A stretch of DNA of 64,000 nt from Candidatus Latescibacterota bacterium (GTDB lineage: Bacteria > Latescibacterota > UBA2968 > GCA-2709665). The translations under genes were made by a program, and so were the position numbers. Numbering within the stretch: position 1 is the first letter of the stretch; every line of letters starts with the position of its first letter. Positions 1 through 64,000 of the stretch are shown here, piece after piece. The notes below the pieces were generated by a model. It worked only from the letters and a program-made list of their open reading frames with translations. It ran no database searches and was not told the origin of the DNA. The stretch lies in contig CAXXJS010000011.1 in the NCBI GenBank assembly GCA_963662665.2, positions 1-64,000 on the forward strand. The letters run 5' to 3'.

Positions 1-34
1 ACGCGGAGCGCCTGATTCATCGCACAGTGAGAAC

Positions 35-76
35 AAGGGTCGAGGATTTGAAGTAATGCCTCGACCCTTTTCTTTT
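35..76 (+). terminator. Intrinsic terminator-like hairpin for a gene ending at or before the window start
   Basis: Stem AAGGGTCGAGG (35-45) / CCTCGACCCTT (59-69) followed by TTCTTTT. Confidence 0.55.
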
Positions 77-271
77 ACCAAAACTTCCTTCCCTCAATCG
101 CTTCCGGGAACGAAGTCTCTCAGGCCACCCGCCAGAGACGGACTGAGACGGCTGACCATACGTTTCCATTGATTCTTACCGTTCCGCGCCTGGGAACCCG
201 ACAAGCAGACCGAAATCCCGGTAGATAGCCAAATCGCCAAACGCAGGTGATTAATCGTAAGATGAATAACA

Positions 272-305
272 GGTCGAGCCGCACAAGTGTGGCTCGACCA
301 TTTTT
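272..305 (+). terminator. Terminator-like hairpin (may also stop the convergent minus-strand kinase gene)
   Basis: GGTCGAGCCGCAC-AA-GTGTGGCTCGACC followed by ATTTTT. Confidence 0.5.
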
Positions 306-382
306 CTGACCCGATGATCCTGCATCCTCAGCCGAGAATATCACCTGCTCCCGCCCCGCCACCAACCCCTCTGGCGGAACGC

Positions 383-2775
383 CTACTCTTCGCGCCCCAT
401 TCGATACCCCACACCCGGTTCGTTGAAGATATAGGTAGGGTTGCCTGCGTCGTCTCCCCAACTTGCGGCGGAGGCTCTTTACGGCCGAGCGCAACGGCCT
501 CGTATCACTGCCGCTCGTCTTATGCCAGATCCTTTGCAGCAAACGTTTGTGAGTCAAAATTGAGCCGGCGTTGACCGAGAGTTCCGCCAGCAGCCGATAC
601 TCGATGACCGTCAGCTTCACCGGCCGCCCGCCAACGGTAACTCGACGTCTCGCGAAGTCAACGATCAATCCAGGCAGGACAAGGGGTTCCTCGGGCTCCT
701 TCTCAACGGGCGCCGTCGCATTACGCAGCGCCGCGCGGATTCTCGCCACCAGTTCGGTGGGAGAAAAGGGCTTGACCACGTAGTCGGCGGCGCCTGCCTC
801 GAACGCGCGCGCAATGGCTTCGTCATGGCCGTACGCGGAAAGAAAAACAACGGGCACACCCCGCATCCTTGAAGATGGAACGCATCATCTCAATGCCGTC
901 GGTCCCCGGCATGACCAGGTCCTGCAGGACCAGATGAGGGCGGTGCTCTTCCAGGAGCCTCGGCACCTCGTCCGGGTCGCCTGTCGCCACCGGGACGAAA
1001 CCGACGTCCGACAGGATCTCCCGTACGTTCCGCAACGTTTGCGGGTCATCGTCCACAACGAGGATGGGCGTCCGCACCTGCCGCGTTCCGCGAATCCCAC
1101 CAGCGTCCGGGACCTCCGCGACGTGAGTCACGTAACCTGGTTCCTCGACGGCGGGAATGGTGAACGTCACACGGGTTCCTCGCCCCAATCCGTCGCTCTC
1201 GGCCCAAATCCTGCCCCCATGAGCTTCCACGATGCCCTTGCAGATGGACAGGCCCCACCCCGATTCCTCATCGTTGGCGGGCCGGTCCTCCCCGTCGAAC
1301 CCGACAATATCCCGAAAAATGTGCGGCATACGTTCGGCGGAAATGCCCCGCCCGCGGTCAACCACGGAAAAAGTCACGTGCATTCCCTCCCGTGTCGCGG
1401 TTATCCGCAGCGGCGAATTCTCCGGCGAATAGCGGTCCGCGTTGGCGAGCAGGTTCACCATTACCTGCTCGATGCGCCTCGGGTCCGCGTTCACCGCAGG
1501 GAGTTCCGGCGCCAGATCGATCCGGACGTCGTTTCTGCCTCCTCCGCTCAGGAACGTGTTTCGAGCCTGATCCATCAGACCGGTTACCTGCGTCGCTACA
1601 GGATTTACCTGCAGGGTTCCAGTTCTAATACGCGCCACGTCCAACAGATCGTTGACCAGGCCGCTCATCTCATCGGCGTGCCGATTGATGATGCGGAAGA
1701 ACTGGACCATCTCGGCCCTGTCAAGGGCAATGGTGTCGCCCAGCACCGTCGCGGCGGATCCCTTGATGGCGGCCAGCGGCGCCCTCAGTTCGTGGCTTAC
1801 AATGGCCAGGAAATCGGACCGCTGTCGTTCCAGTTCTTCCAGATGCGTTATATCCTGTCCCGTCACGACCAGGGATTCCACGCGGCCGTCGTCCGATCGG
1901 ATCGGTGTCGCGTTGATCAAAATGGTCACCCTGCGCCCGTTAGGAAGTTCGACAATGACCTCCTCGTCTCGCACCGTCTCACACTGATTGAGCAACTGAG
2001 TCGTGGAATACTCCTCGAGAGAGAAATCTCGTCCGTCTGCGCCGCGGACTTTGATAACCTGGCGAAGCTCTTCAAGGGTACGATCCTGGATCAGAAGGCA
2101 ATCCAGGATCCTTGCCGCCTCGCGGTTGGACGAGATGACCTTTCCCGTGCCGACCTCGAAGACAGCAACGCCCACTTGCGAGGTCTTGATCAGCGCCTCA
2201 AGGTCCGCCCTCGCCCGCTGTTCGTCGCGGTACCGCCGCGCATTGGTGATCACGAGCGCCGCCTGGGAGGCGAACATCACCATCGTCTCTTCGTCGTCCA
2301 GGGTGAACGCCCTGCCTCCTTCCTTCTCGGCCAGAAAGAAAGTCCCAACTCTCTCGCCGCGGTGGCGGATCGGAGCGACCAGAAACGCCAGTGTCGGACT
2401 CACCGCCATCGGCGGACGAAAATCGGGAAGACCCACAGACCGTATATGGCTATGCATGTCCGACAGCCGTAACGGCTCCTCTATAACGCTGAAGTATTCA
2501 AAGAGGACCTCATTTTTCCGATTCATCCAAACTCGCCTGGTCTGACTGGGAGTCATCCCGGACGTAAGGCAGTAGTTTTGTACACGCATCCCGTCTTCCA
2601 ACAGTGTCATCATGCCGTACTTCGCACCCGTCAACAACCTGGCGCTGTCCAATACGCCTTGTAAAACCGTCTTCAGATCGAGGCTTTCGTTGATGCGCAG
2701 GGATGCCTTCCCCATACGGGACAGGCGCTCTCGCAGTTGCCTGTTTTCTCGTTCAAGCTCTATGGCTGAATTCAT
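383..2775 (-). CDS. Hybrid sensor kinase/response regulator, GAF-PAS-HisKA-HATPase-REC-OmpR/PhoB winged helix (about 796 aa after correcting two +1 frameshifts)
   Basis: ORF 823-2775 has GAF, PAS, H-box SHELRAPL, N-box NLLANA, DRGRGI, GWGLSIC and receiver start VVDDDP...QDLVMPG. Removing one base from the C4 run at 859-862 joins it to GVPVVFLSAY...YVVKPF and a winged helix (ORF 120-866). Removing one base from the C4 run at 456-459 restores RRKLGDDAGNPTYIFNEPGVGYRMGREE-stop (383). Confidence 0.88.
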
Positions 2776-2907
2776 CCGTCCCTCCTTCGCCTGCGGCAGC
2801 GCTCAATCGTTTCCGGAGCAGCCAGGCCGCAGTCTCGAAATCTCTCAGTATCAGCCCGGAATACTCCATACAGGACAAGAATCACCCATAAATCACCGGA
2901 AATGCGC

Positions 2908-2928
2908 GATATTTCACTGATATTTCAC
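2908..2928. promoter_or_regulatory. Tandem direct repeat with 11-bp period, candidate OmpR/PhoB-type binding box
   Basis: GATATTTCAC-T-GATATTTCAC in the divergent promoter region between two regulator genes. Confidence 0.5.
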
Positions 2929-3300
2929 GCATAAATGGTTAGATTTGGCCGGAGAATCGGGTCAAATCGTGGAGTCGCACCTCCATAGGCCGCCCCAGCG
3001 CAAAAAACGCGTGAAAATTCCCTCGCGAAATGCGTCCGGTTCGTTCACCCACGATCCCGGTGTACATTCGTATCAGTGAGTGATCCGGTCCGGAACCACT
3101 GCGGGCAACAGGTACAGCGTCAGGAATGCTGGCAAGTTGTCTTCAACGTGGCCAATCGAACTCAAGTCACATCGCCACGAATCAGGTTATCATCGACTTC
3201 CTGAATACGCCGGATGCTGATGACACGACCGTCGTCCGGCGCAATGATTGCACGGCCCCGTGTCCCCGCGTTGTTTGCAATGTAGGAAATATAAGTCGAC

Positions 3301-4059
3301 ATGTCAATTGGACCAAACCGTAAGAAACGTGCTTTTGGAAGACGTGTGGAAATCCTCGTCGGCGCCGCCGATCCTGATCTCCGCATACGGCTTGCGAGAA
3401 TGCTGAATGCTCAGTCTGAGAAATGGCATGTGGAAGCCGTCGCGGACGGCCACGAAGCGTTGAATCTGCTTTGCGACGGGTCCTTCGCCGTCGCCGTACT
3501 GGACACCTCGCTGCCGGGTCTCAATGGCCTGGAGGTCTTGCGAGCCGCAAGGCGGAAATACATCCCGACCGAAGTCGTGCTGCTCACCGAGAACAACAAC
3601 GTCCGGACCGCTGTTCGCGCAATCAAGGACGGCGCTCACGACGTCCTCGGCAAGCCGGTTGATTCTGACCATCTGGTCTCACTGGTTCGCGAATTAATCG
3701 GACACCGGCGTCTTCCGCCGCACATCCTCGCGAGACGAATGGACGAGTTTCTGAAAGAACGCATTTCGGACCCGTCACTGCGAAGAGGGGACCTTTGCAG
3801 GCACTTCAGTATCTCACCAGCCCACGTTTCCAGGATGTTTCGAGATTTCTTCGGAATGACGTTTCAGGACCGTCGAAGTCGTTTCCGGATTGAAATGGCA
3901 AAGGAGATGATGAAATCCAGACGTGAACCCCTATATGTCATTGCCGAAAAGTGCGGATTCAAGAATCAGGTTCGTTTTACGGAGACCTTTCGCAGAGTGG
4001 AGAAAATGCCACCGAGGGAATATATGCGGAACCTGGATGCCAACGACCGGATTCGGTGA
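3301..4059 (+). CDS. Response regulator, REC + AraC helix-turn-helix
   Basis: Receiver motifs AVLDTSLPGLNG, LLTE, LGKP; AraC signature IAEKCGFKNQVRFTETFRRVEKMPPREY. Confidence 0.88.
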   Translation: MSIGPNRKKRAFGRRVEILVGAADPDLRIRLARMLNAQSEKWHVEAVADGHEALNLLCDGSFAVAVLDTSLPGLNGLEVLRAARRKYIPTEVVLLTENNNVRTAVRAIKDGAHDVLGKPVDSDHLVSLVRELIGHRRLPPHILARRMDEFLKERISDPSLRRGDLCRHFSISPAHVSRMFRDFFGMTFQDRRSRFRIEMAKEMMKSRREPLYVIAEKCGFKNQVRFTETFRRVEKMPPREYMRNLDANDRIR

Positions 4060-4283
4060 CTGCCCTCTCAAGTTTGTGTGTATACGAATCAAAGAACTGG
4101 CAGACGGACGTACGCGGCCCGTACGCTTATCTCAACTCTAGCAACTGAACCTGACGGCGCATCTGGTCTTGACCATCCCGAATAGTAACGTGGTTCCCGT
4201 TGCAACGCAATTTCAAAGTTGAAGCTTTACCATAAGATGAAACAAGATGGCCCCGGACCCGGTTTCCAACCGCGGCTGTAGTC

Positions 4284-4315
4284 ATAAGGCCCTGTTCAAG
4301 TGAGCAGGGCCTTAT
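4284..4315. repeat. Intergenic palindrome
   Basis: ATAAGGCCCTG-TTCAAGTGAG-CAGGGCCTTAT between convergent genes. Confidence 0.6.
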
Positions 4316-4490
4316 TCAATTGCGGGACACGCCTTTGGGGGAACTTTCAATACTATTCCAACCCGGCGCGGCGTCGCTTCGTTCAGCCACAACCGCAACC
4401 GTCAGGCACAAATTGCGCCGCCAGGTCATCCGCAAGTCGTGTCCGTCAAGTCTGCGTCGACACTGTCTTGCAGAAGAAGCTTGTGTGAAG

Positions 4491-4515
4491 GTGGGGCAGA
4501 CATTCCTGTCTGCCC
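4491..4515 (+). repeat. REP-like palindrome family A
   Basis: GTGGGGCAGACATTCCTGTCTGCCC; related copies at 28513, 28721, 29469. Confidence 0.8.
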
Positions 4516-4615
4516 GCCTCAATTTCATTCTGCTGGTCTGGACACGGGAGCAAGGATCTCACCGCTGAAGCGCAACAGGCAGTAATCCATATCGCATGGG
4601 TTTCGTGAACAAAAA

Positions 4616-4650
4616 ATAGCAGGAGCAGGTTTGAATCCCGCCCCTGCTAT
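4616..4650. repeat. REP-like palindrome family B
   Basis: ATAGCAGGAGCAGGTTTGAATCCCGCCCCTGCTAT; relatives at 28778-28802 and 51944-51967 ending in CGCCCCTAC. Confidence 0.65.
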
Positions 4651-4700
4651 CGGGACGTCGCAACGCGGCGGAAGGAAGGTCACCCTCCCTACCCTCACGC

Positions 4701-7199
4701 TCACCGGTCCGCCGCCACGGTGGGTCGCGGGCGGGGCCCCGAGCGGACGGACGGCCTGCTTCCTGTGCTCCCCGACCGACGCTTGGTCGATGCCCGTCGC
4801 TTCTTGACAAGGGCCGTGTCCAGCACCTTGTCCACGTGGTCGGCAAACACCAGCTTCACGTCCTTGCGAACGGTTTCCGGGACTTCCTCCAGGTCTTTGC
4901 GGTTTTTCTCGGGCAGGATCACGGTCTGGATGCCCGCGCGGTGGGCCGCCAGCACCTTGTCCCGTACGCCGCCAACCGGCAGCACCTTGCCGCGCAGGGT
5001 GATCTCGCCTGTCATCGCCACGTCCTTCCGGACCGGCCGATCCGTGAAAACCGACGCCAGCACGGCGGCCATCGTGATTCCCGCGGACGGTCCGTCCTTG
5101 GGTACCGCTCCCGCCGGCGCGTGAACGTGCACGTCCTTTTCCTCGTTGAACTTTTCGGGCAACCCCAGGCTCTCCCACCGGGAGCGCACGTACGTCATCG
5201 CGGCCTGGACGGACTCCTGCATCACGTCGCCTACCTGTCCGGTCAGATTCAGATTCCCGCCGCCGGGCATCAGGGTGGCCTCCACGAACATCACGTCGCC
5301 CCCCGCGGACGTCACCGCCAGTCCCGCCGCAACGCCCACCTCATCATCGTCCTCTGCGATTTCGTGCTGGAACTGCCGCGGCCCCAGGTATTCGTGCAAG
5401 TGCCTTGTCTTCACGCTGACCTTTCGCTTCCGACCCTGCGCGAACCGGCGGGCTACCTTGCGGCAGAGCGTTCCCACCGCCCTCTCGAGGTTCCGCAACC
5501 CCGCCTCGCAGGTATAGTACCGGATCACGCCCGCTAACGCATCGCTGTCGATCGTCAGCCGCCTGTCCGTCAACCCGTGCTCGTCAAGCTGCCTGGGCAC
5601 CAGGTAGCTGCGGGCGATCTGCAGTTTCTCCTGTTCGGTATAGCCCGGAAGTTCCAGGACCTCCATCCGGTCCAGAAGTGCGGGTGGGATCGTATGCAGG
5701 GTATTCGCGGTGGCAATGAACATGACCTGTGAGAGATCGAAAGGTACGTCCAGGTAGTGGTCCTCGAACCGGCAATTCTGCTCGGGATCCAGCACCTCCA
5801 GCAGCGCCGCCGACGGATCGCCCCGGAAGTCCGCGCCAAGTTTGTCAATCTCGTCCAGCATGAATACCGGATTCTTCGTACCCGCCCGGCGCAGTCCCTG
5901 GATGATCCGGCCGGGAAGCGCACCCACGTAGGTCCGCCTGTGACCCCTGACTTCCGATTCGTCCCGCACGCCGCCCAGTGAAATGCGGACAAAGTTGCGG
6001 TTTAGCGCCCGCGCCACGGAACGGCCCAGCGACGTCTTTCCCGTGCCCGGAGGACCCACCAGGCACAGAATAGGCCCCCGCATATCGTTTTTCAACCCAC
6101 GGACCGCCAGATATTCCAGGATCCGGTCCTTCGGCTTTTCGATCCCGAAATGGTCTTCATCCAGAATCTTCTGCGCCCGGTCAACCTCGATACGGTCTTC
6201 GCTCGATTTGTCCCATGGCAGTTCAACCAGCCAGTCCAGATAGGTCCTCGACACGGTGTATTCGGCGGACTCGCTCGGCATCTTCTCCATCCGCGAAAGC
6301 TCACGCTCGGCGACCTTCCGCGCCTCGTCCGGCATGCCCGCGGATTCGATTTTCCCGGCTAACTCCTCGACCTCCTCCGCCTCGTCCCCGCCGTCACCCA
6401 GTTCCTCGCGGATGGCCTTGAGCTGCTGGCGGAGGAAATATTCGCGCTGCGCGTCGTCCATCGAACCGGCCGCATCGCTCTGGATCTTCTGGCGCAGTTC
6501 CAGGATTTCGACTTCCCGTGTCAGAAACTTGTGAATCAACTCGAACCTTAGCCGGAGGTTGAGTTCGGACAACACTTCCTGGCGCTCCTCGAATCGCATG
6601 TTGAACTGGGAAGCGATAAAATCCGCCTTCTGTTCCTGATCGCTCAGCGAGTCCAGCGCCGCCATGAGTTCCCTGGGCACGTTGGGCACCAGATCCATCG
6701 CCCTCTTGAACAGACCGAGCACGTTCTGGGAGAGCGCTTCCAGCTCGTTCGTCTTTTCCGCCCAGCCTTCCAGCACCTTGATCCGAGCAAGAGGATAGGG
6801 TCTGGTCTGAACCAGCGTCTCAAGACCCACGCGGGCAATTCCGTTGACGAGGACCTGCAGCTTGTCGTCCGGCGTTCGCTGCATCCGGACCACCTGCGCC
6901 GCCGTGCCCACCTGGTACAGGTCTTCGGCCTGAATTTCACTTTCCTCCTCGCCGGCGTCGTCCTCCGGTTCCGCTTTCCCTTTTTCCGGTCCCGGTTTCT
7001 GCCCGAACAACGCGATGACCCGATGACCCCCGTTCACGGCCGTGTCCACCGCCCGGATCGCCTGTTCGCTCTCGATTAACAGCGGTGACAACATATAGGG
7101 AAAGATCACCACGTCCCTGCTTCTCAACACGGGCGCCTCGGCCGGGACGTGCGTCCGGTCGATCACTTCGATGCTTTCTGAGGTTTTATCGTCCGACAT
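4701..7199 (-). CDS. lon: ATP-dependent Lon protease (endopeptidase La)
   Basis: LON N-domain, Walker A GPPGTGKTS, LGGVRDESEVRGHRRTYVGA, catalytic PKDGPSAG, MTGEITLRG. Confidence 0.97.
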   Translation of the reverse strand: MSDDKTSESIEVIDRTHVPAEAPVLRSRDVVIFPYMLSPLLIESEQAIRAVDTAVNGGHRVIALFGQKPGPEKGKAEPEDDAGEEESEIQAEDLYQVGTAAQVVRMQRTPDDKLQVLVNGIARVGLETLVQTRPYPLARIKVLEGWAEKTNELEALSQNVLGLFKRAMDLVPNVPRELMAALDSLSDQEQKADFIASQFNMRFEERQEVLSELNLRLRFELIHKFLTREVEILELRQKIQSDAAGSMDDAQREYFLRQQLKAIREELGDGGDEAEEVEELAGKIESAGMPDEARKVAERELSRMEKMPSESAEYTVSRTYLDWLVELPWDKSSEDRIEVDRAQKILDEDHFGIEKPKDRILEYLAVRGLKNDMRGPILCLVGPPGTGKTSLGRSVARALNRNFVRISLGGVRDESEVRGHRRTYVGALPGRIIQGLRRAGTKNPVFMLDEIDKLGADFRGDPSAALLEVLDPEQNCRFEDHYLDVPFDLSQVMFIATANTLHTIPPALLDRMEVLELPGYTEQEKLQIARSYLVPRQLDEHGLTDRRLTIDSDALAGVIRYYTCEAGLRNLERAVGTLCRKVARRFAQGRKRKVSVKTRHLHEYLGPRQFQHEIAEDDDEVGVAAGLAVTSAGGDVMFVEATLMPGGGNLNLTGQVGDVMQESVQAAMTYVRSRWESLGLPEKFNEEKDVHVHAPAGAVPKDGPSAGITMAAVLASVFTDRPVRKDVAMTGEITLRGKVLPVGGVRDKVLAAHRAGIQTVILPEKNRKDLEEVPETVRKDVKLVFADHVDKVLDTALVKKRRASTKRRSGSTGSRPSVRSGPRPRPTVAADR

Positions 7200-7290
7200 T
7201 CGTTCTGCTCCTTATATTTGGTAAGGAATCACGATTCGCCGAATTGACAGCGTTTCGCTACCGGTGAGATAGAATCTTCTCCACCCCCAT

Positions 7291-7476
7291 ACGTCCCCTA
7301 TTCCCTTGCCCTTTATGTAAAGCGGGGAGAGGGTAGAGGGGAGACGGAAGAAGACGTCCTCGCCCGATTGGTTCTTCCTTTGTGCCACCGGCAAGAAATG
7401 AATCCGCACGGGGCAGGTAATCTCTCCCCTCTACCGTCTTACGTCTCACCGCTTCTGAGGGGCCGGGGGGAGAGGT
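7291..7476. repeat. Dispersed intergenic repeat (family D)
   Basis: Aligns with the reverse complement of 47225-47370 (shared GGCAGGTAATCTCT, GAGGGGCCGGGGG); first 24 nt identical to 38834-38857. Confidence 0.7.
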
Positions 7477-7517
7477 CTCGCCTGAATTTCGTGAATTCAT
7501 CTCCGCCGCAGAAGACA

Positions 7518-7533
7518 TGCAACAATTGTGCCC
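7518..7533 (-). promoter_or_regulatory. Putative sigma54 -24/-12 promoter facing lon
   Basis: Minus strand GGGCAC-AATTG-TTGCA, exact GG-N10-GC spacing; AT-rich tract at 7553-7580 and palindrome at 7634-7660 upstream. Confidence 0.6.
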
Positions 7534-7845
7534 GAAAGTGTGGCATGTCGATATCATATTGATTTATATAATGTTACGAATTTTTTCGCCAATCACGAGC
7601 AGGCCTTCATCTCCAATGGACCGTGCCCAAACCCTCGACCTGCCATTTTGGCAGATCGAGATTAGCCAGTCAGCCTCGCTTTCCTGTTGAAGCGAAGACG
7701 CCGAATCCATATATTGGCGCTTGAGCTGCAACCCGAATCGGAGCAGGCGGCGGATTCATCGTATTGCCATCTTTCCGGTTCACTCTCTCACGTCCCGAAC
7801 GTCCGGGCCGGCCCGGCAATCATTATTCAACGCGGATTCGACCGA

Positions 7846-8964
7846 ATGAAAATCACACGCATCGAGACAATCGCCCTGAGGGGTTCAACGCCGAAATCCG
7901 GCTGGACGGCCGAAACACCGCCATCAGAAAATCTGCACACGCTTCTGGAAGTACATACGGACAGCGGCCTGACCGGGCTGGGAAGCGTCGCCACCAGTCA
8001 GGCCCTGGTCGACGCCGCTCTCGACCTTCTGAAACCCCATTTTGTCGGCGAGTCAGCCGTCGAACCGGAGCGCGTCTCCGAAAAACTCCACCAGGCGACC
8101 TTCTGGCAGGGCCGGGGCGGGTCGGTCACGCACGCCATTTCGGGCATCGACATTGCGCTGTGGGACCTTCTGGGCAAAGCCAGCGGACAACCCGTGGGGC
8201 GCCTGTTGGGCGGCTACTACCGCCACAAGATCAAACCCTACGGTTCCCTCCTCTTCGAGGACGACAACGACGCGTTCAAACAGACCCTGGAGTCGGCCGT
8301 TTCCCGCGGGTTCCGTGCGCTCAAACTGGGCTGGGGACCCTTCGGCCGCGAGGACAGGCGCACCGACGAGGGACTCGTCAGACTCGCCCGTGAAACCGTG
8401 GGGCCGGACGTTGAGCTGATGGTCGATGCCGGCGGGAGCGATCAGTTCTGGCCGCACGGGTACAAGTGGGCGCTCGAGACCGCGCGGATGCTGGCCGACT
8501 ATGACGTGGTCTGGTTCGAGGAGGCCCTGCCTCCGGACGATCTGGAGGGGTTCATCGCCCTCCGGCAGAACGCCCCGGTCCCCATTGCCGGCGGTGAGGT
8601 CCTCACCCGGCGGCAGAGTTTCCTTTCATGGATCGCGCGCGGCGCCTTCGATATCGTTCAGCCGGACACCACGAAAGTCGGCGGCCTTTCCGAAACCCGC
8701 CGCATCCTCTGGCACGCCTGCAACCACAACGTCCTGCTGGTCACCCATGGATGGAACACCGCCGTGGGCCTGGCCGCCGACCTCCATCTTGCCGCGGCCC
8801 ATCCTACGGCCCGCTGGGTGGAATACATCACCCCGTCGCCCTACATAGAAGACATTCTCACCGAACCCTTCCAACTCGACGACAACGGCCTGCTAACCAT
8901 ACCCACCGCGCCTGGACTGGGGATACAACTGGACCGCGAAAGGGTCAAACGGTATTCCGGTTAG
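7846..8964 (+). CDS. Mandelate racemase/muconate lactonizing enzyme family (enolase superfamily) dehydratase
   Basis: Start MKITRIET; AISGIDIALWDLLGK, LMVDA, WFEE, GGE, IVQPDTTKVGG, THGW. Confidence 0.92.
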   Translation: MKITRIETIALRGSTPKSGWTAETPPSENLHTLLEVHTDSGLTGLGSVATSQALVDAALDLLKPHFVGESAVEPERVSEKLHQATFWQGRGGSVTHAISGIDIALWDLLGKASGQPVGRLLGGYYRHKIKPYGSLLFEDDNDAFKQTLESAVSRGFRALKLGWGPFGREDRRTDEGLVRLARETVGPDVELMVDAGGSDQFWPHGYKWALETARMLADYDVVWFEEALPPDDLEGFIALRQNAPVPIAGGEVLTRRQSFLSWIARGAFDIVQPDTTKVGGLSETRRILWHACNHNVLLVTHGWNTAVGLAADLHLAAAHPTARWVEYITPSPYIEDILTEPFQLDDNGLLTIPTAPGLGIQLDRERVKRYSG

Positions 8965-8996
8965 ACGCCGGAAGGCGCAGTAGAAGGAGCTATACG

Positions 8997-9998
8997 ATGA
9001 AAATTGCGGTTATGGGTCTACACTACGGACACATCAGCGGCATGTTCCGATCTGCAGTCAACGCCCCCAGCGCGGAACTGGTGGGCATCGTGGAACCCGA
9101 CGACGCCCTGTACGAACAGTACGCACGTGACGCCGACCTTCCCCGTTATCCCACACTGGCGGACATGCTGGACGCAACCCGCGCCGACGTGGTCATGGAA
9201 GGCGTGGGCCACCACGAGAAGGTGGACATGATCGAGACCTGCGCCGCGGCAGGCGCGCACGTTTTCCTGGACAAGCCGCTGTGCCGTTCCCTGGACGACT
9301 GGACCCGCATCCGGAACGCGGTCACGGAGAACAACATCCGCCTGACGATGTTCTATACGTCCCGCAGCTACCCGCCCTTTATCGCGCTGAGGGAAGCCAT
9401 TCTGGCAGGAGAACTCGGCGAGATCGTCAGCCTCATCTCCACCCATCCCCACAAACTGGGCGACTGGGCTCCCGATTGGTATTTCGATCCCGGGATCTAC
9501 ACGGGCACTTTCAGCGACGTCGCATGCCACGGCGTGGACCAGGTCCGATGGCTCACGGGCGCGGAATGCGAGGGCGTGCACGCCCTCGGCGCCAGCAAGA
9601 AACACACGCAGGGCCCCCAAAAGCTGGAAATGGACCATATTCAGGCTTCGTTCCAGTTGAGCACCGGAGCCTGCGCGCTGCTGACCGCGGATTGGCTGAC
9701 TCCCGAGGACTCCCCCTCATTCGGAGACACGCGCTTCATCATCATGGGCACGAAGGGATCGGCCCACCTGCGAGCCTACGCGGGAGACAGCCTGCTCATC
9801 GTCGCCGACGGAAAGGGCGCCTTCGAACCCGAGTTCCCGTCCGAACGCAACAGCAGATTTGTGGAATCCATGGTGAACGCATTCTCCGAAGGCGAAGAGA
9901 ACTTCATCTCCACCACCGACGTGCTGGCTGTGGCCAAAGCATGCATCATGGCGGAAGAATCCGCCCGGCGCGGCGGCGAGTTCTTGAGAATCGAGTAG
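8997..9998 (+). CDS. Gfo/Idh/MocA family oxidoreductase
   Basis: RBS AAGGAG; MKIAVMGLHYGH Rossmann start, HVFLDKP, DVACHGVD. Confidence 0.9.
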   Translation: MKIAVMGLHYGHISGMFRSAVNAPSAELVGIVEPDDALYEQYARDADLPRYPTLADMLDATRADVVMEGVGHHEKVDMIETCAAAGAHVFLDKPLCRSLDDWTRIRNAVTENNIRLTMFYTSRSYPPFIALREAILAGELGEIVSLISTHPHKLGDWAPDWYFDPGIYTGTFSDVACHGVDQVRWLTGAECEGVHALGASKKHTQGPQKLEMDHIQASFQLSTGACALLTADWLTPEDSPSFGDTRFIIMGTKGSAHLRAYAGDSLLIVADGKGAFEPEFPSERNSRFVESMVNAFSEGEENFISTTDVLAVAKACIMAEESARRGGEFLRIE

Positions 9999-10022
9999 GC
10001 TCGGCGGGTAAGGAGATTGTTT

Positions 10023-11414
10023 ATGGGAACTCTACAGGCAGGCGCCGCCACGGCCAACATTACCCCCTGGCTCGGCGTAACCATTCCGGGCTCGCATCGA
10101 CCGGGATACGCCGAAGACGTGCACGACGAACTCCTGGCCAAAGCCCTTGTCCTTGACAACGGCCAGGACCGCGTGGCGCTGATCACCTGCGACCTCATCG
10201 CTATGCCGCGGAATATCGCGGACCGCGCCAGACAGCGCGTCGCGCAGCGGTGCGGCATCCCGATCGAAAACACGATGATCAACGCCACCCATACCCACAG
10301 CGGCGGCGGCATCGCCGACCTGCTGGGTACGGACGGCGATTCGGACTATATCGAATGGCTCCACCTCAAGATCGCGGACGCCGCCGAACTCGCGTGCCGC
10401 CGGCTGCGACCGGCGCGAATCGGATTCGCAAGCGTACAGGAAGACCGTATCGCGTTCAACCGCCGCTGGCGGATGAAGGATGGGACCGTGCGGATGAACC
10501 CCGGGGTGGCCGACCCGGGCCTGATGGAACCCACGGGCCCCACGGACCCCGAACTCGCGATGTTCTACGTGGAAGACCTGAACGGCGACCCGTTGTCGGC
10601 CGTTGCCAGCTACTCCCTTCACTATATCGGCGCCGGCGGTGGCATCTCCGCGGATTACTTCGGGCACTTTTTCAGGCTGATGCGCCGTTATCTGGGCGAC
10701 GAATGCGTCCCGCTTCTGTGGAACGCAGCCTCCGGCCAGATCAACAATATCGACTTCAGCGGGCGCCGCAGGTGGAAGGACCGGGGCCACGCTCACGCAA
10801 AGAAAATGGCCAATGTCCTGGCCGGCCATATGCTCACCGAGATCCAGCTGATGGACATGCAGGATTCCCTCGACCTCGGGGCGGTTACGGGGACTTTCGA
10901 GTTCTCCCCAAGAACCATCACGCCCGAAGACCTGGAAACGGCAAAAAAGATCCTCGCCTCTCCCGACGACCCGCCGGAGTACGACGAAGGCCCTTTCAGC
11001 TGGGTTGTGGGCCAGCCGATCCCGCGGTCAATCGTGGATATCTACGCCATGGAATGCCGGCGCCTGGCGAAGCTGCCCTCCGTAATGCAGGCCCAGGTGC
11101 AGGCCTTCAGGCTCGGCAACGCCGCCATCGTGGCCCTGCCCGGTGAGGTTTTCGTTGAGTCGGGCCTGAACATCAAGTCCCGGACATCCGCCAATCCCGT
11201 CTTTGTCGTAAGCCTCGCCAACGGTTACATCGGCTATATCTGTACCGACAGAGCCCTTACCGAGGAGGGCGGATACGAAACCTGGGCGGCCAACTCCTCT
11301 CTTGGCGGCGTGGGCACGGCCCCTGCCATGGAAGCCCTCGCAGACGACCTGCTGGCGCAGCTTTTCGCACAAAAAATTCCCGCCGCCTTTCCAGCCGGCG
11401 ACGAGGATCATTGA
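10023..11414 (+). CDS. Neutral/alkaline ceramidase N-terminal-like amidohydrolase
   Basis: ANITP, VHDELLAKALVL, NATHTHSG, FNRR, GPTDPE, SADYFG, LPGEVF, LANGYIGY; paralog of 56228-57517. Confidence 0.75.
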   Translation: MGTLQAGAATANITPWLGVTIPGSHRPGYAEDVHDELLAKALVLDNGQDRVALITCDLIAMPRNIADRARQRVAQRCGIPIENTMINATHTHSGGGIADLLGTDGDSDYIEWLHLKIADAAELACRRLRPARIGFASVQEDRIAFNRRWRMKDGTVRMNPGVADPGLMEPTGPTDPELAMFYVEDLNGDPLSAVASYSLHYIGAGGGISADYFGHFFRLMRRYLGDECVPLLWNAASGQINNIDFSGRRRWKDRGHAHAKKMANVLAGHMLTEIQLMDMQDSLDLGAVTGTFEFSPRTITPEDLETAKKILASPDDPPEYDEGPFSWVVGQPIPRSIVDIYAMECRRLAKLPSVMQAQVQAFRLGNAAIVALPGEVFVESGLNIKSRTSANPVFVVSLANGYIGYICTDRALTEEGGYETWAANSSLGGVGTAPAMEALADDLLAQLFAQKIPAAFPAGDEDH

Positions 11415-11476
11415 AGGTATCTGACAGGATGGACGATCAGCCACCCTGTGATTCTGAGCGCGGTCTGCGCGACCCC

Positions 11477-12586
11477 TTATTCAATCACCTCTCTAAACGT
11501 CGTCACCGAGTCCAACCGTTCCTGCACCGGATCGAATCCCACCCCCGGCGTTTCATCCAGCACGACATTGCAGTTTTCGTCCTGCTCAACCCATCGATCC
11601 GTAATATCCTCGGCATAAAATTTCGAAGAGGGAAACACGTCCGCCGGATAGGTGAATCCCGGCAGCGTTCCCAGCGCGGCGCAGATGCCCGCACCCACCC
11701 CGCTTTCGAGCATGCCGCCCACCCACGCCGGCATTCCCGCGTCCCTCGCCATATCGTGGATCCGCACCGCGTTGCGCAGCCCGCCCACGCGTCCCGGCTT
11801 TACGTTGATCACGCGGCAGGCGTTGATTTTCAACGCCAACTCGAAGTCGCGGGGGCGTGTCACGGATTCATCCAGACATACCGGAGTCTCTATCCGACGC
11901 TGCAACTCCGCGTGCTCGATGAGGTCCGTATGGTCCAGAGGCTGTTCGATCATCGCCAGGTTGAACCGGTCGAATGCCACAAGCGTATCAAGATCGGCTC
12001 TCAAGTCGTAGCCGGAGTTGCAATCCACGTGGACCATGGGATTGGGAAAGGCCGACCTCACCGCCTCCAGCATCCCGATATCCCATCCGTGTTTCACCTT
12101 CAGCTTGATCCGCGGAAAACCCGCGTCCACGGCGCCCTGTATCAGCGCGAGAAGCTCGTCGATCGTATCCTGGACCCCGAAGTCGGCGCCGCACCGCACC
12201 ACCGGCTCGTCCGCACCCAGCGCGCGCCAGAGCGGGACGCCGTTCAGCTTGCTGTAAAGCGCCCACCACGCCGTTTCCACCGCGGCCCTGGAGAACGGAT
12301 TCCCTTTGTAGATCGACAACCGCTCCACCACTTCCCCGGCGGTGTCCAGCGTATGGCCCACAATCCGCGGCAGGAAAAACTCACGTGCGGTCTCGTATAC
12401 GGACCACGCCGATTCAGGCGAATAGGTGGGGGCGTAAAACGGCGCCGCCTCGCCCCAGGCTTCCTCCCCGCCGCCGCACAGTCTGACCATCACGGAATGT
12501 ATCGACGCATCCTCGCCGTAAGCGGTCCGCCAGGGCGATATCAGCGGCAGTTCCACGTATCTAATCTCAGCGGAATCGATCTTCAC
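11477..12586 (-). CDS. menC: o-succinylbenzoate synthase / N-acylamino acid racemase (OSBS/NSAR subfamily)
   Basis: IKLKV, VDCNSGY, IEQPL, CLDES, INVKPGRVGG, WVGGMLESGVG. GTG start inferred. No other men genes nearby, so racemase role is plausible. Confidence 0.82.
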   Translation of the reverse strand: MKIDSAEIRYVELPLISPWRTAYGEDASIHSVMVRLCGGGEEAWGEAAPFYAPTYSPESAWSVYETAREFFLPRIVGHTLDTAGEVVERLSIYKGNPFSRAAVETAWWALYSKLNGVPLWRALGADEPVVRCGADFGVQDTIDELLALIQGAVDAGFPRIKLKVKHGWDIGMLEAVRSAFPNPMVHVDCNSGYDLRADLDTLVAFDRFNLAMIEQPLDHTDLIEHAELQRRIETPVCLDESVTRPRDFELALKINACRVINVKPGRVGGLRNAVRIHDMARDAGMPAWVGGMLESGVGAGICAALGTLPGFTYPADVFPSSKFYAEDITDRWVEQDENCNVVLDETPGVGFDPVQERLDSVTTFREVIE

Positions 12587-12600
12587 ATCAAGGTCCTCTC

Positions 12601-13812
12601 TCACAGCCAGTGCGCGAAGGGCCAAAGGGTGGCCGACCGGGTAAAGTTCGCGTCCAGCAGTTTTTCGGGCTCTTCAACGGGGTCGTGCCCGTAGCGCCGC
12701 ACGAATTCCGCTTCGATTTTCCGCTCGAGTTCCGTCGGTTCGCCCAGGGGAAGGTCGACCCAGGCATTCCCGCGATCCGCGCTCTCCCGCACCGCCAGGC
12801 AGATCTCCCAGTCTTTCAACGCGTTTTCATGCCCGTACTGCGGCCGGCCGCCGCCGGTTATCGCATCGTGAAAGCTGACGAGAATGCTCGCCTTGGCCAC
12901 GTCGTCGGCTGCCCCGATTCGCCACTTCCGGTAAGGATTCTCCCACACGACTGGCGGTTCCGTATCCACCTGCGCGACGTCGAGAACCGCCTGCCCGTCC
13001 ACGTCCACGTAACGTTCCTGTAGCGCGAATGCCTTCGAAGTTTGCTCGCCGTACACCACGAGATGACTCTGGTCCAGGTATCCCCGTGTCCCTTCCACGT
13101 GCCACCCTGTGGAGAAACCCTGTGCCGCGGAAGGAAAAACACGCGGCGGTTTTTCGAACAGACATACAATCCCGCTCTCGAACTCGACCACCGCGTGGTC
13201 CCACATCACCGTGGTCTCCCGCTCCCCGCCGTAGGCCTCGTACGGCAGCGCCGCCACTTCCCCGCAATAGCCCAGCACCCGTTTCGCGTCTTTGCCCAGC
13301 AACGAGCGGACTCCGTTGAACCCGTGATACTGGCCCGTCAGGTACCACAACCTTGAATGGGTCAGTTCGCCCAGCAGGCCGGCCTCGATAATTCTTCTTT
13401 TCAAACGCTCCCGGGGCCATAGCCAAACCTGCTCGGCGACCTCCCAGAGTACGCCGTGTTCGCGGCAGGTTTGCGCGACCGCCCGTGCGTATCTCCTGGT
13501 GAGACCCACTGGAATTTCGGTGATGACGTGGGCCCCGTGCCGCGCCGCCGTCATCGCGACCACGCCGTGGGAGTCCTTGGGCGTCATGCTCAGGACCACG
13601 TCGGGTTTTGCCGAAGCGAAGAGAGACCGGATATCCCGGAAACCGGCCGTTGAAGCGCCCGTTGACGCATCGGCAAGCGCGCGTGCGTTACGGTCACAGA
13701 CGGCGACCAGTTCGTAGTGATCCGTCAATCGAACAATTGTACCGAGATATTGGCGCGCCCGGGAATCCGGATCCAGGCCCACACCGACCATCGCAATCCG
13801 AAGCCTTTTCAT
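12601..13812 (-). CDS. Gfo/Idh/MocA family oxidoreductase
   Basis: LRIAMVGVG, LVAVCD, HVITEIP, GLLGELT. Confidence 0.82.
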   Translation of the reverse strand: MKRLRIAMVGVGLDPDSRARQYLGTIVRLTDHYELVAVCDRNARALADASTGASTAGFRDIRSLFASAKPDVVLSMTPKDSHGVVAMTAARHGAHVITEIPVGLTRRYARAVAQTCREHGVLWEVAEQVWLWPRERLKRRIIEAGLLGELTHSRLWYLTGQYHGFNGVRSLLGKDAKRVLGYCGEVAALPYEAYGGERETTVMWDHAVVEFESGIVCLFEKPPRVFPSAAQGFSTGWHVEGTRGYLDQSHLVVYGEQTSKAFALQERYVDVDGQAVLDVAQVDTEPPVVWENPYRKWRIGAADDVAKASILVSFHDAITGGGRPQYGHENALKDWEICLAVRESADRGNAWVDLPLGEPTELERKIEAEFVRRYGHDPVEEPEKLLDANFTRSATLWPFAHWL

Positions 13813-13853
13813 AATACAGGGATCCTCTCTTGAACCGATGCCGATTTTTTTTT

Positions 13854-13883
13854 AATATACCGCCCGGTTTCCAGGCATGTCAA
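13854..13883 (-). promoter_or_regulatory. Putative sigma70 promoter for the Gfo/menC pair
   Basis: Minus strand TTGACA-N18-TATATT. Confidence 0.55.
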
Positions 13884-14013
13884 CCCCTTTGAGTTCCAGA
13901 ACCAGGCTCTTATCCCCGCGCCGTGAACCCACCGGATACGGTCCGGTCTCTCATCCGTTCGCCCGATCCCTGTCTGCCGTGTCGTCCGGCCTGCGGCAAT
14001 TCCCCTTCCGCGG

Positions 14014-14042
14014 TTGACTTCAATGCCCGAACAGAGTATATT
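14014..14042 (+). promoter_or_regulatory. Putative sigma70 promoter for lepA
   Basis: TTGACT-N17-TATATT, 80 bp upstream of the ATG. Confidence 0.6.
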
Positions 14043-14121
14043 CTACCTTCAATTCAGAGCGTGTAGACGGTTGAATTTTTTGAAGTTGCTATTAGATCAT
14101 CAGCCAAAGAGCGTCCGGAGG

Positions 14122-15921
14122 ATGAATACCCAAAATATCAGAAACTTCTGCATCATTGCCCACATCGATCACGGGAAATCGACCCTGGCGGACCGTCTCC
14201 TGGAAACGACCTCGACCCTGACACGAAAAGAGATGGTGGACCAGGTCCTGGACGACATGGACCTGGAACGGGAACGCGGCATCACCATCAAGTCCCACGC
14301 CGTCCGGATGGACTACCGGTGTCCCAGCGGTCAGACGTACGTGCTCAACCTCATCGACACGCCGGGTCACGTCGACTTCTCATACGAGGTCTCGCGAAGC
14401 CTGGCCGCCTGCGAAGGCTCCCTCCTCCTCGTCGACGCCGCGCAGGGCGTGGAGGCCCAGACGATCAGCAACGTCCTGCTCGCAATGGAACATGACCTCG
14501 AGATCATCCCTGTCATCAACAAAATCGATCTTCCCAACGTCGACGTGGACCGGGTGGTAATGCAGATCCACGACCTGCTGGGCGTCGAAGAATCGGAAAT
14601 CCACAAAATCAGCGCCAAACAGGGCGTTGGCGTGGAAGGCCTTCTCGGGGCGATCATCGAACGGATTCCACCGCCGGAGGGCGATCCCGACGCGGCTCTC
14701 CAGGCCCTGATCTTCGATTCCATCTTCGATCGCTACCGCGGCGCCGTCGCCTCCATCAGGGTCTTCCAGGGCAGCCTTCAGACCGACATGCCCATCCGGT
14801 TTCTCTCAACCGGGAGTCAATTCGAAGCCGAAGAAATCGGCGTCCTCAAGCTGAAGCGCGTCAAGACGCGGGCGCTTTGCGCCGGGGAAGTCGGCTATCT
14901 CATCGCGGGCGTTAAAGACCTGGAAGAGCTGCATATGGGCGACACGGTTACCGGGTGCAACCGGCCCGCCAGACAACCGTTGCCCGGGTACCGGGAAGTC
15001 AAACCCATGGTCTTTTCCGGCGTCTATCCGGTCGACGCGGAAGACTACGCGGACCTTCGAACGGCCCTCGAGAAACTGCGCCTTAACGACGCGTCACTCC
15101 GTTTCGAACCGGAAACGTCCACGGCCCTGGGGTTCGGCTTCCGCTGCGGCTTCCTGGGCTTGCTTCACATGGAAATCGTACAGGAGCGCCTCGCCCGGGA
15201 ATTCGACATGGAGATTATCACCACCGTACCCAACGTGGAGTATGAAGTCCTGCTCACCAACGGGGACGTCGACGTCGTCCATAACCCCGCCGAGATGCCT
15301 CCCGCCGTCCAGATCGAAGAAATCGCGGAACCCGTTCTCAACGCGCAGATCCTGGTTCCGTCCGAGTACATCGGCGCGGCCATGCAGGTTGCCCAGGACC
15401 GGCGGGGAATCTACGTTACCACCGACTACGTGGACCCCACGCGCGCCCTCCTGCGTTACGAACTACCTCTCTCCGAAATCGTACTCGATTTCTACGACCG
15501 GCTGAAATCCGTCAGCCGGGGGTATGCCTCGTTCGATTACGAATACAAGGAACACCGTTCCGCCGACCTGGTCAAACTCGACCTGCTCATCAATGACGAC
15601 CCTGTGGACGCCCTTTCCGCCGTTGTACATCGGGACAAAGCATACGAATGGGGACGGGCGATCTGCTCCAAACTCAAGGAACTCATCCCCCGCCAGATGT
15701 TCGAAGTTGTCATCCAGGCGGCGATCGGAAGGAAAATCGTCTCCAGAACGTCCGTACGTCCTTTCCGGAAAAACGTCACCGCCAAGTGCTACGGCGGAGA
15801 CGTGACCAGAAAACGCAAGCTTCTGGAAAGACAGAGGGAAGGGAAACGGCGGATGAAGCAGGTGGGAAACATCGAGATTCCCCAGGAAGCATTCCTCGCC
15901 GTCCTGAGTATGGAAGTTTAA
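14122..15921 (+). CDS. lepA: Translation elongation factor 4 (LepA)
   Basis: [62 protein letters not shown]. Confidence 0.98.
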
Positions 15922-16113
15922 CCTTGATTCGTTATTTTTCCCGGACGTAAAACCGAATATATGCAGGTAGATAAAGGCGATTTAACGGCTGATTACCAGG
16001 ATACACCAGGTCACCGGACGTGAACTGAAAAAACGTCCTTCTGGACGACAGTTACGCCCCGCTTCAGGGGATTTCCTCGCGTCGCCGCAGTTGCTGTTTT
16101 ATTCAAATTGGGA
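15922..16113 (+). mobile_element. Non-autonomous MITE, IS1380-like ends, copy 1 (192 bp)
   Basis: Near-identical to 52991-53181 and to the reverse complement of 63636-63813; flanked by TTAA on both sides (15918-15921, 16114-16117); begins CCTTGATTCG. Confidence 0.8.
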
Positions 16114-16165
16114 TTAAACCCCGGGAATCTGGTGTCCGTCGCCCCTTACCCGTAAGACCAGACAG

Positions 16166-16927
16166 ATGGCAAAATCCGCACGACGCAAGAGGGCCGGCAG
16201 GAAGGCCCCGACCCGTAAAGCCCGGAAGACAGGAACCGGCCGAGGGGAAAAGTCCGTGGCCAGAGAATACCTCGAAGCCATTCTGATGGCCGTTGCCCTG
16301 GCGCTTTTTCTGCGGACCTTTGTGGTTCAGGCCTTCAGCATTCCATCGGGCTCCATGGAAAACACGCTCCTGGCAGGCGACTTTCTGCTGGCGAACAAAT
16401 TCACCTACGGCGCACGGATTCCATTCACCGACGCGAGGCTCCCCGGTTTCAGAAATCCCGAACCCGGCGACATCGTCATATTCGAGTATCCGATAAATCC
16501 GGACCGGGACTTCATCAAACGTGTGGTGGCCTGCCCGGGCCAGGAGGTCGAAATTCGCAACAAGATACTCTACGTGGACGGAAAGCGCACCGTGGATCCG
16601 CCGCTCTCCAAATACACGGACCCGGTCATCCTGCCCGTTTCGTCACCCGGCGGGGTTCGCGACAACATGCGCCTTGCGAGGGTTCCCGAGGGCCACTATT
16701 TCGTCATGGGAGACAACCGGGACAACAGCGAGGACAGCCGTTACTGGAGCTTTCTGGATAGAAAGCGTATCCGGGCGCAGGCGAATATCATCTACTGGTC
16801 GTGGGCGCCGGACCCGGAGGCGCCGGCGTTCGAAAGCATCTTTTCCATACCCAAAATGGCCATCTATAACCTGATGAACGGATTCGGGCGCGCACGTTGG
16901 AGCCGGATCGGCCGGATGGTCAATTGA
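16166..16927 (+). CDS. lepB: Signal peptidase I
   Basis: TM segment, IPSGSMENTL, FIKRVV, MGDNRDNSEDSRYW; follows lepA. Confidence 0.96.
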   Translation: MAKSARRKRAGRKAPTRKARKTGTGRGEKSVAREYLEAILMAVALALFLRTFVVQAFSIPSGSMENTLLAGDFLLANKFTYGARIPFTDARLPGFRNPEPGDIVIFEYPINPDRDFIKRVVACPGQEVEIRNKILYVDGKRTVDPPLSKYTDPVILPVSSPGGVRDNMRLARVPEGHYFVMGDNRDNSEDSRYWSFLDRKRIRAQANIIYWSWAPDPEAPAFESIFSIPKMAIYNLMNGFGRARWSRIGRMVN

Positions 16928-16961
16928 AGATGGCCCGCTGTACCATTCACCCTTAGCGTTT

Positions 16962-18161
16962 ATGTCCAGCCTCTACGCCCATATTCCGTTCTGTAAATCC
17001 AGGTGCCCCTATTGCGATTTCGCCTTCGACGTGGGCAAGACCCACCTGGCCGAACGGTACACGGGTGCGGTCATCCGGGAGTTTCAGACCCGTCTCCCTA
17101 ACATCGGCAGCCGCCAGGTTTTCGATACCGTCTTTTTCGGCGGCGGCACGCCTTCGGAAATTCCACCGCACTGCCTGAATCGGATACTGGACGCCGCCCG
17201 GACGCTTTCGCGGATCGCCCCGGATGCCGAGATCTCCGCCGAAGCCAACCCGGAAGACCGCTCGCAGTTCGCCGAACTGGCGGCCATGGGCGTCAACCGG
17301 CTCAGCCTGGGTATACAGGCCCTGGACAATCCCACGCTCCGCGCCCTGGGCAGGCGGCACACTTCCGCCGATGGCGAGGCCGCCTTTTGCGCCGCGCGCC
17401 GGGCGGGCTTCGAAAACCTCAACGTCGACCTTATCTTTTCTGCGCCGCGGCAGACGAAAACCGCGTGGCGCGGAACCCTGGACCGCGCCGTGAGTCTCCG
17501 TCCGGAACACGTCTCGGTCTACGGGCTGACCGTTGAGCCCGGCACCGCGTTCGACCGAAGGATGAAAGAGAACCGCCTGCCGCTGCCTCCCGAAGATGCC
17601 CAGGCCGAAATGTACGAGATTGCGCAGGAGAAGCTTTGCGCGGCCGGTTATATCCAGTACGAAGTCTCAAACTTCGCACAACCCGGTTTCGCCTGCCGTC
17701 ACAATATCTCCTGTTGGGACCGGCGGCCGTATCTGGGCATCGGCCTTTCGGCCCATTCCTTTTTCACCGACCGCCGTACGTGGAACATCCGCCCCCTCAT
17801 GGCGTATATAAAAAGTGTGGAAACCTCAGGCGCCGCCGTTGAAGGGGAAGAGGTAATCTCCTCCCGGGACCGGCACGTGGAACAGGTAATGCTGGGCCTG
17901 CGCCGCGCCAACGGCATTCCCGAAACGCTGCTGGGCACAATCGGCAGATCAAACACACGCATTCCCGATCACCTTCTCGTTCGTCAAGAGGGGCGAGTCC
18001 GCCTCACCGGTCGCGGCCTCCTGCTGGCGGACCTGGTCAGCGCCGAACTGGTCAGAAGCTGTTTTGAAATTACCGGTGAGTTCACGAGCGCGAGCGAAGA
18101 AGTGGCAGTTATGAGGCGCGAGGGGCGCGCAGCGCCGACGGGAAGGCCCGCACGTATCTGA
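16962..18161 (+). CDS. hemW: Radical SAM heme chaperone HemW (last 34 aa contributed by an inserted MITE)
   Basis: LYAHIPFCKSRCPYCDF, FGGGTPS, EANP, RLSLGIQ, YEVSNFA, HN..W. Confidence 0.92.
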   Translation: MSSLYAHIPFCKSRCPYCDFAFDVGKTHLAERYTGAVIREFQTRLPNIGSRQVFDTVFFGGGTPSEIPPHCLNRILDAARTLSRIAPDAEISAEANPEDRSQFAELAAMGVNRLSLGIQALDNPTLRALGRRHTSADGEAAFCAARRAGFENLNVDLIFSAPRQTKTAWRGTLDRAVSLRPEHVSVYGLTVEPGTAFDRRMKENRLPLPPEDAQAEMYEIAQEKLCAAGYIQYEVSNFAQPGFACRHNISCWDRRPYLGIGLSAHSFFTDRRTWNIRPLMAYIKSVETSGAAVEGEEVISSRDRHVEQVMLGLRRANGIPETLLGTIGRSNTRIPDHLLVRQEGRVRLTGRGLLLADLVSAELVRSCFEITGEFTSASEEVAVMRREGRAAPTGRPARI

Positions 18162-18240
18162 AGATACCGGTGGGTTTGACCAACGCCGACCGGCGCTCTT
18201 GCAGCCGCGCGAAGACCGCTGGGAATTTTTAGACAGCTTC
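18055..18240. mobile_element. MITE (186 bp) with terminal inverted repeats and 3-bp TCA duplication, inserted in the 3' end of hemW
   Basis: Left GAAGCTGTTTTGAAATTACC vs right reverse complement GAAGCTGTCTAAAAATTCCC (16/20); TCA at 18052-18054 and 18241-18243. Confidence 0.75.
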
Positions 18241-18253
18241 TCAGAGAGATGGA

Positions 18254-19156
18254 ATGGAAATCCGCCTGAGAACGCCCGGCTCCACTTCCAACCTGGGGCC
18301 CGGATTCGACGCCCTGGGACTTGCGCTTACCGTCTACAACCGGATTGTGGTCCGGACGGCGTCCGATCACCGGCGCAGGCGGATGCGCGTCACGGGGGAA
18401 GGCGAGGGGATACTTCCGCAGGACGAAACCAACCTTTTCTTCCGGTCGGCCGATACCGCCGCGAATCGCGCGGGCGTATCCCTGCCGGGGATGGACGTGG
18501 AGATGCGCAACGGCATTCCGCTGTCCCGGGGACTGGGAAGCAGTTCCACCGCCATCGTAGCCGGCGTCTACGCGGCCAACCTGCTCATGGGCGAACCTTT
18601 TTCCGAATCCTCCCTGCTCGATCTCGCCACCGAACTGGAAGGCCACCCGGACAACGTTGCGCCTTGCCTGCTGGGCGGTCTGGTAATCTGCTCCCGTGAA
18701 AGCGGCCGGGTTGAATCGATACGGGCGCTGCCGCCGCCGGAACTCCGGGCGGTTGTCGCAGTTCCCCGATTCGAACTCAAAACGGAAGCCGCGCGCGCAG
18801 CCCTGCCGGAACAGGTGCCGCACCGGGACGCGGTGTTCAACGTGGGGCGCGCATGCCTGGTTACGGCAGCGCTGATGAGCGGGGACCTGCACGCTTTGAA
18901 ATCCGCAATGCGCGATCGCCTCCACCAGCCGTACAGGGCTTCGCTCGTTCCGGGAATCGACCACGTGCTGGATGCAGCCGAAAAAGCAGGAGCCCTGGGC
19001 GCCTGCCTCAGCGGCGCCGGCCCCACGTTGCTGGCTTTTGCAACAGACAACGCTGCTGAAATAGCGAACGCCATGGGTAAAGCATGGGCGCAACGGGACA
19101 TCCAGGCCGAGACCGCCGTCCTGCGCGTCGATCAAGACGGGGCAACCACCGAATGA
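18254..19156 (+). CDS. thrB: Homoserine kinase
   Basis: PGSTSNLGPGFDALG, IPLSRGLGSSS, EGHPDNVAP, DRLHQPYR, LSGAGPT. Confidence 0.96.
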   Translation: MEIRLRTPGSTSNLGPGFDALGLALTVYNRIVVRTASDHRRRRMRVTGEGEGILPQDETNLFFRSADTAANRAGVSLPGMDVEMRNGIPLSRGLGSSSTAIVAGVYAANLLMGEPFSESSLLDLATELEGHPDNVAPCLLGGLVICSRESGRVESIRALPPPELRAVVAVPRFELKTEAARAALPEQVPHRDAVFNVGRACLVTAALMSGDLHALKSAMRDRLHQPYRASLVPGIDHVLDAAEKAGALGACLSGAGPTLLAFATDNAAEIANAMGKAWAQRDIQAETAVLRVDQDGATTE

Positions 19157-20832
19157 CGGGTCTTTTCTCCTATCGCAAACCAAATCTCGCCTGCCGTATG
19201 ATCGCGATTGCGCTTGCCATCGGGCTGATATCGGAACCCGTCATGCTCTTCGCGCAATCCGGACCGGGGCGGGAAGCCGGCCGGCGGAGATCGGACCGCA
19301 AGTCCATTGGCGCAACGCTGCAGCAGGACGACATGCAGGGTCTGGACGTGAAGTGGATCGGAAAAATCGCCTACGATGCCATCATTCGCTCCGAGCGTTA
19401 CATCGTCGGACCCGGCGATACGTTCAGCATCCATATCGAAGCCGGCGAAGAACCCATCACGCATCCGATCCTCGTGGGCGCGGAAGGCATACTGTTGATC
19501 CCCTATGTGGGCGCCATACAGCTTGCGGGACTCAGCCTCGGAGAGAGCCGGAAGCGGATTCGGGACGCCGTCAGCGACAACCTTCGAAGTCTCGACGTCC
19601 AGATCTCTCTCGCCCGGCTGCGCAGTTTTCCGGTCAACGTCGTCGGACAGGTGGTTCATCCCGGCACCTACATGGTCGAGGGAACCGAGCAGGTTTCCGA
19701 ACTCATCAGCCAGGCGGGCGGGTTACTGAAGCCTCCGGACGGCAGGGCTTCCCACCGGAATATTCAGATTCAGCGGCAATCCGAAAGCGGCGCCCCGATG
19801 GATGCCGTGCGCGGGGCGGACCTCGCCCTGTGGCGGCTCTCGGGCGATATCGCCCACAACCCCTTCCTGCTGGACGGAGATCAGATCTTTGTGCCGGCGC
19901 TCGTGGACTCGGTTAGGATTTCGGGCGCGGTCTATAGACCCGGCAGCTACGAATTCATGCCCGGCGATCGCGTTTCCGACCTGATTGCGCTTGCCGGCGG
20001 GTTGAACGGCGAGGCAACCACCGCGAGCGCCGAACTGCTCCGTATCTTTGTCGCGGAAGAACGAGAAGAGCGGCACGCGGTCCGGCTTCCGCTGGCACTG
20101 GATGGCGACGCGGATGCGGACCTGCCGTTGAGAGCCGGAGATAAGCTGCACGTGGCCGTAAAGGAGCGGCGGGTCACCGTCGAAGGCGAAGTCTACTTCC
20201 CGGGCTCCTATTTCATCGGCTCGGGGATGACGCTGAAGGAACTGATCCGGAAGGCGGGCGGATTTACGTCCCGGGCCTCTCTCGCCCAATCCATTGTGGT
20301 GCGCCGCGTCGAGTTTCCCACAGGGGTGGCCGGTCCGAAGCAACTGCAGAACGTTGGCCCCATCAGCCTTACCGACGCCCAGCGAACCTACATGGCCATG
20401 CAGAAACAGCAGATGTCGGGACGCCTGCCGGTGGACTTTGTCGCTCTCTTCGAGAAAAAGGACGATTCGCAGAACATCCTGCTCAGAGACGGTGATGTCG
20501 TCAGAATACCGAGGATCGTCCCCTCGGTTGCGGTCAACGGATACGTCATCACCCCGGGAGCTATTCCCTATGAACCGGATCTCGGCGTTCAGGACTACAT
20601 CAGCAGGGCCGGCGGTTTGAACGAACAGGCGGAAAAAGGTGAAATATACCTGATTCAGGGCAACACCGGAAACTGGACAAAAGCTTCCAAAGTTCAGCGC
20701 GTCAATCCTGGGGATACTATTTTTGTTATGGGGAAAAAACCCGTGCACGGCTGGCGGCTCTTTCGTGAGACGCTGGTTGTACTTTCACAGGTGGCCGCTC
20801 TTGTCATTGCGGTACGGAGCATCAGTCGTTAA
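19153..20832 (+). CDS. Polysaccharide export protein, Poly_export + multiple SLBB domains (Wza/KpsD-like)
   Basis: YIVGPGD, repeated V.V.G.V..PG.Y and AGG motifs; signal peptide; ATGA overlap with thrB. Confidence 0.85.
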   Translation: MTGLFSYRKPNLACRMIAIALAIGLISEPVMLFAQSGPGREAGRRRSDRKSIGATLQQDDMQGLDVKWIGKIAYDAIIRSERYIVGPGDTFSIHIEAGEEPITHPILVGAEGILLIPYVGAIQLAGLSLGESRKRIRDAVSDNLRSLDVQISLARLRSFPVNVVGQVVHPGTYMVEGTEQVSELISQAGGLLKPPDGRASHRNIQIQRQSESGAPMDAVRGADLALWRLSGDIAHNPFLLDGDQIFVPALVDSVRISGAVYRPGSYEFMPGDRVSDLIALAGGLNGEATTASAELLRIFVAEEREERHAVRLPLALDGDADADLPLRAGDKLHVAVKERRVTVEGEVYFPGSYFIGSGMTLKELIRKAGGFTSRASLAQSIVVRRVEFPTGVAGPKQLQNVGPISLTDAQRTYMAMQKQQMSGRLPVDFVALFEKKDDSQNILLRDGDVVRIPRIVPSVAVNGYVITPGAIPYEPDLGVQDYISRAGGLNEQAEKGEIYLIQGNTGNWTKASKVQRVNPGDTIFVMGKKPVHGWRLFRETLVVLSQVAALVIAVRSISR

Positions 20833-22031
20833 TGGAACCCGAAAAGAACTTCCTGGACCACCTGGCCGTCCTCGCCCGCTGGCGACGAATGATACTTGTC
20901 ACCTGCTTTACCGTATCGGTAGTGACCGCGGGCATCAGTCTGATCATCACCCCGGTCTATCGCGCAAGCGCCGTGTTGTTTCCGCCCAGCGAAAGCCAGG
21001 GATCGCTTGGCATCTCCGCTATACTTGAAAAGCTGCCGGTGGGCATGCTGGGCCTGGGGGAAAGCGGCGTTTCCGCCACCGAATTCGTGCCCATCCTCAA
21101 GAGCCAGCGGGTGGCCGAAGCCATCGTTCGCCGTTTCAATCTCCAGGAGGCATACCAGGCCGAGACTCGCGAGGAACTCCTGCAAATGGTCGACGACCGG
21201 CTGGAAGTGGAACTTTCCCGCGAACAATTCCTGACCGTGTCCTACGAAGCGGAAACCCCGGAAGGCGCCGCCGAAATCGCCAATGCCTTCGTCGAAGAAC
21301 TCGACCTCGCGCTCAGGCACCGGCGTGAACAACAGGCGCGCGACCTTCGCAGCTACCTGGAAAAACGCCTCGCGCAGGCCGAGGGGCAAATGATCGAAGC
21401 CGAACAGGCCTACAATGCGTTCCAGAAGGAACATTCGGCCATCGACGTCGAAAGCCAGACCAAGGCGCAGATCGATGCCTACTCTTCCCTCATCGCCTCA
21501 ACGCTGGGCGAAATGAAAATCCGACGGGAAATCGCCGCCCTCCAGATGAATCCGGACAACAGCAGAGTCAGGCAACTCGACGTCGAAATCAAGGGCGCGA
21601 AAGAGGCGCTGGACGACATCCTCGCAGGATCCGACCCGGACAGCAGCGGCCGCAGAGATCCCAATTTGCCCGGCATCATGCTTCCAATGGACCAGATCCC
21701 CGACCTTGGACTTCAGGCTCTGCGGTTGCTCCGCGACGTGGAAATCCGAAACCTCATCTATCAGTTTGTCCTTCAGGAATACGAAAAAAGCAGCTTCGAA
21801 GAAAAAAAGGAAACTTCCCTGGTCGTGGTTCTGGACCCTGCGGTACCGCCCGACTTCCGAAGCCGCCCCCGGCGCGCCCTGATGGTCGGTACCGCCGCCG
21901 GTCTGAGCCTGCTTATCAGCATCCTGGTTGCATTCCTCATGGACGCCCTGAAAAGCCCCGACCCAGGCAACCGCAACAGGCTGGACGCGATCCGCCGGGA
22001 GTTGAGATCCGGTAAAACCCTGCGGCAGTGA
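20832..22031 (+). CDS. Polysaccharide co-polymerase / chain-length determinant (Wzz/Wzc N-terminal type)
   Basis: N-terminal TM + PVYRASA, coiled coil, VVLDPAVPP..SRPRR + C-terminal TM; no kinase domain. Confidence 0.85.
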   Translation: MEPEKNFLDHLAVLARWRRMILVTCFTVSVVTAGISLIITPVYRASAVLFPPSESQGSLGISAILEKLPVGMLGLGESGVSATEFVPILKSQRVAEAIVRRFNLQEAYQAETREELLQMVDDRLEVELSREQFLTVSYEAETPEGAAEIANAFVEELDLALRHRREQQARDLRSYLEKRLAQAEGQMIEAEQAYNAFQKEHSAIDVESQTKAQIDAYSSLIASTLGEMKIRREIAALQMNPDNSRVRQLDVEIKGAKEALDDILAGSDPDSSGRRDPNLPGIMLPMDQIPDLGLQALRLLRDVEIRNLIYQFVLQEYEKSSFEEKKETSLVVVLDPAVPPDFRSRPRRALMVGTAAGLSLLISILVAFLMDALKSPDPGNRNRLDAIRRELRSGKTLRQ

Positions 22032-22074
22032 ACCCGATCGCAAAGAGCCGGGATTCCCCACGAAGACCTCACCC

Positions 22075-23076
22075 ATGCCCCACCGCATTCTCACCACCGT
22101 CGTTGGAAGCTATCCCGTACCGGACTGGCTGCGAACTTCTCCATCCCGACAGACGTTGATCGATGCCATACGGGTCGTGTTCAAGACCCAGGAGGACGCG
22201 GGTATCGACGTCGTCGCCGACGGCGAACTCTGCCGGTTCGATTACAATCATCCTGAAACCAACGGCATGATCGACTATTTCGCGCGAAGACTGGGCGGTA
22301 TCACGACCCGATTCGGGCGTGAGACCCTGAATGCGTTTCGCGCGGATGCCGGCCTTTCCTATCGTGCAGAGCCGGCGGGTATTATCGAACGCGAACTGGA
22401 CGAAGGCGCGCTCAATCTCCCGGCGGACTTCCGTATGGTCCGGCCCCTGACCGGGTCGAAGCTCAAATTCACCCTCACCGGACCGCACATGCTCAGCAAA
22501 GTCCTTCTGGATCGCCACTATGGAGAACCGGAGGCCGTGGCCTTGGCCCTCGGGGAACTCCTCGCCAGGCAGGTTACAGACGTCGGCGCGGACGTGATCC
22601 AGATTGACGAAGCCAATATCCCGGGCCATCCGGGAGAGGCCGCGTGGGCCGCCCGGGCGGCAAACACCGTACTCGATGCCATTCAGTGCGAAAAGGCCGT
22701 GCACGTCTGCTTCGGGAACTACGGCGGCCAGACCGTTCAACGAGGCACGTGGCAGGACCTGGTCCCGTTTCTCACGGCACTGCGGGCGGACCACCTGGTT
22801 CTGGAATTCAAGCGCTGGGGCATCGAACACGCCGCATGCCTGAAAGATCTGCCCGAATCCGTCCGAATAGGCATCGGCGTAATAGACATCAAAAACAACA
22901 TCGTGGAGACACCGGACGAAATCGCCTCGGACATCGAAAGCGCGGCGCGCCGCCTCGGGGCAGATCGTATCGCCTGCGTCCATCCGGACTGCGGTTTCTG
23001 GATGCTCCAGCGAAGCGTTGCCGACCGCAAGATCGAGGCTCTCGTGAAGGGCCGGGACCTCTTCGAGGGGCGTTGA
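22075..23076 (+). CDS. Cobalamin-independent methionine synthase II family, single catalytic barrel (core MetE-like)
   Basis: TTVVGSYPVP, DGE, QIDE, Zn ligands HVC...E...HPDCG; 333 aa, no folate-binding N-half. Confidence 0.85.
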   Translation: MPHRILTTVVGSYPVPDWLRTSPSRQTLIDAIRVVFKTQEDAGIDVVADGELCRFDYNHPETNGMIDYFARRLGGITTRFGRETLNAFRADAGLSYRAEPAGIIERELDEGALNLPADFRMVRPLTGSKLKFTLTGPHMLSKVLLDRHYGEPEAVALALGELLARQVTDVGADVIQIDEANIPGHPGEAAWAARAANTVLDAIQCEKAVHVCFGNYGGQTVQRGTWQDLVPFLTALRADHLVLEFKRWGIEHAACLKDLPESVRIGIGVIDIKNNIVETPDEIASDIESAARRLGADRIACVHPDCGFWMLQRSVADRKIEALVKGRDLFEGR

Positions 23077-23127
23077 ACCAGCCGGCTATTGCGCTGAACC
23101 CAACACACTGTCGCCCGAATCCAGTCT

Positions 23128-26100
23128 ATGCGCATCATGCGAAAAAATCGCGGAACGCTGTTCATCCTTGGCGTCTTGCTCGCGCTGACCGGCGCGTCAT
23201 TCGCCCAGAGTCGTGGCACGCTGTTCACCATTGCCGGCGGCGGCGACCGGGAAGGCGAGAATATTCCCGCAACCGATCTGGCCCTCAGTATCCCCCTGGG
23301 CGCCGCCACCGACGCCGATGGCCACGTCTACATTGCCGATACCGGCACCCACCGCATCCGCAGGGTGGACGCGGTCACCGGGCAGGTCACGACCATAGCC
23401 GGTACCGGCGAAGCCGGATTTACAGGAGACGGCGGACCCGCCACCGAAGCCCTGCTGGACAGACCCCAGGGCGTTGCGGTAGACCAGGCCGGCAACGTGT
23501 ACATTGGCGATACGGGCAACCGGCGCATCCGGCGCATCAACGCCGCTTCGGGAATCATTACCACCGTCACGGGCAACGGCGAGTTCGGTTTCGACGGCGA
23601 CGGAGGTCCTGCCGCCTCCGCCGTAGTCGGTGAAGTCGTCGCCCTGGCTATGGGCCCCCGCGGTGGACTCTACATCGCCGACGGGCTGGACGGACAGGCC
23701 CGGGGCAACAACCGGGTACGCAGGATCGACCTCGACGGCGGCGTGATCACGACCCTCGCGGGCGACGGCGATTTCTCATTCGGCGGCGACGACGGCCCGG
23801 CAGTTGAAGCAGGACTGACGGTAGAAGACGTTGTAGTGGACGCGTCGGGAAACATCTTCATTGCGGACTTCAACAATTATCGCATCAGGCGTATCGACGG
23901 AGAGACAGGCATCATCAGCACAGTGGCCGGACGCGGTCCCGTTTTCGGAGGTGGCGGCGCATTCTCGGGCGACGGCGGACCCGCCACCGAAGCGGGGCTC
24001 GATTTGCCAGGCGGCGTGGCCGTCGGCTCGGACGGAACCCTTTATATATCGGATACCGGCAACAACCGCGTACGCGCCGTGGACCCCGGCACAGGGAATA
24101 TCTTCACCCTGGCGGGCACAGGCAATTTCGGATCCGCCGGTGACGGGGGGCCCGCACCGCTGGCCGAACTCCGCGAGCCCTCTCGCGTGGTCCTGGACCC
24201 TGACGGAAATCTGATCGTCGTGGATACGGGTAACAGCCGCATCCGCAAACTCCTCGACCCCGCCTTCCAGTCCCCCGTTCTCCTTCTGACCGCCACCCGA
24301 GTCGACTTCGGCGCGGTCGTCGTGGAAGACCAGGAGACGCGCACCCTTGCCATCGGCAACGTGGGGAGGCGCACCCTCACGCTGTCCGGCGCTTCGGCCG
24401 ACCGGGACGCGTTCGTCGTGCTGGACGCATTTCCGATCGAAATCGATCCGGCCGGTGAGGCTGAAATCCGCGTACAGTTCAACCCGAGGGACGAAGGCGT
24501 CGTGCAGGGAACGCTAACCATCATTACCGACGATCCATGGCGTCCCGAACTCACTGTCCCGCTCTCGGGAACAGGCGCGGCGCCAGACATCGGTGTCTTC
24601 CCGGAAAGCATCGAATTCGATCGTACGTTTGTGGGCCGCGAGCAGTCAGTCGTCCTGCGGGTTGCCAACCTGGGCGCAGGCGTACTGACAGTCTTCCGGG
24701 CCGAACTGACGGACCCGGGACAATTCTCCGTCAGCCTGGACGACACCCTGCGCATTCCGTCGAGCCAGAGACAAAGCCTTGACGTCTTATTCCGTCCTGC
24801 CAACACAGGGACGCAGCGGGCGGAACTGACGCTGTTCAGCAACGATCCGAACGAACCGGAGCTGGTTATACCCCTCCGGGGCTTCGGCAGGGAATCCAGG
24901 CCGGGCGGTTTCCTGGACGTCGCGGGCGACCTTGGCATGGCCGATGAGGGCGCCGGTTTCGGCGCCGCCTGGGCGGATTACGACAGCGACGGCGACCCCG
25001 ACCTCTACGTGGTGCGCAGCCTGCAGTCCAACCGGCTCTACCGGAACGACGGCGACGGCTTTACGGAGGTGGCCGCCGTGGTCGGCGTGGCGGACGACGG
25101 CGACGGCAGCGCGGCCGCCTGGGCGGACGTCGACGGCGACGGAGACCTGGACCTGTACGTAACGAACTTCGAACAGCCCAACCGGCTCTACCGCAACGAC
25201 GGCATCCGATTCACGGAAATCGCCGCACAGGTCGGCGTGGACGACGGCGGAGACGGGTACGGCGCGGCCTGGGCGGACGTGGAAGGAGACGGAGACCCTG
25301 ATCTTTACGTGGCCAACTTCGGTGAAAACCGGTTCTATCGGAATGAAGGGGGCCGCTTTGTCGAAGCCGCCGCGGAGGTCGGTCTGGACGACGACAACAG
25401 CAGCCTGCAGCCGGCGTGGGCGGACTACGACGGCGATGGGGACCCGGACCTCTTTCTCGCAAACAGCGGGCCGAATCGACTCTTCAGGAACGAGGGCGGG
25501 AGCTTTACGGATGCATCGTCGGACGCGGGTCTGGAGGAACTCGGCCTGGGCGGTCCGAGTTTCGGCGCAGGCTGGGGCGATTTCGATAACGACAGGGACC
25601 TGGATCTGTACGTGACTTACTTCGGCGAAGGCAACCGCCTCTATGTCAATACCGACGGCCGGTTCCAGGAGTCAAGCAGCAGTTTCAATGTTGCGGGACC
25701 GGACACCGTGGACAGCAGGGGCGCCGTCTGGGGCGATTTCGACAGTGACGGAGATCTGGACCTCTACGTTTCCAATGCCGGCGTGAAAAACAATCTCTAC
25801 CGAAACGAAGGCGGGACATTCACGGACATGGCTGACTCCTTCCGGGTGGCAGGCGGCGCCAACAGCCGTGGCGTGGCCCTGGCGGACTTCAACGGCGACG
25901 GCGGACTGGACGTCTTCGTGGTCGTGCAGGACGGCGCCGACCATCTCTACCGGAACCGGGAATTCAATGGGAACTGGCTCGTCATTCGCCCTCGCGCCAC
26001 GAGCAGCAGTCCGGATGCCATCGGCACACGTTTCGAAATCGCCTTCGATGGCACAGCCGCGACCCGGGAGATTACGGGCGGCGCGTCCTATCTTTCCCAG

Positions 26101-27852
26101 GACGCCCTGACCGCTGTCTTCGGTCTGGGCGACGCCGACCGGGTCGATACCCTGACCGTGCGATGGCCGTCGGGCATCACACAGCGACTCAGGAACATCG
26201 CTGCAAACACCGTTATTGAAGTCACCGAAACTGCCCCGCCGCCGCCCGAACGCGTCGTGCTGGATGCCATAGCGCCGGCGCTGGCCGCCAACGGCGAGGC
26301 GCAGACGAGAATCCGCGCCCGAATCCTGGATGCCAGGGGCGAAGTCGCGCTCGTCAGCAACCGCCGCCTGATCTTCCAGGTCTCCTCCGGCGATGGCGCT
26401 TTCTCAGGTAGCGATACGGCGGTGGTGCGGGACGGACTGGCATCCATTCTCTTCCAGGCGGGTACAACACCGGGCGACGTATCAGCAACCGCCCGGTTTC
26501 AGGGACTCCCGTCGGGACAGATTACGATCAGCCTGCTCCCGCCCATAGGTCCCGATCACGCCGCGGTCAGGACCGTGGCGGGTGTCGGCGGGGTCGAAGG
26601 GGATTTCGGCGGTGACGGCAGCCCCGCCACCGAAGCGTTCTTGAACGCCCCTAGAGGCGTGGCGGTGGACACTTCGGGTGCATTCTACATTGCCGATTCA
26701 GGAAACAACCGGATCCGGAGAGTGGGTACAGATGGCGCCATCCGCACCATCGCCGGGAATGGAATCGGCTTTTCAACCGGCACAGGAGGTCCGGCTGCTG
26801 ACGCCAGCCTCGGTGATCCCCGGGGCCTTGCGTTGATACCCGGCGGCGATCTCATCATATGCGAACAGAGCGGTCATATCGTTCGCCGGTTCGAACGGTC
26901 CACTGGAAACATACTCGCCTTCGCAGGCAGAGACATTCCCGGATACGGCGGCGACGGGCGGGCGGCGGTGGATGCGAATCTGTCCGGCCCCGCGGGCGTT
27001 ACGGCGGACCCGATCGGCAACGTCTGGATTGCGGAACGCTTCAACCACCGGGTACGAAGAGTGGACACCGGTGGCGTTATCGAATCCGTCGCTGGGAGCT
27101 TTCTGGAGGGTTTCGCGGGTGATGGAGGCCGGGCCGAACTGGCCGTACTGAACAGACCCAGGGGAGTATCCGTAGACGCCCTGGGTCGGGTGTACATTGC
27201 CGATTCCGGAAACCATCGCATCCGAATGGTAGATACCGACGGCACTATTTCTACGGTGGCCGGAACCGGACAGGCCGGCTTCTCACGAGACGGCGGGCCC
27301 GCCACGAGAACAATGCTGAACAGTCCAGAGGACGTCGCGGCGGACGACAATGGCTATCTCTACGTCGCAGACACCGGCAACAATCGGATACGTGTTGTGG
27401 ACCTGCGCCTGGGCATCATACAGACCGTGGCCGGTACCGGATTTCCGGGATTCAACCAGGCCGAAGGGCCCGGTACCGAGACGACGCTGAATTCACCGTC
27501 GGGCCTCGCCACCGATCCGGATGGCAGGGTCTACATTGCCGACACGAACAACAACAGCATCCTTCAGCTCACCGTAGACTTCCCCCCGGAATACCACCGC
27601 GAGCCCCCCCCGGTCCCGCCACCACCGCCGCCTCCGCCGCCTCCACCTTCGGATGGCGCGGCCGACTTCAACGGCGACGGCGCTGTTGATTTTGCAGACT
27701 TCGTCCTCTTCGCACGGGCGTACGGTTCCAGCGATATGCGCTTTGACCTGGACGGCAACGGTACGGTCGGATTCGGAGATTTCATCGCCTTCGTCACTGC
27801 CTTCGAACAGACTCCGCCTTCGGCGCGATTCCGGCCGGAAAGCCGTTTCTGA
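23128..27852 (+). CDS. Large secreted mosaic protein: NHL repeats, two Ig-like (choice-of-anchor D/HYDIN-type) domains, FG-GAP/CRTAC1 repeats, ASPIC/UnbV, Ig-like, NHL repeats, poly-Pro linker, dockerin-like EF-hand pair
   Basis: Signal peptide; repeated GDGGPA..A.L..P.GVAVD..G..YIADTGN.RIR; repeated WADYD.DGD.DLYV.N...NRLYRN; FGLG....VRWPSG; C-terminal DFNGDGAVDFADF...DLDGNGTVGFGDF. Confidence 0.88.
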   Translation: MRIMRKNRGTLFILGVLLALTGASFAQSRGTLFTIAGGGDREGENIPATDLALSIPLGAATDADGHVYIADTGTHRIRRVDAVTGQVTTIAGTGEAGFTGDGGPATEALLDRPQGVAVDQAGNVYIGDTGNRRIRRINAASGIITTVTGNGEFGFDGDGGPAASAVVGEVVALAMGPRGGLYIADGLDGQARGNNRVRRIDLDGGVITTLAGDGDFSFGGDDGPAVEAGLTVEDVVVDASGNIFIADFNNYRIRRIDGETGIISTVAGRGPVFGGGGAFSGDGGPATEAGLDLPGGVAVGSDGTLYISDTGNNRVRAVDPGTGNIFTLAGTGNFGSAGDGGPAPLAELREPSRVVLDPDGNLIVVDTGNSRIRKLLDPAFQSPVLLLTATRVDFGAVVVEDQETRTLAIGNVGRRTLTLSGASADRDAFVVLDAFPIEIDPAGEAEIRVQFNPRDEGVVQGTLTIITDDPWRPELTVPLSGTGAAPDIGVFPESIEFDRTFVGREQSVVLRVANLGAGVLTVFRAELTDPGQFSVSLDDTLRIPSSQRQSLDVLFRPANTGTQRAELTLFSNDPNEPELVIPLRGFGRESRPGGFLDVAGDLGMADEGAGFGAAWADYDSDGDPDLYVVRSLQSNRLYRNDGDGFTEVAAVVGVADDGDGSAAAWADVDGDGDLDLYVTNFEQPNRLYRNDGIRFTEIAAQVGVDDGGDGYGAAWADVEGDGDPDLYVANFGENRFYRNEGGRFVEAAAEVGLDDDNSSLQPAWADYDGDGDPDLFLANSGPNRLFRNEGGSFTDASSDAGLEELGLGGPSFGAGWGDFDNDRDLDLYVTYFGEGNRLYVNTDGRFQESSSSFNVAGPDTVDSRGAVWGDFDSDGDLDLYVSNAGVKNNLYRNEGGTFTDMADSFRVAGGANSRGVALADFNGDGGLDVFVVVQDGADHLYRNREFNGNWLVIRPRATSSSPDAIGTRFEIAFDGTAATREITGGASYLSQDALTAVFGLGDADRVDTLTVRWPSGITQRLRNIAANTVIEVTETAPPPPERVVLDAIAPALAANGEAQTRIRARILDARGEVALVSNRRLIFQVSSGDGAFSGSDTAVVRDGLASILFQAGTTPGDVSATARFQGLPSGQITISLLPPIGPDHAAVRTVAGVGGVEGDFGGDGSPATEAFLNAPRGVAVDTSGAFYIADSGNNRIRRVGTDGAIRTIAGNGIGFSTGTGGPAADASLGDPRGLALIPGGDLIICEQSGHIVRRFERSTGNILAFAGRDIPGYGGDGRAAVDANLSGPAGVTADPIGNVWIAERFNHRVRRVDTGGVIESVAGSFLEGFAGDGGRAELAVLNRPRGVSVDALGRVYIADSGNHRIRMVDTDGTISTVAGTGQAGFSRDGGPATRTMLNSPEDVAADDNGYLYVADTGNNRIRVVDLRLGIIQTVAGTGFPGFNQAEGPGTETTLNSPSGLATDPDGRVYIADTNNNSILQLTVDFPPEYHREPPPVPPPPPPPPPPPSDGAADFNGDGAVDFADFVLFARAYGSSDMRFDLDGNGTVGFGDFIAFVTAFEQTPPSARFRPESRF

Positions 27853-27854
27853 CG

Positions 27855-28490
27855 ATGCAACGGGCGCCCATCCTGACGGCCGACGGTCCGGGAATTGTCC
27901 GGACTGCCGATCGCATCCGATCCGGCGGCGTTGTCGTCTATCCCACCGAAACCGTCTACGGCCTGGGCGCGGATCCATTCAACCCAATTGCTTTCGAACG
28001 CATATTCAGCCTCAAGGGCCGGGAAGCGGAAAAGGGCCTGATTCTGCTCATCCGCGGCGGGCAGGACCTGGACGCGCTTGTTGCCGACGTTTCACGGGCC
28101 GCTGAAATCCTGATGGACGCATTCTGGCCCGGACCGCTCACCCTCGTGTTTCCCGCATCGCCCAAACTGCCGAATCACCTGCTCGGGTCCACGTCCACAG
28201 TAGCGCTCCGTGTGTCCGATGCGCCCGTGGCCAGCTCATTGCTGCACCATGTCGGCGGCCCCGTAACCAGCACCAGCGCCAACCTTTCGGGCCAACCCCC
28301 CGCCCGAAGCGCACGGGAGGCTGCCGACGTCCTTGGCGAGCGCCTGGATCTGATCCTGGACGGCGGCACGGCGCGTGATCTGCGTCCCTCCACCCTCGTC
28401 GACGTCTCGGGCGGGAGCCCGAAAATCCTTCGACCCGGCCGAATCCCGGATACGGAAATCGACGGGGTTCTGAATTCGGAGAGAGTCTGA
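27855..28490 (+). CDS. tsaC: L-threonylcarbamoyladenylate synthase (TsaC/Sua5/YrdC)
   Basis: YPTETVYGLGAD, KGR, FWPGPLTL, STSANLSG, STLVD, LRPG. Confidence 0.95.
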   Translation: MQRAPILTADGPGIVRTADRIRSGGVVVYPTETVYGLGADPFNPIAFERIFSLKGREAEKGLILLIRGGQDLDALVADVSRAAEILMDAFWPGPLTLVFPASPKLPNHLLGSTSTVALRVSDAPVASSLLHHVGGPVTSTSANLSGQPPARSAREAADVLGERLDLILDGGTARDLRPSTLVDVSGGSPKILRPGRIPDTEIDGVLNSERV

Positions 28491-28494
28491 CCCT

Positions 28495-28860
28495 GAGAAA
28501 GCCGGTTTGAGTGTGGGGAGGACATTCCTGTCTGCCCACGTCGATGCCGACGATGGATCCGCGCACAGGTTCGTTTACAAAGACCATATCCGACACGTAC
28601 AATCCTGAAGACGGGAGATTCTTCGCTGCGCTCAGAATGACATGTATTGCAATTACCATTGGCGATATGTGGCTGTCAGGCTTCGGCACAAACTGTCATC
28701 CTGAGAAAGGCGGTGTGAAGGTGGGGCGGACATTCCTGTCTGCCCACGTCGCACCGCATATACGGACATGTCGTCGCGGACGGATTTGAAACCCGCCCCT
28801 ACGGATGGTCTGTCGAGCCGGTCCCCTGAGCCTGTGGTCCCTGAGCTTGTCGAAGGGCCG
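28495..28860. repeat. Composite REP cluster (families A, B, C)
   Basis: REP-A at 28513 and 28721, GAAGACGGGAGATTCTTCGCTGCGCTCAGAATGACA at 28607, TGTCATCCTGAG at 28694, REP-B at 28778, CCCTGAGCTTGTCGAAGGG near 28840. Confidence 0.8.
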
Positions 28861-29035
28861 GCGACGGCTGATGCGGTGGGGGGAGTCGTCGTCGCTGTTC
28901 GTACCGTCTGCCCTTGACAGAATGTGCGGGCCGTTACCACGCAGCCTGCTCCGCACTTTTCCGCTTGCCAAAATCATGGTTCAAGGGCATGCTTGTATGG
29001 GATAACAATGCTGATTGTGGCATGAGAGGAAGAAT

Positions 29036-29236
29036 ATGAAACTAAACGTAGACAAGGAAGCCGACGCCCTGTACCTGCGCCTCGACAATTCTCCCATAGT
29101 CGAGTCCGAGGAGGTTTCCCCGGGAGTTGTGCTCGACTACAACGCGTCCAACGAAGTGGTTGGCATGGAAATGCTCCAACTGTCGAAACGCTCATCCACA
29201 CTGAATCTCTCTACGTTGCAGTTCGAGTCGATCTGA
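29036..29236 (+). CDS. DUF2283 family small protein (putative antitoxin)
   Basis: MKLNVDKEADALYLRL...SEEVSPGVVLDYNASNEVVGMEML; RBS GAGGA. Confidence 0.85.
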   Translation: MKLNVDKEADALYLRLDNSPIVESEEVSPGVVLDYNASNEVVGMEMLQLSKRSSTLNLSTLQFESI

Positions 29237-29459
29237 TCGCATCAGCGTGTCACAGGAATTGCTCGGGCGTTTCCCATGCCCTCAACGTCGGTCGAGCGAT
29301 TTCACGCTTTCGGCCGTCGGTAAACCCCTGAAAGTTTCCCCCTCCGCAATCCTGCCTCCCTGACGTACCGTTACCGGTCTGGTCGTGTCACGGGGACCCC
29401 GACATCCCGTCCTGTTAGAAGCGTCCCTACTTCTGCGGGACCCGGCAGATCAAGTAGCC

Positions 29460-29800
29460 GATGTGAAGGTGGGGCGGACATTCCTGTCTGCCTGCTTCGA
29501 TGTCGACGATGTCTCCGCGCAGATGCGTCTACTGCGCGCTCTTGTCGGGGACACTGGAGAAGACGGGAGATTCTTCGACTCCGCTCAGAATGACATGCTT
29601 TACGGTAACTGTCATCGACATGCATCCTTCACAACTTCGCTTTGGCTGTCATCCTGAGAAGGCCGCCAGGCCGACGAAGGATCTACTGCGGCATAGGATC
29701 ATCCCAGCGCGATCTGCACGTGGCTACACCTGAGAGGCGGCACGTTTGCATCCTGCACTGAACGGAAGCGACGGGAGATTCTTCGCATGGCTCAGAATAG
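29460..29800. repeat. Composite REP cluster, second copy of the A+C unit
   Basis: REP-A at 29469, REP-C at 29559 and 29770, TGTCATCCTGAG at 29648; same order as the 28495 cluster. Confidence 0.8.
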
Positions 29801-29875
29801 CCCGCCGGCAGATCAATTCATACCGAATGGCATATTTCAATCAGGGGACTTCCAATGGGATTTTCACCGCGAAAA

Positions 29876-31603
29876 ATGGTACAACGCCCCCGCCGCGAGA
29901 GCAGGGGCAACAGAGCCCTGCTGGTACTGGTGGACAGCAGGGGCAGCTATACGGATACCAGCATCGTGGAACAGACCGTGCTGGTGGCGTTACAGCACTT
30001 CGGGTTTCCATTCAGGATTCACGATCTGGCTGCCGGGTCCGTGACTGCCGAACTGCTTGACGGCTGCGCCGCGGTGGTGATCGCGCAGGCGCGCCTTGGC
30101 GATGTCCTCTCGCTTGAGGAGACCGAGCTGCTCGCCTCGGGGGTGGAGGAGGCCGGGATGGGCCTGGTCAATTTCGACGGTGAACTGCGGCTGTACAAAC
30201 CGCCGCTGCTTCGGCTCTTCGGACTTGAGGTGGACCGGATTCCGATGGCGTCGGACCTGCTGCGCATCGGGGACAACGACCACTTCATCAACTGGACGCA
30301 GCAGAGCGGCAGTATGGTCCGGCTGAAGCGACCCGTGACCATTTCGCAAATCAAGCGCGTGGGGCGGCACGTTGTGGAACTGGCGCAGGCTGCGATGGGC
30401 AAGGACCAGCTCATTTTTTCCCGCCATAACGTCCCGGGCACGGCCTACGAGCCGGACCAGTTTCCGGTCGCGCTGGCAGGCGTCTGCGGCAGCGGCCGTG
30501 CGGTGCAGTTTGCGTGTTCGCCCCGCATCTGGCACCAGGAATTCCTGGGCCACGCGATGGGGCTGGACGCCCTATTCTGGCGTGCAATCGTCTGGGCGGC
30601 GCGCAAGCCGTTCGTCGCGCAGATGATGCCGCCCTACGTGACCATCCGGGTGGACGACGGGAGGGGGCGCCACGATTTCCGCTATACGGAGGTGATGAAC
30701 CGGTACGGGTACCGTCCGATGATCTCCTGTTTCCTGGACCTCGTCCCGGATGAAGTCGTGCCGTTTATGCGCGCGCTATACAGCGCCGGACAGGTGGACT
30801 GGGACGCGCATGCCTTCGACTATTACAAGCTGATTCCGTTCGATTTCGGCATTGGCGAGTACAGCGACACACAGTTGAAGGAAATCTTCGAGCGGGTGGA
30901 CCATTGGTACGACCAGCGGGGCCTGAAGCCACCGCGCCGGGCCGCATTTCACTGGGGCGAGGTGGGGGTGCGCGTCCTGCCATACCTGAAGGCACGGGGG
31001 CGGACGTTCGTCTATTCGACCTACCACCTGGGGCAGGTCAAGTGGGAGCGGCTGTTCCCCAACTGGTGGCCCTACGGCCTCAACAGCCTGTTCTACGACT
31101 ATATCCCCGAAGACCCGGAGATGTACAATATCGGCGCCATGCTGCCCCGCCACCTGGTGGAGCCCGACGTCCTCACGGGTTGTACGACCTGGGCCGGGGA
31201 CAACCCGACCAATGACATGGACAAGGCCGCGGAACGGGCGGCCGGCTCGGTCCGCCTGGCGCTGGACAGCGGGTTCTTCTCTGAGATCACAACCCACGAG
31301 CAGAAGTTTGGCGTGCTGAAGCTCGAGGAGATCGACCGGTGGTTGTCGCTGGTGTCACAGCGCACGGACCGTTTCGATATCAGGGGGGTGGGCCACGACG
31401 AGGCCGCGGAGTATACCCGCTCCCGGGACGAGTCGTGGATTGCGGCCGCGTCAACGCCCGACGGCAAGTCGGCATGCCTCAGCCTGGATGGCAAGGCGAG
31501 CGTGGACCTGGAACTGGCCGTGTTCGAAAACGACGGTGAAGGCGTGGTGCAGCGATGGGAATCGGTCCCGGCGTTCGAGGCCGGGGTCAAGGTCGATCTC
31601 TGA
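29876..31603 (+). CDS. Hypothetical protein, possible glutamine-amidotransferase-like N-domain + polysaccharide deacetylase-like barrel
   Basis: Long ORF with typical high-GC codon usage; VTIRVDDG and WDAH motifs. Start could be 29855. Confidence 0.6.
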   Translation: MVQRPRRESRGNRALLVLVDSRGSYTDTSIVEQTVLVALQHFGFPFRIHDLAAGSVTAELLDGCAAVVIAQARLGDVLSLEETELLASGVEEAGMGLVNFDGELRLYKPPLLRLFGLEVDRIPMASDLLRIGDNDHFINWTQQSGSMVRLKRPVTISQIKRVGRHVVELAQAAMGKDQLIFSRHNVPGTAYEPDQFPVALAGVCGSGRAVQFACSPRIWHQEFLGHAMGLDALFWRAIVWAARKPFVAQMMPPYVTIRVDDGRGRHDFRYTEVMNRYGYRPMISCFLDLVPDEVVPFMRALYSAGQVDWDAHAFDYYKLIPFDFGIGEYSDTQLKEIFERVDHWYDQRGLKPPRRAAFHWGEVGVRVLPYLKARGRTFVYSTYHLGQVKWERLFPNWWPYGLNSLFYDYIPEDPEMYNIGAMLPRHLVEPDVLTGCTTWAGDNPTNDMDKAAERAAGSVRLALDSGFFSEITTHEQKFGVLKLEEIDRWLSLVSQRTDRFDIRGVGHDEAAEYTRSRDESWIAAASTPDGKSACLSLDGKASVDLELAVFENDGEGVVQRWESVPAFEAGVKVDL

Positions 31604-32084
31604 CCGGTGGCGTCGGATGCAGCGACGTGGAATTGCTCAGGTACCATGAAGCTGGGGGCTGCTTCGACTATTTGCGGTCACACGTCGGACATGGATGCGG
31701 GCCCGTGACTGATGCGCTCGAGTCACTGGCGTCTTACTACAGCGTCCGAGTCTGGGAGTCCCCGTGCGGGTACATAGACCGATTCGTCCGCGAACGAGGA
31801 CTGATGGAAGCCGCAACAGGGCACCCGCGCATAAGGAAAAGGGAGCGAATCGGAGAGTCCCGAGCCGTGGCGGCGGAGTCGCGGGGGTCGATCCAATGCG
31901 TGCGCTGGCCGGTTTATCAGATCGCCTTTACGATGGGAATTGTCCGGTTTCCTGTCTTGGGGATCCGCAAATCGCAGACCGACCCTGCGGCGACGGCAGG
32001 TCTCCCGAATCGCCGGCTGGGGGTTTTTGCCTCTTCATTCGTGTTTATCGGTAGTTGCATTTGCCTTGCCCCCCAGCCCCCGGT

Positions 32085-34622
32085 TCAAGATGACTGGGTT
32101 TTGCCGAAAGCATTGACAAATATCAGAAAATCGCCAAACCCAATCTCGCCATTGCGATCCAGATCATACCTCGCGTCATACCCTGCATCGTCCCGACTCA
32201 ATCCGAAATGATTCACAAATGCCAAAAAGTCGCCAAAGTCGACAGTGCCACTGCCGTTAAAGTCTGCGGGAAGAGCAGGTCTGTCAAACAGGACTTCTAC
32301 ACCTCTTTTTTCCAGGTCTGGAATATATGTGTTGATGGCTGCTGAACTCAGCGGGTTGTCCTCGAGATTCAATGTGGTCAGGTTGGTTGCAAATTCAAGC
32401 CCGATCAAATCGCGGATCTCCCGGTTCCTCAGGTCAAGTGTGGTCAAACGTTCCACATCAGCCCTGGTCAGAGGTCCGTAGCCGGATTTGCCCAAAGTTT
32501 CCCGAACGGCCGCTTTGAGATTGAAGTCGGCCACATGTACCACGGGGGTGACGTAAGGAGACAAGTCCCACAAGACGATCGTGTAATCCCCCTCTCTTTC
32601 ATAACCGCCGCCTAATGACGTGGCGAAAGTTGTGCCATCAGGGGAAAATGCTGTACAAGCACCAAGCAGTCGAGCGTTAGTGTTGCCCTGAAATCTCACG
32701 ATTTTTTCGTATGTATTTGCATCCCGAAGATCAATATCCCCACCCTGTGACGCGGTTATAATTTTCCTGCCATCAAGGGTAAATGACGCATAACGGAGAA
32801 TATCATTCACCCTTACATAAAACTGATCCTTAAAGACTCTTTTTTCCATGTCCCAAAAAGCGACTTTGTTATTGAAAGCAGTTGAAACGAGTGTTTTCCC
32901 ATCCGGTGAGAATGCCACAGACGTGACCGTGTCCTCATAGGGAAGGGGGGCGCCAATCTGCCTTTGTGTCGCCACGTCCCATAGCCTGATCGTGCTATCA
33001 AAAGCACCTGAAGCCAGGATCTTTCCGTCCGGTGAAAATGCCGCACTCTGGACACCTTGTGTATGGCCTACAAGAGGGGAGAGTTGGGTTCTAGTCTCCA
33101 TGTCCCATAACCTAATAATGTCTGGGCCGCTCCCTTCAGTATCCGTTATTCCAGCGGCGAGGATTTTTCCATCGGGCGAAAAGGTCAGGGACATGATCCG
33201 ACTATGATAAGCAGTAAGCGTGAAGGTGGTTATCTCGGTCCTCGTTGCCACTTCCCACAGCTTGATGCTGCCATGCCATGTTCCCGTGGCGAGGGTTTCT
33301 CCATCGGGCGAAAAGGCCAAAGAAAAAACCTGCTTGATATTCCCCCGATTCGGGTCATATCCCTCGAGGGTTGCCATGTGTGCGCCGGTCTCTGCGTTCC
33401 ACAGTTCAACAGTCAGGTTCTCTGTCCCTGCGGCGAGGATCTTTCCATCGGGCGAAAAAGCCACCCCATTGGCTCCATGCCCCCAGGGCTCTTGCTGCCT
33501 GTCCAGGGGAATGACGAGTTTGTGGGTGGAATCATGCAGAAGCGAAAGACCTATCTTGCGGATATTACCGCGCGTATCCACGGTCTCGAACGTCATCTTG
33601 TGTACAAGAGGATTGGAGAGATTCGTATTACCGGGATCCGATGGAATAATGCCGTCATACTGGAGATCAATAGTCGCATTCGTCGCGCCGTCTAATAGAC
33701 GACCTGTCTTCAATTCTGGAGCGCCTGCGGAAAAGTGGGTTTCTGGCGTCGTGACAAATAGAGATACCTGTTGAAGACCGTCAGGGTCGCTGAGTTCCAG
33801 TTGGATAGGAACCCTTGTTGCTCCGGTCTGATATGAACGTGACGAAAGGATATCACACGTTGGCAAATCCGTAACAAACTCCTGAGACATTGAACTATTG
33901 GGATTAAAATGGGGGTGTACGGCCAAATGCCCGGCGCTGAACTCGGATAACCTGATTCGGCTTTGACCCCCGTAAGACATGATGTAGGCATCATTGTTGA
34001 AATTGTGCCACAATCCGAAAGCATGTCCCAGTTCATGGGCCGCCCTGACGACGAAATTCGGGTCGATATATTGCCTCAATATCGCCCATCCACCATTTCT
34101 CGATATCTGGAGACCAAGCCCTAATACATTTCGAGATTGAATGTCTTCTTCGTTGCCGAGAACGATAAAGTAAATATTAGAATCGAGATCGTATCCATAT
34201 TCCCATTCAATTCTATCAAGCGCACGCCAGTGGTCGTAATTACCTCCACTACCATAAACGACATGAACCAGGGGTTCACCCTGTGCATCCTTTTCATAAG
34301 TGAAAGTTCTTTCTCCGAAACCATGCGCCCTTATCTGATCGGTATAAATGCGCTGTACTTCTCGAATGGTTGTTTTCATCTTATTGACCACTTCTTGCCT
34401 GAACCTTTGCGGGTCGGATACGAAGTAGATCATTCGCACCGTGCGCGGCTCTCCGGCATCCAGTGCCCGTTTGCTCGCAACGGGTTGAGTTTGGCGATAT
34501 TGCTCGAGTTTCTCCAGATCGACTGGGACGCAAAAATGACTGCCATTTTCCGACGGAGAGGCAGCATCGCCTATTGGAGAGCGCAACAGGCATAGGAACA
34601 GGGTAAATGTAAATTTTCTCAT
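32085..34622 (-). CDS. Secreted zinc metallopeptidase (metzincin) + WD40 repeats + internalin-type LRR + dockerin-like EF-hand pair
   Basis: Signal peptide; HELGHAFGLWH then YIMSY Met-turn; repeated AFSPDGK.LA....IRLWD; LTTLDLRNREIRDLIGLEFATNL; DFNGSGTVDFGDF...DLDRNGEIGFGDF. Visibly lower GC. Confidence 0.88.
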   Translation of the reverse strand: MRKFTFTLFLCLLRSPIGDAASPSENGSHFCVPVDLEKLEQYRQTQPVASKRALDAGEPRTVRMIYFVSDPQRFRQEVVNKMKTTIREVQRIYTDQIRAHGFGERTFTYEKDAQGEPLVHVVYGSGGNYDHWRALDRIEWEYGYDLDSNIYFIVLGNEEDIQSRNVLGLGLQISRNGGWAILRQYIDPNFVVRAAHELGHAFGLWHNFNNDAYIMSYGGQSRIRLSEFSAGHLAVHPHFNPNSSMSQEFVTDLPTCDILSSRSYQTGATRVPIQLELSDPDGLQQVSLFVTTPETHFSAGAPELKTGRLLDGATNATIDLQYDGIIPSDPGNTNLSNPLVHKMTFETVDTRGNIRKIGLSLLHDSTHKLVIPLDRQQEPWGHGANGVAFSPDGKILAAGTENLTVELWNAETGAHMATLEGYDPNRGNIKQVFSLAFSPDGETLATGTWHGSIKLWEVATRTEITTFTLTAYHSRIMSLTFSPDGKILAAGITDTEGSGPDIIRLWDMETRTQLSPLVGHTQGVQSAAFSPDGKILASGAFDSTIRLWDVATQRQIGAPLPYEDTVTSVAFSPDGKTLVSTAFNNKVAFWDMEKRVFKDQFYVRVNDILRYASFTLDGRKIITASQGGDIDLRDANTYEKIVRFQGNTNARLLGACTAFSPDGTTFATSLGGGYEREGDYTIVLWDLSPYVTPVVHVADFNLKAAVRETLGKSGYGPLTRADVERLTTLDLRNREIRDLIGLEFATNLTTLNLEDNPLSSAAINTYIPDLEKRGVEVLFDRPALPADFNGSGTVDFGDFLAFVNHFGLSRDDAGYDARYDLDRNGEIGFGDFLIFVNAFGKTQSS

Positions 34623-35361
34623 GAATTGACCTCTTGAAGTTGAATTTAGCTTCTTTATTCCAACATGATCGAAATATTACATTACACAATAAAAAAATCA
34701 AATCAGATTTATCTTCGGCGCATCGCCCGCGGAAGACTAACGCCTGCTCGATCAGACCAATTATCGAAAATCCGTTCGAACTGTAAGGTCGATTTTGTGT
34801 AGAAGCCGATGTAACGCAGTAAACGACGTCTTCTTGAACCATTCTTGACCCTCTTTGTCACGTTTACGGCGATGGTCTGACTGCCTTTTTTGGGGCACCT
34901 TGCCTTTAGGCAAAACAGTTGGGACTCTACGCGGCTGGTTTCTGAGTGTTGCCCATTCTTTGCGCAGGTCTTTTAGCTGGACGTTGTCATACGATAGAAG
35001 GATAAATTAGCACTATTAACACCGCTTTAGAGGGATATTCACGAGCTGTGAATGGGTATAGGAGTTGCGGTAATGCCGAAAATCTCCAACAAAGAGAAGT
35101 GGCGTGAATAATCTTCTTGAGGTCCTTGTAAGGGCGTGCGCCCAAGCGTGGACGAAAAGGAGCGATGCCATAGATCGAATTTAGCACGAAGTGATCGGCA
35201 ATGCACGGAATTAGGGCCGCTCATCGACGATTTCGAAGAATTGGCGAGATGGGTGCACAAATCCACTTCGTTGATCTGTGAGGAAGGGTTTGAAGCCCGC
35301 CAGTACAACCACCTCAGTGTGAATCTGCTTGCGCAGGCCGACGGGTCGCGGAGTAACACAA

Positions 35362-37524
35362 TCACGAAGGCGCCGATTGCGATTCGCCCGCCCCTGCCCG
35401 GATTCGCTGCGGCAGAGAGGTGTGCCGGTCGGCCACCTGGTTGTTTTTGATGGCGATCGCGAGAGCTTTCCTCGTGCCAACGATGACGACCAGGTCCCGC
35501 GCCCTCGTGACGGCGGTATACAGCAGGTTTCGCTGTAACATCATATAGTGCTGGGTGGTCAGCGGAAGTACAACGACGGGATACTCCGACCCCTGGCTCT
35601 TGTGCACGCTTGTGGCGTAGGCCGGCACAATCTCGTCCAGTTCCGTGAAGTCGTAACCCACGGTCCGTTCCGGGTACCTTACGGCGAGGGCCTGGTTCGT
35701 TGAGTCGATCCCCGCCACCCGCCCCATATCCCCGTTGAACACGTCCCTGTCGTAGTTGTTCCGGACCTGCATCACCTTGTCTCCCACCCGGAAGCGAACG
35801 CCGCCACGCTGCAGTTCCTGCCCGTTGGGATTGAGCCGCTCCTGGAGCACCCGGTTCAGGTTCGTTGCGCCGGTCTCGCCTCGATACATCGGCGCCATCA
35901 CCTGGATATCGTCAATCGCGTTCACCCCGTAGGCACGCGGCAGCCTGTCCCGGCAGAGCCCGCAGACCGTCTCCACCACCTCCTCCGGGTCGTCCACCTC
36001 GGAAAAAAAGAAATCCGAACTCCGGCTGTTGTCCACCTCCGGTATTTCACCGGCCAGAATGCGATGCGCGTTGATAACAATCCGGCTCTCACGCGCCTGC
36101 CGGAAAATCTCGTTCAGCGACACGACAGCCGACTCTCCCGAGCCGATGATATCCTTCAAGACATTCCCCGGCCCCACCGAAGGCAGTTGGTCCACGTCCC
36201 CCACCAGGACCACCGTGGCGCTGACCGGCACCGCCTGCAGCAGACTGTTCATCAATGCCACGTCCACCATCGAGACTTCGTCCACGATGATCGCGTCACA
36301 CGTCAGAGGGTTCTCGAAGTTCATGTCGAATTTCCACTCGCCCGGGCTGAACTTGAGCAGCCTGTGTATGGTCCTGGCGTCCCGCCCGGTGGCTTCCGAC
36401 ATCCGTTTTGCCGCCCGTCCGGTAGGCGCGGCCAGCAATACGTCCTTGTCTCTCGCCTCGAAGAGGGCGATCAGGCCCCTGATGGTCGTGGTTTTGCCGG
36501 TCCCGGGACCGCCGGTTAGCACGAGCAGGCTGTGGGAAAGAGCCTTTTCCAGCGCAACCTTCTGCAGAGAGGCGAACCGGATCCCGTCGCGTTGCTCGAT
36601 CGCCGCGATTTCCGCCACGATGTCGCGGGTTTCAACCCGCCGGATGCTTGAGAACTGATGTACCCGCGTTGCCACGCCTTTTTCGGCAAAGAAGAGCGAA
36701 GGAATGTAGATCCGGTCCTCCTCGACGACCACCTCTTCCGCTTCGCGAAGCAAGTCGATACACGGCGCGATCAGTTTGTGCGACACTTCCAGCGTCTCCG
36801 CGCAACGGTCCATCAACTCCGCCACGGGCACATAGACGTGCCCGTCGGACTGCGCCGCGGTGTCCAGCACGTAACGGATACCCGCGAGGACCCGCTGCTC
36901 CGATTGGGGTTCCACGCCCAGTTTCTGCGCGATCCGGTCGGCGGAGGCGAAACCGATACCCCAGACGTCGCGAGACAACCGGTACGGATTCTCCTGAATC
37001 AGTGAGACCGCATCCTGCCCGTACTGCTTCCAGATCTTCACCGCGTGCCCCGTACCCACGTCGTGCGACTGCAGAAACAGCATCACGTTGTGGATCTCGC
37101 GCTGCTCCTTCCACGCTTCCTCGATCATCGTCGCACGCTTCCGCCCCAACCCCTCCACCTCCACGAGCCGTTTCGAAGCCTTCTCGATCACTTCCAGCGT
37201 CTTTTTTCCGAAATGGTCCACGATTCGTCCGGCCATCACCGGTCCGATCCCCTTGATCAGCCCCGAACCCAGGTATTTTTGCATTCCATGTACGGTAGAC
37301 GGATATACCTTTTCATAGGATTCGATCTTGAACTGCCGGCCGTACCGGGCGTGGTCCGTCCATTCCCCTTTCAGGGCCACGCACTCCCCCGCAACCAGCG
37401 AAAGTGTCGTACCCACAACGGTGACCGTATCCCGGGCGCCTTCCGGCTGGAACCTGGCAACCGTGTAGCCGCTTTCTTCGCTCTGAAACGTGATCCGGTC
37501 CACAATGCCCTGGAGTCGCTCCAT
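35362..37524 (-). CDS. recD2: ATP-dependent RecD-like DNA helicase (RecD2)
   Basis: YLGSGLIKGIGP, ENPYRL, TGGPGTGKTT, APTGRAAKR, VDEVSM, VGDVDQLPSVGPG, HKSQGSE, LLYTAVTRA. Confidence 0.95.
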   Translation of the reverse strand: MERLQGIVDRITFQSEESGYTVARFQPEGARDTVTVVGTTLSLVAGECVALKGEWTDHARYGRQFKIESYEKVYPSTVHGMQKYLGSGLIKGIGPVMAGRIVDHFGKKTLEVIEKASKRLVEVEGLGRKRATMIEEAWKEQREIHNVMLFLQSHDVGTGHAVKIWKQYGQDAVSLIQENPYRLSRDVWGIGFASADRIAQKLGVEPQSEQRVLAGIRYVLDTAAQSDGHVYVPVAELMDRCAETLEVSHKLIAPCIDLLREAEEVVVEEDRIYIPSLFFAEKGVATRVHQFSSIRRVETRDIVAEIAAIEQRDGIRFASLQKVALEKALSHSLLVLTGGPGTGKTTTIRGLIALFEARDKDVLLAAPTGRAAKRMSEATGRDARTIHRLLKFSPGEWKFDMNFENPLTCDAIIVDEVSMVDVALMNSLLQAVPVSATVVLVGDVDQLPSVGPGNVLKDIIGSGESAVVSLNEIFRQARESRIVINAHRILAGEIPEVDNSRSSDFFFSEVDDPEEVVETVCGLCRDRLPRAYGVNAIDDIQVMAPMYRGETGATNLNRVLQERLNPNGQELQRGGVRFRVGDKVMQVRNNYDRDVFNGDMGRVAGIDSTNQALAVRYPERTVGYDFTELDEIVPAYATSVHKSQGSEYPVVVLPLTTQHYMMLQRNLLYTAVTRARDLVVIVGTRKALAIAIKNNQVADRHTSLPQRIRAGAGESQSAPS

Positions 37525-37570
37525 AGTACGGACCCCTTTATCTGCGTCTGGATTGCACGGCGCCGGAAGA

Positions 37571-38734
37571 CTACGCTTTGTAGGCGATTTCGCCCCGGAC
37601 AATCGTCGCCACGACCGATAGCGCCTCCTGCCCCTCCGCCCAGCGGAACAGCGTCAGGCTCGCGTCCATCCCGGGCGACACGCGTCCCAGCCGGTCGTCC
37701 ACGCCCAGCAGCCTCGCAGGGTTGTTGGACGCCATTTCCACCGCATCGGCCAGCGTGGCATCCGTATATGCCACCGTATTCGGAATCCCGTGATCCAGAA
37801 ACAGGGACGCCCCGGCCAGATACGGCGTACCTGCCAGGGAGATCTTCCCGTTCCCGTGAATCTCCACCTCGTCGGTCCCGTAGCTCCGGCCGTAGACACC
37901 GGGTGGCAGCCCGGCAATGGACGACACGTCGCTCACAAGGCAGACCCGCTCTTTCTGCTTGGACCTGCAGAAGCTCTTCAACACGGGCGGCGGCAGATGG
38001 TGACCGTCCGGGATGATCCCCGCCCAGAGTTCGTCGGCGGCAAGCTGCTCCCAGATATAGTTATCGTGGCGGGGAATCTCCGCGTGCGCCCCGTTGCCCA
38101 GGTGGGTGGACATCCGCGCCCCGGCCGTCACAGCCTCCCGGATCCGGGCCCGGCTGGCCCCGGTATGTCCCAACGCGACGATGATGCCCGCATCCGAGGC
38201 CTTCTCGATAAAGGCCAGCGATCCCTCCCGTTCGGGCGCCAGGGTCAGAATCCGGATGCGGCCCTCCGCCGCCTCCTGGTAGCGGCAGAACTCGTCCCAG
38301 TCCGGGTCTCGCGTATGTTCCAGGGGATGCGCCCCCCTCGGGCCGTCCTCGGATGCGATATACGGCCCCTCCACGTGGAACCCGACAAACGACGCATCCG
38401 CTGCCTTCGACTGCTCGCACGCCCCGACCAGCGCCCTTAAACCCGAAATCGCCTGCTCAGCGGGCGAGGTCGTTACCGTGGGACAGAACAGTGCCGTCCC
38501 CGCCCGGTACGGCCATTCACACGCCTGAAGCACGCGCTCCACCGTCAGGTCCCCGGAGCTGTAGTTGATCCCGCCCGCCCCATTGACCTGCACGTCGAAA
38601 ATGCCCGGCGAAATCCACACGTCGGCGCCGCCCAACGAGGCTTCGCCGTCTTCGCCAACATTTGAGATTCGGCCATCATCAATCGTTACCGACACGGGTG
38701 TTTCCGTGCCCACAATCTTCCCGCGAAGAACCAT
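37571..38734 (-). CDS. nagA: N-acetylglucosamine-6-phosphate deacetylase family amidohydrolase
   Basis: PGIFDVQVNG, GFHVEGPY, GAH, TLAPE, ALGHT, THLGN, DGHH, SD, LAG, NPA. Confidence 0.88.
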   Translation of the reverse strand: MVLRGKIVGTETPVSVTIDDGRISNVGEDGEASLGGADVWISPGIFDVQVNGAGGINYSSGDLTVERVLQACEWPYRAGTALFCPTVTTSPAEQAISGLRALVGACEQSKAADASFVGFHVEGPYIASEDGPRGAHPLEHTRDPDWDEFCRYQEAAEGRIRILTLAPEREGSLAFIEKASDAGIIVALGHTGASRARIREAVTAGARMSTHLGNGAHAEIPRHDNYIWEQLAADELWAGIIPDGHHLPPPVLKSFCRSKQKERVCLVSDVSSIAGLPPGVYGRSYGTDEVEIHGNGKISLAGTPYLAGASLFLDHGIPNTVAYTDATLADAVEMASNNPARLLGVDDRLGRVSPGMDASLTLFRWAEGQEALSVVATIVRGEIAYKA

Positions 38735-38819
38735 TCTTTCTCCTTTGCTTGTACTGTCTCGATCGAGAATTCTTCAGCGGCCGTTTCAACCTGGGCCACT
38801 GCGTTGCATACAATGAATC

Positions 38820-39160
38820 TCCCTACCCCACAAACGTCCCCTATTCCCTTGCCCTTTTTCTTGCTTCGCCCAAGAAAAAGGGCGAAAAAGAAGGGCGCCG
38901 CTCGGCGCGGGGCCGGTTTTTCCGTGAACTACCTCAGCGGCGTAAAAGGGAGTCGGCTGCCCTGTTACCTGAATCGCCCGACCGAGCTATGTTGCTGGAC
39001 GGATTTGCACGGAAAAACCCCCAACCACACCACCGAGCGGGCGAAACGTCTTCACACAGGGAGGCCAACCTCACGGCTTCCCTGTAGTCCCGCCGTTTGC
39101 CTCTCGCTGTATGTCTTTGCTTCAAGCTGACCGCTTATGGCTGAAAGCTTATAGCTGATT
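38820..39160. repeat. Intergenic repeat block (family D end, CTTTTTCTTG/CAAGAAAAAG palindrome, GCTNA heptamer-spaced repeats)
   Basis: 24-nt identity to 7291-7314; hairpin GCCCTTTTTCTTG-CTTCGCC-CAAGAAAAAGGGC; AAGCTGACCGCTTATGGCTGAAAGCTTATAGCTGA. Confidence 0.55.
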
Positions 39161-39243
39161 GTCCTCTCACGTCGTCCCGCTTTTAAGGCTTTGCTTTCGA
39201 TTAACGATAACATCCCGGCACCCGTTCCGCAATATGTTTTGGC

Positions 39244-39272
39244 TTGACATCACCGGGGGAATATGGTATACT
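39244..39272 (+). promoter_or_regulatory. Near-consensus sigma70 promoter with extended -10
   Basis: TTGACA-N17-TATACT with TG one base upstream of the -10. Confidence 0.75.
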
Positions 39273-39359
39273 CATTGACTGTTTGATCCAGCCTCGATAG
39301 CAGTCATATTAGTCCCGTAAAAACATAAATTTAACCACTTTATGCTGAAGGGGTCACGA

Positions 39360-40298
39360 ATGGGTGACGATCAGATTTTCGAAAATAGAATCAACAACTT
39401 CAGTAGAACCGATAATGTAGACGACTTCACGGCGCTCGGACTGGCGATCGTTGCGGAAACCCTGGATATCCTGCACGATCTGCAGGGCAAGGCCAGCGGC
39501 GCCATGGTCATCCGGACGCGGGAGGGCGACTACAAGAACTGGGACGCCGAGATCTTCGGCGTGGACGAAGCCGCGGAAGGGGCCTACATCGGGAGGCTGA
39601 AAGAGAGTACGCATCCCGTCGTCCTGCTTTCCGAGGAAGCCGGTATGGTGGATCTCACGGGCGGCAAGGAAGGCGAAAAGATCTATGGCGTCTCCGATCC
39701 GTTCGACGGCAGCTGGCTGTACAAACGCGGGCTGCCGTTCATGCAATACAGTTCCCTTGCGCTCTTCAATGCCAACTTCGATCACCTTGTTTCCGTCACA
39801 GGCGACGTTTTCAACAGAGATTTGGCGTTCGCCAACGGAAACGGCGCCTTTATGGCCAGGCTGGACGGAAACGCGCTGACCGGCGTGGAGCGGCTGAACG
39901 AAAGCTATCGTAAGGAACGGCACGGAGAACCCGCCTCCGACGTGGGCGACGCGTGTGTGGAATCATACCTCCTTAAACCTGCCAAATTCCTCATGCCGCT
40001 CATCGATGAATACAGGCCGGTCATCGATGCCTTCAAAATGCTCCACCCCAACGGCGGCCCGTACGCTTTTGCAGAGGCCGCGGCCGGGCAGATCGACGTC
40101 TATTTTGCCAGGCAGCAGCCCTACGTGGACGTCTTCTCCGGGATCGCTATCGCTGAACAGGCCGGCCTGATCGTCTCCGATTTCGACGGAAACGAAGTGG
40201 CGAAGCCCACGGAGGATTACGAGACCGTCTTCGACGTTCTGGTGAGCCGGACGCAGGCCCTGCACAATCAAACCCTCGAGAAAATTACGGAATGCTGA
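39360..40298 (+). CDS. Inositol monophosphatase/FBPase (FIG) superfamily phosphatase
   Basis: LSEEAG, SDPFDGS, GQIDVY, YVDVFSG, AGLIVSDFDG. Start could be 39342. Confidence 0.82.
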   Translation: MGDDQIFENRINNFSRTDNVDDFTALGLAIVAETLDILHDLQGKASGAMVIRTREGDYKNWDAEIFGVDEAAEGAYIGRLKESTHPVVLLSEEAGMVDLTGGKEGEKIYGVSDPFDGSWLYKRGLPFMQYSSLALFNANFDHLVSVTGDVFNRDLAFANGNGAFMARLDGNALTGVERLNESYRKERHGEPASDVGDACVESYLLKPAKFLMPLIDEYRPVIDAFKMLHPNGGPYAFAEAAAGQIDVYFARQQPYVDVFSGIAIAEQAGLIVSDFDGNEVAKPTEDYETVFDVLVSRTQALHNQTLEKITEC

Positions 40299-40310
40299 AA
40301 GGAATAGGCA

Positions 40311-41282
40311 ATGGCCATTAACGGAACCGGCACGAAGGACAGTCCGGTCATCGTTACCGAACTGGCGGCCGGCGAGGTACCGGCTGAGTTGAGACCTTCC
40401 AACTTTTTCGACCTCGATAAATACCCGTTCGAACACCGCGCGCTGGTCGACGGCGCCAGGTCGGTCGTGGATCTCATCGGCAAAGACGGGATCGAGAAAT
40501 ACGCCAGGGAATGGCTGGCGGACAAGATCGGTTCGGCGGAAGGCGTGGAAGAACGCACCGGTCTGCCGGGCGTCGGGAACTACACGGTGCTGGTGGAGCC
40601 CGGCGCCGTTTGCGAACCGCTCTTCGTACACGGTGCGCTCGATGGCGAGGGCCATACGCTCTACGTCGCGAACGACGCAAAGGTGGTCGGAGCCGTGATC
40701 TACCTGGACGGAGGGGACGTCTACGTCGGTTCCGGCGCCGTCATAGAGCCGACGGCCGGCGTCAAGGGTCCCACAATTATCGGCCCGAATAACGATATAC
40801 GGCAAGGCGCCTATCTTCGGGGCAACATTGTTCTGGGCGGCCACAAGAAACACGGTGACAACGCCATCCGGGGTGAAATCAAGAACGTCCTCATGCTGGA
40901 CGAAGCCAACTTCCCCCATCCCTCGTATCTCGGCGACAGCCTCTGCGGTTACGCCACCCACTTCGGCAACCAGGCCACGGCCGCGAACCTGGGCATTATC
41001 CAGGGGGTTCGAGATCGCGACAAGCGTGTCAACCTGAAGGTCGAAATCAACGATAATTGGTACGACCTGGGCGGCGCCAAAATGGGCGTCGTGCTGGGCG
41101 ACAGGACGCAACTGGCCTGCGATTCCCTCACGGACCCCGGCACATTGCTGGGGCCGATGTGCATCTCCTACGGCCTCGCCTACGTCAAGGCCGGCTACTA
41201 TCCGGCCGGCACGATGTTCAAGACCAGGTCCGAGCGGGTCGTGGACACGCAGAAAGGCATCTTCGATCCGGACAAGCTGTAA
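40311..41282 (+). CDS. Stand-alone left-handed beta-helix acyltransferase resembling the GlmU C-terminal domain
   Basis: IEPTAGVKGPTIIGPNNDIRQGAYLRGN, EIKN, HPSYLGDS, ANL, KMGVVLGD, PGTLLG; no nucleotidyltransferase domain. Confidence 0.8.
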   Translation: MAINGTGTKDSPVIVTELAAGEVPAELRPSNFFDLDKYPFEHRALVDGARSVVDLIGKDGIEKYAREWLADKIGSAEGVEERTGLPGVGNYTVLVEPGAVCEPLFVHGALDGEGHTLYVANDAKVVGAVIYLDGGDVYVGSGAVIEPTAGVKGPTIIGPNNDIRQGAYLRGNIVLGGHKKHGDNAIRGEIKNVLMLDEANFPHPSYLGDSLCGYATHFGNQATAANLGIIQGVRDRDKRVNLKVEINDNWYDLGGAKMGVVLGDRTQLACDSLTDPGTLLGPMCISYGLAYVKAGYYPAGTMFKTRSERVVDTQKGIFDPDKL

Positions 41283-41464
41283 TTCGCCTTCCAGCCGAGG
41301 TGCGGCGGCATCTTCGCAGAACAGAACGACAACGCCTCTCGAATCCATCAGAAGCGTTGTCGTTTTCTCTTTTCACCCCTTCAGTCCATGGCGCGTCGAA
41401 AGGCGTCCCCCACACCGGCTGGAACAAACCGGTTGCAGGCGCCGGATTCCGGAAGGACAAATGG

Positions 41465-43048
41465 ATGATTGGACAGAAGACCACGCATGAATGGATCCCT
41501 GCGATTCGAGGCCGGAACGACGATCTGATCTCCCGCCTTCGGTCCATCTACGGCAATAGCGAGGAACTTGTCGAAGAACGTCTCGGCGCCCTCCTGGAAA
41601 CCGCGGTGCGATTCAGGGAGGCCTACGGCGACAGGGACGTCAGTTTCGTCAGGGCGCCGGGCCGGTTGAACACGGTCGGGATGCACGCCGACCACCGGGG
41701 CGCCTTCATCAACCCTATCTCCCTGGACAAAGAGATTCTCATCTGTTTTTCCCGGAGAGACGACGGCCGGGTGGAAGTCCGGAATCTAAATTCGGCCTAT
41801 GGAACCCGACGTTTCCATTTGTCCGATACGTATCCGAACGTACCGATCCGTTCGGATGCCGAGTGGCTGGATTGGACGCAGGAAAAAACCGACGAACGCA
41901 AGGCTGCCGGCGTGAACGAAGACTGGGTGACCAAACTTCAAGCGCCGCCGGCCTTCCTGCACACTCGCTATCCCGGGAAGCAACTGCGCGGCTTCGACGG
42001 GGTCATGGGCAGCAGCCTACCCGACATGGGCGGCCTGAGCTCTTCGTCCGCGGTTGTCGTCGCGACGACGGAGATCATGACGCACGTCAACGATATCGAT
42101 CTGGACGACGGGCAGTTCGTGAGGTACGCGGGTACCGCGGAATGGTACGTGGGGACCCGCGGCGGTTTCGGCGACCACGCCGCGATCAAGTGCGGACGTC
42201 TGGGTAAAATCACGCATATGAAGACCCTTCCGGAATTGATGATCGACGCGTACCTGCCGTTCCCCAACGGCTATCAGATCATCATCTTCGACTCTGGTAT
42301 CCAGGCCAACAAAACCGGTGGGGCCGGCCAGAAATTCAACGAAAAGACGGCAACCTACGAGATCGGCGAGATCTATCTCAGAAACTACCTGGAAACCCGC
42401 CATCCGGAAGCCATCCGGGGGGTTGTGGAGGCCAGGAGGGATCTGGATATTGAGAAGAAGTTCCATCTCGGCGACGTCGTGGAATGCCTGGAACAGCCCG
42501 AAATCTACCTGTTGATACAATCCCTGCCGGAACGGATCGACCGGCGCGGGCTGCTGAGCCAGCTTCCGGAGGAGGAACGCTTACTGCAACAGCAGTTCGC
42601 CACCCACGACGAACCGGCGGACGGTTACCGGATTCGCCTGGTCATCGCATACGGCATCTCCGAATCGGCCCGCAGCATGAAGCTGAAGGACGTTCTGAAC
42701 CGGAACCGCGTGGACCTCTACGGCGAATTGATGAACGTCTCCCATGACGGCGACCGCATCGACCTGAACGCGCCTCGATTCGACCCGAAAAAAGACCTCC
42801 AACTCCAGCCGGGCGACTACAATTGCAGCATCCCCGAAATCGATGAGATGGTCGATATCGCACTGGACGCGGGCGCTGAAGGCGCACAGATTTCCGGCGC
42901 CGGACTGGGTGGCAGCATGATGGTCCTGGTATCGACAGAAGGCGTGCAGAGTATCATCGAGGCCATGCGAAACAGGTACTACGAGCCACAGGGGATCGAG
43001 GAACGACTGACCGTTGCGTCTCCCGTTCAGGGGGCAGGGGTGTTGTAG
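41465..43048 (+). CDS. GHMP superfamily sugar-1-kinase (galactokinase-like, altered sugar-binding motif)
   Basis: RAPGRLNTVGMHADHRG, GGLSSSSA, GTRGGFGDH, LMNVSH, YNCSIPEIDEMV, GAQISGAGLGG. Confidence 0.87.
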   Translation: MIGQKTTHEWIPAIRGRNDDLISRLRSIYGNSEELVEERLGALLETAVRFREAYGDRDVSFVRAPGRLNTVGMHADHRGAFINPISLDKEILICFSRRDDGRVEVRNLNSAYGTRRFHLSDTYPNVPIRSDAEWLDWTQEKTDERKAAGVNEDWVTKLQAPPAFLHTRYPGKQLRGFDGVMGSSLPDMGGLSSSSAVVVATTEIMTHVNDIDLDDGQFVRYAGTAEWYVGTRGGFGDHAAIKCGRLGKITHMKTLPELMIDAYLPFPNGYQIIIFDSGIQANKTGGAGQKFNEKTATYEIGEIYLRNYLETRHPEAIRGVVEARRDLDIEKKFHLGDVVECLEQPEIYLLIQSLPERIDRRGLLSQLPEEERLLQQQFATHDEPADGYRIRLVIAYGISESARSMKLKDVLNRNRVDLYGELMNVSHDGDRIDLNAPRFDPKKDLQLQPGDYNCSIPEIDEMVDIALDAGAEGAQISGAGLGGSMMVLVSTEGVQSIIEAMRNRYYEPQGIEERLTVASPVQGAGVL

Positions 43049-43076
43049 GGTGGCATGTCCCACTTGCGACAGAATC

Positions 43077-43113
43077 AAAAAAGAGGAGCCGGAAAATCCG
43101 GCTCCTCTTTTTT
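43077..43113. terminator. Bidirectional intrinsic terminator
   Basis: AAAAAAGAGGAGCCGGA-AAA-TCCGGCTCCTCTTTTTT between convergent operons. Confidence 0.9.
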
Positions 43114-43143
43114 ATTGTGCAACAGCCCGGTAAACCTTCTATT

Positions 43144-43410
43144 TTATGCGACCCGTTCGTCGAAAGCCCGTTCAAGCTCCTTTGCCACCGCCAGCAGAAC
43201 CGCCTGCGGGTCGCCCGGACGCTCCTGCCGTTCGCTCCATTGCCAGTGCGCCAGGTACGCGTCCGTTCCGGCCAGACCCTCCTTCATCGCACGCCGGTCT
43301 ATCGCCTCCTGGTATTTCGACGGCATCTGCCGCGAAACCCGCCGCTTCCCGTGGAACACCCGCACCTGGGCGGGGATGTCTTTCCAGTAGAGTACCTGGT
43401 ATTCGGCCAT
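43144..43410 (-). CDS. Virulence-factor-family small protein (Virulence_fact; commonly beside MTHFR/corrinoid methyltransferase genes)
   Basis: YWKDIPAQV, YQEAIDRRAM..GL.GTDAYLAHW. Confidence 0.82.
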   Translation of the reverse strand: MAEYQVLYWKDIPAQVRVFHGKRRVSRQMPSKYQEAIDRRAMKEGLAGTDAYLAHWQWSERQERPGDPQAVLLAVAKELERAFDERVA

Positions 43411-43413
43411 CGG

Positions 43414-44493
43414 TCACCCATTCTCCCTACGTCCGTTCCCTTCGTCTTGCCGGCTGTCGACGCCGGAAAAATCGCCGCCGCTCCCGTTCTTCCCTTGCTC
43501 CCCGTTCACCATCCGCCGGAAAGCCCGGATATGCGACGGCCCCGTCCCGCAACAACCGCCAACAATGTAGGCGCCCGCGACGATCAGATCGGGGACAGCC
43601 AACGCCATGTCCTCCGCGGTCTGGGTATACGTGGTCCGACCGGTCTTTCGTTCCAGTTGCGGGAGTCCCGCGTTCGGATAGGCCATCAACCGGATCCCGT
43701 TGATGCCCCTCGCCTCGAACGCCTCCCGGAACTGCCGGATCCCATTGATTGCGTAAGACATCCCCGTGTGTTCCACGCGCCGCGTCTCGGCGCCGCAGTT
43801 CATTCCGATGACATGCACGTGATCCAGCAGATTGTCCCCACCCGAAAATTCTCCGGAACCCAGAAAATCCACGAGATTCTCCGCAGAATGCCCCCAGTCC
43901 GTCCGATAGATCACCTCGCCGGTCTTACGGTCCTTTGTATACTTACACGTCAGATTTACGGCAATGGGCAAGCCGGTCTTCCTGGCCACGTCCGCCGCAA
44001 TGGCGGCCTCCTTCGCGGAAAACATGGTCTCGATACAGATCAGGTCCACCCCGGCCGCCGCCAGCGCGTGGATCACCTGCTCGTGCGCGGCCCTCACTTT
44101 CACGTCCGCGATTCCGAAGTCCGTATCCCCCGCGTCCGACTCGATAGCCCCCGGGGACGGGCCGATAGAGCCCGCAATATAGACGTCCTTACCGCTTTTT
44201 TCAGCCGCCGTTCTCGCGTGTTCCATGGCCAGCCGGGCGATCGCCCCGGCCTCGGCCCCCGTTTTGCCCGCCATTTCCAGGTGAAGCGGCGAAGCGACAA
44301 AGGTATTGGTACCTATAACGTCGGTTCCCATTTCAATATAGGCTGAATGGATATCCACCACCGCGGCCGGATGCAGTTCATTCGCCAGCGCGCTGTTCGT
44401 CAATTCGATACGCCCCTTGAACAGCTCCGAGCCGAAACCCCCGTCGTAAACCATTGGCCTGGAATCTTCCAGGCGTTCGAGAAATGTCTTCAT
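43414..44493 (-). CDS. Homocysteine S-methyltransferase domain protein (MetH Hcy-binding module)
   Basis: DGGFGSEL, GTNTF, GSIGP, IETMF, Zn ligands GMNCG and GGCCGT, YPNAGLP. Confidence 0.9.
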   Translation of the reverse strand: MKTFLERLEDSRPMVYDGGFGSELFKGRIELTNSALANELHPAAVVDIHSAYIEMGTDVIGTNTFVASPLHLEMAGKTGAEAGAIARLAMEHARTAAEKSGKDVYIAGSIGPSPGAIESDAGDTDFGIADVKVRAAHEQVIHALAAAGVDLICIETMFSAKEAAIAADVARKTGLPIAVNLTCKYTKDRKTGEVIYRTDWGHSAENLVDFLGSGEFSGGDNLLDHVHVIGMNCGAETRRVEHTGMSYAINGIRQFREAFEARGINGIRLMAYPNAGLPQLERKTGRTTYTQTAEDMALAVPDLIVAGAYIVGGCCGTGPSHIRAFRRMVNGEQGKNGSGGDFSGVDSRQDEGNGRRENG

Positions 44494-44520
44494 TTCCTCC
44501 CTGTTTCCTCCTGTGGTGGT

Positions 44521-45567
44521 TTAACGATACACGTCCAGCGCGCCTTTGCGGTAGGCACGCAGAAAACTCTTGCACATCCGGTCTCTTCCGAGGAGCATAT
44601 CTTCCGCGAGCCGGTAGGGTTCCGTCTCCCGGTCCATGGAAAAAACACTCTGCGGGCTGCTGGTTACCGGATCGATAATCCCGCTGTCCGCACCCGCCTC
44701 GACGGCCAGAATCGTAAACACGTCGTTGATGAGACGCCGGCACGGCAGCCCGAAAGACACGTTGCTGAACCCTCCCGTGACGTGAATCCCGGGTCCGAAA
44801 TCCGCGCGGAGCCGTCGAATGGCCTCGAAGCAGTGGTTGCCGAAACCGCCGTCCACGGAAATGGGAAAGACCAGGGCATCCACGAAGATATCCTCAATCG
44901 CGATCCCCCTGGACAGCGCCGCGTCCACCATACGGGACGCATTGGCGACGCGCTCCGCGGCGTCCTGTGGCATCCCGCTCTCGCCCGCGGCGGTCACGAC
45001 AACCCGCGCGTGGTACCGCCTCGCAAGATCCAGCGCCTCGAGACGTTCCAGCGAGGCCGAATTCAGCAGCGGCCGCCCGGCCCCGCCGTCGCAGGCCTCG
45101 AGCCCCACCTGAATCGTCTCCACGTTGGAGGAGTCCACGGACAGCGGCACCGGGCTGACTTCCTGCACGGCGTCCACCAGCCACCGCATGGCCTTCTTCT
45201 GCTCGTCGAGGCGCAATGAGATTTCATCCACGTTCAGATCCAGGTAATCCGCCCCCGCGTCCACCTGGCGCTGAACCAGCCGGTGCAGGTAGGCCAGGCC
45301 GTCATCCGCCTGTGGCGCCTCGCCGGACATCGCCGCCTGCAGAGCAATCTTGACTTGTTTAACGCGGCCTTCCTCGTAATCCTGCGTCTTCTTGACATCC
45401 TCGGGAATCACCAGGAAGCGCCGTTTCTTCCGGGTGTCATAATAGCGGACGGCTTCCACCCCCTCGCGGTTCTCCACGACGAGCCGTCCCTTTCTGAGCA
45501 CAACCCGGGTGGTATGGATGTTTTCGCCGACAACGACAAATTCGCCGTCCCGGCCGTCCAGTTTCAT
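44521..45567 (-). CDS. Pterin-binding methyltetrahydrofolate:corrinoid methyltransferase (AcsE / MetH folate module)
   Basis: VVGENIH, GADYLDLNV, PLSVDSS, LLNSAS, IFVD, GFSNVSFGLP.R, GIIDP. Confidence 0.88.
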   Translation of the reverse strand: MKLDGRDGEFVVVGENIHTTRVVLRKGRLVVENREGVEAVRYYDTRKKRRFLVIPEDVKKTQDYEEGRVKQVKIALQAAMSGEAPQADDGLAYLHRLVQRQVDAGADYLDLNVDEISLRLDEQKKAMRWLVDAVQEVSPVPLSVDSSNVETIQVGLEACDGGAGRPLLNSASLERLEALDLARRYHARVVVTAAGESGMPQDAAERVANASRMVDAALSRGIAIEDIFVDALVFPISVDGGFGNHCFEAIRRLRADFGPGIHVTGGFSNVSFGLPCRRLINDVFTILAVEAGADSGIIDPVTSSPQSVFSMDRETEPYRLAEDMLLGRDRMCKSFLRAYRKGALDVYR

Positions 45568-45577
45568 CGTGTCCGCC

Positions 45578-47179
45578 TCATTTCACGCGGGCGTGGTGGT
45601 CCCGCTCCAGAAACGCGTTTGCCCAGGCGCTGGTGCCTTTAAGGGCGCCGTCCCTGAAGACCACGGGCCCGTCCAGCATCTTCTCTTCCTCTCCGTATGC
45701 CTTCAGCCGTTCGTAGGCCAGCGACCAGATGCATTCCTTCTCCCCCACTTCGCACTGACCCCCACGGGTCCCGCCGCAGGGACCGTTTCGCTGGTTCTTA
45801 ACGCACTGCGACTCCGGACAGAGGAACGCGATATCCGGCAACGAACAATCGCCGCAGTCCCGGCAGTCGAAGCCCGGTATCTTCACCGCCTGTTCGGCGC
45901 CATGCACCGCCCTGCGGATCCCGCTTCCGGCGCGGTCGACAGCCTCGAAAATCTTTCTGCCGATGCGAAAGGCCGGGCGATCCTTCTCGAAGACCTGTTC
46001 GTGCACGAAACGGTTCATCTTGTAGCCCGCGGAAACGCGACCCCTGCAGGCCCTCAACACGTCTGGTTGTTTTGAATGGCGATACCGGAGGCTGACCTCG
46101 TCCGAACTCAGACCCGTGTCCCTGTCGGGCTCAAAGAAGAAGAACTCTTCCGGCTGGTGGAAGCAAATTTCGGAAACGAAGTCTTTCCAGTCCGCGTTTC
46201 CGAAGCCGCCCGAGATCTCGAGGATCCGCGCAAAGTCCTCGAACTTCAGGTGCCCGCCAAGGTACACGCCGCGATACCCCAGTCCCCTGGCGATCGCGCA
46301 CTGCTTCGCGGCAAACTCCAGGAAGAAGGCCTTGCCCTTATCGCGGGAGCGGGCGTGTTTCCGCGTGAGTTCCAACAATTCGTCGGTTACGATCACGCCG
46401 GGGATATTTCCCGCATGGAAAAATCCGGCCAAGGCGGGGCTCAGCACGTACACGTTTGCAATCGCCGGCGTGCGGAGGCCGTTACGGGCCATGTACTTCA
46501 ACAGTTCGTCCTGCTTGCGGGCGTCGTACCCGATCTGGCTGATGATGAATCCTGCGCCGTTCCTGATCTTTTTCGCAAGTTTGAAATATTGCGGCATCAC
46601 CTCGCGTTCATGTCGCTTGTGGTTGTTTACCACGGCGCCAGGGAAGAATCGGGTGGGCTTGAGGACCTGATCGCCTCTGGCGCCTTCGAAGCGCATCCCG
46701 GAGTTCATGTCCGAAAACATCTTCAACAGGCCCACGGAATCCGTATCGAAAACGCCGCCTGCCTGTCCCCGATATCCACCCGCGGGATAGTCGCCCGACA
46801 GCGCCAGCACGTTTTCGAATCCTTCGCTCGCGAGTTCCCAGCCCCTGCTCAACAGCGCGTTCCGGTTCCAGTCCTTGCACGAAATGTGAATGATCACCTC
46901 TTGTCCTCTGCCCAACAGGTCAATACCCATCGTATCCGGGCTGTTCGTTGCGTTTCCGCCCGGATTGTCGGTGATGCTCAGCGCGTGCACGCCCGGATGG
47001 TCGGAAAGCGCACGTGCGAGGTCCAGAACGTGGCGTCCGCGGCGCTCGGTGATCACGCCCCGGGAATTGACCAGTTCCACGCAGACCACGAACTCGTCGG
47101 TTTCCTCGAGCAGATGGCGCAGGGAGTGCTTCTTCCCGTCACCGCGCGCCGGATTGGATTTTTTGGAAACTATCGCCAT
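45578..47179 (-). CDS. metF: Methylenetetrahydrofolate reductase fused to a C-terminal Cys-rich MetV-like domain
   Basis: SITDNPGG, HISCKDWNR, NVLALSGD, KKIRNGAGFIISQ; C-terminal CRDCGDC...CPESQCVKNQRNGPCGG...CEV...CIW. Confidence 0.87.
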   Translation of the reverse strand: MAIVSKKSNPARGDGKKHSLRHLLEETDEFVVCVELVNSRGVITERRGRHVLDLARALSDHPGVHALSITDNPGGNATNSPDTMGIDLLGRGQEVIIHISCKDWNRNALLSRGWELASEGFENVLALSGDYPAGGYRGQAGGVFDTDSVGLLKMFSDMNSGMRFEGARGDQVLKPTRFFPGAVVNNHKRHEREVMPQYFKLAKKIRNGAGFIISQIGYDARKQDELLKYMARNGLRTPAIANVYVLSPALAGFFHAGNIPGVIVTDELLELTRKHARSRDKGKAFFLEFAAKQCAIARGLGYRGVYLGGHLKFEDFARILEISGGFGNADWKDFVSEICFHQPEEFFFFEPDRDTGLSSDEVSLRYRHSKQPDVLRACRGRVSAGYKMNRFVHEQVFEKDRPAFRIGRKIFEAVDRAGSGIRRAVHGAEQAVKIPGFDCRDCGDCSLPDIAFLCPESQCVKNQRNGPCGGTRGGQCEVGEKECIWSLAYERLKAYGEEEKMLDGPVVFRDGALKGTSAWANAFLERDHHARVK

Positions 47180-47224
47180 GCGAATATGCTCGTGTTGTTA
47201 CGCGGCACTCGTGTCCGGTCCGGA

Positions 47225-47370
47225 GGCCCCTCCCCCGGCCCCTCGAAGGCGGGGAGAGGGCAGACGGAAGAGGGTAGAGATTACCTGCCTTGTGAGGTTT
47301 CCTTTCGTGCCGGAGGCAAGAAGGAATAACATGCAGGGCGAAGATTTCCTCTACCGGCTTCCCTCTTACT
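47225..47370. repeat. Dispersed intergenic repeat (family D), inverted copy inside the methyltransferase operon
   Basis: Reverse complement aligns with 7330-7476. Confidence 0.68.
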
Positions 47371-47371
47371 T

Positions 47372-49004
47372 CTACCCGATTCTTCCGCTTCTCGAAACAG
47401 GCATGGGCTTGAACTGGCAGCCTTCCACGAACACCTCGAAGAAATCCGGTGTCGTCTCGAGCTCGACGTGTTCGATCTCTTTCACCAGCGCCTCCACGTG
47501 CGCCCGTTTTTTCCCGCGAGAGCAACACCTCACGCGCTCCCTGCACCGCCGCGTTCCCGATCTTCACCACGCGGTCTTCGTCGACCGGCGCCAGGAACCC
47601 GATCTCGATCGCATTCCGGACGTCCACGTAATTCGCGAATCCTCCCGCCAGGTAGAGCGTGTCGATATCTTCCGGACCGACCCCGAGGTGTCGCATCAGG
47701 ATGAACTGCCCGCAGAAATTCGCAGCCTTGGCCTGGGCCAGATTGCTGGCGTCTTCGCGCGACAGCGTGATCCCGTAATCCGAAACAACCGGTATCTCAA
47801 AGGACCGGTCCGCGAACATCCCCTTCGGCGCCATGAGATCGTGCCGCCGGAGTTCCGCGAGCAGATCGATCAACCCGGACCCGCATATTCCCTCCGGATC
47901 GACGTTTCCGATGGTCTGGAACTGGAACAAGCCGTCCTCCAGGCGGATCGACTCGATGGCGCCTTCATGGCCGGGCATCCCGAACCGGACCAGCCCGCCC
48001 TCGAACGCGGGCCCGGCCGGACAGGAGGCGGTGAGAAGCCGGCCGTTACATGCGACCACCACCTCGGTATTGGTCCCTACGTCCACCAGCATCACCACGC
48101 CATCCTGTGACGTCAGGTCCGTCGCCACGAGGTCCGCCGCGGTATCCGCCCCAACGTGGCTGGCGATCAGGGGCAACCCGTAGACCCTCGCCTTCGGATT
48201 GGCGCGAAGACCCAGGCGCCGGGAACCCTCAAACAGCGACGTCGTCTCCCGTTCGCCCAGCAGACAGGCATGCTCCACGCCTGACTTGTACGGTCTCTGG
48301 CCGATGCTCTGCACGTCCAGCTTGAAAAAGATGTCCCGCATCGTGGAGTTCGCCGCGACAACCACCTCGTAAATTTCCTGGCGCGCAAACCCGAAGCGTT
48401 TTCCCAGTTCGAGGATTTCGTGGTTGATCGCGCTGACAACGGCCTTCTGCAGTTCGCCCTGAAACTCCCCGTCGTATGAGATGCGGTGCATTACATCGCT
48501 GCCGCCGAAACGCTGCGGATTCTCGAACGAACTCACGTGGATGCTTTTTCCGGTGGCCAGGTCCACAAGATCCATCACCACCGTTGTCGTGCCCAGGTCG
48601 ATCGCGATGCCGAACACGTGGCCACGATACCTGTCAACGGCCGCGCCGTCATAATAAACAACGTCCCCCCGGCGCGTGACCAGGGGGTCCGGATCGATTG
48701 GTCTTTCCAGGGTACTGGATAGAATCTTGGGCTTGCGTCTCAGCGGCGAGAACTCGATGTCGGCCCCGGCGTCTTCAATCACCGCCTGGCAGGCGAGGCG
48801 GTAGTTCTCCCGCAGGAACGACTCCACGTCGTTCCTGGGCCCCAGCGCGTCCATGCCGCGCCTGATTTCAACCACGCACTCGTGGCAGTGCCCCATACGC
48901 CCGCAAGACGTGGGCACCTGCACCGCCAGTTCATCCGCATAGTCGAAAACCGTCTTCCCGGCAGCCAGCGTCTTCCTGTTCCCCTCGTGAGTTATGGTAC
49001 CCAT
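47372..49004 (-). CDS. ATP-dependent reductive activator of corrinoid proteins (RACo/RamA type; 2Fe-2S + ASKHA/DUF4445), about 543 aa after correcting one +1 frameshift
   Basis: TSCGRMGHCHEC...RLACQ, AIDLGTTTV, NPQRFGGSDV, VDVGTNTE, AGPAFEG, GICGSG, LAGGF, GNAAVQGA. Removing one base of the T6 run at 47507-47512 gives the expected IEHVELETTPDFFEVFVE ending. Confidence 0.9.
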
Positions 49005-49009
49005 GCGTT

Positions 49010-49297
49010 CTATTCGCCGCCTCCGACGAACGCGCCGTGTTTCGCCTCCGTTTCCCACGCGCCGCGATAGTCCAGCTTGTCGTCTCCGCCGCACATCAGC
49101 AGCGTTCCGCCCGGACGGGGTTTTCGCTGATTTCTGCAGCCGAATCTGGCCGTACACTCGTCGAAACGGTTCTTGTACGGGCAGCGCACGGTGGAGAGTT
49201 CATCGGCATGGGCAATCATGCCCGCGAAGAGTTCCGTGATCCTGTCAAGTCGCTTCTGATATTCCTCTTTGTCGATTTTCCGCACGGTTTGGCTCAC
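49010..49297 (-). CDS. Hypothetical 95-aa four-cysteine protein
   Basis: GTG start overlaps the corrinoid protein stop (GTGA); stop lies 5 nt before the RACo ATG; RCPYKNRFDECTARFGCRNQ...LMCGGDDKLDY. Confidence 0.7.
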   Translation of the reverse strand: MSQTVRKIDKEEYQKRLDRITELFAGMIAHADELSTVRCPYKNRFDECTARFGCRNQRKPRPGGTLLMCGGDDKLDYRGAWETEAKHGAFVGGGE

Positions 49298-50064
49298 GCG
49301 TTCAGGTTGGTCTCTTCCTTCATCTCGTCCAGCAGACGTTTGGCCAGGTCCACGCACGCCATCGCATCCTTGCCGTACCCGTCGGCGCCCATATCGTCGG
49401 CGAATTCCTGGGTGACGGGTGCGCCCCCCACCATAATTTTCACGTCTTCCCGCAAGTCGGCATCGATGAATGCCTCGATTGTTTTGCCCATGTTGGGCAT
49501 GGTTGTCGTCAGCAGCGCCGACATCCCCAAAAGCGGCGCGCCGTGTTCCTCCACGGCATCCATAAATTCGTCTTCCGACGTGTCCACTCCCAGATCGTGG
49601 ACGACAAAACCGGAGCCGCGAAGCATCATAATGCAGAGATTCTTTCCAATGTCGTGCAGGTCGCCCTTCACCGTGCCCATAATGACCGTCCCGATCGGCT
49701 CGATGCCCGACGCGGAGAGAATGGGTTCGATATAGGCCATGCCGGCTTTCATCGCCCGGGCGCAAGCCAGCACTTCCGGAACGAAGATGAAGTTCTCCCG
49801 AAACTTGATGCCCACAATTCCCATTCCGGCGATCAGCCCGTCGTCCATGACCTCCAGCGCTTCGGTGCCGGCATCCAGGGCGCCTTTGGTCAGCGCGTCG
49901 ACCTCATGATGGTCTCCGTCGATCAGTGCCGCGGCAATCGCCTGCATTTCGGGACTCACCCGGGCAAACGTGTCGATTGCCCGTTCCCGTTCGTCTTTCC
50001 GTTCAAGAAACTCTTCGATCTCATCACGGATGAATTCGTTTACGATATCAGAGATATCCGCCAT
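49294..50064 (-). CDS. Methyltransferase-cognate corrinoid (B12-binding) protein
   Basis: Cap domain GLIAGMGIVG.KF...FVPEV, B12 motif GDLHDIGKN, GMSALLTTT, MVGGAP, GADGY. Confidence 0.95.
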   Translation of the reverse strand: MADISDIVNEFIRDEIEEFLERKDERERAIDTFARVSPEMQAIAAALIDGDHHEVDALTKGALDAGTEALEVMDDGLIAGMGIVGIKFRENFIFVPEVLACARAMKAGMAYIEPILSASGIEPIGTVIMGTVKGDLHDIGKNLCIMMLRGSGFVVHDLGVDTSEDEFMDAVEEHGAPLLGMSALLTTTMPNMGKTIEAFIDADLREDVKIMVGGAPVTQEFADDMGADGYGKDAMACVDLAKRLLDEMKEETNLNA

Positions 50065-50079
50065 TACGTTCTCGCCCCT

Positions 50080-51132
50080 TTATCCTGCCGGCATCGCCCG
50101 CTCCCGGTGCCAGTCCCGCACAGCCCCGGGAATTTCCTTCAGGTTTTCGATGGACGTCTGCAACGGTATCGCGCACTCGGGACCAACGAGATGCACACCC
50201 GCGTCCAGATTCCTGATGACCTCCTGGCGGACCGCTTCAGGCCCTTTTGAAAACAGCGTTTCAGGATTGTTGATGTTGCCCACCAGCGAGATCCGCTCCG
50301 CGACCGCTTCCATGGATTCTCCGGGCTCGTTCTTCGAGTCGTAATGGAACGCGGACATCCCCGTCTGCGCGATATATTCCATCCGATCCACCGTCCGCCC
50401 GCAGATGTGCAGAATCAGCGGAATCGGAATTCGCTCCACGAACTCGATGTGCAGATCGCGCAGATACCGCTTGTAATACTCCCCGCTCACCAGGTCCCCG
50501 GTTGCGTGATCCGGCAGCGTGAGTGCATCCGCACCCGCTTCGATCTGCGCCACACCGAAGTCCACCGTTACTTCCTTCATCCTGTCCAGGCATGCCTTCG
50601 TTTTGTCCGGGTCGTCCAGCGACATCAACAGAAAGGGTTCCACTCCGAAGCAGTGATATCCCAGCGACCACGGGCCCATTGTTTTCCCGATGACGGCCAC
50701 CTCATCCCCGAATTCCTTTTTCAGAATCCGGATCGCATCCAACACGCACTTCGTATCCTGGTGCGTGAGAAGGCCGGGGGGAACCTGAATGTCGTCCACG
50801 TCTTCCCAGATGGGCTCGCGCATCTTCACGGTGGGCCAGTTGTCTTTCTGCTCCCATTGAATCCTGCAACCCAGCGCCGACGACTCCTGGATAATCGTGA
50901 ATACGGGCATGATCGAGTCGAACCCCAACTCCGTATGTCCGGTGGCGGCCAGCCGCGCCATCAATTCCGGGTTCCGGTTCGCATCCGGGAAAGGCGCGTC
51001 CACGAGATCCATCAATTCCACAGTTGCCACCGACGTTGGATTGCACACGGGCGTCCGGTCTACCGGCTCTCTGTTCAGCGCCGCCAGAACGCGCTCGCGG
51101 CAGGTCATTGGACCCACTGTTTGAGTCCCCAT
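50080..51132 (-). CDS. MtaA/CmuA family methyltransferase (UroD fold)
   Basis: MTCRERVLAAL...VDRTPV, ESSALGC, GPWSLG, QIEAGAD, Zn ligands LHICG and GPECA, GNIN; RBS CAGGAG. Confidence 0.9.
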   Translation of the reverse strand: MGTQTVGPMTCRERVLAALNREPVDRTPVCNPTSVATVELMDLVDAPFPDANRNPELMARLAATGHTELGFDSIMPVFTIIQESSALGCRIQWEQKDNWPTVKMREPIWEDVDDIQVPPGLLTHQDTKCVLDAIRILKKEFGDEVAVIGKTMGPWSLGYHCFGVEPFLLMSLDDPDKTKACLDRMKEVTVDFGVAQIEAGADALTLPDHATGDLVSGEYYKRYLRDLHIEFVERIPIPLILHICGRTVDRMEYIAQTGMSAFHYDSKNEPGESMEAVAERISLVGNINNPETLFSKGPEAVRQEVIRNLDAGVHLVGPECAIPLQTSIENLKEIPGAVRDWHRERAMPAG

Positions 51133-51167
51133 ATCCGATTCTCCTGTGCAAAACCCTGTTTGTGTTG

Positions 51168-51797
51168 CTATCGCTGCTCGCTGGGCGCGGCCAGTACGCC
51201 GCGGGACCCCGTCATTTCCTGCTCGCGGACCGCCGCCCGCACGTTGGGGGCGCGAACCAGGAGCAGTCCCACCGCCGCGTCGTGGGCGTATCCGCACGAA
51301 AACGCGACTGTATCCGGGCTTCGGGATTGCATTTCTCCAAGTTTGACCAGCCCGCCCGCAATTGCAGGGATCCTCCGCGCGCCGTCTTTCCCCTCCCCTT
51401 CCGCACCCACGCGGTACGTGCCGTCACCAAGGCCGGAGACGGTTATATTCAATCCTGATTTCCTGTCCTGGATCGTCAGCGGGCGAGCCTTGAGCTCGTT
51501 GCCGGATGCCAGCTTGCATGCCTCCAGAAAGACCCGCCGGCACGCCAGTTCGTGTACCTCTCCGCAGGGAAACCGCAGCAGCCCGTCTGGTGTCTGCCCC
51601 ATTCCGCCCAGCGCCACCATTGCGTTGGAGACAAATGCGATCCGCTGGTCGGCCCCCGCTCTTCCGCTGTACGTGTGTACGCGGTACTCGGGATCCCCAT
51701 CACGCTCCAGCCGGTAAAGCCCGATTGTGATTTCATGAAAGTGCAGATCCATCGGCACCAGTTCGATGCGCGTTCCGATATCGAGTGTTCGGCCCAT
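51168..51797 (-). CDS. Hypothetical 209-aa protein with an internally duplicated FxCGxxH motif
   Basis: RBS GGAGG; first gene of the operon; repeats YRV...RI...LGGM...FPCGEVH and YRV...RI...LGEM...FSCGYAH. Confidence 0.75.
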   Translation of the reverse strand: MGRTLDIGTRIELVPMDLHFHEITIGLYRLERDGDPEYRVHTYSGRAGADQRIAFVSNAMVALGGMGQTPDGLLRFPCGEVHELACRRVFLEACKLASGNELKARPLTIQDRKSGLNITVSGLGDGTYRVGAEGEGKDGARRIPAIAGGLVKLGEMQSRSPDTVAFSCGYAHDAAVGLLLVRAPNVRAAVREQEMTGSRGVLAAPSEQR

Positions 51798-51864
51798 CGC
51801 GCCATCCTCCGGCAAGTTTTCTCTTGACAGCAGGTAACCCGGTCTGTTCCTTTATTGATATGAT

Positions 51865-51880
51865 GATGGTCAGACCAATT
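51865..51880. promoter_or_regulatory. FadR-subfamily (PdhR/LldR-like) operator
   Basis: GA-TGGTCAGACCA-ATT palindrome, 70 bp upstream of the operon, beside a divergent FadR gene; weaker site AGGTTAACCCAATT at 51890. Confidence 0.75.
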
Positions 51881-51943
51881 GCAAATATAAGGTTAACCCA
51901 ATTGGGGACCTTTGTAAAGCGAAAACTTTCGGCCGTGACGAGC

Positions 51944-52050
51944 GGGCGGTTCGCGAACCGCCCCTACGATTACCTGACGTCCTTGAAATCGATATCGCCG
52001 TCCCACGTGCCAACCTTGTATTTCCAGGGTCAACCCCTGTGGTTGCCCGC
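51944..52050. repeat. REP-like palindromes
   Basis: GGGCGGTTCGCGAACCGCCCCTAC (51944-51967) and CAGGGTCAACCCCTGTGGTTGCCC (about 52025-52048). Confidence 0.6.
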
Positions 52051-52214
52051 CGTTTTGGGATTTCTGCCCTCTCCCGGCTCACGTCTTCCCGCCTCTTGCC
52101 TTTCCCTTCGTGTCTCCGTGTGAGGCCGGTTTTCGTGGTTTTTCCGGTCTTGGGTTTTTATCCTGTCGATCCCGTCCATCCATGTAAGTCACTGATTCAT
52201 ATAGGAAAGATCGC

Positions 52215-52982
52215 GTGAACCTGAAACGCCCTACCCCGGCACTCGAACAGATGACACCCGTCAGGCGCACGTCGCTGAGCGATGAAATCGTCGGCCAGAT
52301 CATCGATCTGATTTCCCGGGACGTGCTGAAACCCGGCGATCGGCTGCCGCCGGAACGAAGCCTTTGCAAACAGTTCGGGGTCGGCCGGACCTCCCTCAGG
52401 GAAGCCCTCCGCACGCTCTCAGTAATGGGTATCCTGGAACCCCGGATCGGCGAGGGTACGTTCGTGTGCGACAACAGCGGCCGATACCTGGAAAAATCCC
52501 TGAGTTGGGGCCTGCTGCTGGACCCGAAGGAAATCACCGACCTCGTGGAGACCCGGCTCATGCTGGAATCCCGAAATGCATTCCTGGCCGCGGGGCGCGC
52601 CACGGAAGCCGACCTTCGGGAACTCGACCGGACAATCGGCGGAATCGAAGCATCGCTGGACCAGCCCGGCGAGTTTCTGGAATTCGACGTTCGGTTCCAT
52701 CTGGCCGTTGCCCGGGCGACCCAGAATTCGATTCTCCGCAACCTCCTTGTGATGATACGCAACTACCTTCAGGAGTGGATAAGGGCCAGCCTGGAGGAAC
52801 CCGCAACCCATACGGTGGAGGTGCGGGCCCGGATGTCGGTGGACGAGCATGGAAGAATCCTGCGCGCCATCCGGAAACGCGATGCAGAAGCCGCGCAGCG
52901 GGCCATGGAGGAGCACATTCTGTCCAGCAGCGTGGACCTTCGGGCGCGCCTCGAAGAAGATTCCGAGACCCGATCGGAATGA
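52215..52982 (+). CDS. GntR family transcriptional regulator, FadR subfamily (HTH + FCD)
   Basis: LKPGDRLPPERSLCKQFGVGRTSLREAL, GEGTFV, R..LE, D.RFH...TQNS, EH..I..AI. Start could be 52251. Confidence 0.93.
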   Translation: MNLKRPTPALEQMTPVRRTSLSDEIVGQIIDLISRDVLKPGDRLPPERSLCKQFGVGRTSLREALRTLSVMGILEPRIGEGTFVCDNSGRYLEKSLSWGLLLDPKEITDLVETRLMLESRNAFLAAGRATEADLRELDRTIGGIEASLDQPGEFLEFDVRFHLAVARATQNSILRNLLVMIRNYLQEWIRASLEEPATHTVEVRARMSVDEHGRILRAIRKRDAEAAQRAMEEHILSSSVDLRARLEEDSETRSE

Positions 52983-52990
52983 AACGCTAA

Positions 52991-53181
52991 CCTTGATTCG
53001 CAATTCTTCGGGGAAGTAAAACCGAATATGTGCAAGTAGATAAAGGCGATTTAACTTCTGATTACCAGGATACACCAGGTCACTGGACGTGAACTGAAAA
53101 AACGTCCTTTTGGACGACCGTTACGCCCCGGTTCAGGGGTTTTCGTCGCGTCGCATAGTTGCAGTTTTATTCGGTTTGCGG
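52991..53181 (+). mobile_element. Non-autonomous MITE, IS1380-like ends, copy 2 (191 bp)
   Basis: Flanked by CTAA on both sides (52987-52990, 53182-53185); near-identical to copies 1 and 3. Confidence 0.8.
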
Positions 53182-54039
53182 CTAATCGCCCGGTACGTAC
53201 CGCGCCAACGTCTTCGAGAATCCCTCGTCTTCCAGCGATTCGGCCATGCGTACGCCTGCCGCGGAGGCTGAATCCCTGGTCAGACTGTCCGCGTTTCCCA
53301 TCAGCACGCCGACTCCCGCCGCCCTCAGCATCGGAAGATCGTTGTCCCCGTCTCCAATCGCAAGCGACTGAGAAAGCGAGACGCCGCACGCATCGCAGAT
53401 CTCGCGCAACGCCACCGCCTTGTTCACCTCCGGATGCATGATTTCTATCCGGTCGTCTCCCGTGCGCGCCAGGTAGAACCGTTGTCCGAACGCGGAACCC
53501 ATCTCCTCGAACACCTCTTCCCGTCGTTGCGGGCCCGGCAACACGATCATTTTGGGGGGCGGAACGAACGCCCGCGCCCTGGCCAACAGGTCCGCGTCGA
53601 GTACGATATTCACACCGGTCATTTGTACCAGATTCCCAATCCACTCCGTCTTCTCGTCGGTCAGATAAGCCTCGTTGAGTCCGCGTCCAACGGCCTCGCA
53701 CCTGCAGTAGATGAAATTCAACCGCCAATCGCCAATAAAATCCAACAGGGCAGATAGTCCATCCCCCGGCAATCGCCGCTCGTGCAACAACGGCCGCTCG
53801 TTATCCGCCCCATTTCCCAGCACGATGGCCCCATTGTAGCTCCCCACGTGCAGCGGCGGTCTCAGATCGGGCAAAAACGGCGCCAGGCTCTTCCCCACGT
53901 TTCGGCCGCTGATCGACGCCATCGCGATGCCGGCTCGTGCCAGCCGCCGTAGCGCCTCGACAGACTCGCTTGACATCCGGCCCCGATCGTCGAGCAGCGT
54001 GCCATCCAGATCAAACGCCACGAGCCGCACGTCACCCAT
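53182..54039 (-). CDS. Cof-type HAD-IIB family phosphatase
   Basis: LVAFDLDGTLL, ISGR, YNGA, VNKA, AIGDGDNDLPML, MGNA. Confidence 0.92.
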   Translation of the reverse strand: MGDVRLVAFDLDGTLLDDRGRMSSESVEALRRLARAGIAMASISGRNVGKSLAPFLPDLRPPLHVGSYNGAIVLGNGADNERPLLHERRLPGDGLSALLDFIGDWRLNFIYCRCEAVGRGLNEAYLTDEKTEWIGNLVQMTGVNIVLDADLLARARAFVPPPKMIVLPGPQRREEVFEEMGSAFGQRFYLARTGDDRIEIMHPEVNKAVALREICDACGVSLSQSLAIGDGDNDLPMLRAAGVGVLMGNADSLTRDSASAAGVRMAESLEDEGFSKTLARYVPGD

Positions 54040-54074
54040 ATTCCAAACCTCTCCTCGACACGCCGCAACCCCCG

Positions 54075-55091
54075 TCAAAACTCCGTGACCACCTTCGCGG
54101 GCTTTCCGGTTTCGATCGATTCCGCCACCGCGAAACACGCCGCCATTGTCCGTGCCCCGTCCTTGACGTCAATCATCGGGGTCTCGCCCGTGTCAAGGCA
54201 GTGCAGGAAATGCGCCAGTTCCTCGGCGCACGCGTGAACCTCGCCCAATACCGGAAACGGAATGTCCGCAAATGCCTCAATTTCTCCGAACTCCTTCAGA
54301 TAAAGCCGGTTCTCCTCCACCGTACCCTCGGTTCCATACAGATTGAACGTCATCGAATACGGCCGGGGCGCACCCACGGATACCAGGCACTTCCCAATCG
54401 CACCGTTCCTGAACTTTAACGACGCGATCACCGTATCGTGCCAGTCCACGTGGTGCAGAACCTTCGTGACGCCGTAGGCCGACACTTCCTCCAATTCCCC
54501 CACGATCCAGCGCATCAGGTCCAGCGGGTGACACGCCCCGCCGATCACCGCGAATTGTCCCTCACCCGGGTGCCGCCACCACTGGTGGCCCGGACCCCGA
54601 AGGAACGGTTCCAGCGAATGGACGTAGTCCGACTCGCAGAAACAGGCTTCGCCGAGTTTGCCCGAATCGAACAGGTCCTTGACGGCCCGGTGCAGTTGCC
54701 TGAAACGCGCGCCGTGGCCCACCATCAACTGCCGGCCCGAACCTTCTACCGCGGCAACCATGCGGCGGCAATCCTTCAACGTGGTCGCCATCGGCTTTTC
54801 GCAGAGCACGTGCTTACCGGCCTCCAGCGCGGCAACGGCCTCGTCGGCGTGCAGCCGGTTGGGCGTACACAGATAGATCACGTCGACCGCTTCATCGGAG
54901 ACAATCTCCGCGTAATCCGTCGTCACCCTTTCGGCCCCGAATTCCGCCTTCATCTCCCGCAATCGACCCGCGCTGCGCTCCGATCCGCAGATCGCATGCA
55001 ACTTTGTATGCGGGTTCGCTGCTATCGCCTTGATATGTTCCAGGCCGATGTATCCTGTACCAACGACTGCGATTCCATATTCCGCTGCCAC
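54075..55091 (-). CDS. Gfo/Idh/MocA family oxidoreductase
   Basis: IAVVGTGYIG, TPNRLH, GKHVLCEKPM, CHPLD. Confidence 0.92.
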   Translation of the reverse strand: MAAEYGIAVVGTGYIGLEHIKAIAANPHTKLHAICGSERSAGRLREMKAEFGAERVTTDYAEIVSDEAVDVIYLCTPNRLHADEAVAALEAGKHVLCEKPMATTLKDCRRMVAAVEGSGRQLMVGHGARFRQLHRAVKDLFDSGKLGEACFCESDYVHSLEPFLRGPGHQWWRHPGEGQFAVIGGACHPLDLMRWIVGELEEVSAYGVTKVLHHVDWHDTVIASLKFRNGAIGKCLVSVGAPRPYSMTFNLYGTEGTVEENRLYLKEFGEIEAFADIPFPVLGEVHACAEELAHFLHCLDTGETPMIDVKDGARTMAACFAVAESIETGKPAKVVTEF

Positions 55092-55117
55092 GACAACGGT
55101 CCTTTCGGATAGTGCGT

Positions 55118-56161
55118 TCAGTCCGCCAGGGGCAGATGCACCACGCCGCCCCGTTCCACGGATCGGAAAACCGCCTCGGTAAACGCCATGTACTTCAGGC
55201 CGGCTTCAAAGGTGGTATCTCCGTGAGGCCCGCCCCGGATCGCGCTCACGAAATCCTGCTCCACGGTCCACTCTCGTGCCTCGGCGTCCGGTATCGGAAT
55301 CTCGGACAGCCCGCTGTCTCCGGCCCTCCCGCCCAGAATGGTATCGCTGTCCAGCTTGTAGATCAGGGTCCCCTCGCTGCCGTAGAGCTCCACCTGAGGA
55401 TCCACGCCAAACCGCGCCACCGAGGAAAACAGAAACGCGGCCTGCGCGCCGTTTTCCATCTGTCCCATAATATGCACCGAGTCGGGGCGCTCAACCGGCC
55501 CCGTGCCCTGGCCGCCGGCAAGCGGCCGGGCCCTGATAAACGTCTCCGCTTCCGCCGATACGGACTTCATCTGGCCGGCCCAGCGTTGCACGATTTCCAC
55601 CAGGATGCCCATATTCAGCGCGTTCAAACCGGAATACCGGTCAATCTGCCGCCAGTGCAGCGGCTGGTCCGGATCGCAATTGTCGCCGCTGAACGACCGT
55701 GTGTACACGTGGTAGATATCGCCCAGGTATCCCTCCCTGATCAGCCGGCGGATGAACCAGTCGCCCTTCATCGCCATCGGCGACGGGCAAATCTGCGTGA
55801 CCAGGCCCGTCTCCCGCGCCCTGGCGTACATGGCCTTCGCTTCGCGCAGGTTCATCGCCATCCGCGCCTGCACGAAGACGTGCTTTCCCGCGTCCAGAGA
55901 GGCCAGCACGTATTCGCAGTGCCGGTACGGCCACGTGCCAATCATCACGGCGTCCACGTCCTCACTGGAGATCAACGCGGTCGGATCCGTCATCAGTCTC
56001 GGAGACAGGCCGAATTCGCGCGCGATCGCGCCCGCGCTTGCCTCGCTCCGGTTGCAGATGGCAACTACCTCGGCGTTCCCGACCTTCGCCAACCCCGGAA
56101 AATGTCGGCTGCGAAAAATGCCGCCCGCGCCAATGACTCCGATACGTACCTTTTCGGACAT
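55118..56161 (-). CDS. Gfo/Idh/MocA family oxidoreductase
   Basis: RIGVIGAGGI, VAICNR, GTWPYRH, GKHVFVQARM. Confidence 0.88.
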   Translation of the reverse strand: MSEKVRIGVIGAGGIFRSRHFPGLAKVGNAEVVAICNRSEASAGAIAREFGLSPRLMTDPTALISSEDVDAVMIGTWPYRHCEYVLASLDAGKHVFVQARMAMNLREAKAMYARARETGLVTQICPSPMAMKGDWFIRRLIREGYLGDIYHVYTRSFSGDNCDPDQPLHWRQIDRYSGLNALNMGILVEIVQRWAGQMKSVSAEAETFIRARPLAGGQGTGPVERPDSVHIMGQMENGAQAAFLFSSVARFGVDPQVELYGSEGTLIYKLDSDTILGGRAGDSGLSEIPIPDAEAREWTVEQDFVSAIRGGPHGDTTFEAGLKYMAFTEAVFRSVERGGVVHLPLAD

Positions 56162-56227
56162 ATTTCCTCCTTTCGTGTTCGGTCACAAAATACGTCACTA
56201 TTCGGCCGGCGGCGGAGCCGTTTCCCG

Positions 56228-57517
56228 TCAAGGCACCGATGACCGCTCCCGATGCAACCGGTTCAGCAGCTCGACGGCCGCATCCGCGATCCGCTCGCCT
56301 GAACCCGGCGCATAGAGGGCGGCCTCGGGTTCGTAGCCGCCTTCCTTATAGGCCTGCTCATCGGGCAGATATCCAACGCTGTCGTTGGCCAGTTCAAGCA
56401 CCATCGTCTGCCCGAACGGAGACCGTTTCTTGATATCCAGCCCAAGTCTTACCAGCAGTTCTCCCGGCACGCCCACCAACGCCAGGTCTCCGATCCGTAG
56501 CGCCTGAACCCAGGTCCGCGCCTCCTCCGGTACTTCCGCCATACGGCGCAGAATCCGCCGGGCGAATGCCCGCTCCGCCATGGTTCCCCGTCCCTTTTCG
56601 TCGATATCACGGGCCCGTGCGATGTCCGCCCGCGAGGGGCGGGCTTTCCGTTGCAGCGCCACTTCTTCCAATGCGGCGCCAAGAGCCTGGTCATCGGCGA
56701 ACGCCATCCCGTTCCATGCCCAGAGGGCATGCGCCGCCACCAGCGCGGCGACCCGCTCGGTGTGCTGAAACCGGTCGTTGGCGCTACGGCTTCCGCCAAT
56801 GACGTCGTGATTGTTGATGTCGCCGGAGGCGCCGTTGGAAAGCGCTGCCGTAAACCGTTTGCCGCGCATCCGCTGGATGAGCCGCGAAAAGTACCCGAAA
56901 TAGTCCGCCGAGACCTCCCGCTCGTGGTCTCCCCCGCCCACGTAGTGCAACGTGTAGTTGCACAACAGTCCCGCGGGCGTGCCGTCCGGTTTCTGAAGGC
57001 AGAGTACGCCCACCTCCGGGTCCACGGGGCCCGCGGCCTCCATTACGTCCGGATTGCGGAGACCGGGGTTGGTCCGCACCGTGCCATCGGCCATGTGAAA
57101 ACGCCGGTTGAATACCGGCCGTTCCTCTTCCGCGCGCCCCCACCCCGCCACCACGGGTTCGCGCCCGCGCCAGGCCAGGCGCACGGAATCCGCAATCCGT
57201 TTCACGAGGAACTCCGTGTATGGGTCATTTCCCGTCTGGGCGCCCGAATGTGTATGCGTGCAGCAGATCAGCACCCGGTCGGGCGTCAGTCCGGTGGCGT
57301 CGGCGATGCGCGCCTTCGCCGCGTCCAGGTATGTCCGCGCCACACCGATCAGATCGCATACGACTATTGCGATTCCATCCCCGCCGCGCTCCAGCACGAG
57401 ACTTCGCACATTCAGCGGATCGTGGATCGCCTCAGCCCGGCGCTCGTGAAAAAGCCCCGGGATTAACGTCCCCAGTGGCGGCGTGATGTCCAGCGTGGTT
57501 GCGCCTCCGTTCAACAT
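56228..57517 (-). CDS. Neutral/alkaline ceramidase N-terminal-like amidohydrolase
   Basis: DITPP, IHDPL, CTHTHSG, FNRR, GPVDPE, SADYFG, GDINN, VPGE, LANDSVGY, GGYE. Confidence 0.75.
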   Translation of the reverse strand: MLNGGATTLDITPPLGTLIPGLFHERRAEAIHDPLNVRSLVLERGGDGIAIVVCDLIGVARTYLDAAKARIADATGLTPDRVLICCTHTHSGAQTGNDPYTEFLVKRIADSVRLAWRGREPVVAGWGRAEEERPVFNRRFHMADGTVRTNPGLRNPDVMEAAGPVDPEVGVLCLQKPDGTPAGLLCNYTLHYVGGGDHEREVSADYFGYFSRLIQRMRGKRFTAALSNGASGDINNHDVIGGSRSANDRFQHTERVAALVAAHALWAWNGMAFADDQALGAALEEVALQRKARPSRADIARARDIDEKGRGTMAERAFARRILRRMAEVPEEARTWVQALRIGDLALVGVPGELLVRLGLDIKKRSPFGQTMVLELANDSVGYLPDEQAYKEGGYEPEAALYAPGSGERIADAAVELLNRLHRERSSVP

Positions 57518-57528
57518 GGCATCTCCTC

Positions 57529-59814
57529 TCAGCTCATCAATCGCCGCAGCCACGCCTTACCGCGTCCTTCGCGTTTTCTAACCAGCATCACCGAAGTCTT
57601 GGCGAAGCGACCCACCCGGTCCGGCACCTCGCCGAACAGTAGTTGCTGGAACAGGCCCGTATTGGCCGAGCCCATTACAACCAGATCGAAATCCGCTCCC
57701 GCCCTGACAATGCCCGCCGGAACGGAACGGGAACGGATCGCGCGGCACGCCACCTCGCCCAGATTCGCGTTGCGCAACGTGTGCTGCATCCACCCCATGG
57801 CCTCCTGTTCCCGCTCCGCGTCCGCATCCTCGGGTATTACGTAACATGCCGTTACACGTGAGCCGTATGCCGCAACAATAGGCTCCAGCAATTCAACGGC
57901 GAACCGCGTATGGGGTCCGCCGGCCGTGGGCAGCAGTATTCGATCGAACCTGGCCTGTTCCTGTAACTTCACAACCGCCACGTCTGCGGTGGCGCGGTTC
58001 ACTACCCTGTCGAGGACCTCGCCGAAAATCCGTTCCCGGGTGGTGGTAAAACCCTTCCATCCGATCACCATCAGGTCCGCGTGCTCGTCCGACACCGCCG
58101 ATAGAATGCCCTCGTCCACGCGGTGCGCCACCCGGACGTCCGACACCACGCGCAGGTCCTGCTTCTGTGCGTGGGTCTGCGCGGTTCGCAACAACGGCAT
58201 CCGGTGGTGGATGTATTTCATTCCTTCCTGGATGGGCAACTGAATCGGCACCTCCACCGTGGTACTCACGATCAGGTCGCCATCCTTCGCCTTCACGATA
58301 GGCATGGAAATATCCAGCAGCGACGAAATGGTATCCGGATTGGCCACGGGCACCAGAACCCGGTAAGGCCCACGGGCGGTCTCCAGAGGCAGCGCATCCA
58401 GAACGTGTGGCTCGGCCTCTCCCGACTCCTTTTGGAAATAGACGGTGTACGCGAAAAACCCCAACGCGATCCATCCCAGCGCGACGTACCACGCCATCGG
58501 ATCGAACCGGAACTGATAAACCGCGAGGAGCATATTCGAACACGCGCCAAGCAGAGGCAGCCACGGAAACAGGGGTATTCTGTACCTGCGTTGCAGTTCC
58601 GGCGCCCGCCGTCGAAGGACAAGCAGCGACAGGTTCACCAGCGTGAACGTAAGCAGAAACATCAGGCTCGCCGCGGATCCGACAACGTGAATGGGTAGAA
58701 GCAGCGCGATGCACGTCAGAATCGCACCCGTGACCATAATCGCGATATGCGGGGTCCTCCGTTGGGCATGTATCCGTGCCATGCCCAACGGAAGCCACCG
58801 GTCCCTGCCCATGGAGAATGCCACGCGGCTGGAAGCCAGCACGGTCGCGTTCAATGCGGACATGGTGGAAAGCAACCCGCCGACGACGATGGTGGCCACG
58901 CCAAACGCAGGCATGAAACTGTCTGCCGCCTTCACGATCGCCGTTTCCTGGTACCTGCCCAGAAACTCCCACGACGTGGTGGATTCCGGCTGAACCGCGC
59001 CCAGAGAGACGAAGACGATCAGCAGATAGACAACCACGGTCACGCCCAGGGAAATGAACGTGGCTTTCGGAATATTCGTCTCGGGCTGTTTGATTTCTTC
59101 GGCAACGGTCGCGATAAGATCGTACCCTTCAAACGCGATGAACGTCAGCCCCATGGCCACCAGCACTCCGCCCAACCCCTTCGGGAAAAAGGGCGAGAAA
59201 CTCTTCGCCGCCTCGTGGGGGGCCGCGTAGATGTGCACGAGCCCGTACCAGACGAAAACGAGAAGCACCAGAATCTTGGAGATGGTGATCACGTTCTCCG
59301 CCTTGCCCGTCACCTCCGTGCCACGTACGTTCAACCAGACAAAGACGCCGCTAACGATCACCGTTATCAGCGCAACCGACGGCTGGACCCCTGCCGTTGC
59401 CTGAATCGTATGGCTGACTTCCGGCAGGTACTTGTGGAAAAACTCCCAGAAGTACCCCGCGAACCCCAATGCATAGAGACTGCACGCCACCGTGTACGCG
59501 AACCAGAGCATCCACCCGGACAGAAACCCCACGGGGCCGGGAAACGCCTTTTTGACGAACGAATAGCCCCCGCCGGCCTCAGGAATTGCCGATGCGAGTT
59601 CGGCGTAGCAGAACGCCGTCATCAAGGTCACCAGGCCGTTGAGCGCGAACGCGAGAATCGACGCCGGGCCCGCCTCCCCCGCCGCGATGCCCGTCAGCAC
59701 GAAGATCCCCGCGCCGATCATCGCTCCGATGCCGATCATCGATGCGTCGAAACAGCCCAGGCTCCGGGCGAAGGTAACCCTGTTGGACTCCGACGGGTGG
59801 GGAGAAGCAACCAC
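57529..59814 (-). CDS. APC superfamily amino acid permease fused to two universal stress protein domains
   Basis: GAMIGAGIF, YAELASAIPEAGGGY, FEGYD...EE, about 12 TM segments; USP motifs RVLVPVANP, DLMVIGW, RILLPTAGGPH, DLVVMG. Confidence 0.9.
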   Translation of the reverse strand: MVASPHPSESNRVTFARSLGCFDASMIGIGAMIGAGIFVLTGIAAGEAGPASILAFALNGLVTLMTAFCYAELASAIPEAGGGYSFVKKAFPGPVGFLSGWMLWFAYTVACSLYALGFAGYFWEFFHKYLPEVSHTIQATAGVQPSVALITVIVSGVFVWLNVRGTEVTGKAENVITISKILVLLVFVWYGLVHIYAAPHEAAKSFSPFFPKGLGGVLVAMGLTFIAFEGYDLIATVAEEIKQPETNIPKATFISLGVTVVVYLLIVFVSLGAVQPESTTSWEFLGRYQETAIVKAADSFMPAFGVATIVVGGLLSTMSALNATVLASSRVAFSMGRDRWLPLGMARIHAQRRTPHIAIMVTGAILTCIALLLPIHVVGSAASLMFLLTFTLVNLSLLVLRRRAPELQRRYRIPLFPWLPLLGACSNMLLAVYQFRFDPMAWYVALGWIALGFFAYTVYFQKESGEAEPHVLDALPLETARGPYRVLVPVANPDTISSLLDISMPIVKAKDGDLIVSTTVEVPIQLPIQEGMKYIHHRMPLLRTAQTHAQKQDLRVVSDVRVAHRVDEGILSAVSDEHADLMVIGWKGFTTTRERIFGEVLDRVVNRATADVAVVKLQEQARFDRILLPTAGGPHTRFAVELLEPIVAAYGSRVTACYVIPEDADAEREQEAMGWMQHTLRNANLGEVACRAIRSRSVPAGIVRAGADFDLVVMGSANTGLFQQLLFGEVPDRVGRFAKTSVMLVRKREGRGKAWLRRLMS

Positions 59815-59835
59815 TGAGACCTCGGACAGGACAGT

Positions 59836-59870
59836 AAAAAGGCCAGGGACGCGAAAACCGCACCCCTGGC
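59836..59870 (-). terminator. Intrinsic terminator after the TIM-barrel gene
   Basis: Minus strand GCCAGGGGTGCG-GTTTT-CGCGTCCCTGGC-CTTTTT. Confidence 0.6.
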
Positions 59871-59889
59871 GTTGTAAGCCCGCGAAGGT

Positions 59890-60897
59890 TTACGACGCGG
59901 GATTGGAGATATCTTCGTACCCGGTCAGATGATAGTCATACTCCAGATAATCCAGAAGGCGGCAGAGGCTGCGAAAGGCCACGCCGAACCCGTCCACCCC
60001 GCTGGCGCCGCCGAACTGGCCGCCCCCCTTAACGTGCGGCTCCAGGTCCACGAATACGCCGGGCACACCCAGTGGAGAGAGGCGCCCCCGGACTTCCGGT
60101 ACGAGGTCCCGGAAGTCGCGCAACATCTGCTCGTGCCCCGAATCGCCCCGGTCCACGGGGATGAACCGGGTCAGCCCCCGCTCCTCCGCGGCAGTCAGCA
60201 TGGCCTGGTTCGACGGGTTGTTGAACCCCTTGATATGTATCCAGCCCACGCCGGGCTTCATTTTGACATAGTGCTTGTATGCGCTGTCCGGGCTGTGACC
60301 CTTTGACTCCATGTTCCCCACGTCGGGAATAATGCAGACGTATGGACTATTGACTTTCTCGAAAAGTGCGATCAGCGTGTCCCCGTCACCGCCAATCAGA
60401 TCCGCCTCCACCTCCATACCGTAGACCACGCCCGCCGACGCACATCTCTCAACGATCTGCCCCAGTTGGTCAGCCGCCTGATCCAGGTACGCCCACGCGT
60501 CCTCCCCGTGCGGATGGTAATAGCTGAATCCTCTGAGCAGCTTGGTGTCGAATGCGTGTGCGAGATCGATCGCCCGCTGCACGTCGTTCTTCAGATAGGA
60601 CTCAAATGGAACGTACCGGTTCTGCGTGCCGTCTTCCCCGTCTACGAGCTTGACCTTGCCCAGTGGAGAGCCTACGCTGGAGACGTTGACGTCAAACGCC
60701 TTGTGGAGATCCTGGAGCCGTTGTACTTCCTCGTCCGACAGCTCCATGACGTTTTTAACGCCATTGCCGAGATCGATAAACCGGATGGTGTAATACGACA
60801 GCCCGAGGGCCGACATCATCGTCAGCTGTTCTTCGGCCCTTTTGCTTTCCGGACCCTCATCCGCAAAACCGGATAGAATGACTTCGGATCTGGCCAT
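59890..60897 (-). CDS. Xylose-isomerase-like TIM barrel protein (sugar phosphate isomerase/epimerase)
   Basis: LSGFADE, GSPLGK, RGFSYY, MEVE, DVGN, IHIK, LEPH. Confidence 0.85.
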   Translation of the reverse strand: MARSEVILSGFADEGPESKRAEEQLTMMSALGLSYYTIRFIDLGNGVKNVMELSDEEVQRLQDLHKAFDVNVSSVGSPLGKVKLVDGEDGTQNRYVPFESYLKNDVQRAIDLAHAFDTKLLRGFSYYHPHGEDAWAYLDQAADQLGQIVERCASAGVVYGMEVEADLIGGDGDTLIALFEKVNSPYVCIIPDVGNMESKGHSPDSAYKHYVKMKPGVGWIHIKGFNNPSNQAMLTAAEERGLTRFIPVDRGDSGHEQMLRDFRDLVPEVRGRLSPLGVPGVFVDLEPHVKGGGQFGGASGVDGFGVAFRSLCRLLDYLEYDYHLTGYEDISNPAS

Positions 60898-61052
60898 AAC
60901 AGGACACCTCTAATAATGGAAATGGATCAGACGACCTCTCTCCTGGAAAACGAGCCGGTTGCCGTGCCGTCCGGTGGCTCAGCGGGCGAATCCGACGTAA
61001 GCCCTCCGAATCTCATTTTCAATTTCTACGTCTCACGTCCCTGGACGTTACG

Positions 61053-61784
61053 CTACACGGACAACTCCGGTGTGATCAGGTCCGGCGGGAGATGCGCCAC
61101 ACGACTCAGATAGCGAACCTGCACCCATCCCTTGCCATTGAAGTCCAGGCGGCTCATGGCCGTATTGGGATTCTCGAAATAAATGCTGTCCGGCATTCCG
61201 GCGAACACGGCATGGAGCAGATCGTTGGCGAATCCGCCGTGGCACACCATGCCGATCCGCTCCCCTGTGCCCGCGAATCGTTCGTGCAGTACCGATGCTA
61301 CCCTTCTCGCCCGCGCGCGCCACTCCGATTTGACTTCAGGAGGCCGGTTCCACCAGCCCGCCTCCGTGATCGTCTCGGGTATAGCAAATTCCGGGAACAG
61401 CGCCTCGATCTCGCTCCGGGTGAGCCCCGGATACACCACCTCTCCCCGATCGTCCCCTTCATCCAGCCAGATTCCGCCCTCTTCGTGAATGTCGATCCAG
61501 ATTTCGGGCCGGATCCCCAGCGCCTTTCCTACGGGCGCCGCGGTCTGGATTGCACGCAACATCGGACTGGAAAATATCCGGTCAAATTCAAACCCTGCGC
61601 AGTTCTGCTGCATTCCCGCGGGGTGGATCCCCTCTACGCCATCTCCGGCTTCGGCCAGGTAGCTGGCCAGCCGGTGGGCCTGGGCCTCGCCGATATCGGT
61701 CAGCGGTGGATCGCACACCCGCTGACCCCCTTCTTCCAGTGCGTTGTTCGCCGACTGCCCGTGCCGGATAATATAAAGTTCCAT
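61053..61784 (-). CDS. Histidine phosphatase (phosphoglycerate mutase) family protein
   Basis: LYIIRHGQS, LTDIG, SSPMLRAIQTA, VCHGG, HL. Confidence 0.9.
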   Translation of the reverse strand: MELYIIRHGQSANNALEEGGQRVCDPPLTDIGEAQAHRLASYLAEAGDGVEGIHPAGMQQNCAGFEFDRIFSSPMLRAIQTAAPVGKALGIRPEIWIDIHEEGGIWLDEGDDRGEVVYPGLTRSEIEALFPEFAIPETITEAGWWNRPPEVKSEWRARARRVASVLHERFAGTGERIGMVCHGGFANDLLHAVFAGMPDSIYFENPNTAMSRLDFNGKGWVQVRYLSRVAHLPPDLITPELSV

Positions 61785-61801
61785 CCATTCCTTTCCGGAC
61801 G

Positions 61802-61828
61802 AAAAAAAGCCCGGCAGCGATGCCGGAG
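61802..61828 (-). terminator. Intrinsic terminator after the uppP-lipoprotein pair
   Basis: Minus strand CCGGCA-TCGC-TGCCGG-GC-TTTTTTT. Confidence 0.6.
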
Positions 61829-61899
61829 TTGGCGTACATAAACAGAAGAACGGATCGGAAAATACCACATTTTCCAAACCCGATCAAGCCATTTCTCGG

Positions 61900-62295
61900 T
61901 TACGGGGAAACCGGATCGAAGGTCGCCACGTTTCGCAGACCTGCGACGCTTTCCCGTGCTTCGAATTCCACCGTCAATGTCACGCGTCTTACCGCGCCGG
62001 GATCCATATTCCCGTCCAGTTGCTTCGACGCCTGCCCTACCGTGGCATTCTGGTCGTCAACCAGCCGCCAGGTCAGAATAAAGGACACGTCGATCGGCAC
62101 TTCGCCCACGTGGACCACGTCCGCCTCAATGCGCACCCCGACAATCCGGGGCGGGTTGTCCTGATTCAGCACCGGCTGCGCCGAGAGATTCGTTATGGAC
62201 AGCATATTCGACAGGTCTTCCGCGTCGAGAACGTCCAGTTTTCCGCTGCAGCCCGACACGGCAATCAGAACAGCCCAAACCATCTTTATCCGCAT
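61900..62295 (-). CDS. Hypothetical small lipoprotein
   Basis: MRIKMVWAVLIAVSG-C lipobox; beta-rich Ig-like body; directly downstream of uppP. Confidence 0.6.
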   Translation of the reverse strand: MRIKMVWAVLIAVSGCSGKLDVLDAEDLSNMLSITNLSAQPVLNQDNPPRIVGVRIEADVVHVGEVPIDVSFILTWRLVDDQNATVGQASKQLDGNMDPGAVRRVTLTVEFEARESVAGLRNVATFDPVSP

Positions 62296-62306
62296 CACAG
62301 CCCCTT

Positions 62307-63101
62307 TCAGGTACGCAGCCAGAGCAATGTCAACGCCAACAACGCCACAGCCCAGCAGTAATAGGAAAAGCGATCCAGCCGTCCGCCCCGCAGCAGGGCG
62401 AACAACCACCGGATCGCCACAACACCGGAAACGAAAGCCGCAGACAGACCGACAACCAGGGGTCCAACCACGTCCCAGGTCGGCGGATGGGCGATCAGTG
62501 CGCCCGCCTTCAATGCGGTTGCGCCAAGGATCACGGGTATCGACAACAGAAACGAGAAAGACGCCGCCTCCCTGCCCTCAACCCCCCGCCACAGCCCCAC
62601 GCTGATGGTCAGACCGGAGCGGGATATCCCGGGCAGTATCGCCAGCGCCTGCGCCAGCCCGATCAACAAGGCATCGGCGACCCCGATTTCCTCCCGTCTG
62701 CCCGAGACAAACCGGGTGCTCCACAGCACGGTTCCCGTAGCCACGAGATAACCTGCCGCCGCAACGGGGCTGCTGAACGCCAATGTCAGAAAATCCTCGA
62801 AAAGAAGACCGACCACGCCGGCCGGTACCGTGCCGACCAGCAACAGCAGCGCCATTCTCAAGGACGCACCCTCCCGGCGGATACAGCCGGCGGCCAGTCC
62901 CCGGATCCGGCCTCCCAGCACCGTGAGCACGGCCAGCAATGTGCCGAAGTGGACGACAACCTCGAACACCAGGTCGCCCGGCGGCACGCCCAGCAACGCC
63001 TGGCCCAGTACAAGATGCCCCGAACTGCTCACCGGCAGAAACTCGGACAATCCCTGCACCAGTCCGAGAAGGACTGCCTCATGGACCGTCACTTCGATCA
63101 C
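62307..63101 (-). CDS. uppP: Undecaprenyl-diphosphate phosphatase
   Basis: GLVQGLSEFLPVSSSGHL, HFGT, PGISRSG, FSFLLSIP. Confidence 0.95.
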   Translation of the reverse strand: MIEVTVHEAVLLGLVQGLSEFLPVSSSGHLVLGQALLGVPPGDLVFEVVVHFGTLLAVLTVLGGRIRGLAAGCIRREGASLRMALLLLVGTVPAGVVGLLFEDFLTLAFSSPVAAAGYLVATGTVLWSTRFVSGRREEIGVADALLIGLAQALAILPGISRSGLTISVGLWRGVEGREAASFSFLLSIPVILGATALKAGALIAHPPTWDVVGPLVVGLSAAFVSGVVAIRWLFALLRGGRLDRFSYYCWAVALLALTLLWLRT

Positions 63102-63203
63102 TCTCCGATCACGACGATGGACGGGGATGCGCTGATTAAGTCATAATAAAATTAACACTTAATCTCTCTTCCTCCAAATGAAAACACCCCGCTTCGGGGA
63201 CGG

Positions 63204-63380
63204 GAAATCCTTTGTCAGCCCGACGGCTTCCTCAGGATGACAGTTTTCGCCAATGGTTACTATAAAGCGGGTCATTCTGAGCGGAGCGAAGAATCTCCCG
63301 TCTTCTCGGCTTGAGGAAGCCTTCACCAACCCATATGCGCGGACGCCTGGTTTCCCTGGCGGCTTCCACAGGATGACGGG
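63204..63380 (-). repeat. REP family C cluster, inverted
   Basis: GTCATTCTGAGCGGAGCGAAGAATCTCCCGTCTTC and CTCAGGATGACAG, reverse complements of motifs at 28607 and 29559. Confidence 0.75.
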
Positions 63381-63384
63381 TTTA

Positions 63385-63567
63385 TCACACGTGGGCAGGC
63401 AGGCGAACCATGGAGGCGATAATGCGTGCGCTGGCCACGGTAAAGAGCAGCCCCTGATCCAACATGGCATTGAGGGTATCCTTGCTATACTGCGACAGCG
63501 ACGTATCGTTGCCCAGCAGCGTGCCGTCCAGATCGGAGACGTAGAGGGTGGATTCGTCGGGCTTCAA
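63385..63567 (-). pseudogene. Truncated Cof-type HAD hydrolase, N-terminal remnant
   Basis: LYVSDLDGTLL...FTVASAR (motifs I and II), then a stop and REP-C sequence. Confidence 0.7.
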
Positions 63568-63635
63568 GAGTATTTCCGAAACAAAGAAGCCGAGGCTGTT
63601 TCTGCCCCGGCCGACAAGTTCTGCATAGGGTTTAA

Positions 63636-63813
63636 CCCCAATACGAAGAAAACAGCAACTCGGCGACGCGACGAAAACCCCTGAAACGGGGCGTAACGGT
63701 CGTCAAAAAGGACGTTTTTTCAGTTCACGTCCAGTGACCTGGTGTATCCTGGTAATCCGAAGTCAAATCGCCTTTATCTAATTGCACATATTCGGTTTTA
63801 CTTCCCCGAAGAA
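63636..63813 (-). mobile_element. IS1380-like MITE copy 3, interrupted by a group II intron
   Basis: Reverse complement matches copy 2 from its nt 14 to the end; outer flank TTAA at 63632-63635. Confidence 0.8.
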
Positions 63814-64000
63814 GTAGAGTCGAGATGTGGCGCGGTGGTTTAGGAGTGGCCTGTCTGTTCCCGCCCCTTTCGTCTGGCGGTGCCTCAATAGCCCCTCCCT
63901 GCTCCGTTTCCACATCCCGCTCGTCGAACCGGACGTGCGGAGTTACCGCATCCGGCTCTCCGACGGACATCGCCTTCAGGTACACACTGCCCGATCTGCC
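63814..64000 (-). mobile_element. Group II intron 3' end (domains V and VI); remainder lies outside the window
   Basis: Domain V GAGCCGGATGCG-GTAA-CTCCGCACGTCCGGTTC (63958-63926) with AGC triad; domain VI stem GGGATGTGG...CCACATCTCGACTCT ending AC at 63814. Confidence 0.92.

Follow-up and report, generated by a model that had tools for sequence, protein, structure and literature searches.

A gene-less group II intron nested in non-coding MITEs of a Latescibacterota genome

The window, i.e., the whole 64,000-nt stretch of DNA analysed, breaks off within a group II intron that lies inside a MITE on the (−) strand. Read along this strand from beyond the window, the locus begins with a left-hand target duplication (C11:64583-64586) and the first 13 bases of the occupied MITE (CCTTGATTCGCAA, C11:64570-64582, placed by flank comparison), followed by the larger part of the intron (C11:64001-64569). 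Within the window are the 3′ part of the intron (nt 570-756, 63814-64000), located from the sequence and from Rfam matches to domains V-VI and D1-D4; nt 14-191 of the MITE (63636-63813), which match other MITE copies and form the 3′ exon; the right-hand target duplication, TTAA (63632-63635); and, just downstream of the MITE, a terminator-like hairpin with a T run (63588-63612). This hairpin recurs in sister genome G007 at the orthologous site that has no MITE, so the MITE-intron pair is placed, in sense orientation, after the stop codon of a 56-codon ORF located beyond the window and ahead of the hairpin. Scanning the consensus for terminator-like sites gave only this downstream hairpin and nothing within the MITE.

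Analysis of the intron revealed that it is 756 nt long and ORF-less, with only its tail lying within the window. On the (−) strand, ...CCACATCTCGACTCTAC closes at 63814 (terminus ...UAC) and is followed by TTCTTCGGGGAAGTAAAACCGAATATGTGCAA, and reading the contig past the window showed that the intron starts with GTGCGCC at C11:64569, immediately after TTAACCTTGATTCGCAA. A previous sequence-only reading of the window had proposed a group II intron with domains V-VI ending at 63814 and a GTGCG-like 5′ end past 64000; both are borne out, the former by matches to two Rfam families. Specifically, RF00029 (group II domains V-VI) matched 63814-63960 (−) with 35.7 bits (E = 3.8e-5), and RF02003 (group-II-D1D4-4) matched C11:64406-64543 with 89.7 bits (gathering score, 49; E = 1.1e-19). 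The RF00029 score does not reach the gathering score of 40, as ~75 extra bases lie in domain VI; domain V, the hairpin with the catalytic triad, aligns fully, and all 11 RF00029 matches genome-wide are under the gathering score. The intron is thus detected in the window only with the Rfam E-value threshold and at gathering level outside it; the whole window gave no Rfam match at the gathering threshold. Domain V (GAGCCGGAUGCGGUAACUCCGCACGUCCGGUUC) spans 63926-63958 (−) by Rfam alignment and fold, and domain VI, unusually long at ~106 nt, spans 63817-63922 (−) by fold, with a ~75-nt loop insertion in the Rfam alignment. The minimum-free-energy fold of nt 606-756 predicts that A750 (window position 63820) is bulged, at a distance of 7 nt from the 3′ splice site. 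The 5′ end GTGCG and the 3′ end ...CUCUAC are common to all 11 intron copies in the genome, in agreement with GUGYG/AY ends. These data confirm that the element at the end of the window is a group II intron, i.e., a ribozyme with domains I-VI.

The host of this intron was found to be a real MITE, as had been claimed, with a non-coding 191-bp consensus, imperfect terminal inverted repeats (ends CCTTGATTCG.. and, as reverse complement, CCCCAATTCG..), target duplications and element-free orthologous sites. The genome contains 67 MITE copies that reach 150 nt as well as shorter fragments (77 BLAST segments), and the 4-bp target duplications, mostly CTAA/TTAA, are identical in 41/66 MITEs, differ by one mismatch in 17/66 and by more in 8/66. 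Two empty copies are located in the window. Copy 2 (52991-53181, [+]; CTAA at 52987-52990 and 53182-53185) shares with the occupied MITE the bases that follow the intron, as the sequence-only reading had noticed: they match 32/32 at 53004-53035, and this 32-mer occurs exactly twice in the window (63782-63813 [−] and 53004-53035 [+]; 0 expected in 100 shuffles). In copy 2 the 32-mer is preceded by CTAA-CCTTGATTCGCAA, and a perfect homing site, UUCGCAA|UUCUUC, remains unoccupied between 53003 and 53004, just as had been proposed. The 5′ flank predicted for the intron, TTAA-CCTTGATTCGCAA, stands directly before its GTGCG, just beyond the window. Copy 1 (15922-16113, [+]; TTAA on both sides) carries the site UUCGUUA|UUUUUC, and its junction TTCGTTA/TTTTTCCCGG is as originally described.

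We also examined where the MITE family may have come from. A single-copy IS1380-family element (C57:49338-50890; 215 bits, cut-off 180; target duplication TTAG) has the ends CCTCAATGCGAAAATAA and, as reverse complement, CCTTAATTCCGCAAAAA, which, judged by eye, resemble the MITE ends, chiefly the right end CCCCAATTCGAAAAAAA. A search for an autonomous parent IS by MITE-like end pairs 0.5-3.5 kb apart returned 88 pairs, mostly noise and MITE-intron composites, with no clear element among them.

The ORF-less 756-nt intron is present in 8 copies, differing by no more than 2 nt, and a full-length 1975-nt form is present in 3 copies, which are 95-96% identical to the shorter form over nt 1-450 and 606-756. 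The window copy and the 7 others have a 155-nt domain IV (DIV) remnant, the RT/maturase ORF of this domain being absent; contrary to the expectation of such an ORF beyond 64000, the enzyme is encoded by the three other copies. Each of these has an open 441-aa RT/maturase frame with 0 stops and without an endonuclease domain (RVT_1, 2.7e-36; GIIM, 2.4e-13; TIGR04416, 354 bits, cut-off 300), and they are the only RT/maturase genes of this type in the genome. The best solved-structure match of the 441-aa protein is the GsI-IIC RT (6ar1, E = 1.1e-53), its C-terminus (P0001) reads ...LEAQTRNFPWANA / ...GLTRLEAQTRNFPWANA, and its relatives in a plasmid tblastn search were only generically annotated, with at most 65% identity. 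All 8 ORF-less copies and one of the three full-length copies occupy the same MITE position; another full-length copy (C24) is inserted in the other arm of the MITE end hairpin, and among the 11 copies, C16 alone has a flank that cannot be recognised as MITE. The intron-in-MITE interpretation, which had been tied to other copies not having unrelated flanks, is supported overall. In run X1, contigs break at repeat borders, and depths of 8-11 in the flanks and 83-98 in the intron pieces look like ~ten copies, such depths not being equal to copy numbers.

The pairing between intron and target was analyzed next to the occupancy of the MITEs. EBS1 (UUGCGAA, intron nt 214-220), which folds into a 9-nt hairpin loop, pairs at 7/7 positions with UUCGCAA at MITE positions 7-13, so the suggested complementarity holds. 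Tested against their own 5′ exons, 6 of the 8 ORF-less copies pair 7/7 and 2 pair 6/7, and a tentative EBS2 candidate (AAGG vs CCUU) was located ~25 nt upstream of EBS1. All 8 ORF-less insertions lie between CCTTGATTCGC(A/T)A and TT(C/T)TTC of a MITE, and upstream of the 4-bp duplication the flanks of occupied MITEs have nothing recognisable in common. Occupancy by the ORF-less intron was 6/17 for TTCGCAA, 2/3 for TTCGCTA and 0/46 for other sites, with 11 perfect sites still empty. MITEs with C at −3 were occupied in 8/22 cases vs 0/43 of the others (Fisher p = 6e-5, which is overstated since MITEs are kin), and T at −3 was never occupied (TTCGTAA, 0/11; TTCGTTA, 0/2). Within one genome, a single base at −3 (C or T, i.e., a G-C vs a G-U pair) parts occupied from unoccupied sites. 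The earlier idea that copy 1 may be resistant is only weakly supported by these counts: its −2 mismatch is, by itself, compatible with occupation, as the TTCGCTA sites indicate, and its T at −3 is of the kind never seen occupied. The sign of the GC skew (±15 kb), a poor proxy for replication direction, was positive at 5 and negative at 3 occupied perfect sites, and positive at 4 and negative at 7 empty ones, with no strand bias between the two groups. In the 3 protein-coding copies, EBS1 fits the own 5′ exon at only 5/7 positions, with −1 and −2 unpaired. The EBS1s of these copies were also observed to fit each other's exons 7/7.

We consider it very likely that the 756-nt ORF-less intron spread by retrohoming into pre-existing 191-bp MITEs, which are putatively of IS1380 type. 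Alternatively, the intron could have entered one MITE once, with the resulting 947-bp composite then being multiplied by a MITE transposase through DNA transposition. Such a history is compatible with the intact 13 terminal bases and other end of the occupied MITEs, with the 4-bp duplication that borders each composite and with the comparison of loci, in which sister genomes or strains lacked the MITE as well as the intron at 3/3 examined loci. Element-free orthologous sites with a single 4-mer were found in G007, G006 and a contig of run X6, the last of which lacks precisely 951 nt (C11:63632-64582) and has, at the joint, 4 letters assignable to either flank. None of the 3 loci examined, out of 8, showed a MITE with the intron in one genome and without it in another. 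However, the intron parts of the 8 copies differ by no more than 2/756 nt, whereas their host MITEs differ by 3.1-12.0% (mean, 7.6%). Occupied MITEs come from different MITE subgroups, each being more similar to empty MITEs than to another occupied one, and one of them is identical to an empty MITE over 161 kept columns. On the MITE tree, the 9 occupied rows require 8 changes in occupancy (mean of shuffles, 8.6), and the starred branches alone force at least 3 changes. Because the host MITEs are 3-12% apart and occupancy does not cluster on the tree, the insertions were independent, and multiplication of a ready-made composite appears highly improbable.

The intron could in principle also have spread by homologous recombination or gene conversion through the MITE flanks, without an RNA intermediate, given the ~180 bp of homology 3′ of every site. 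On the 5′ side, however, the homology is just 13 bp, and the junction bases are not homogenised (the C23 copy reads TTTTTCCGGGACG, and C8 and C23 have GCTA vs GCAA in the others). Moreover, co-conversion tracts of MITE sequence around occupied sites were not seen, occupancy follows a single base pairing with EBS1, and in sister species EBS1 changes together with targets that are unrelated. Taken together, these observations make spread by recombination extremely improbable.

Retrohoming, the reading that we favor, would proceed by steps taken from the established biology of group II introns. The intron would be transcribed along with its host MITE and its RNA then spliced, with the ligated exons predicted to join CCTTGATTCGCAA to TTCTTCGGGG. 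The 441-aa RT/maturase, supplied in trans by a full-length sister intron, would bind the ORF-less RNA, and the ribonucleoprotein would reverse-splice into DNA where EBS1 UUGCGAA meets UUCGCAA (MITE 7-13). Synthesis of cDNA would presumably be primed at replication forks, since the RT/maturase is without an endonuclease domain. Transcription, splicing, mobility, action of the protein in trans and the mode of priming are all inferred here.

It may be asked whether this process still operates or whether the copies are relics of a past burst, now inert because the ribozyme or its protein supply no longer works. The mismatches at −1/−2 between all 3 protein-coding copies and their own 5′ exons, as well as the 11 perfect targets left empty, would suit the latter, but the 8 ORF-less copies are within 2 nt of each other, none of the three RT/maturase frames is interrupted by a stop, and the MITE-plus-intron of the window locus is absent from the X6 strain contig, which is ~98% identical. 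As judged from the sequences, near-identity, open frames and strain absence point to very recent activity, and we regard inert copies as improbable.

Comparison with sister genomes revealed that the same ORF-less lineage is found in other species. The DIV remnant is common to them, nt 1-756 aligning contiguously in G006, G001, G009 and G007, and among the matches listed there are at least 15 full ORF-less matches in G001 and at least 6 in G009, compared with 8 in this genome. When the genus is compared as a whole, the ribozyme is hypervariable at one spot, the EBS1 loop. In 28 of 37 copies, at least 6 of the 7 EBS1 positions pair with the 5′ exon of that copy, and over 19 distinct EBS1/exon classes the mean was 5.7 for cognate vs 3.6 for non-cognate pairings. 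In G009, an ORF-less intron occupies the same MITE position with its EBS1 changed to fit the MITE subfamily (UGACGAU / UUCGUCA). In other species, other EBS1s match other targets, including IS1380-type end repeats, and the relatives in G013 and G016 are inserted 13 nt inside such a repeat. At the G006 intron site (TTAGCCTCAATTCGAAA|), a search for a transposase next to the site found none.

The whole genus carries a proliferating ORF-less lineage, which provides a natural experiment in retargeting, as the ribozyme is conserved and only the EBS1 loop changes with MITE subfamilies, IS ends and other repeats. A bolder interpretation, which we offer tentatively and hold to be rather unlikely, is that the endonuclease-less lineage is a specialised hyperparasite of IS1380-type ends, inserting 13 nt inside the terminal repeat of IS and MITEs, splitting the end recognised by the transposase and following the divergence of repeat subfamilies by changes in the 7-nt EBS1 loop only, with ORF-less 'riders' outnumbering a small number of protein-coding 'drivers' genus-wide. 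In that case, the intron would exploit MITE proliferation and at the same time restrain it. Our findings leave the understanding of group II intron function unchanged, but they supply ready-made material for studying target discrimination by endonuclease-less introns, 'driver' proteins serving 'rider' introns and the interplay of nested elements.

Class C (IIC) introns are small, endonuclease-less and intergenic, and they insert after terminator hairpins with an IBS1 of 3-4 nt. The intron described here is likewise small, endonuclease-less and located in intergenic non-coding DNA, and its protein is nearest to the GsI-IIC RT structure. Assignment to class C was nonetheless not supported, as neither the 13 MITE bases nor the variable upstream DNA contain a hairpin and the IBS1 is 7 nt long. 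The position 13 nt from the MITE tip, the lack of an upstream hairpin and the co-varying 7-nt IBS1 therefore indicate targeting by extended base pairing, not by hairpin shape. Class D (RmInt1-like) was also considered and not supported, as the motif LX3AX3PXLF[V/A]HW, given for this class in PMC4615759, is absent, by eye, from the C-terminus of P0001.

A gene-less intron nested in a MITE is of a kind already described in other bacteria, the closest being TeI3/TeI4 and RmInt2 in ISRm17. In the 'MITEtron' of Candidatus Thiomargarita nelsonii (PMC4853749), an intron and a MITE are likewise nested in a bacterial genome, but there the MITE lies inside a group I intron, the reverse of a group II intron inside a MITE. 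In Sinorhizobium meliloti, RmInt1 resides in ISRm2011-2 (PMC1802570), and the endonuclease-less RmInt2 finds its target in the inverted repeats of ISRm17 by base pairing, with sites on both strands (PMC4615759). The C24 copy in the opposite MITE arm and the G013/G016 relatives in an IS1380-type end repeat resemble this behavior; unlike RmInt2, the intron is hosted mostly by a non-coding MITE and not by the IS itself, and its proliferating form is ORF-less. In Thermosynechococcus elongatus, TeI3 is ORF-less and TeI4 encodes an RT, the ORF-less lineage goes back to one deletion of the domain IV ORF with remnants kept around the ORF start, ORF-less copies outnumber coding ones and are thought to be mobilised in trans by the protein of relatives, and the families, assayed experimentally, are split by EBS sequences and targets (Mohr, Ghanem & Lambowitz 2010, PMC2882425). 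Similarly, ORF-less copies here outnumber coding ones (8 vs 3), share a DIV remnant, have EBS1 classes matching different targets and, as with TeI3, are accompanied by closely related protein-coding introns in the same genome, with ribozyme parts 95-96% identical. The present case differs from TeI3/TeI4 in its phylum (Latescibacterota), its endonuclease-less protein, its main target, a MITE end, and in being known from sequence alone. The element pair at the end of the window is a clean example of one genetic parasite inside another.

Reading the contig (C11) past position 64000 revealed a complete group II intron on the minus strand, which begins with GTGCGCC at C11:64569, directly behind ...CTGAA-TTAA-CCTTGATTCGCAA, and ends with ...CCACAUCUCGACUCUAC at 63814. 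The sequence-only reading had placed this intron in the end of a multicopy MITE, and both flanks bear this out: the predicted MITE left end adjoins the intron 5′ end in exact agreement, and the 32 bases of the 3′ flank recur once in the window, in an intron-free MITE at 53004–53035(+), against 0 occurrences expected by chance. That second copy is preceded by CTAA-CCTTGATTCGCAA. The sole expectation that failed was an RT/maturase ORF beyond 64000, as the window copy is 756 nt long and carries no protein reading frame. The Rfam D1–D4 model RF02003 matched C11:64406–64543 with 89.7 bits (gathering score, 49), and the domain V–VI model matched 63814–63960(−) with 35.7 bits (E-value, 3.8e-5). Because the latter falls short of the gathering threshold of 40, an Rfam scan of the whole window at that threshold gave zero matches. 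Domain V (63926–63958, minus strand) aligns completely to the model, and the shortfall stems from a ~75-nt insertion in the domain VI loop. In a predicted fold of the 3′-terminal 151 nt, domain V is canonical and domain VI is long (63817–63922, minus strand; ~106 nt, about three times the usual size), with the A at 63820 bulged 7 nt before the intron 3′ end. The distal part of domain VI (intron nt 684–717) is absent or divergent in copies from the sister genomes G003, G005, G007 (locus L049), and G011.

Across the source genome (66 contigs, 4.86 Mb), blastn identified eight 756-nt copies, five of them identical (including the window copy) and three with one change each, so that the maximum pairwise difference is 2 nt. 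It also identified three 1975-nt copies (C16:124183–126157, C61:80849–82823, and C24:8271–10245, all outside the window), with an identity of 94.9–95.1% over nt 1–450 and 96.0% over nt 606–756. These 11 copies correspond exactly to the 11 domain V–VI matches found genome-wide, and two additional short, distant intron fragments showed 70% and 78% identity (blastn). The long copies encode a 441-aa protein (RVT_1, 2.7e-36; GIIM, 2.4e-13; TIGR04416, 354 bits with a cut-off of 300), in which we found no endonuclease domain and whose best relative of solved structure is the GsI-IIC RT (6ar1, 1.1e-53). No other group II RT/maturase gene occurs in the genome, and the frame is open in all three. By alignment, the short form retains ~60 nt homologous to the region around the protein start codon, with the ATG lost; in studied introns, this region (DIVa) is a protein binding site. 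The proliferating element is the ORF-less form, putatively dependent on its three protein-coding sisters.

The flanking repeat matches the genome in 77 BLAST segments, of which 67 reach 150 nt or more, and its 191-bp consensus ends in CCTTGATTCG... and (reverse complement) CCCCAATTCG.... After exclusion of the C24 row (intron in opposite orientation), 66 copies formed the set for flank and occupancy analysis. The 4-nt flanks were identical in 41 of these (CTAA in 19, TTAA in 13, and seven other 4-mers in 9), with a one-base mismatch in 17 and two or three mismatches in 8. At the window locus, the source genome reads ...CTGAA-TTAA-(947 bp of MITE plus intron)-TTAA-ACCCTAT..., and the orthologous locus in G007 is element-free (...CTGAA-GTCA-ATCCCTAT...). 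Similarly, a 3768-nt contig from run X6 of another study (flanks ~98% identical) joins both flanks directly and omits exactly 951 nt (C11:63632–64582), with 4 letters at the joint that could belong to either flank. G006 is also bare at the loci of the C37 and C40 copies. These element-free orthologous sites identify the repeat as a real MITE whose insertions are recent and lineage-specific. A 56-codon ORF lies upstream of the window MITE, its stop codon two bases away, and downstream comes a terminator-like hairpin (63588–63612) that is retained at the bare G007 site. The intron lies in sense orientation within this context and so would form part of a transcribed 3′ untranslated region.

A search for IS1380-family elements uncovered 15 near-identical copies of one IS (387 bits; cut-off, 180) of ~1.7 kb (e.g., C40:221628–222848 and C10:121250–122470, outside the window), with 4-bp duplications NTAR and the left end TCTGAATAATTCA/CAAAAAAGG; none of these 15 loci holds the intron. 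A second, single-copy element of the family (C57:49338–50890; duplication TTAG) has ends, CCTCAATGCGAAAATAA and (reverse complement) CCTTAATTCCGCAAAAA, that by eye resemble those of the MITE, and is the best candidate for its autonomous partner.

The predicted EBS1 (UUGCGAA, intron nt 214–220) occupies a 9-nt loop on a CCCG/CGGG stem and, as anticipated, is complementary at all 7 positions to UUCGCAA, with which the 5′ exon ends (IBS1, positions −7 to −1). All eight ORF-less copies split their host MITE between bases 13 and 14, behind CCTTGATTCGC(A/T)A and before TT(C/T)TTC, and their flanks are unrelated upstream of the 4-bp duplication. Among the 66 MITEs, the ORF-less intron occupies 6 of the 17 with IBS1 TTCGCAA, 2 of the 3 with TTCGCTA, and 0 of the 46 with other variants. 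The last group includes 11 TTCGTAA sites (G-U pair at −3), two TTCGTTA sites (one being the intron-free window copy at 15922–16113(+)), and the single TTCGATT site (C61), which holds a full-length copy and no ORF-less one. Occupancy was 8/22 with C at −3 versus 0/43 for the others (C61 site omitted; Fisher P = 6e-5) and gave P = 0.055 for TTCGCAA versus TTCGTAA alone, although these values overstate the case because MITE copies are related. Eleven perfect sites that are still empty do not fit this pattern, and GC skew revealed no strand bias between occupied and empty perfect sites, contig-level skew being a poor proxy for replication direction. A variable motif ~25 nt upstream of EBS1, AAAAGGGUAAUG, offers AAGG for pairing with CCUU and is tentatively read as EBS2, given that its register is inconsistent across lineages.

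Of the full-length copies, C61 occupies the same MITE position, behind CCTTGATTCGATT. The host MITE of C24 has a left end that forms a perfect hairpin (CCTTGATTCG...CGAATCAAGG), with the intron in the other arm and hence inverted relative to the MITE. The C16 copy lies within a near-palindrome, between CGGATTCGGAA and TTCCGGATCG, that is not recognisably MITE. The C24 MITE itself (C24:7977–10273) shows overlapping segments (8258–8105 and 8108–7988), i.e., an internal duplication, and TTAA on either side. The EBS1 loops of the three copies look crossed relative to their 5′ exons: C16 carries AAUCGAA behind ...UUCGGAA, and C61 and C24 carry UUUUGGA behind ...UUCGAUU, so that every copy fits its own exon at 5/7 positions (−1 and −2 unpaired) and the other type of exon at 7/7. 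The flanks on the two sides of each copy form a matching pair, so a single crossover does not account for this arrangement. It may stem from an error in the consensus of a repeat present three times, from short-patch conversion, or from copies that splice poorly but still provide protein.

The MITE parts of the eight ORF-less hosts differ by 3.1–12.0% (mean, 7.6%), while their introns differ by no more than 0.26%. In a tree of the 66 MITEs built from 161 columns (the first 32, with the target site, removed), the nine occupied rows require 8 state changes (shuffled mean, 8.6; 157 of 500 shuffles as low), at least 3 of them forced by starred branches alone, and one occupied MITE has the same sequence as an empty one throughout these 161 columns. 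We therefore rejected a composite transposon of MITE plus intron, given this host divergence and scattered occupancy. Gene conversion could also have carried the intron from MITE to MITE, but the bases adjoining the junction are not homogenised, which argues against it. On these comparisons, the insertions into MITEs are independent. Overall, the observation made in the sequence-only reading is confirmed and its interpretation supported.

The MITE is present in all 14 sister genomes of the genus and the intron family in many of them. ORF-less copies are contiguous over nt 1–756 in G006 (97%), G001 (89–92%), G009 (79–88%), and G007 (86–89%), with at least 15 such copies in G001 and at least 6 in G009 among the matches listed; matches in G003, G005, and G011 and that of one G007 copy break within domain VI. 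The DIV remnant shared across species points to a single old ORF deletion, from which the ORF-less lineage would descend. When 21 copies are aligned, domain I is conserved except at the EBS1 loop, its hypervariable spot. The EBS1 anchor was found in 37 of 39 copies examined, 28 of which form at least 6/7 pairs with their own 5′ exon. Across 19 distinct EBS1/exon classes, cognate combinations average 5.7 pairs versus 3.6 for 324 non-cognate ones, just 11.7% of which reach 6 or more. Specifically, UGACGAU (G009) follows TTCGTCA at the same position of another MITE subfamily, UUUCGAA (G006) follows CCTCAATTCGAAA, of the type seen at the right end of the MITE and at the end of the C57 IS, and UGUCAGC (G001) follows GCTGACA at another site. 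In G013 (L052) and G016 (L029), relatives of the intron follow 5′ exons that end in CCCGGATTATTCA and CCTGAATCATTCA, respectively, and sit 13 nt into an end repeat of the IS1380 type that has 15 copies in the source genome. CAUGGAU copies follow ATCCATG in a heptamer-like repeat (...ATCCTGTCCATCCTGTTCATCCATG), another multicopy target, in three sister species (L024, L039, L040, L042, and L044 in G001; L035 and L036 in G009; L051 in G007).

Some sister-genome copies carry GC-rich palindromes (GCCTGCCTG...CAGGCAGGC, 27–60 nt) in differing loops (L023, L033, L036, and L037 in G009; L028 in G011; L029 in G016; L022:1330–1375), which look like a REP-like repeat invading introns. In L025 (G003:C52, ~2182–2219), the terminal bases of another intron copy immediately precede an ORF-less copy (5′ exon ...CCCTACTCTAC), in a tandem or nested arrangement.

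The mode of targeting differs from that of class C, and the C-terminal motif quoted for class D in PMC4615759 is, by eye, absent from the 441-aa protein. According to that paper, the endonuclease-less class D intron RmInt2 (Toro laboratory) uses the inverted repeats of ISRm17 as homing targets, at two sites per element on opposite strands and with a lagging-strand bias; RmInt1 is described as homing into ISRm2011-2 (PMC1802570). The texts of PMC9769881, PMC11602168, PMC4853749, and PMC6542083 (subscription journals being outside this scope) contain no description of homing by a group II intron into a MITE, and the nearest case among them, the 'MITEtron' of Thiomargarita, has a MITE nested in a group I intron (PMC4853749). 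Bacterial ORF-less introns are described as rare and nearly always found alongside related protein-coding introns (Zimmerly and Semper 2015, PMC4424553). The ORF-less intron in a MITE is well documented here but is no new mechanism and of a kind already known; its appeal lies in how cleanly a single base discriminates between targets and in the radiation of EBS1 across the genus. As far as the account of Mohr et al. 2010 (PMC2882425) goes, the family follows the same logic as the T. elongatus (Thermosynechococcus) introns, in which ORF-less copies from one ORF deletion outnumber coding copies and are mobilised by 'driver' proteins, with EBS sequences defining families.
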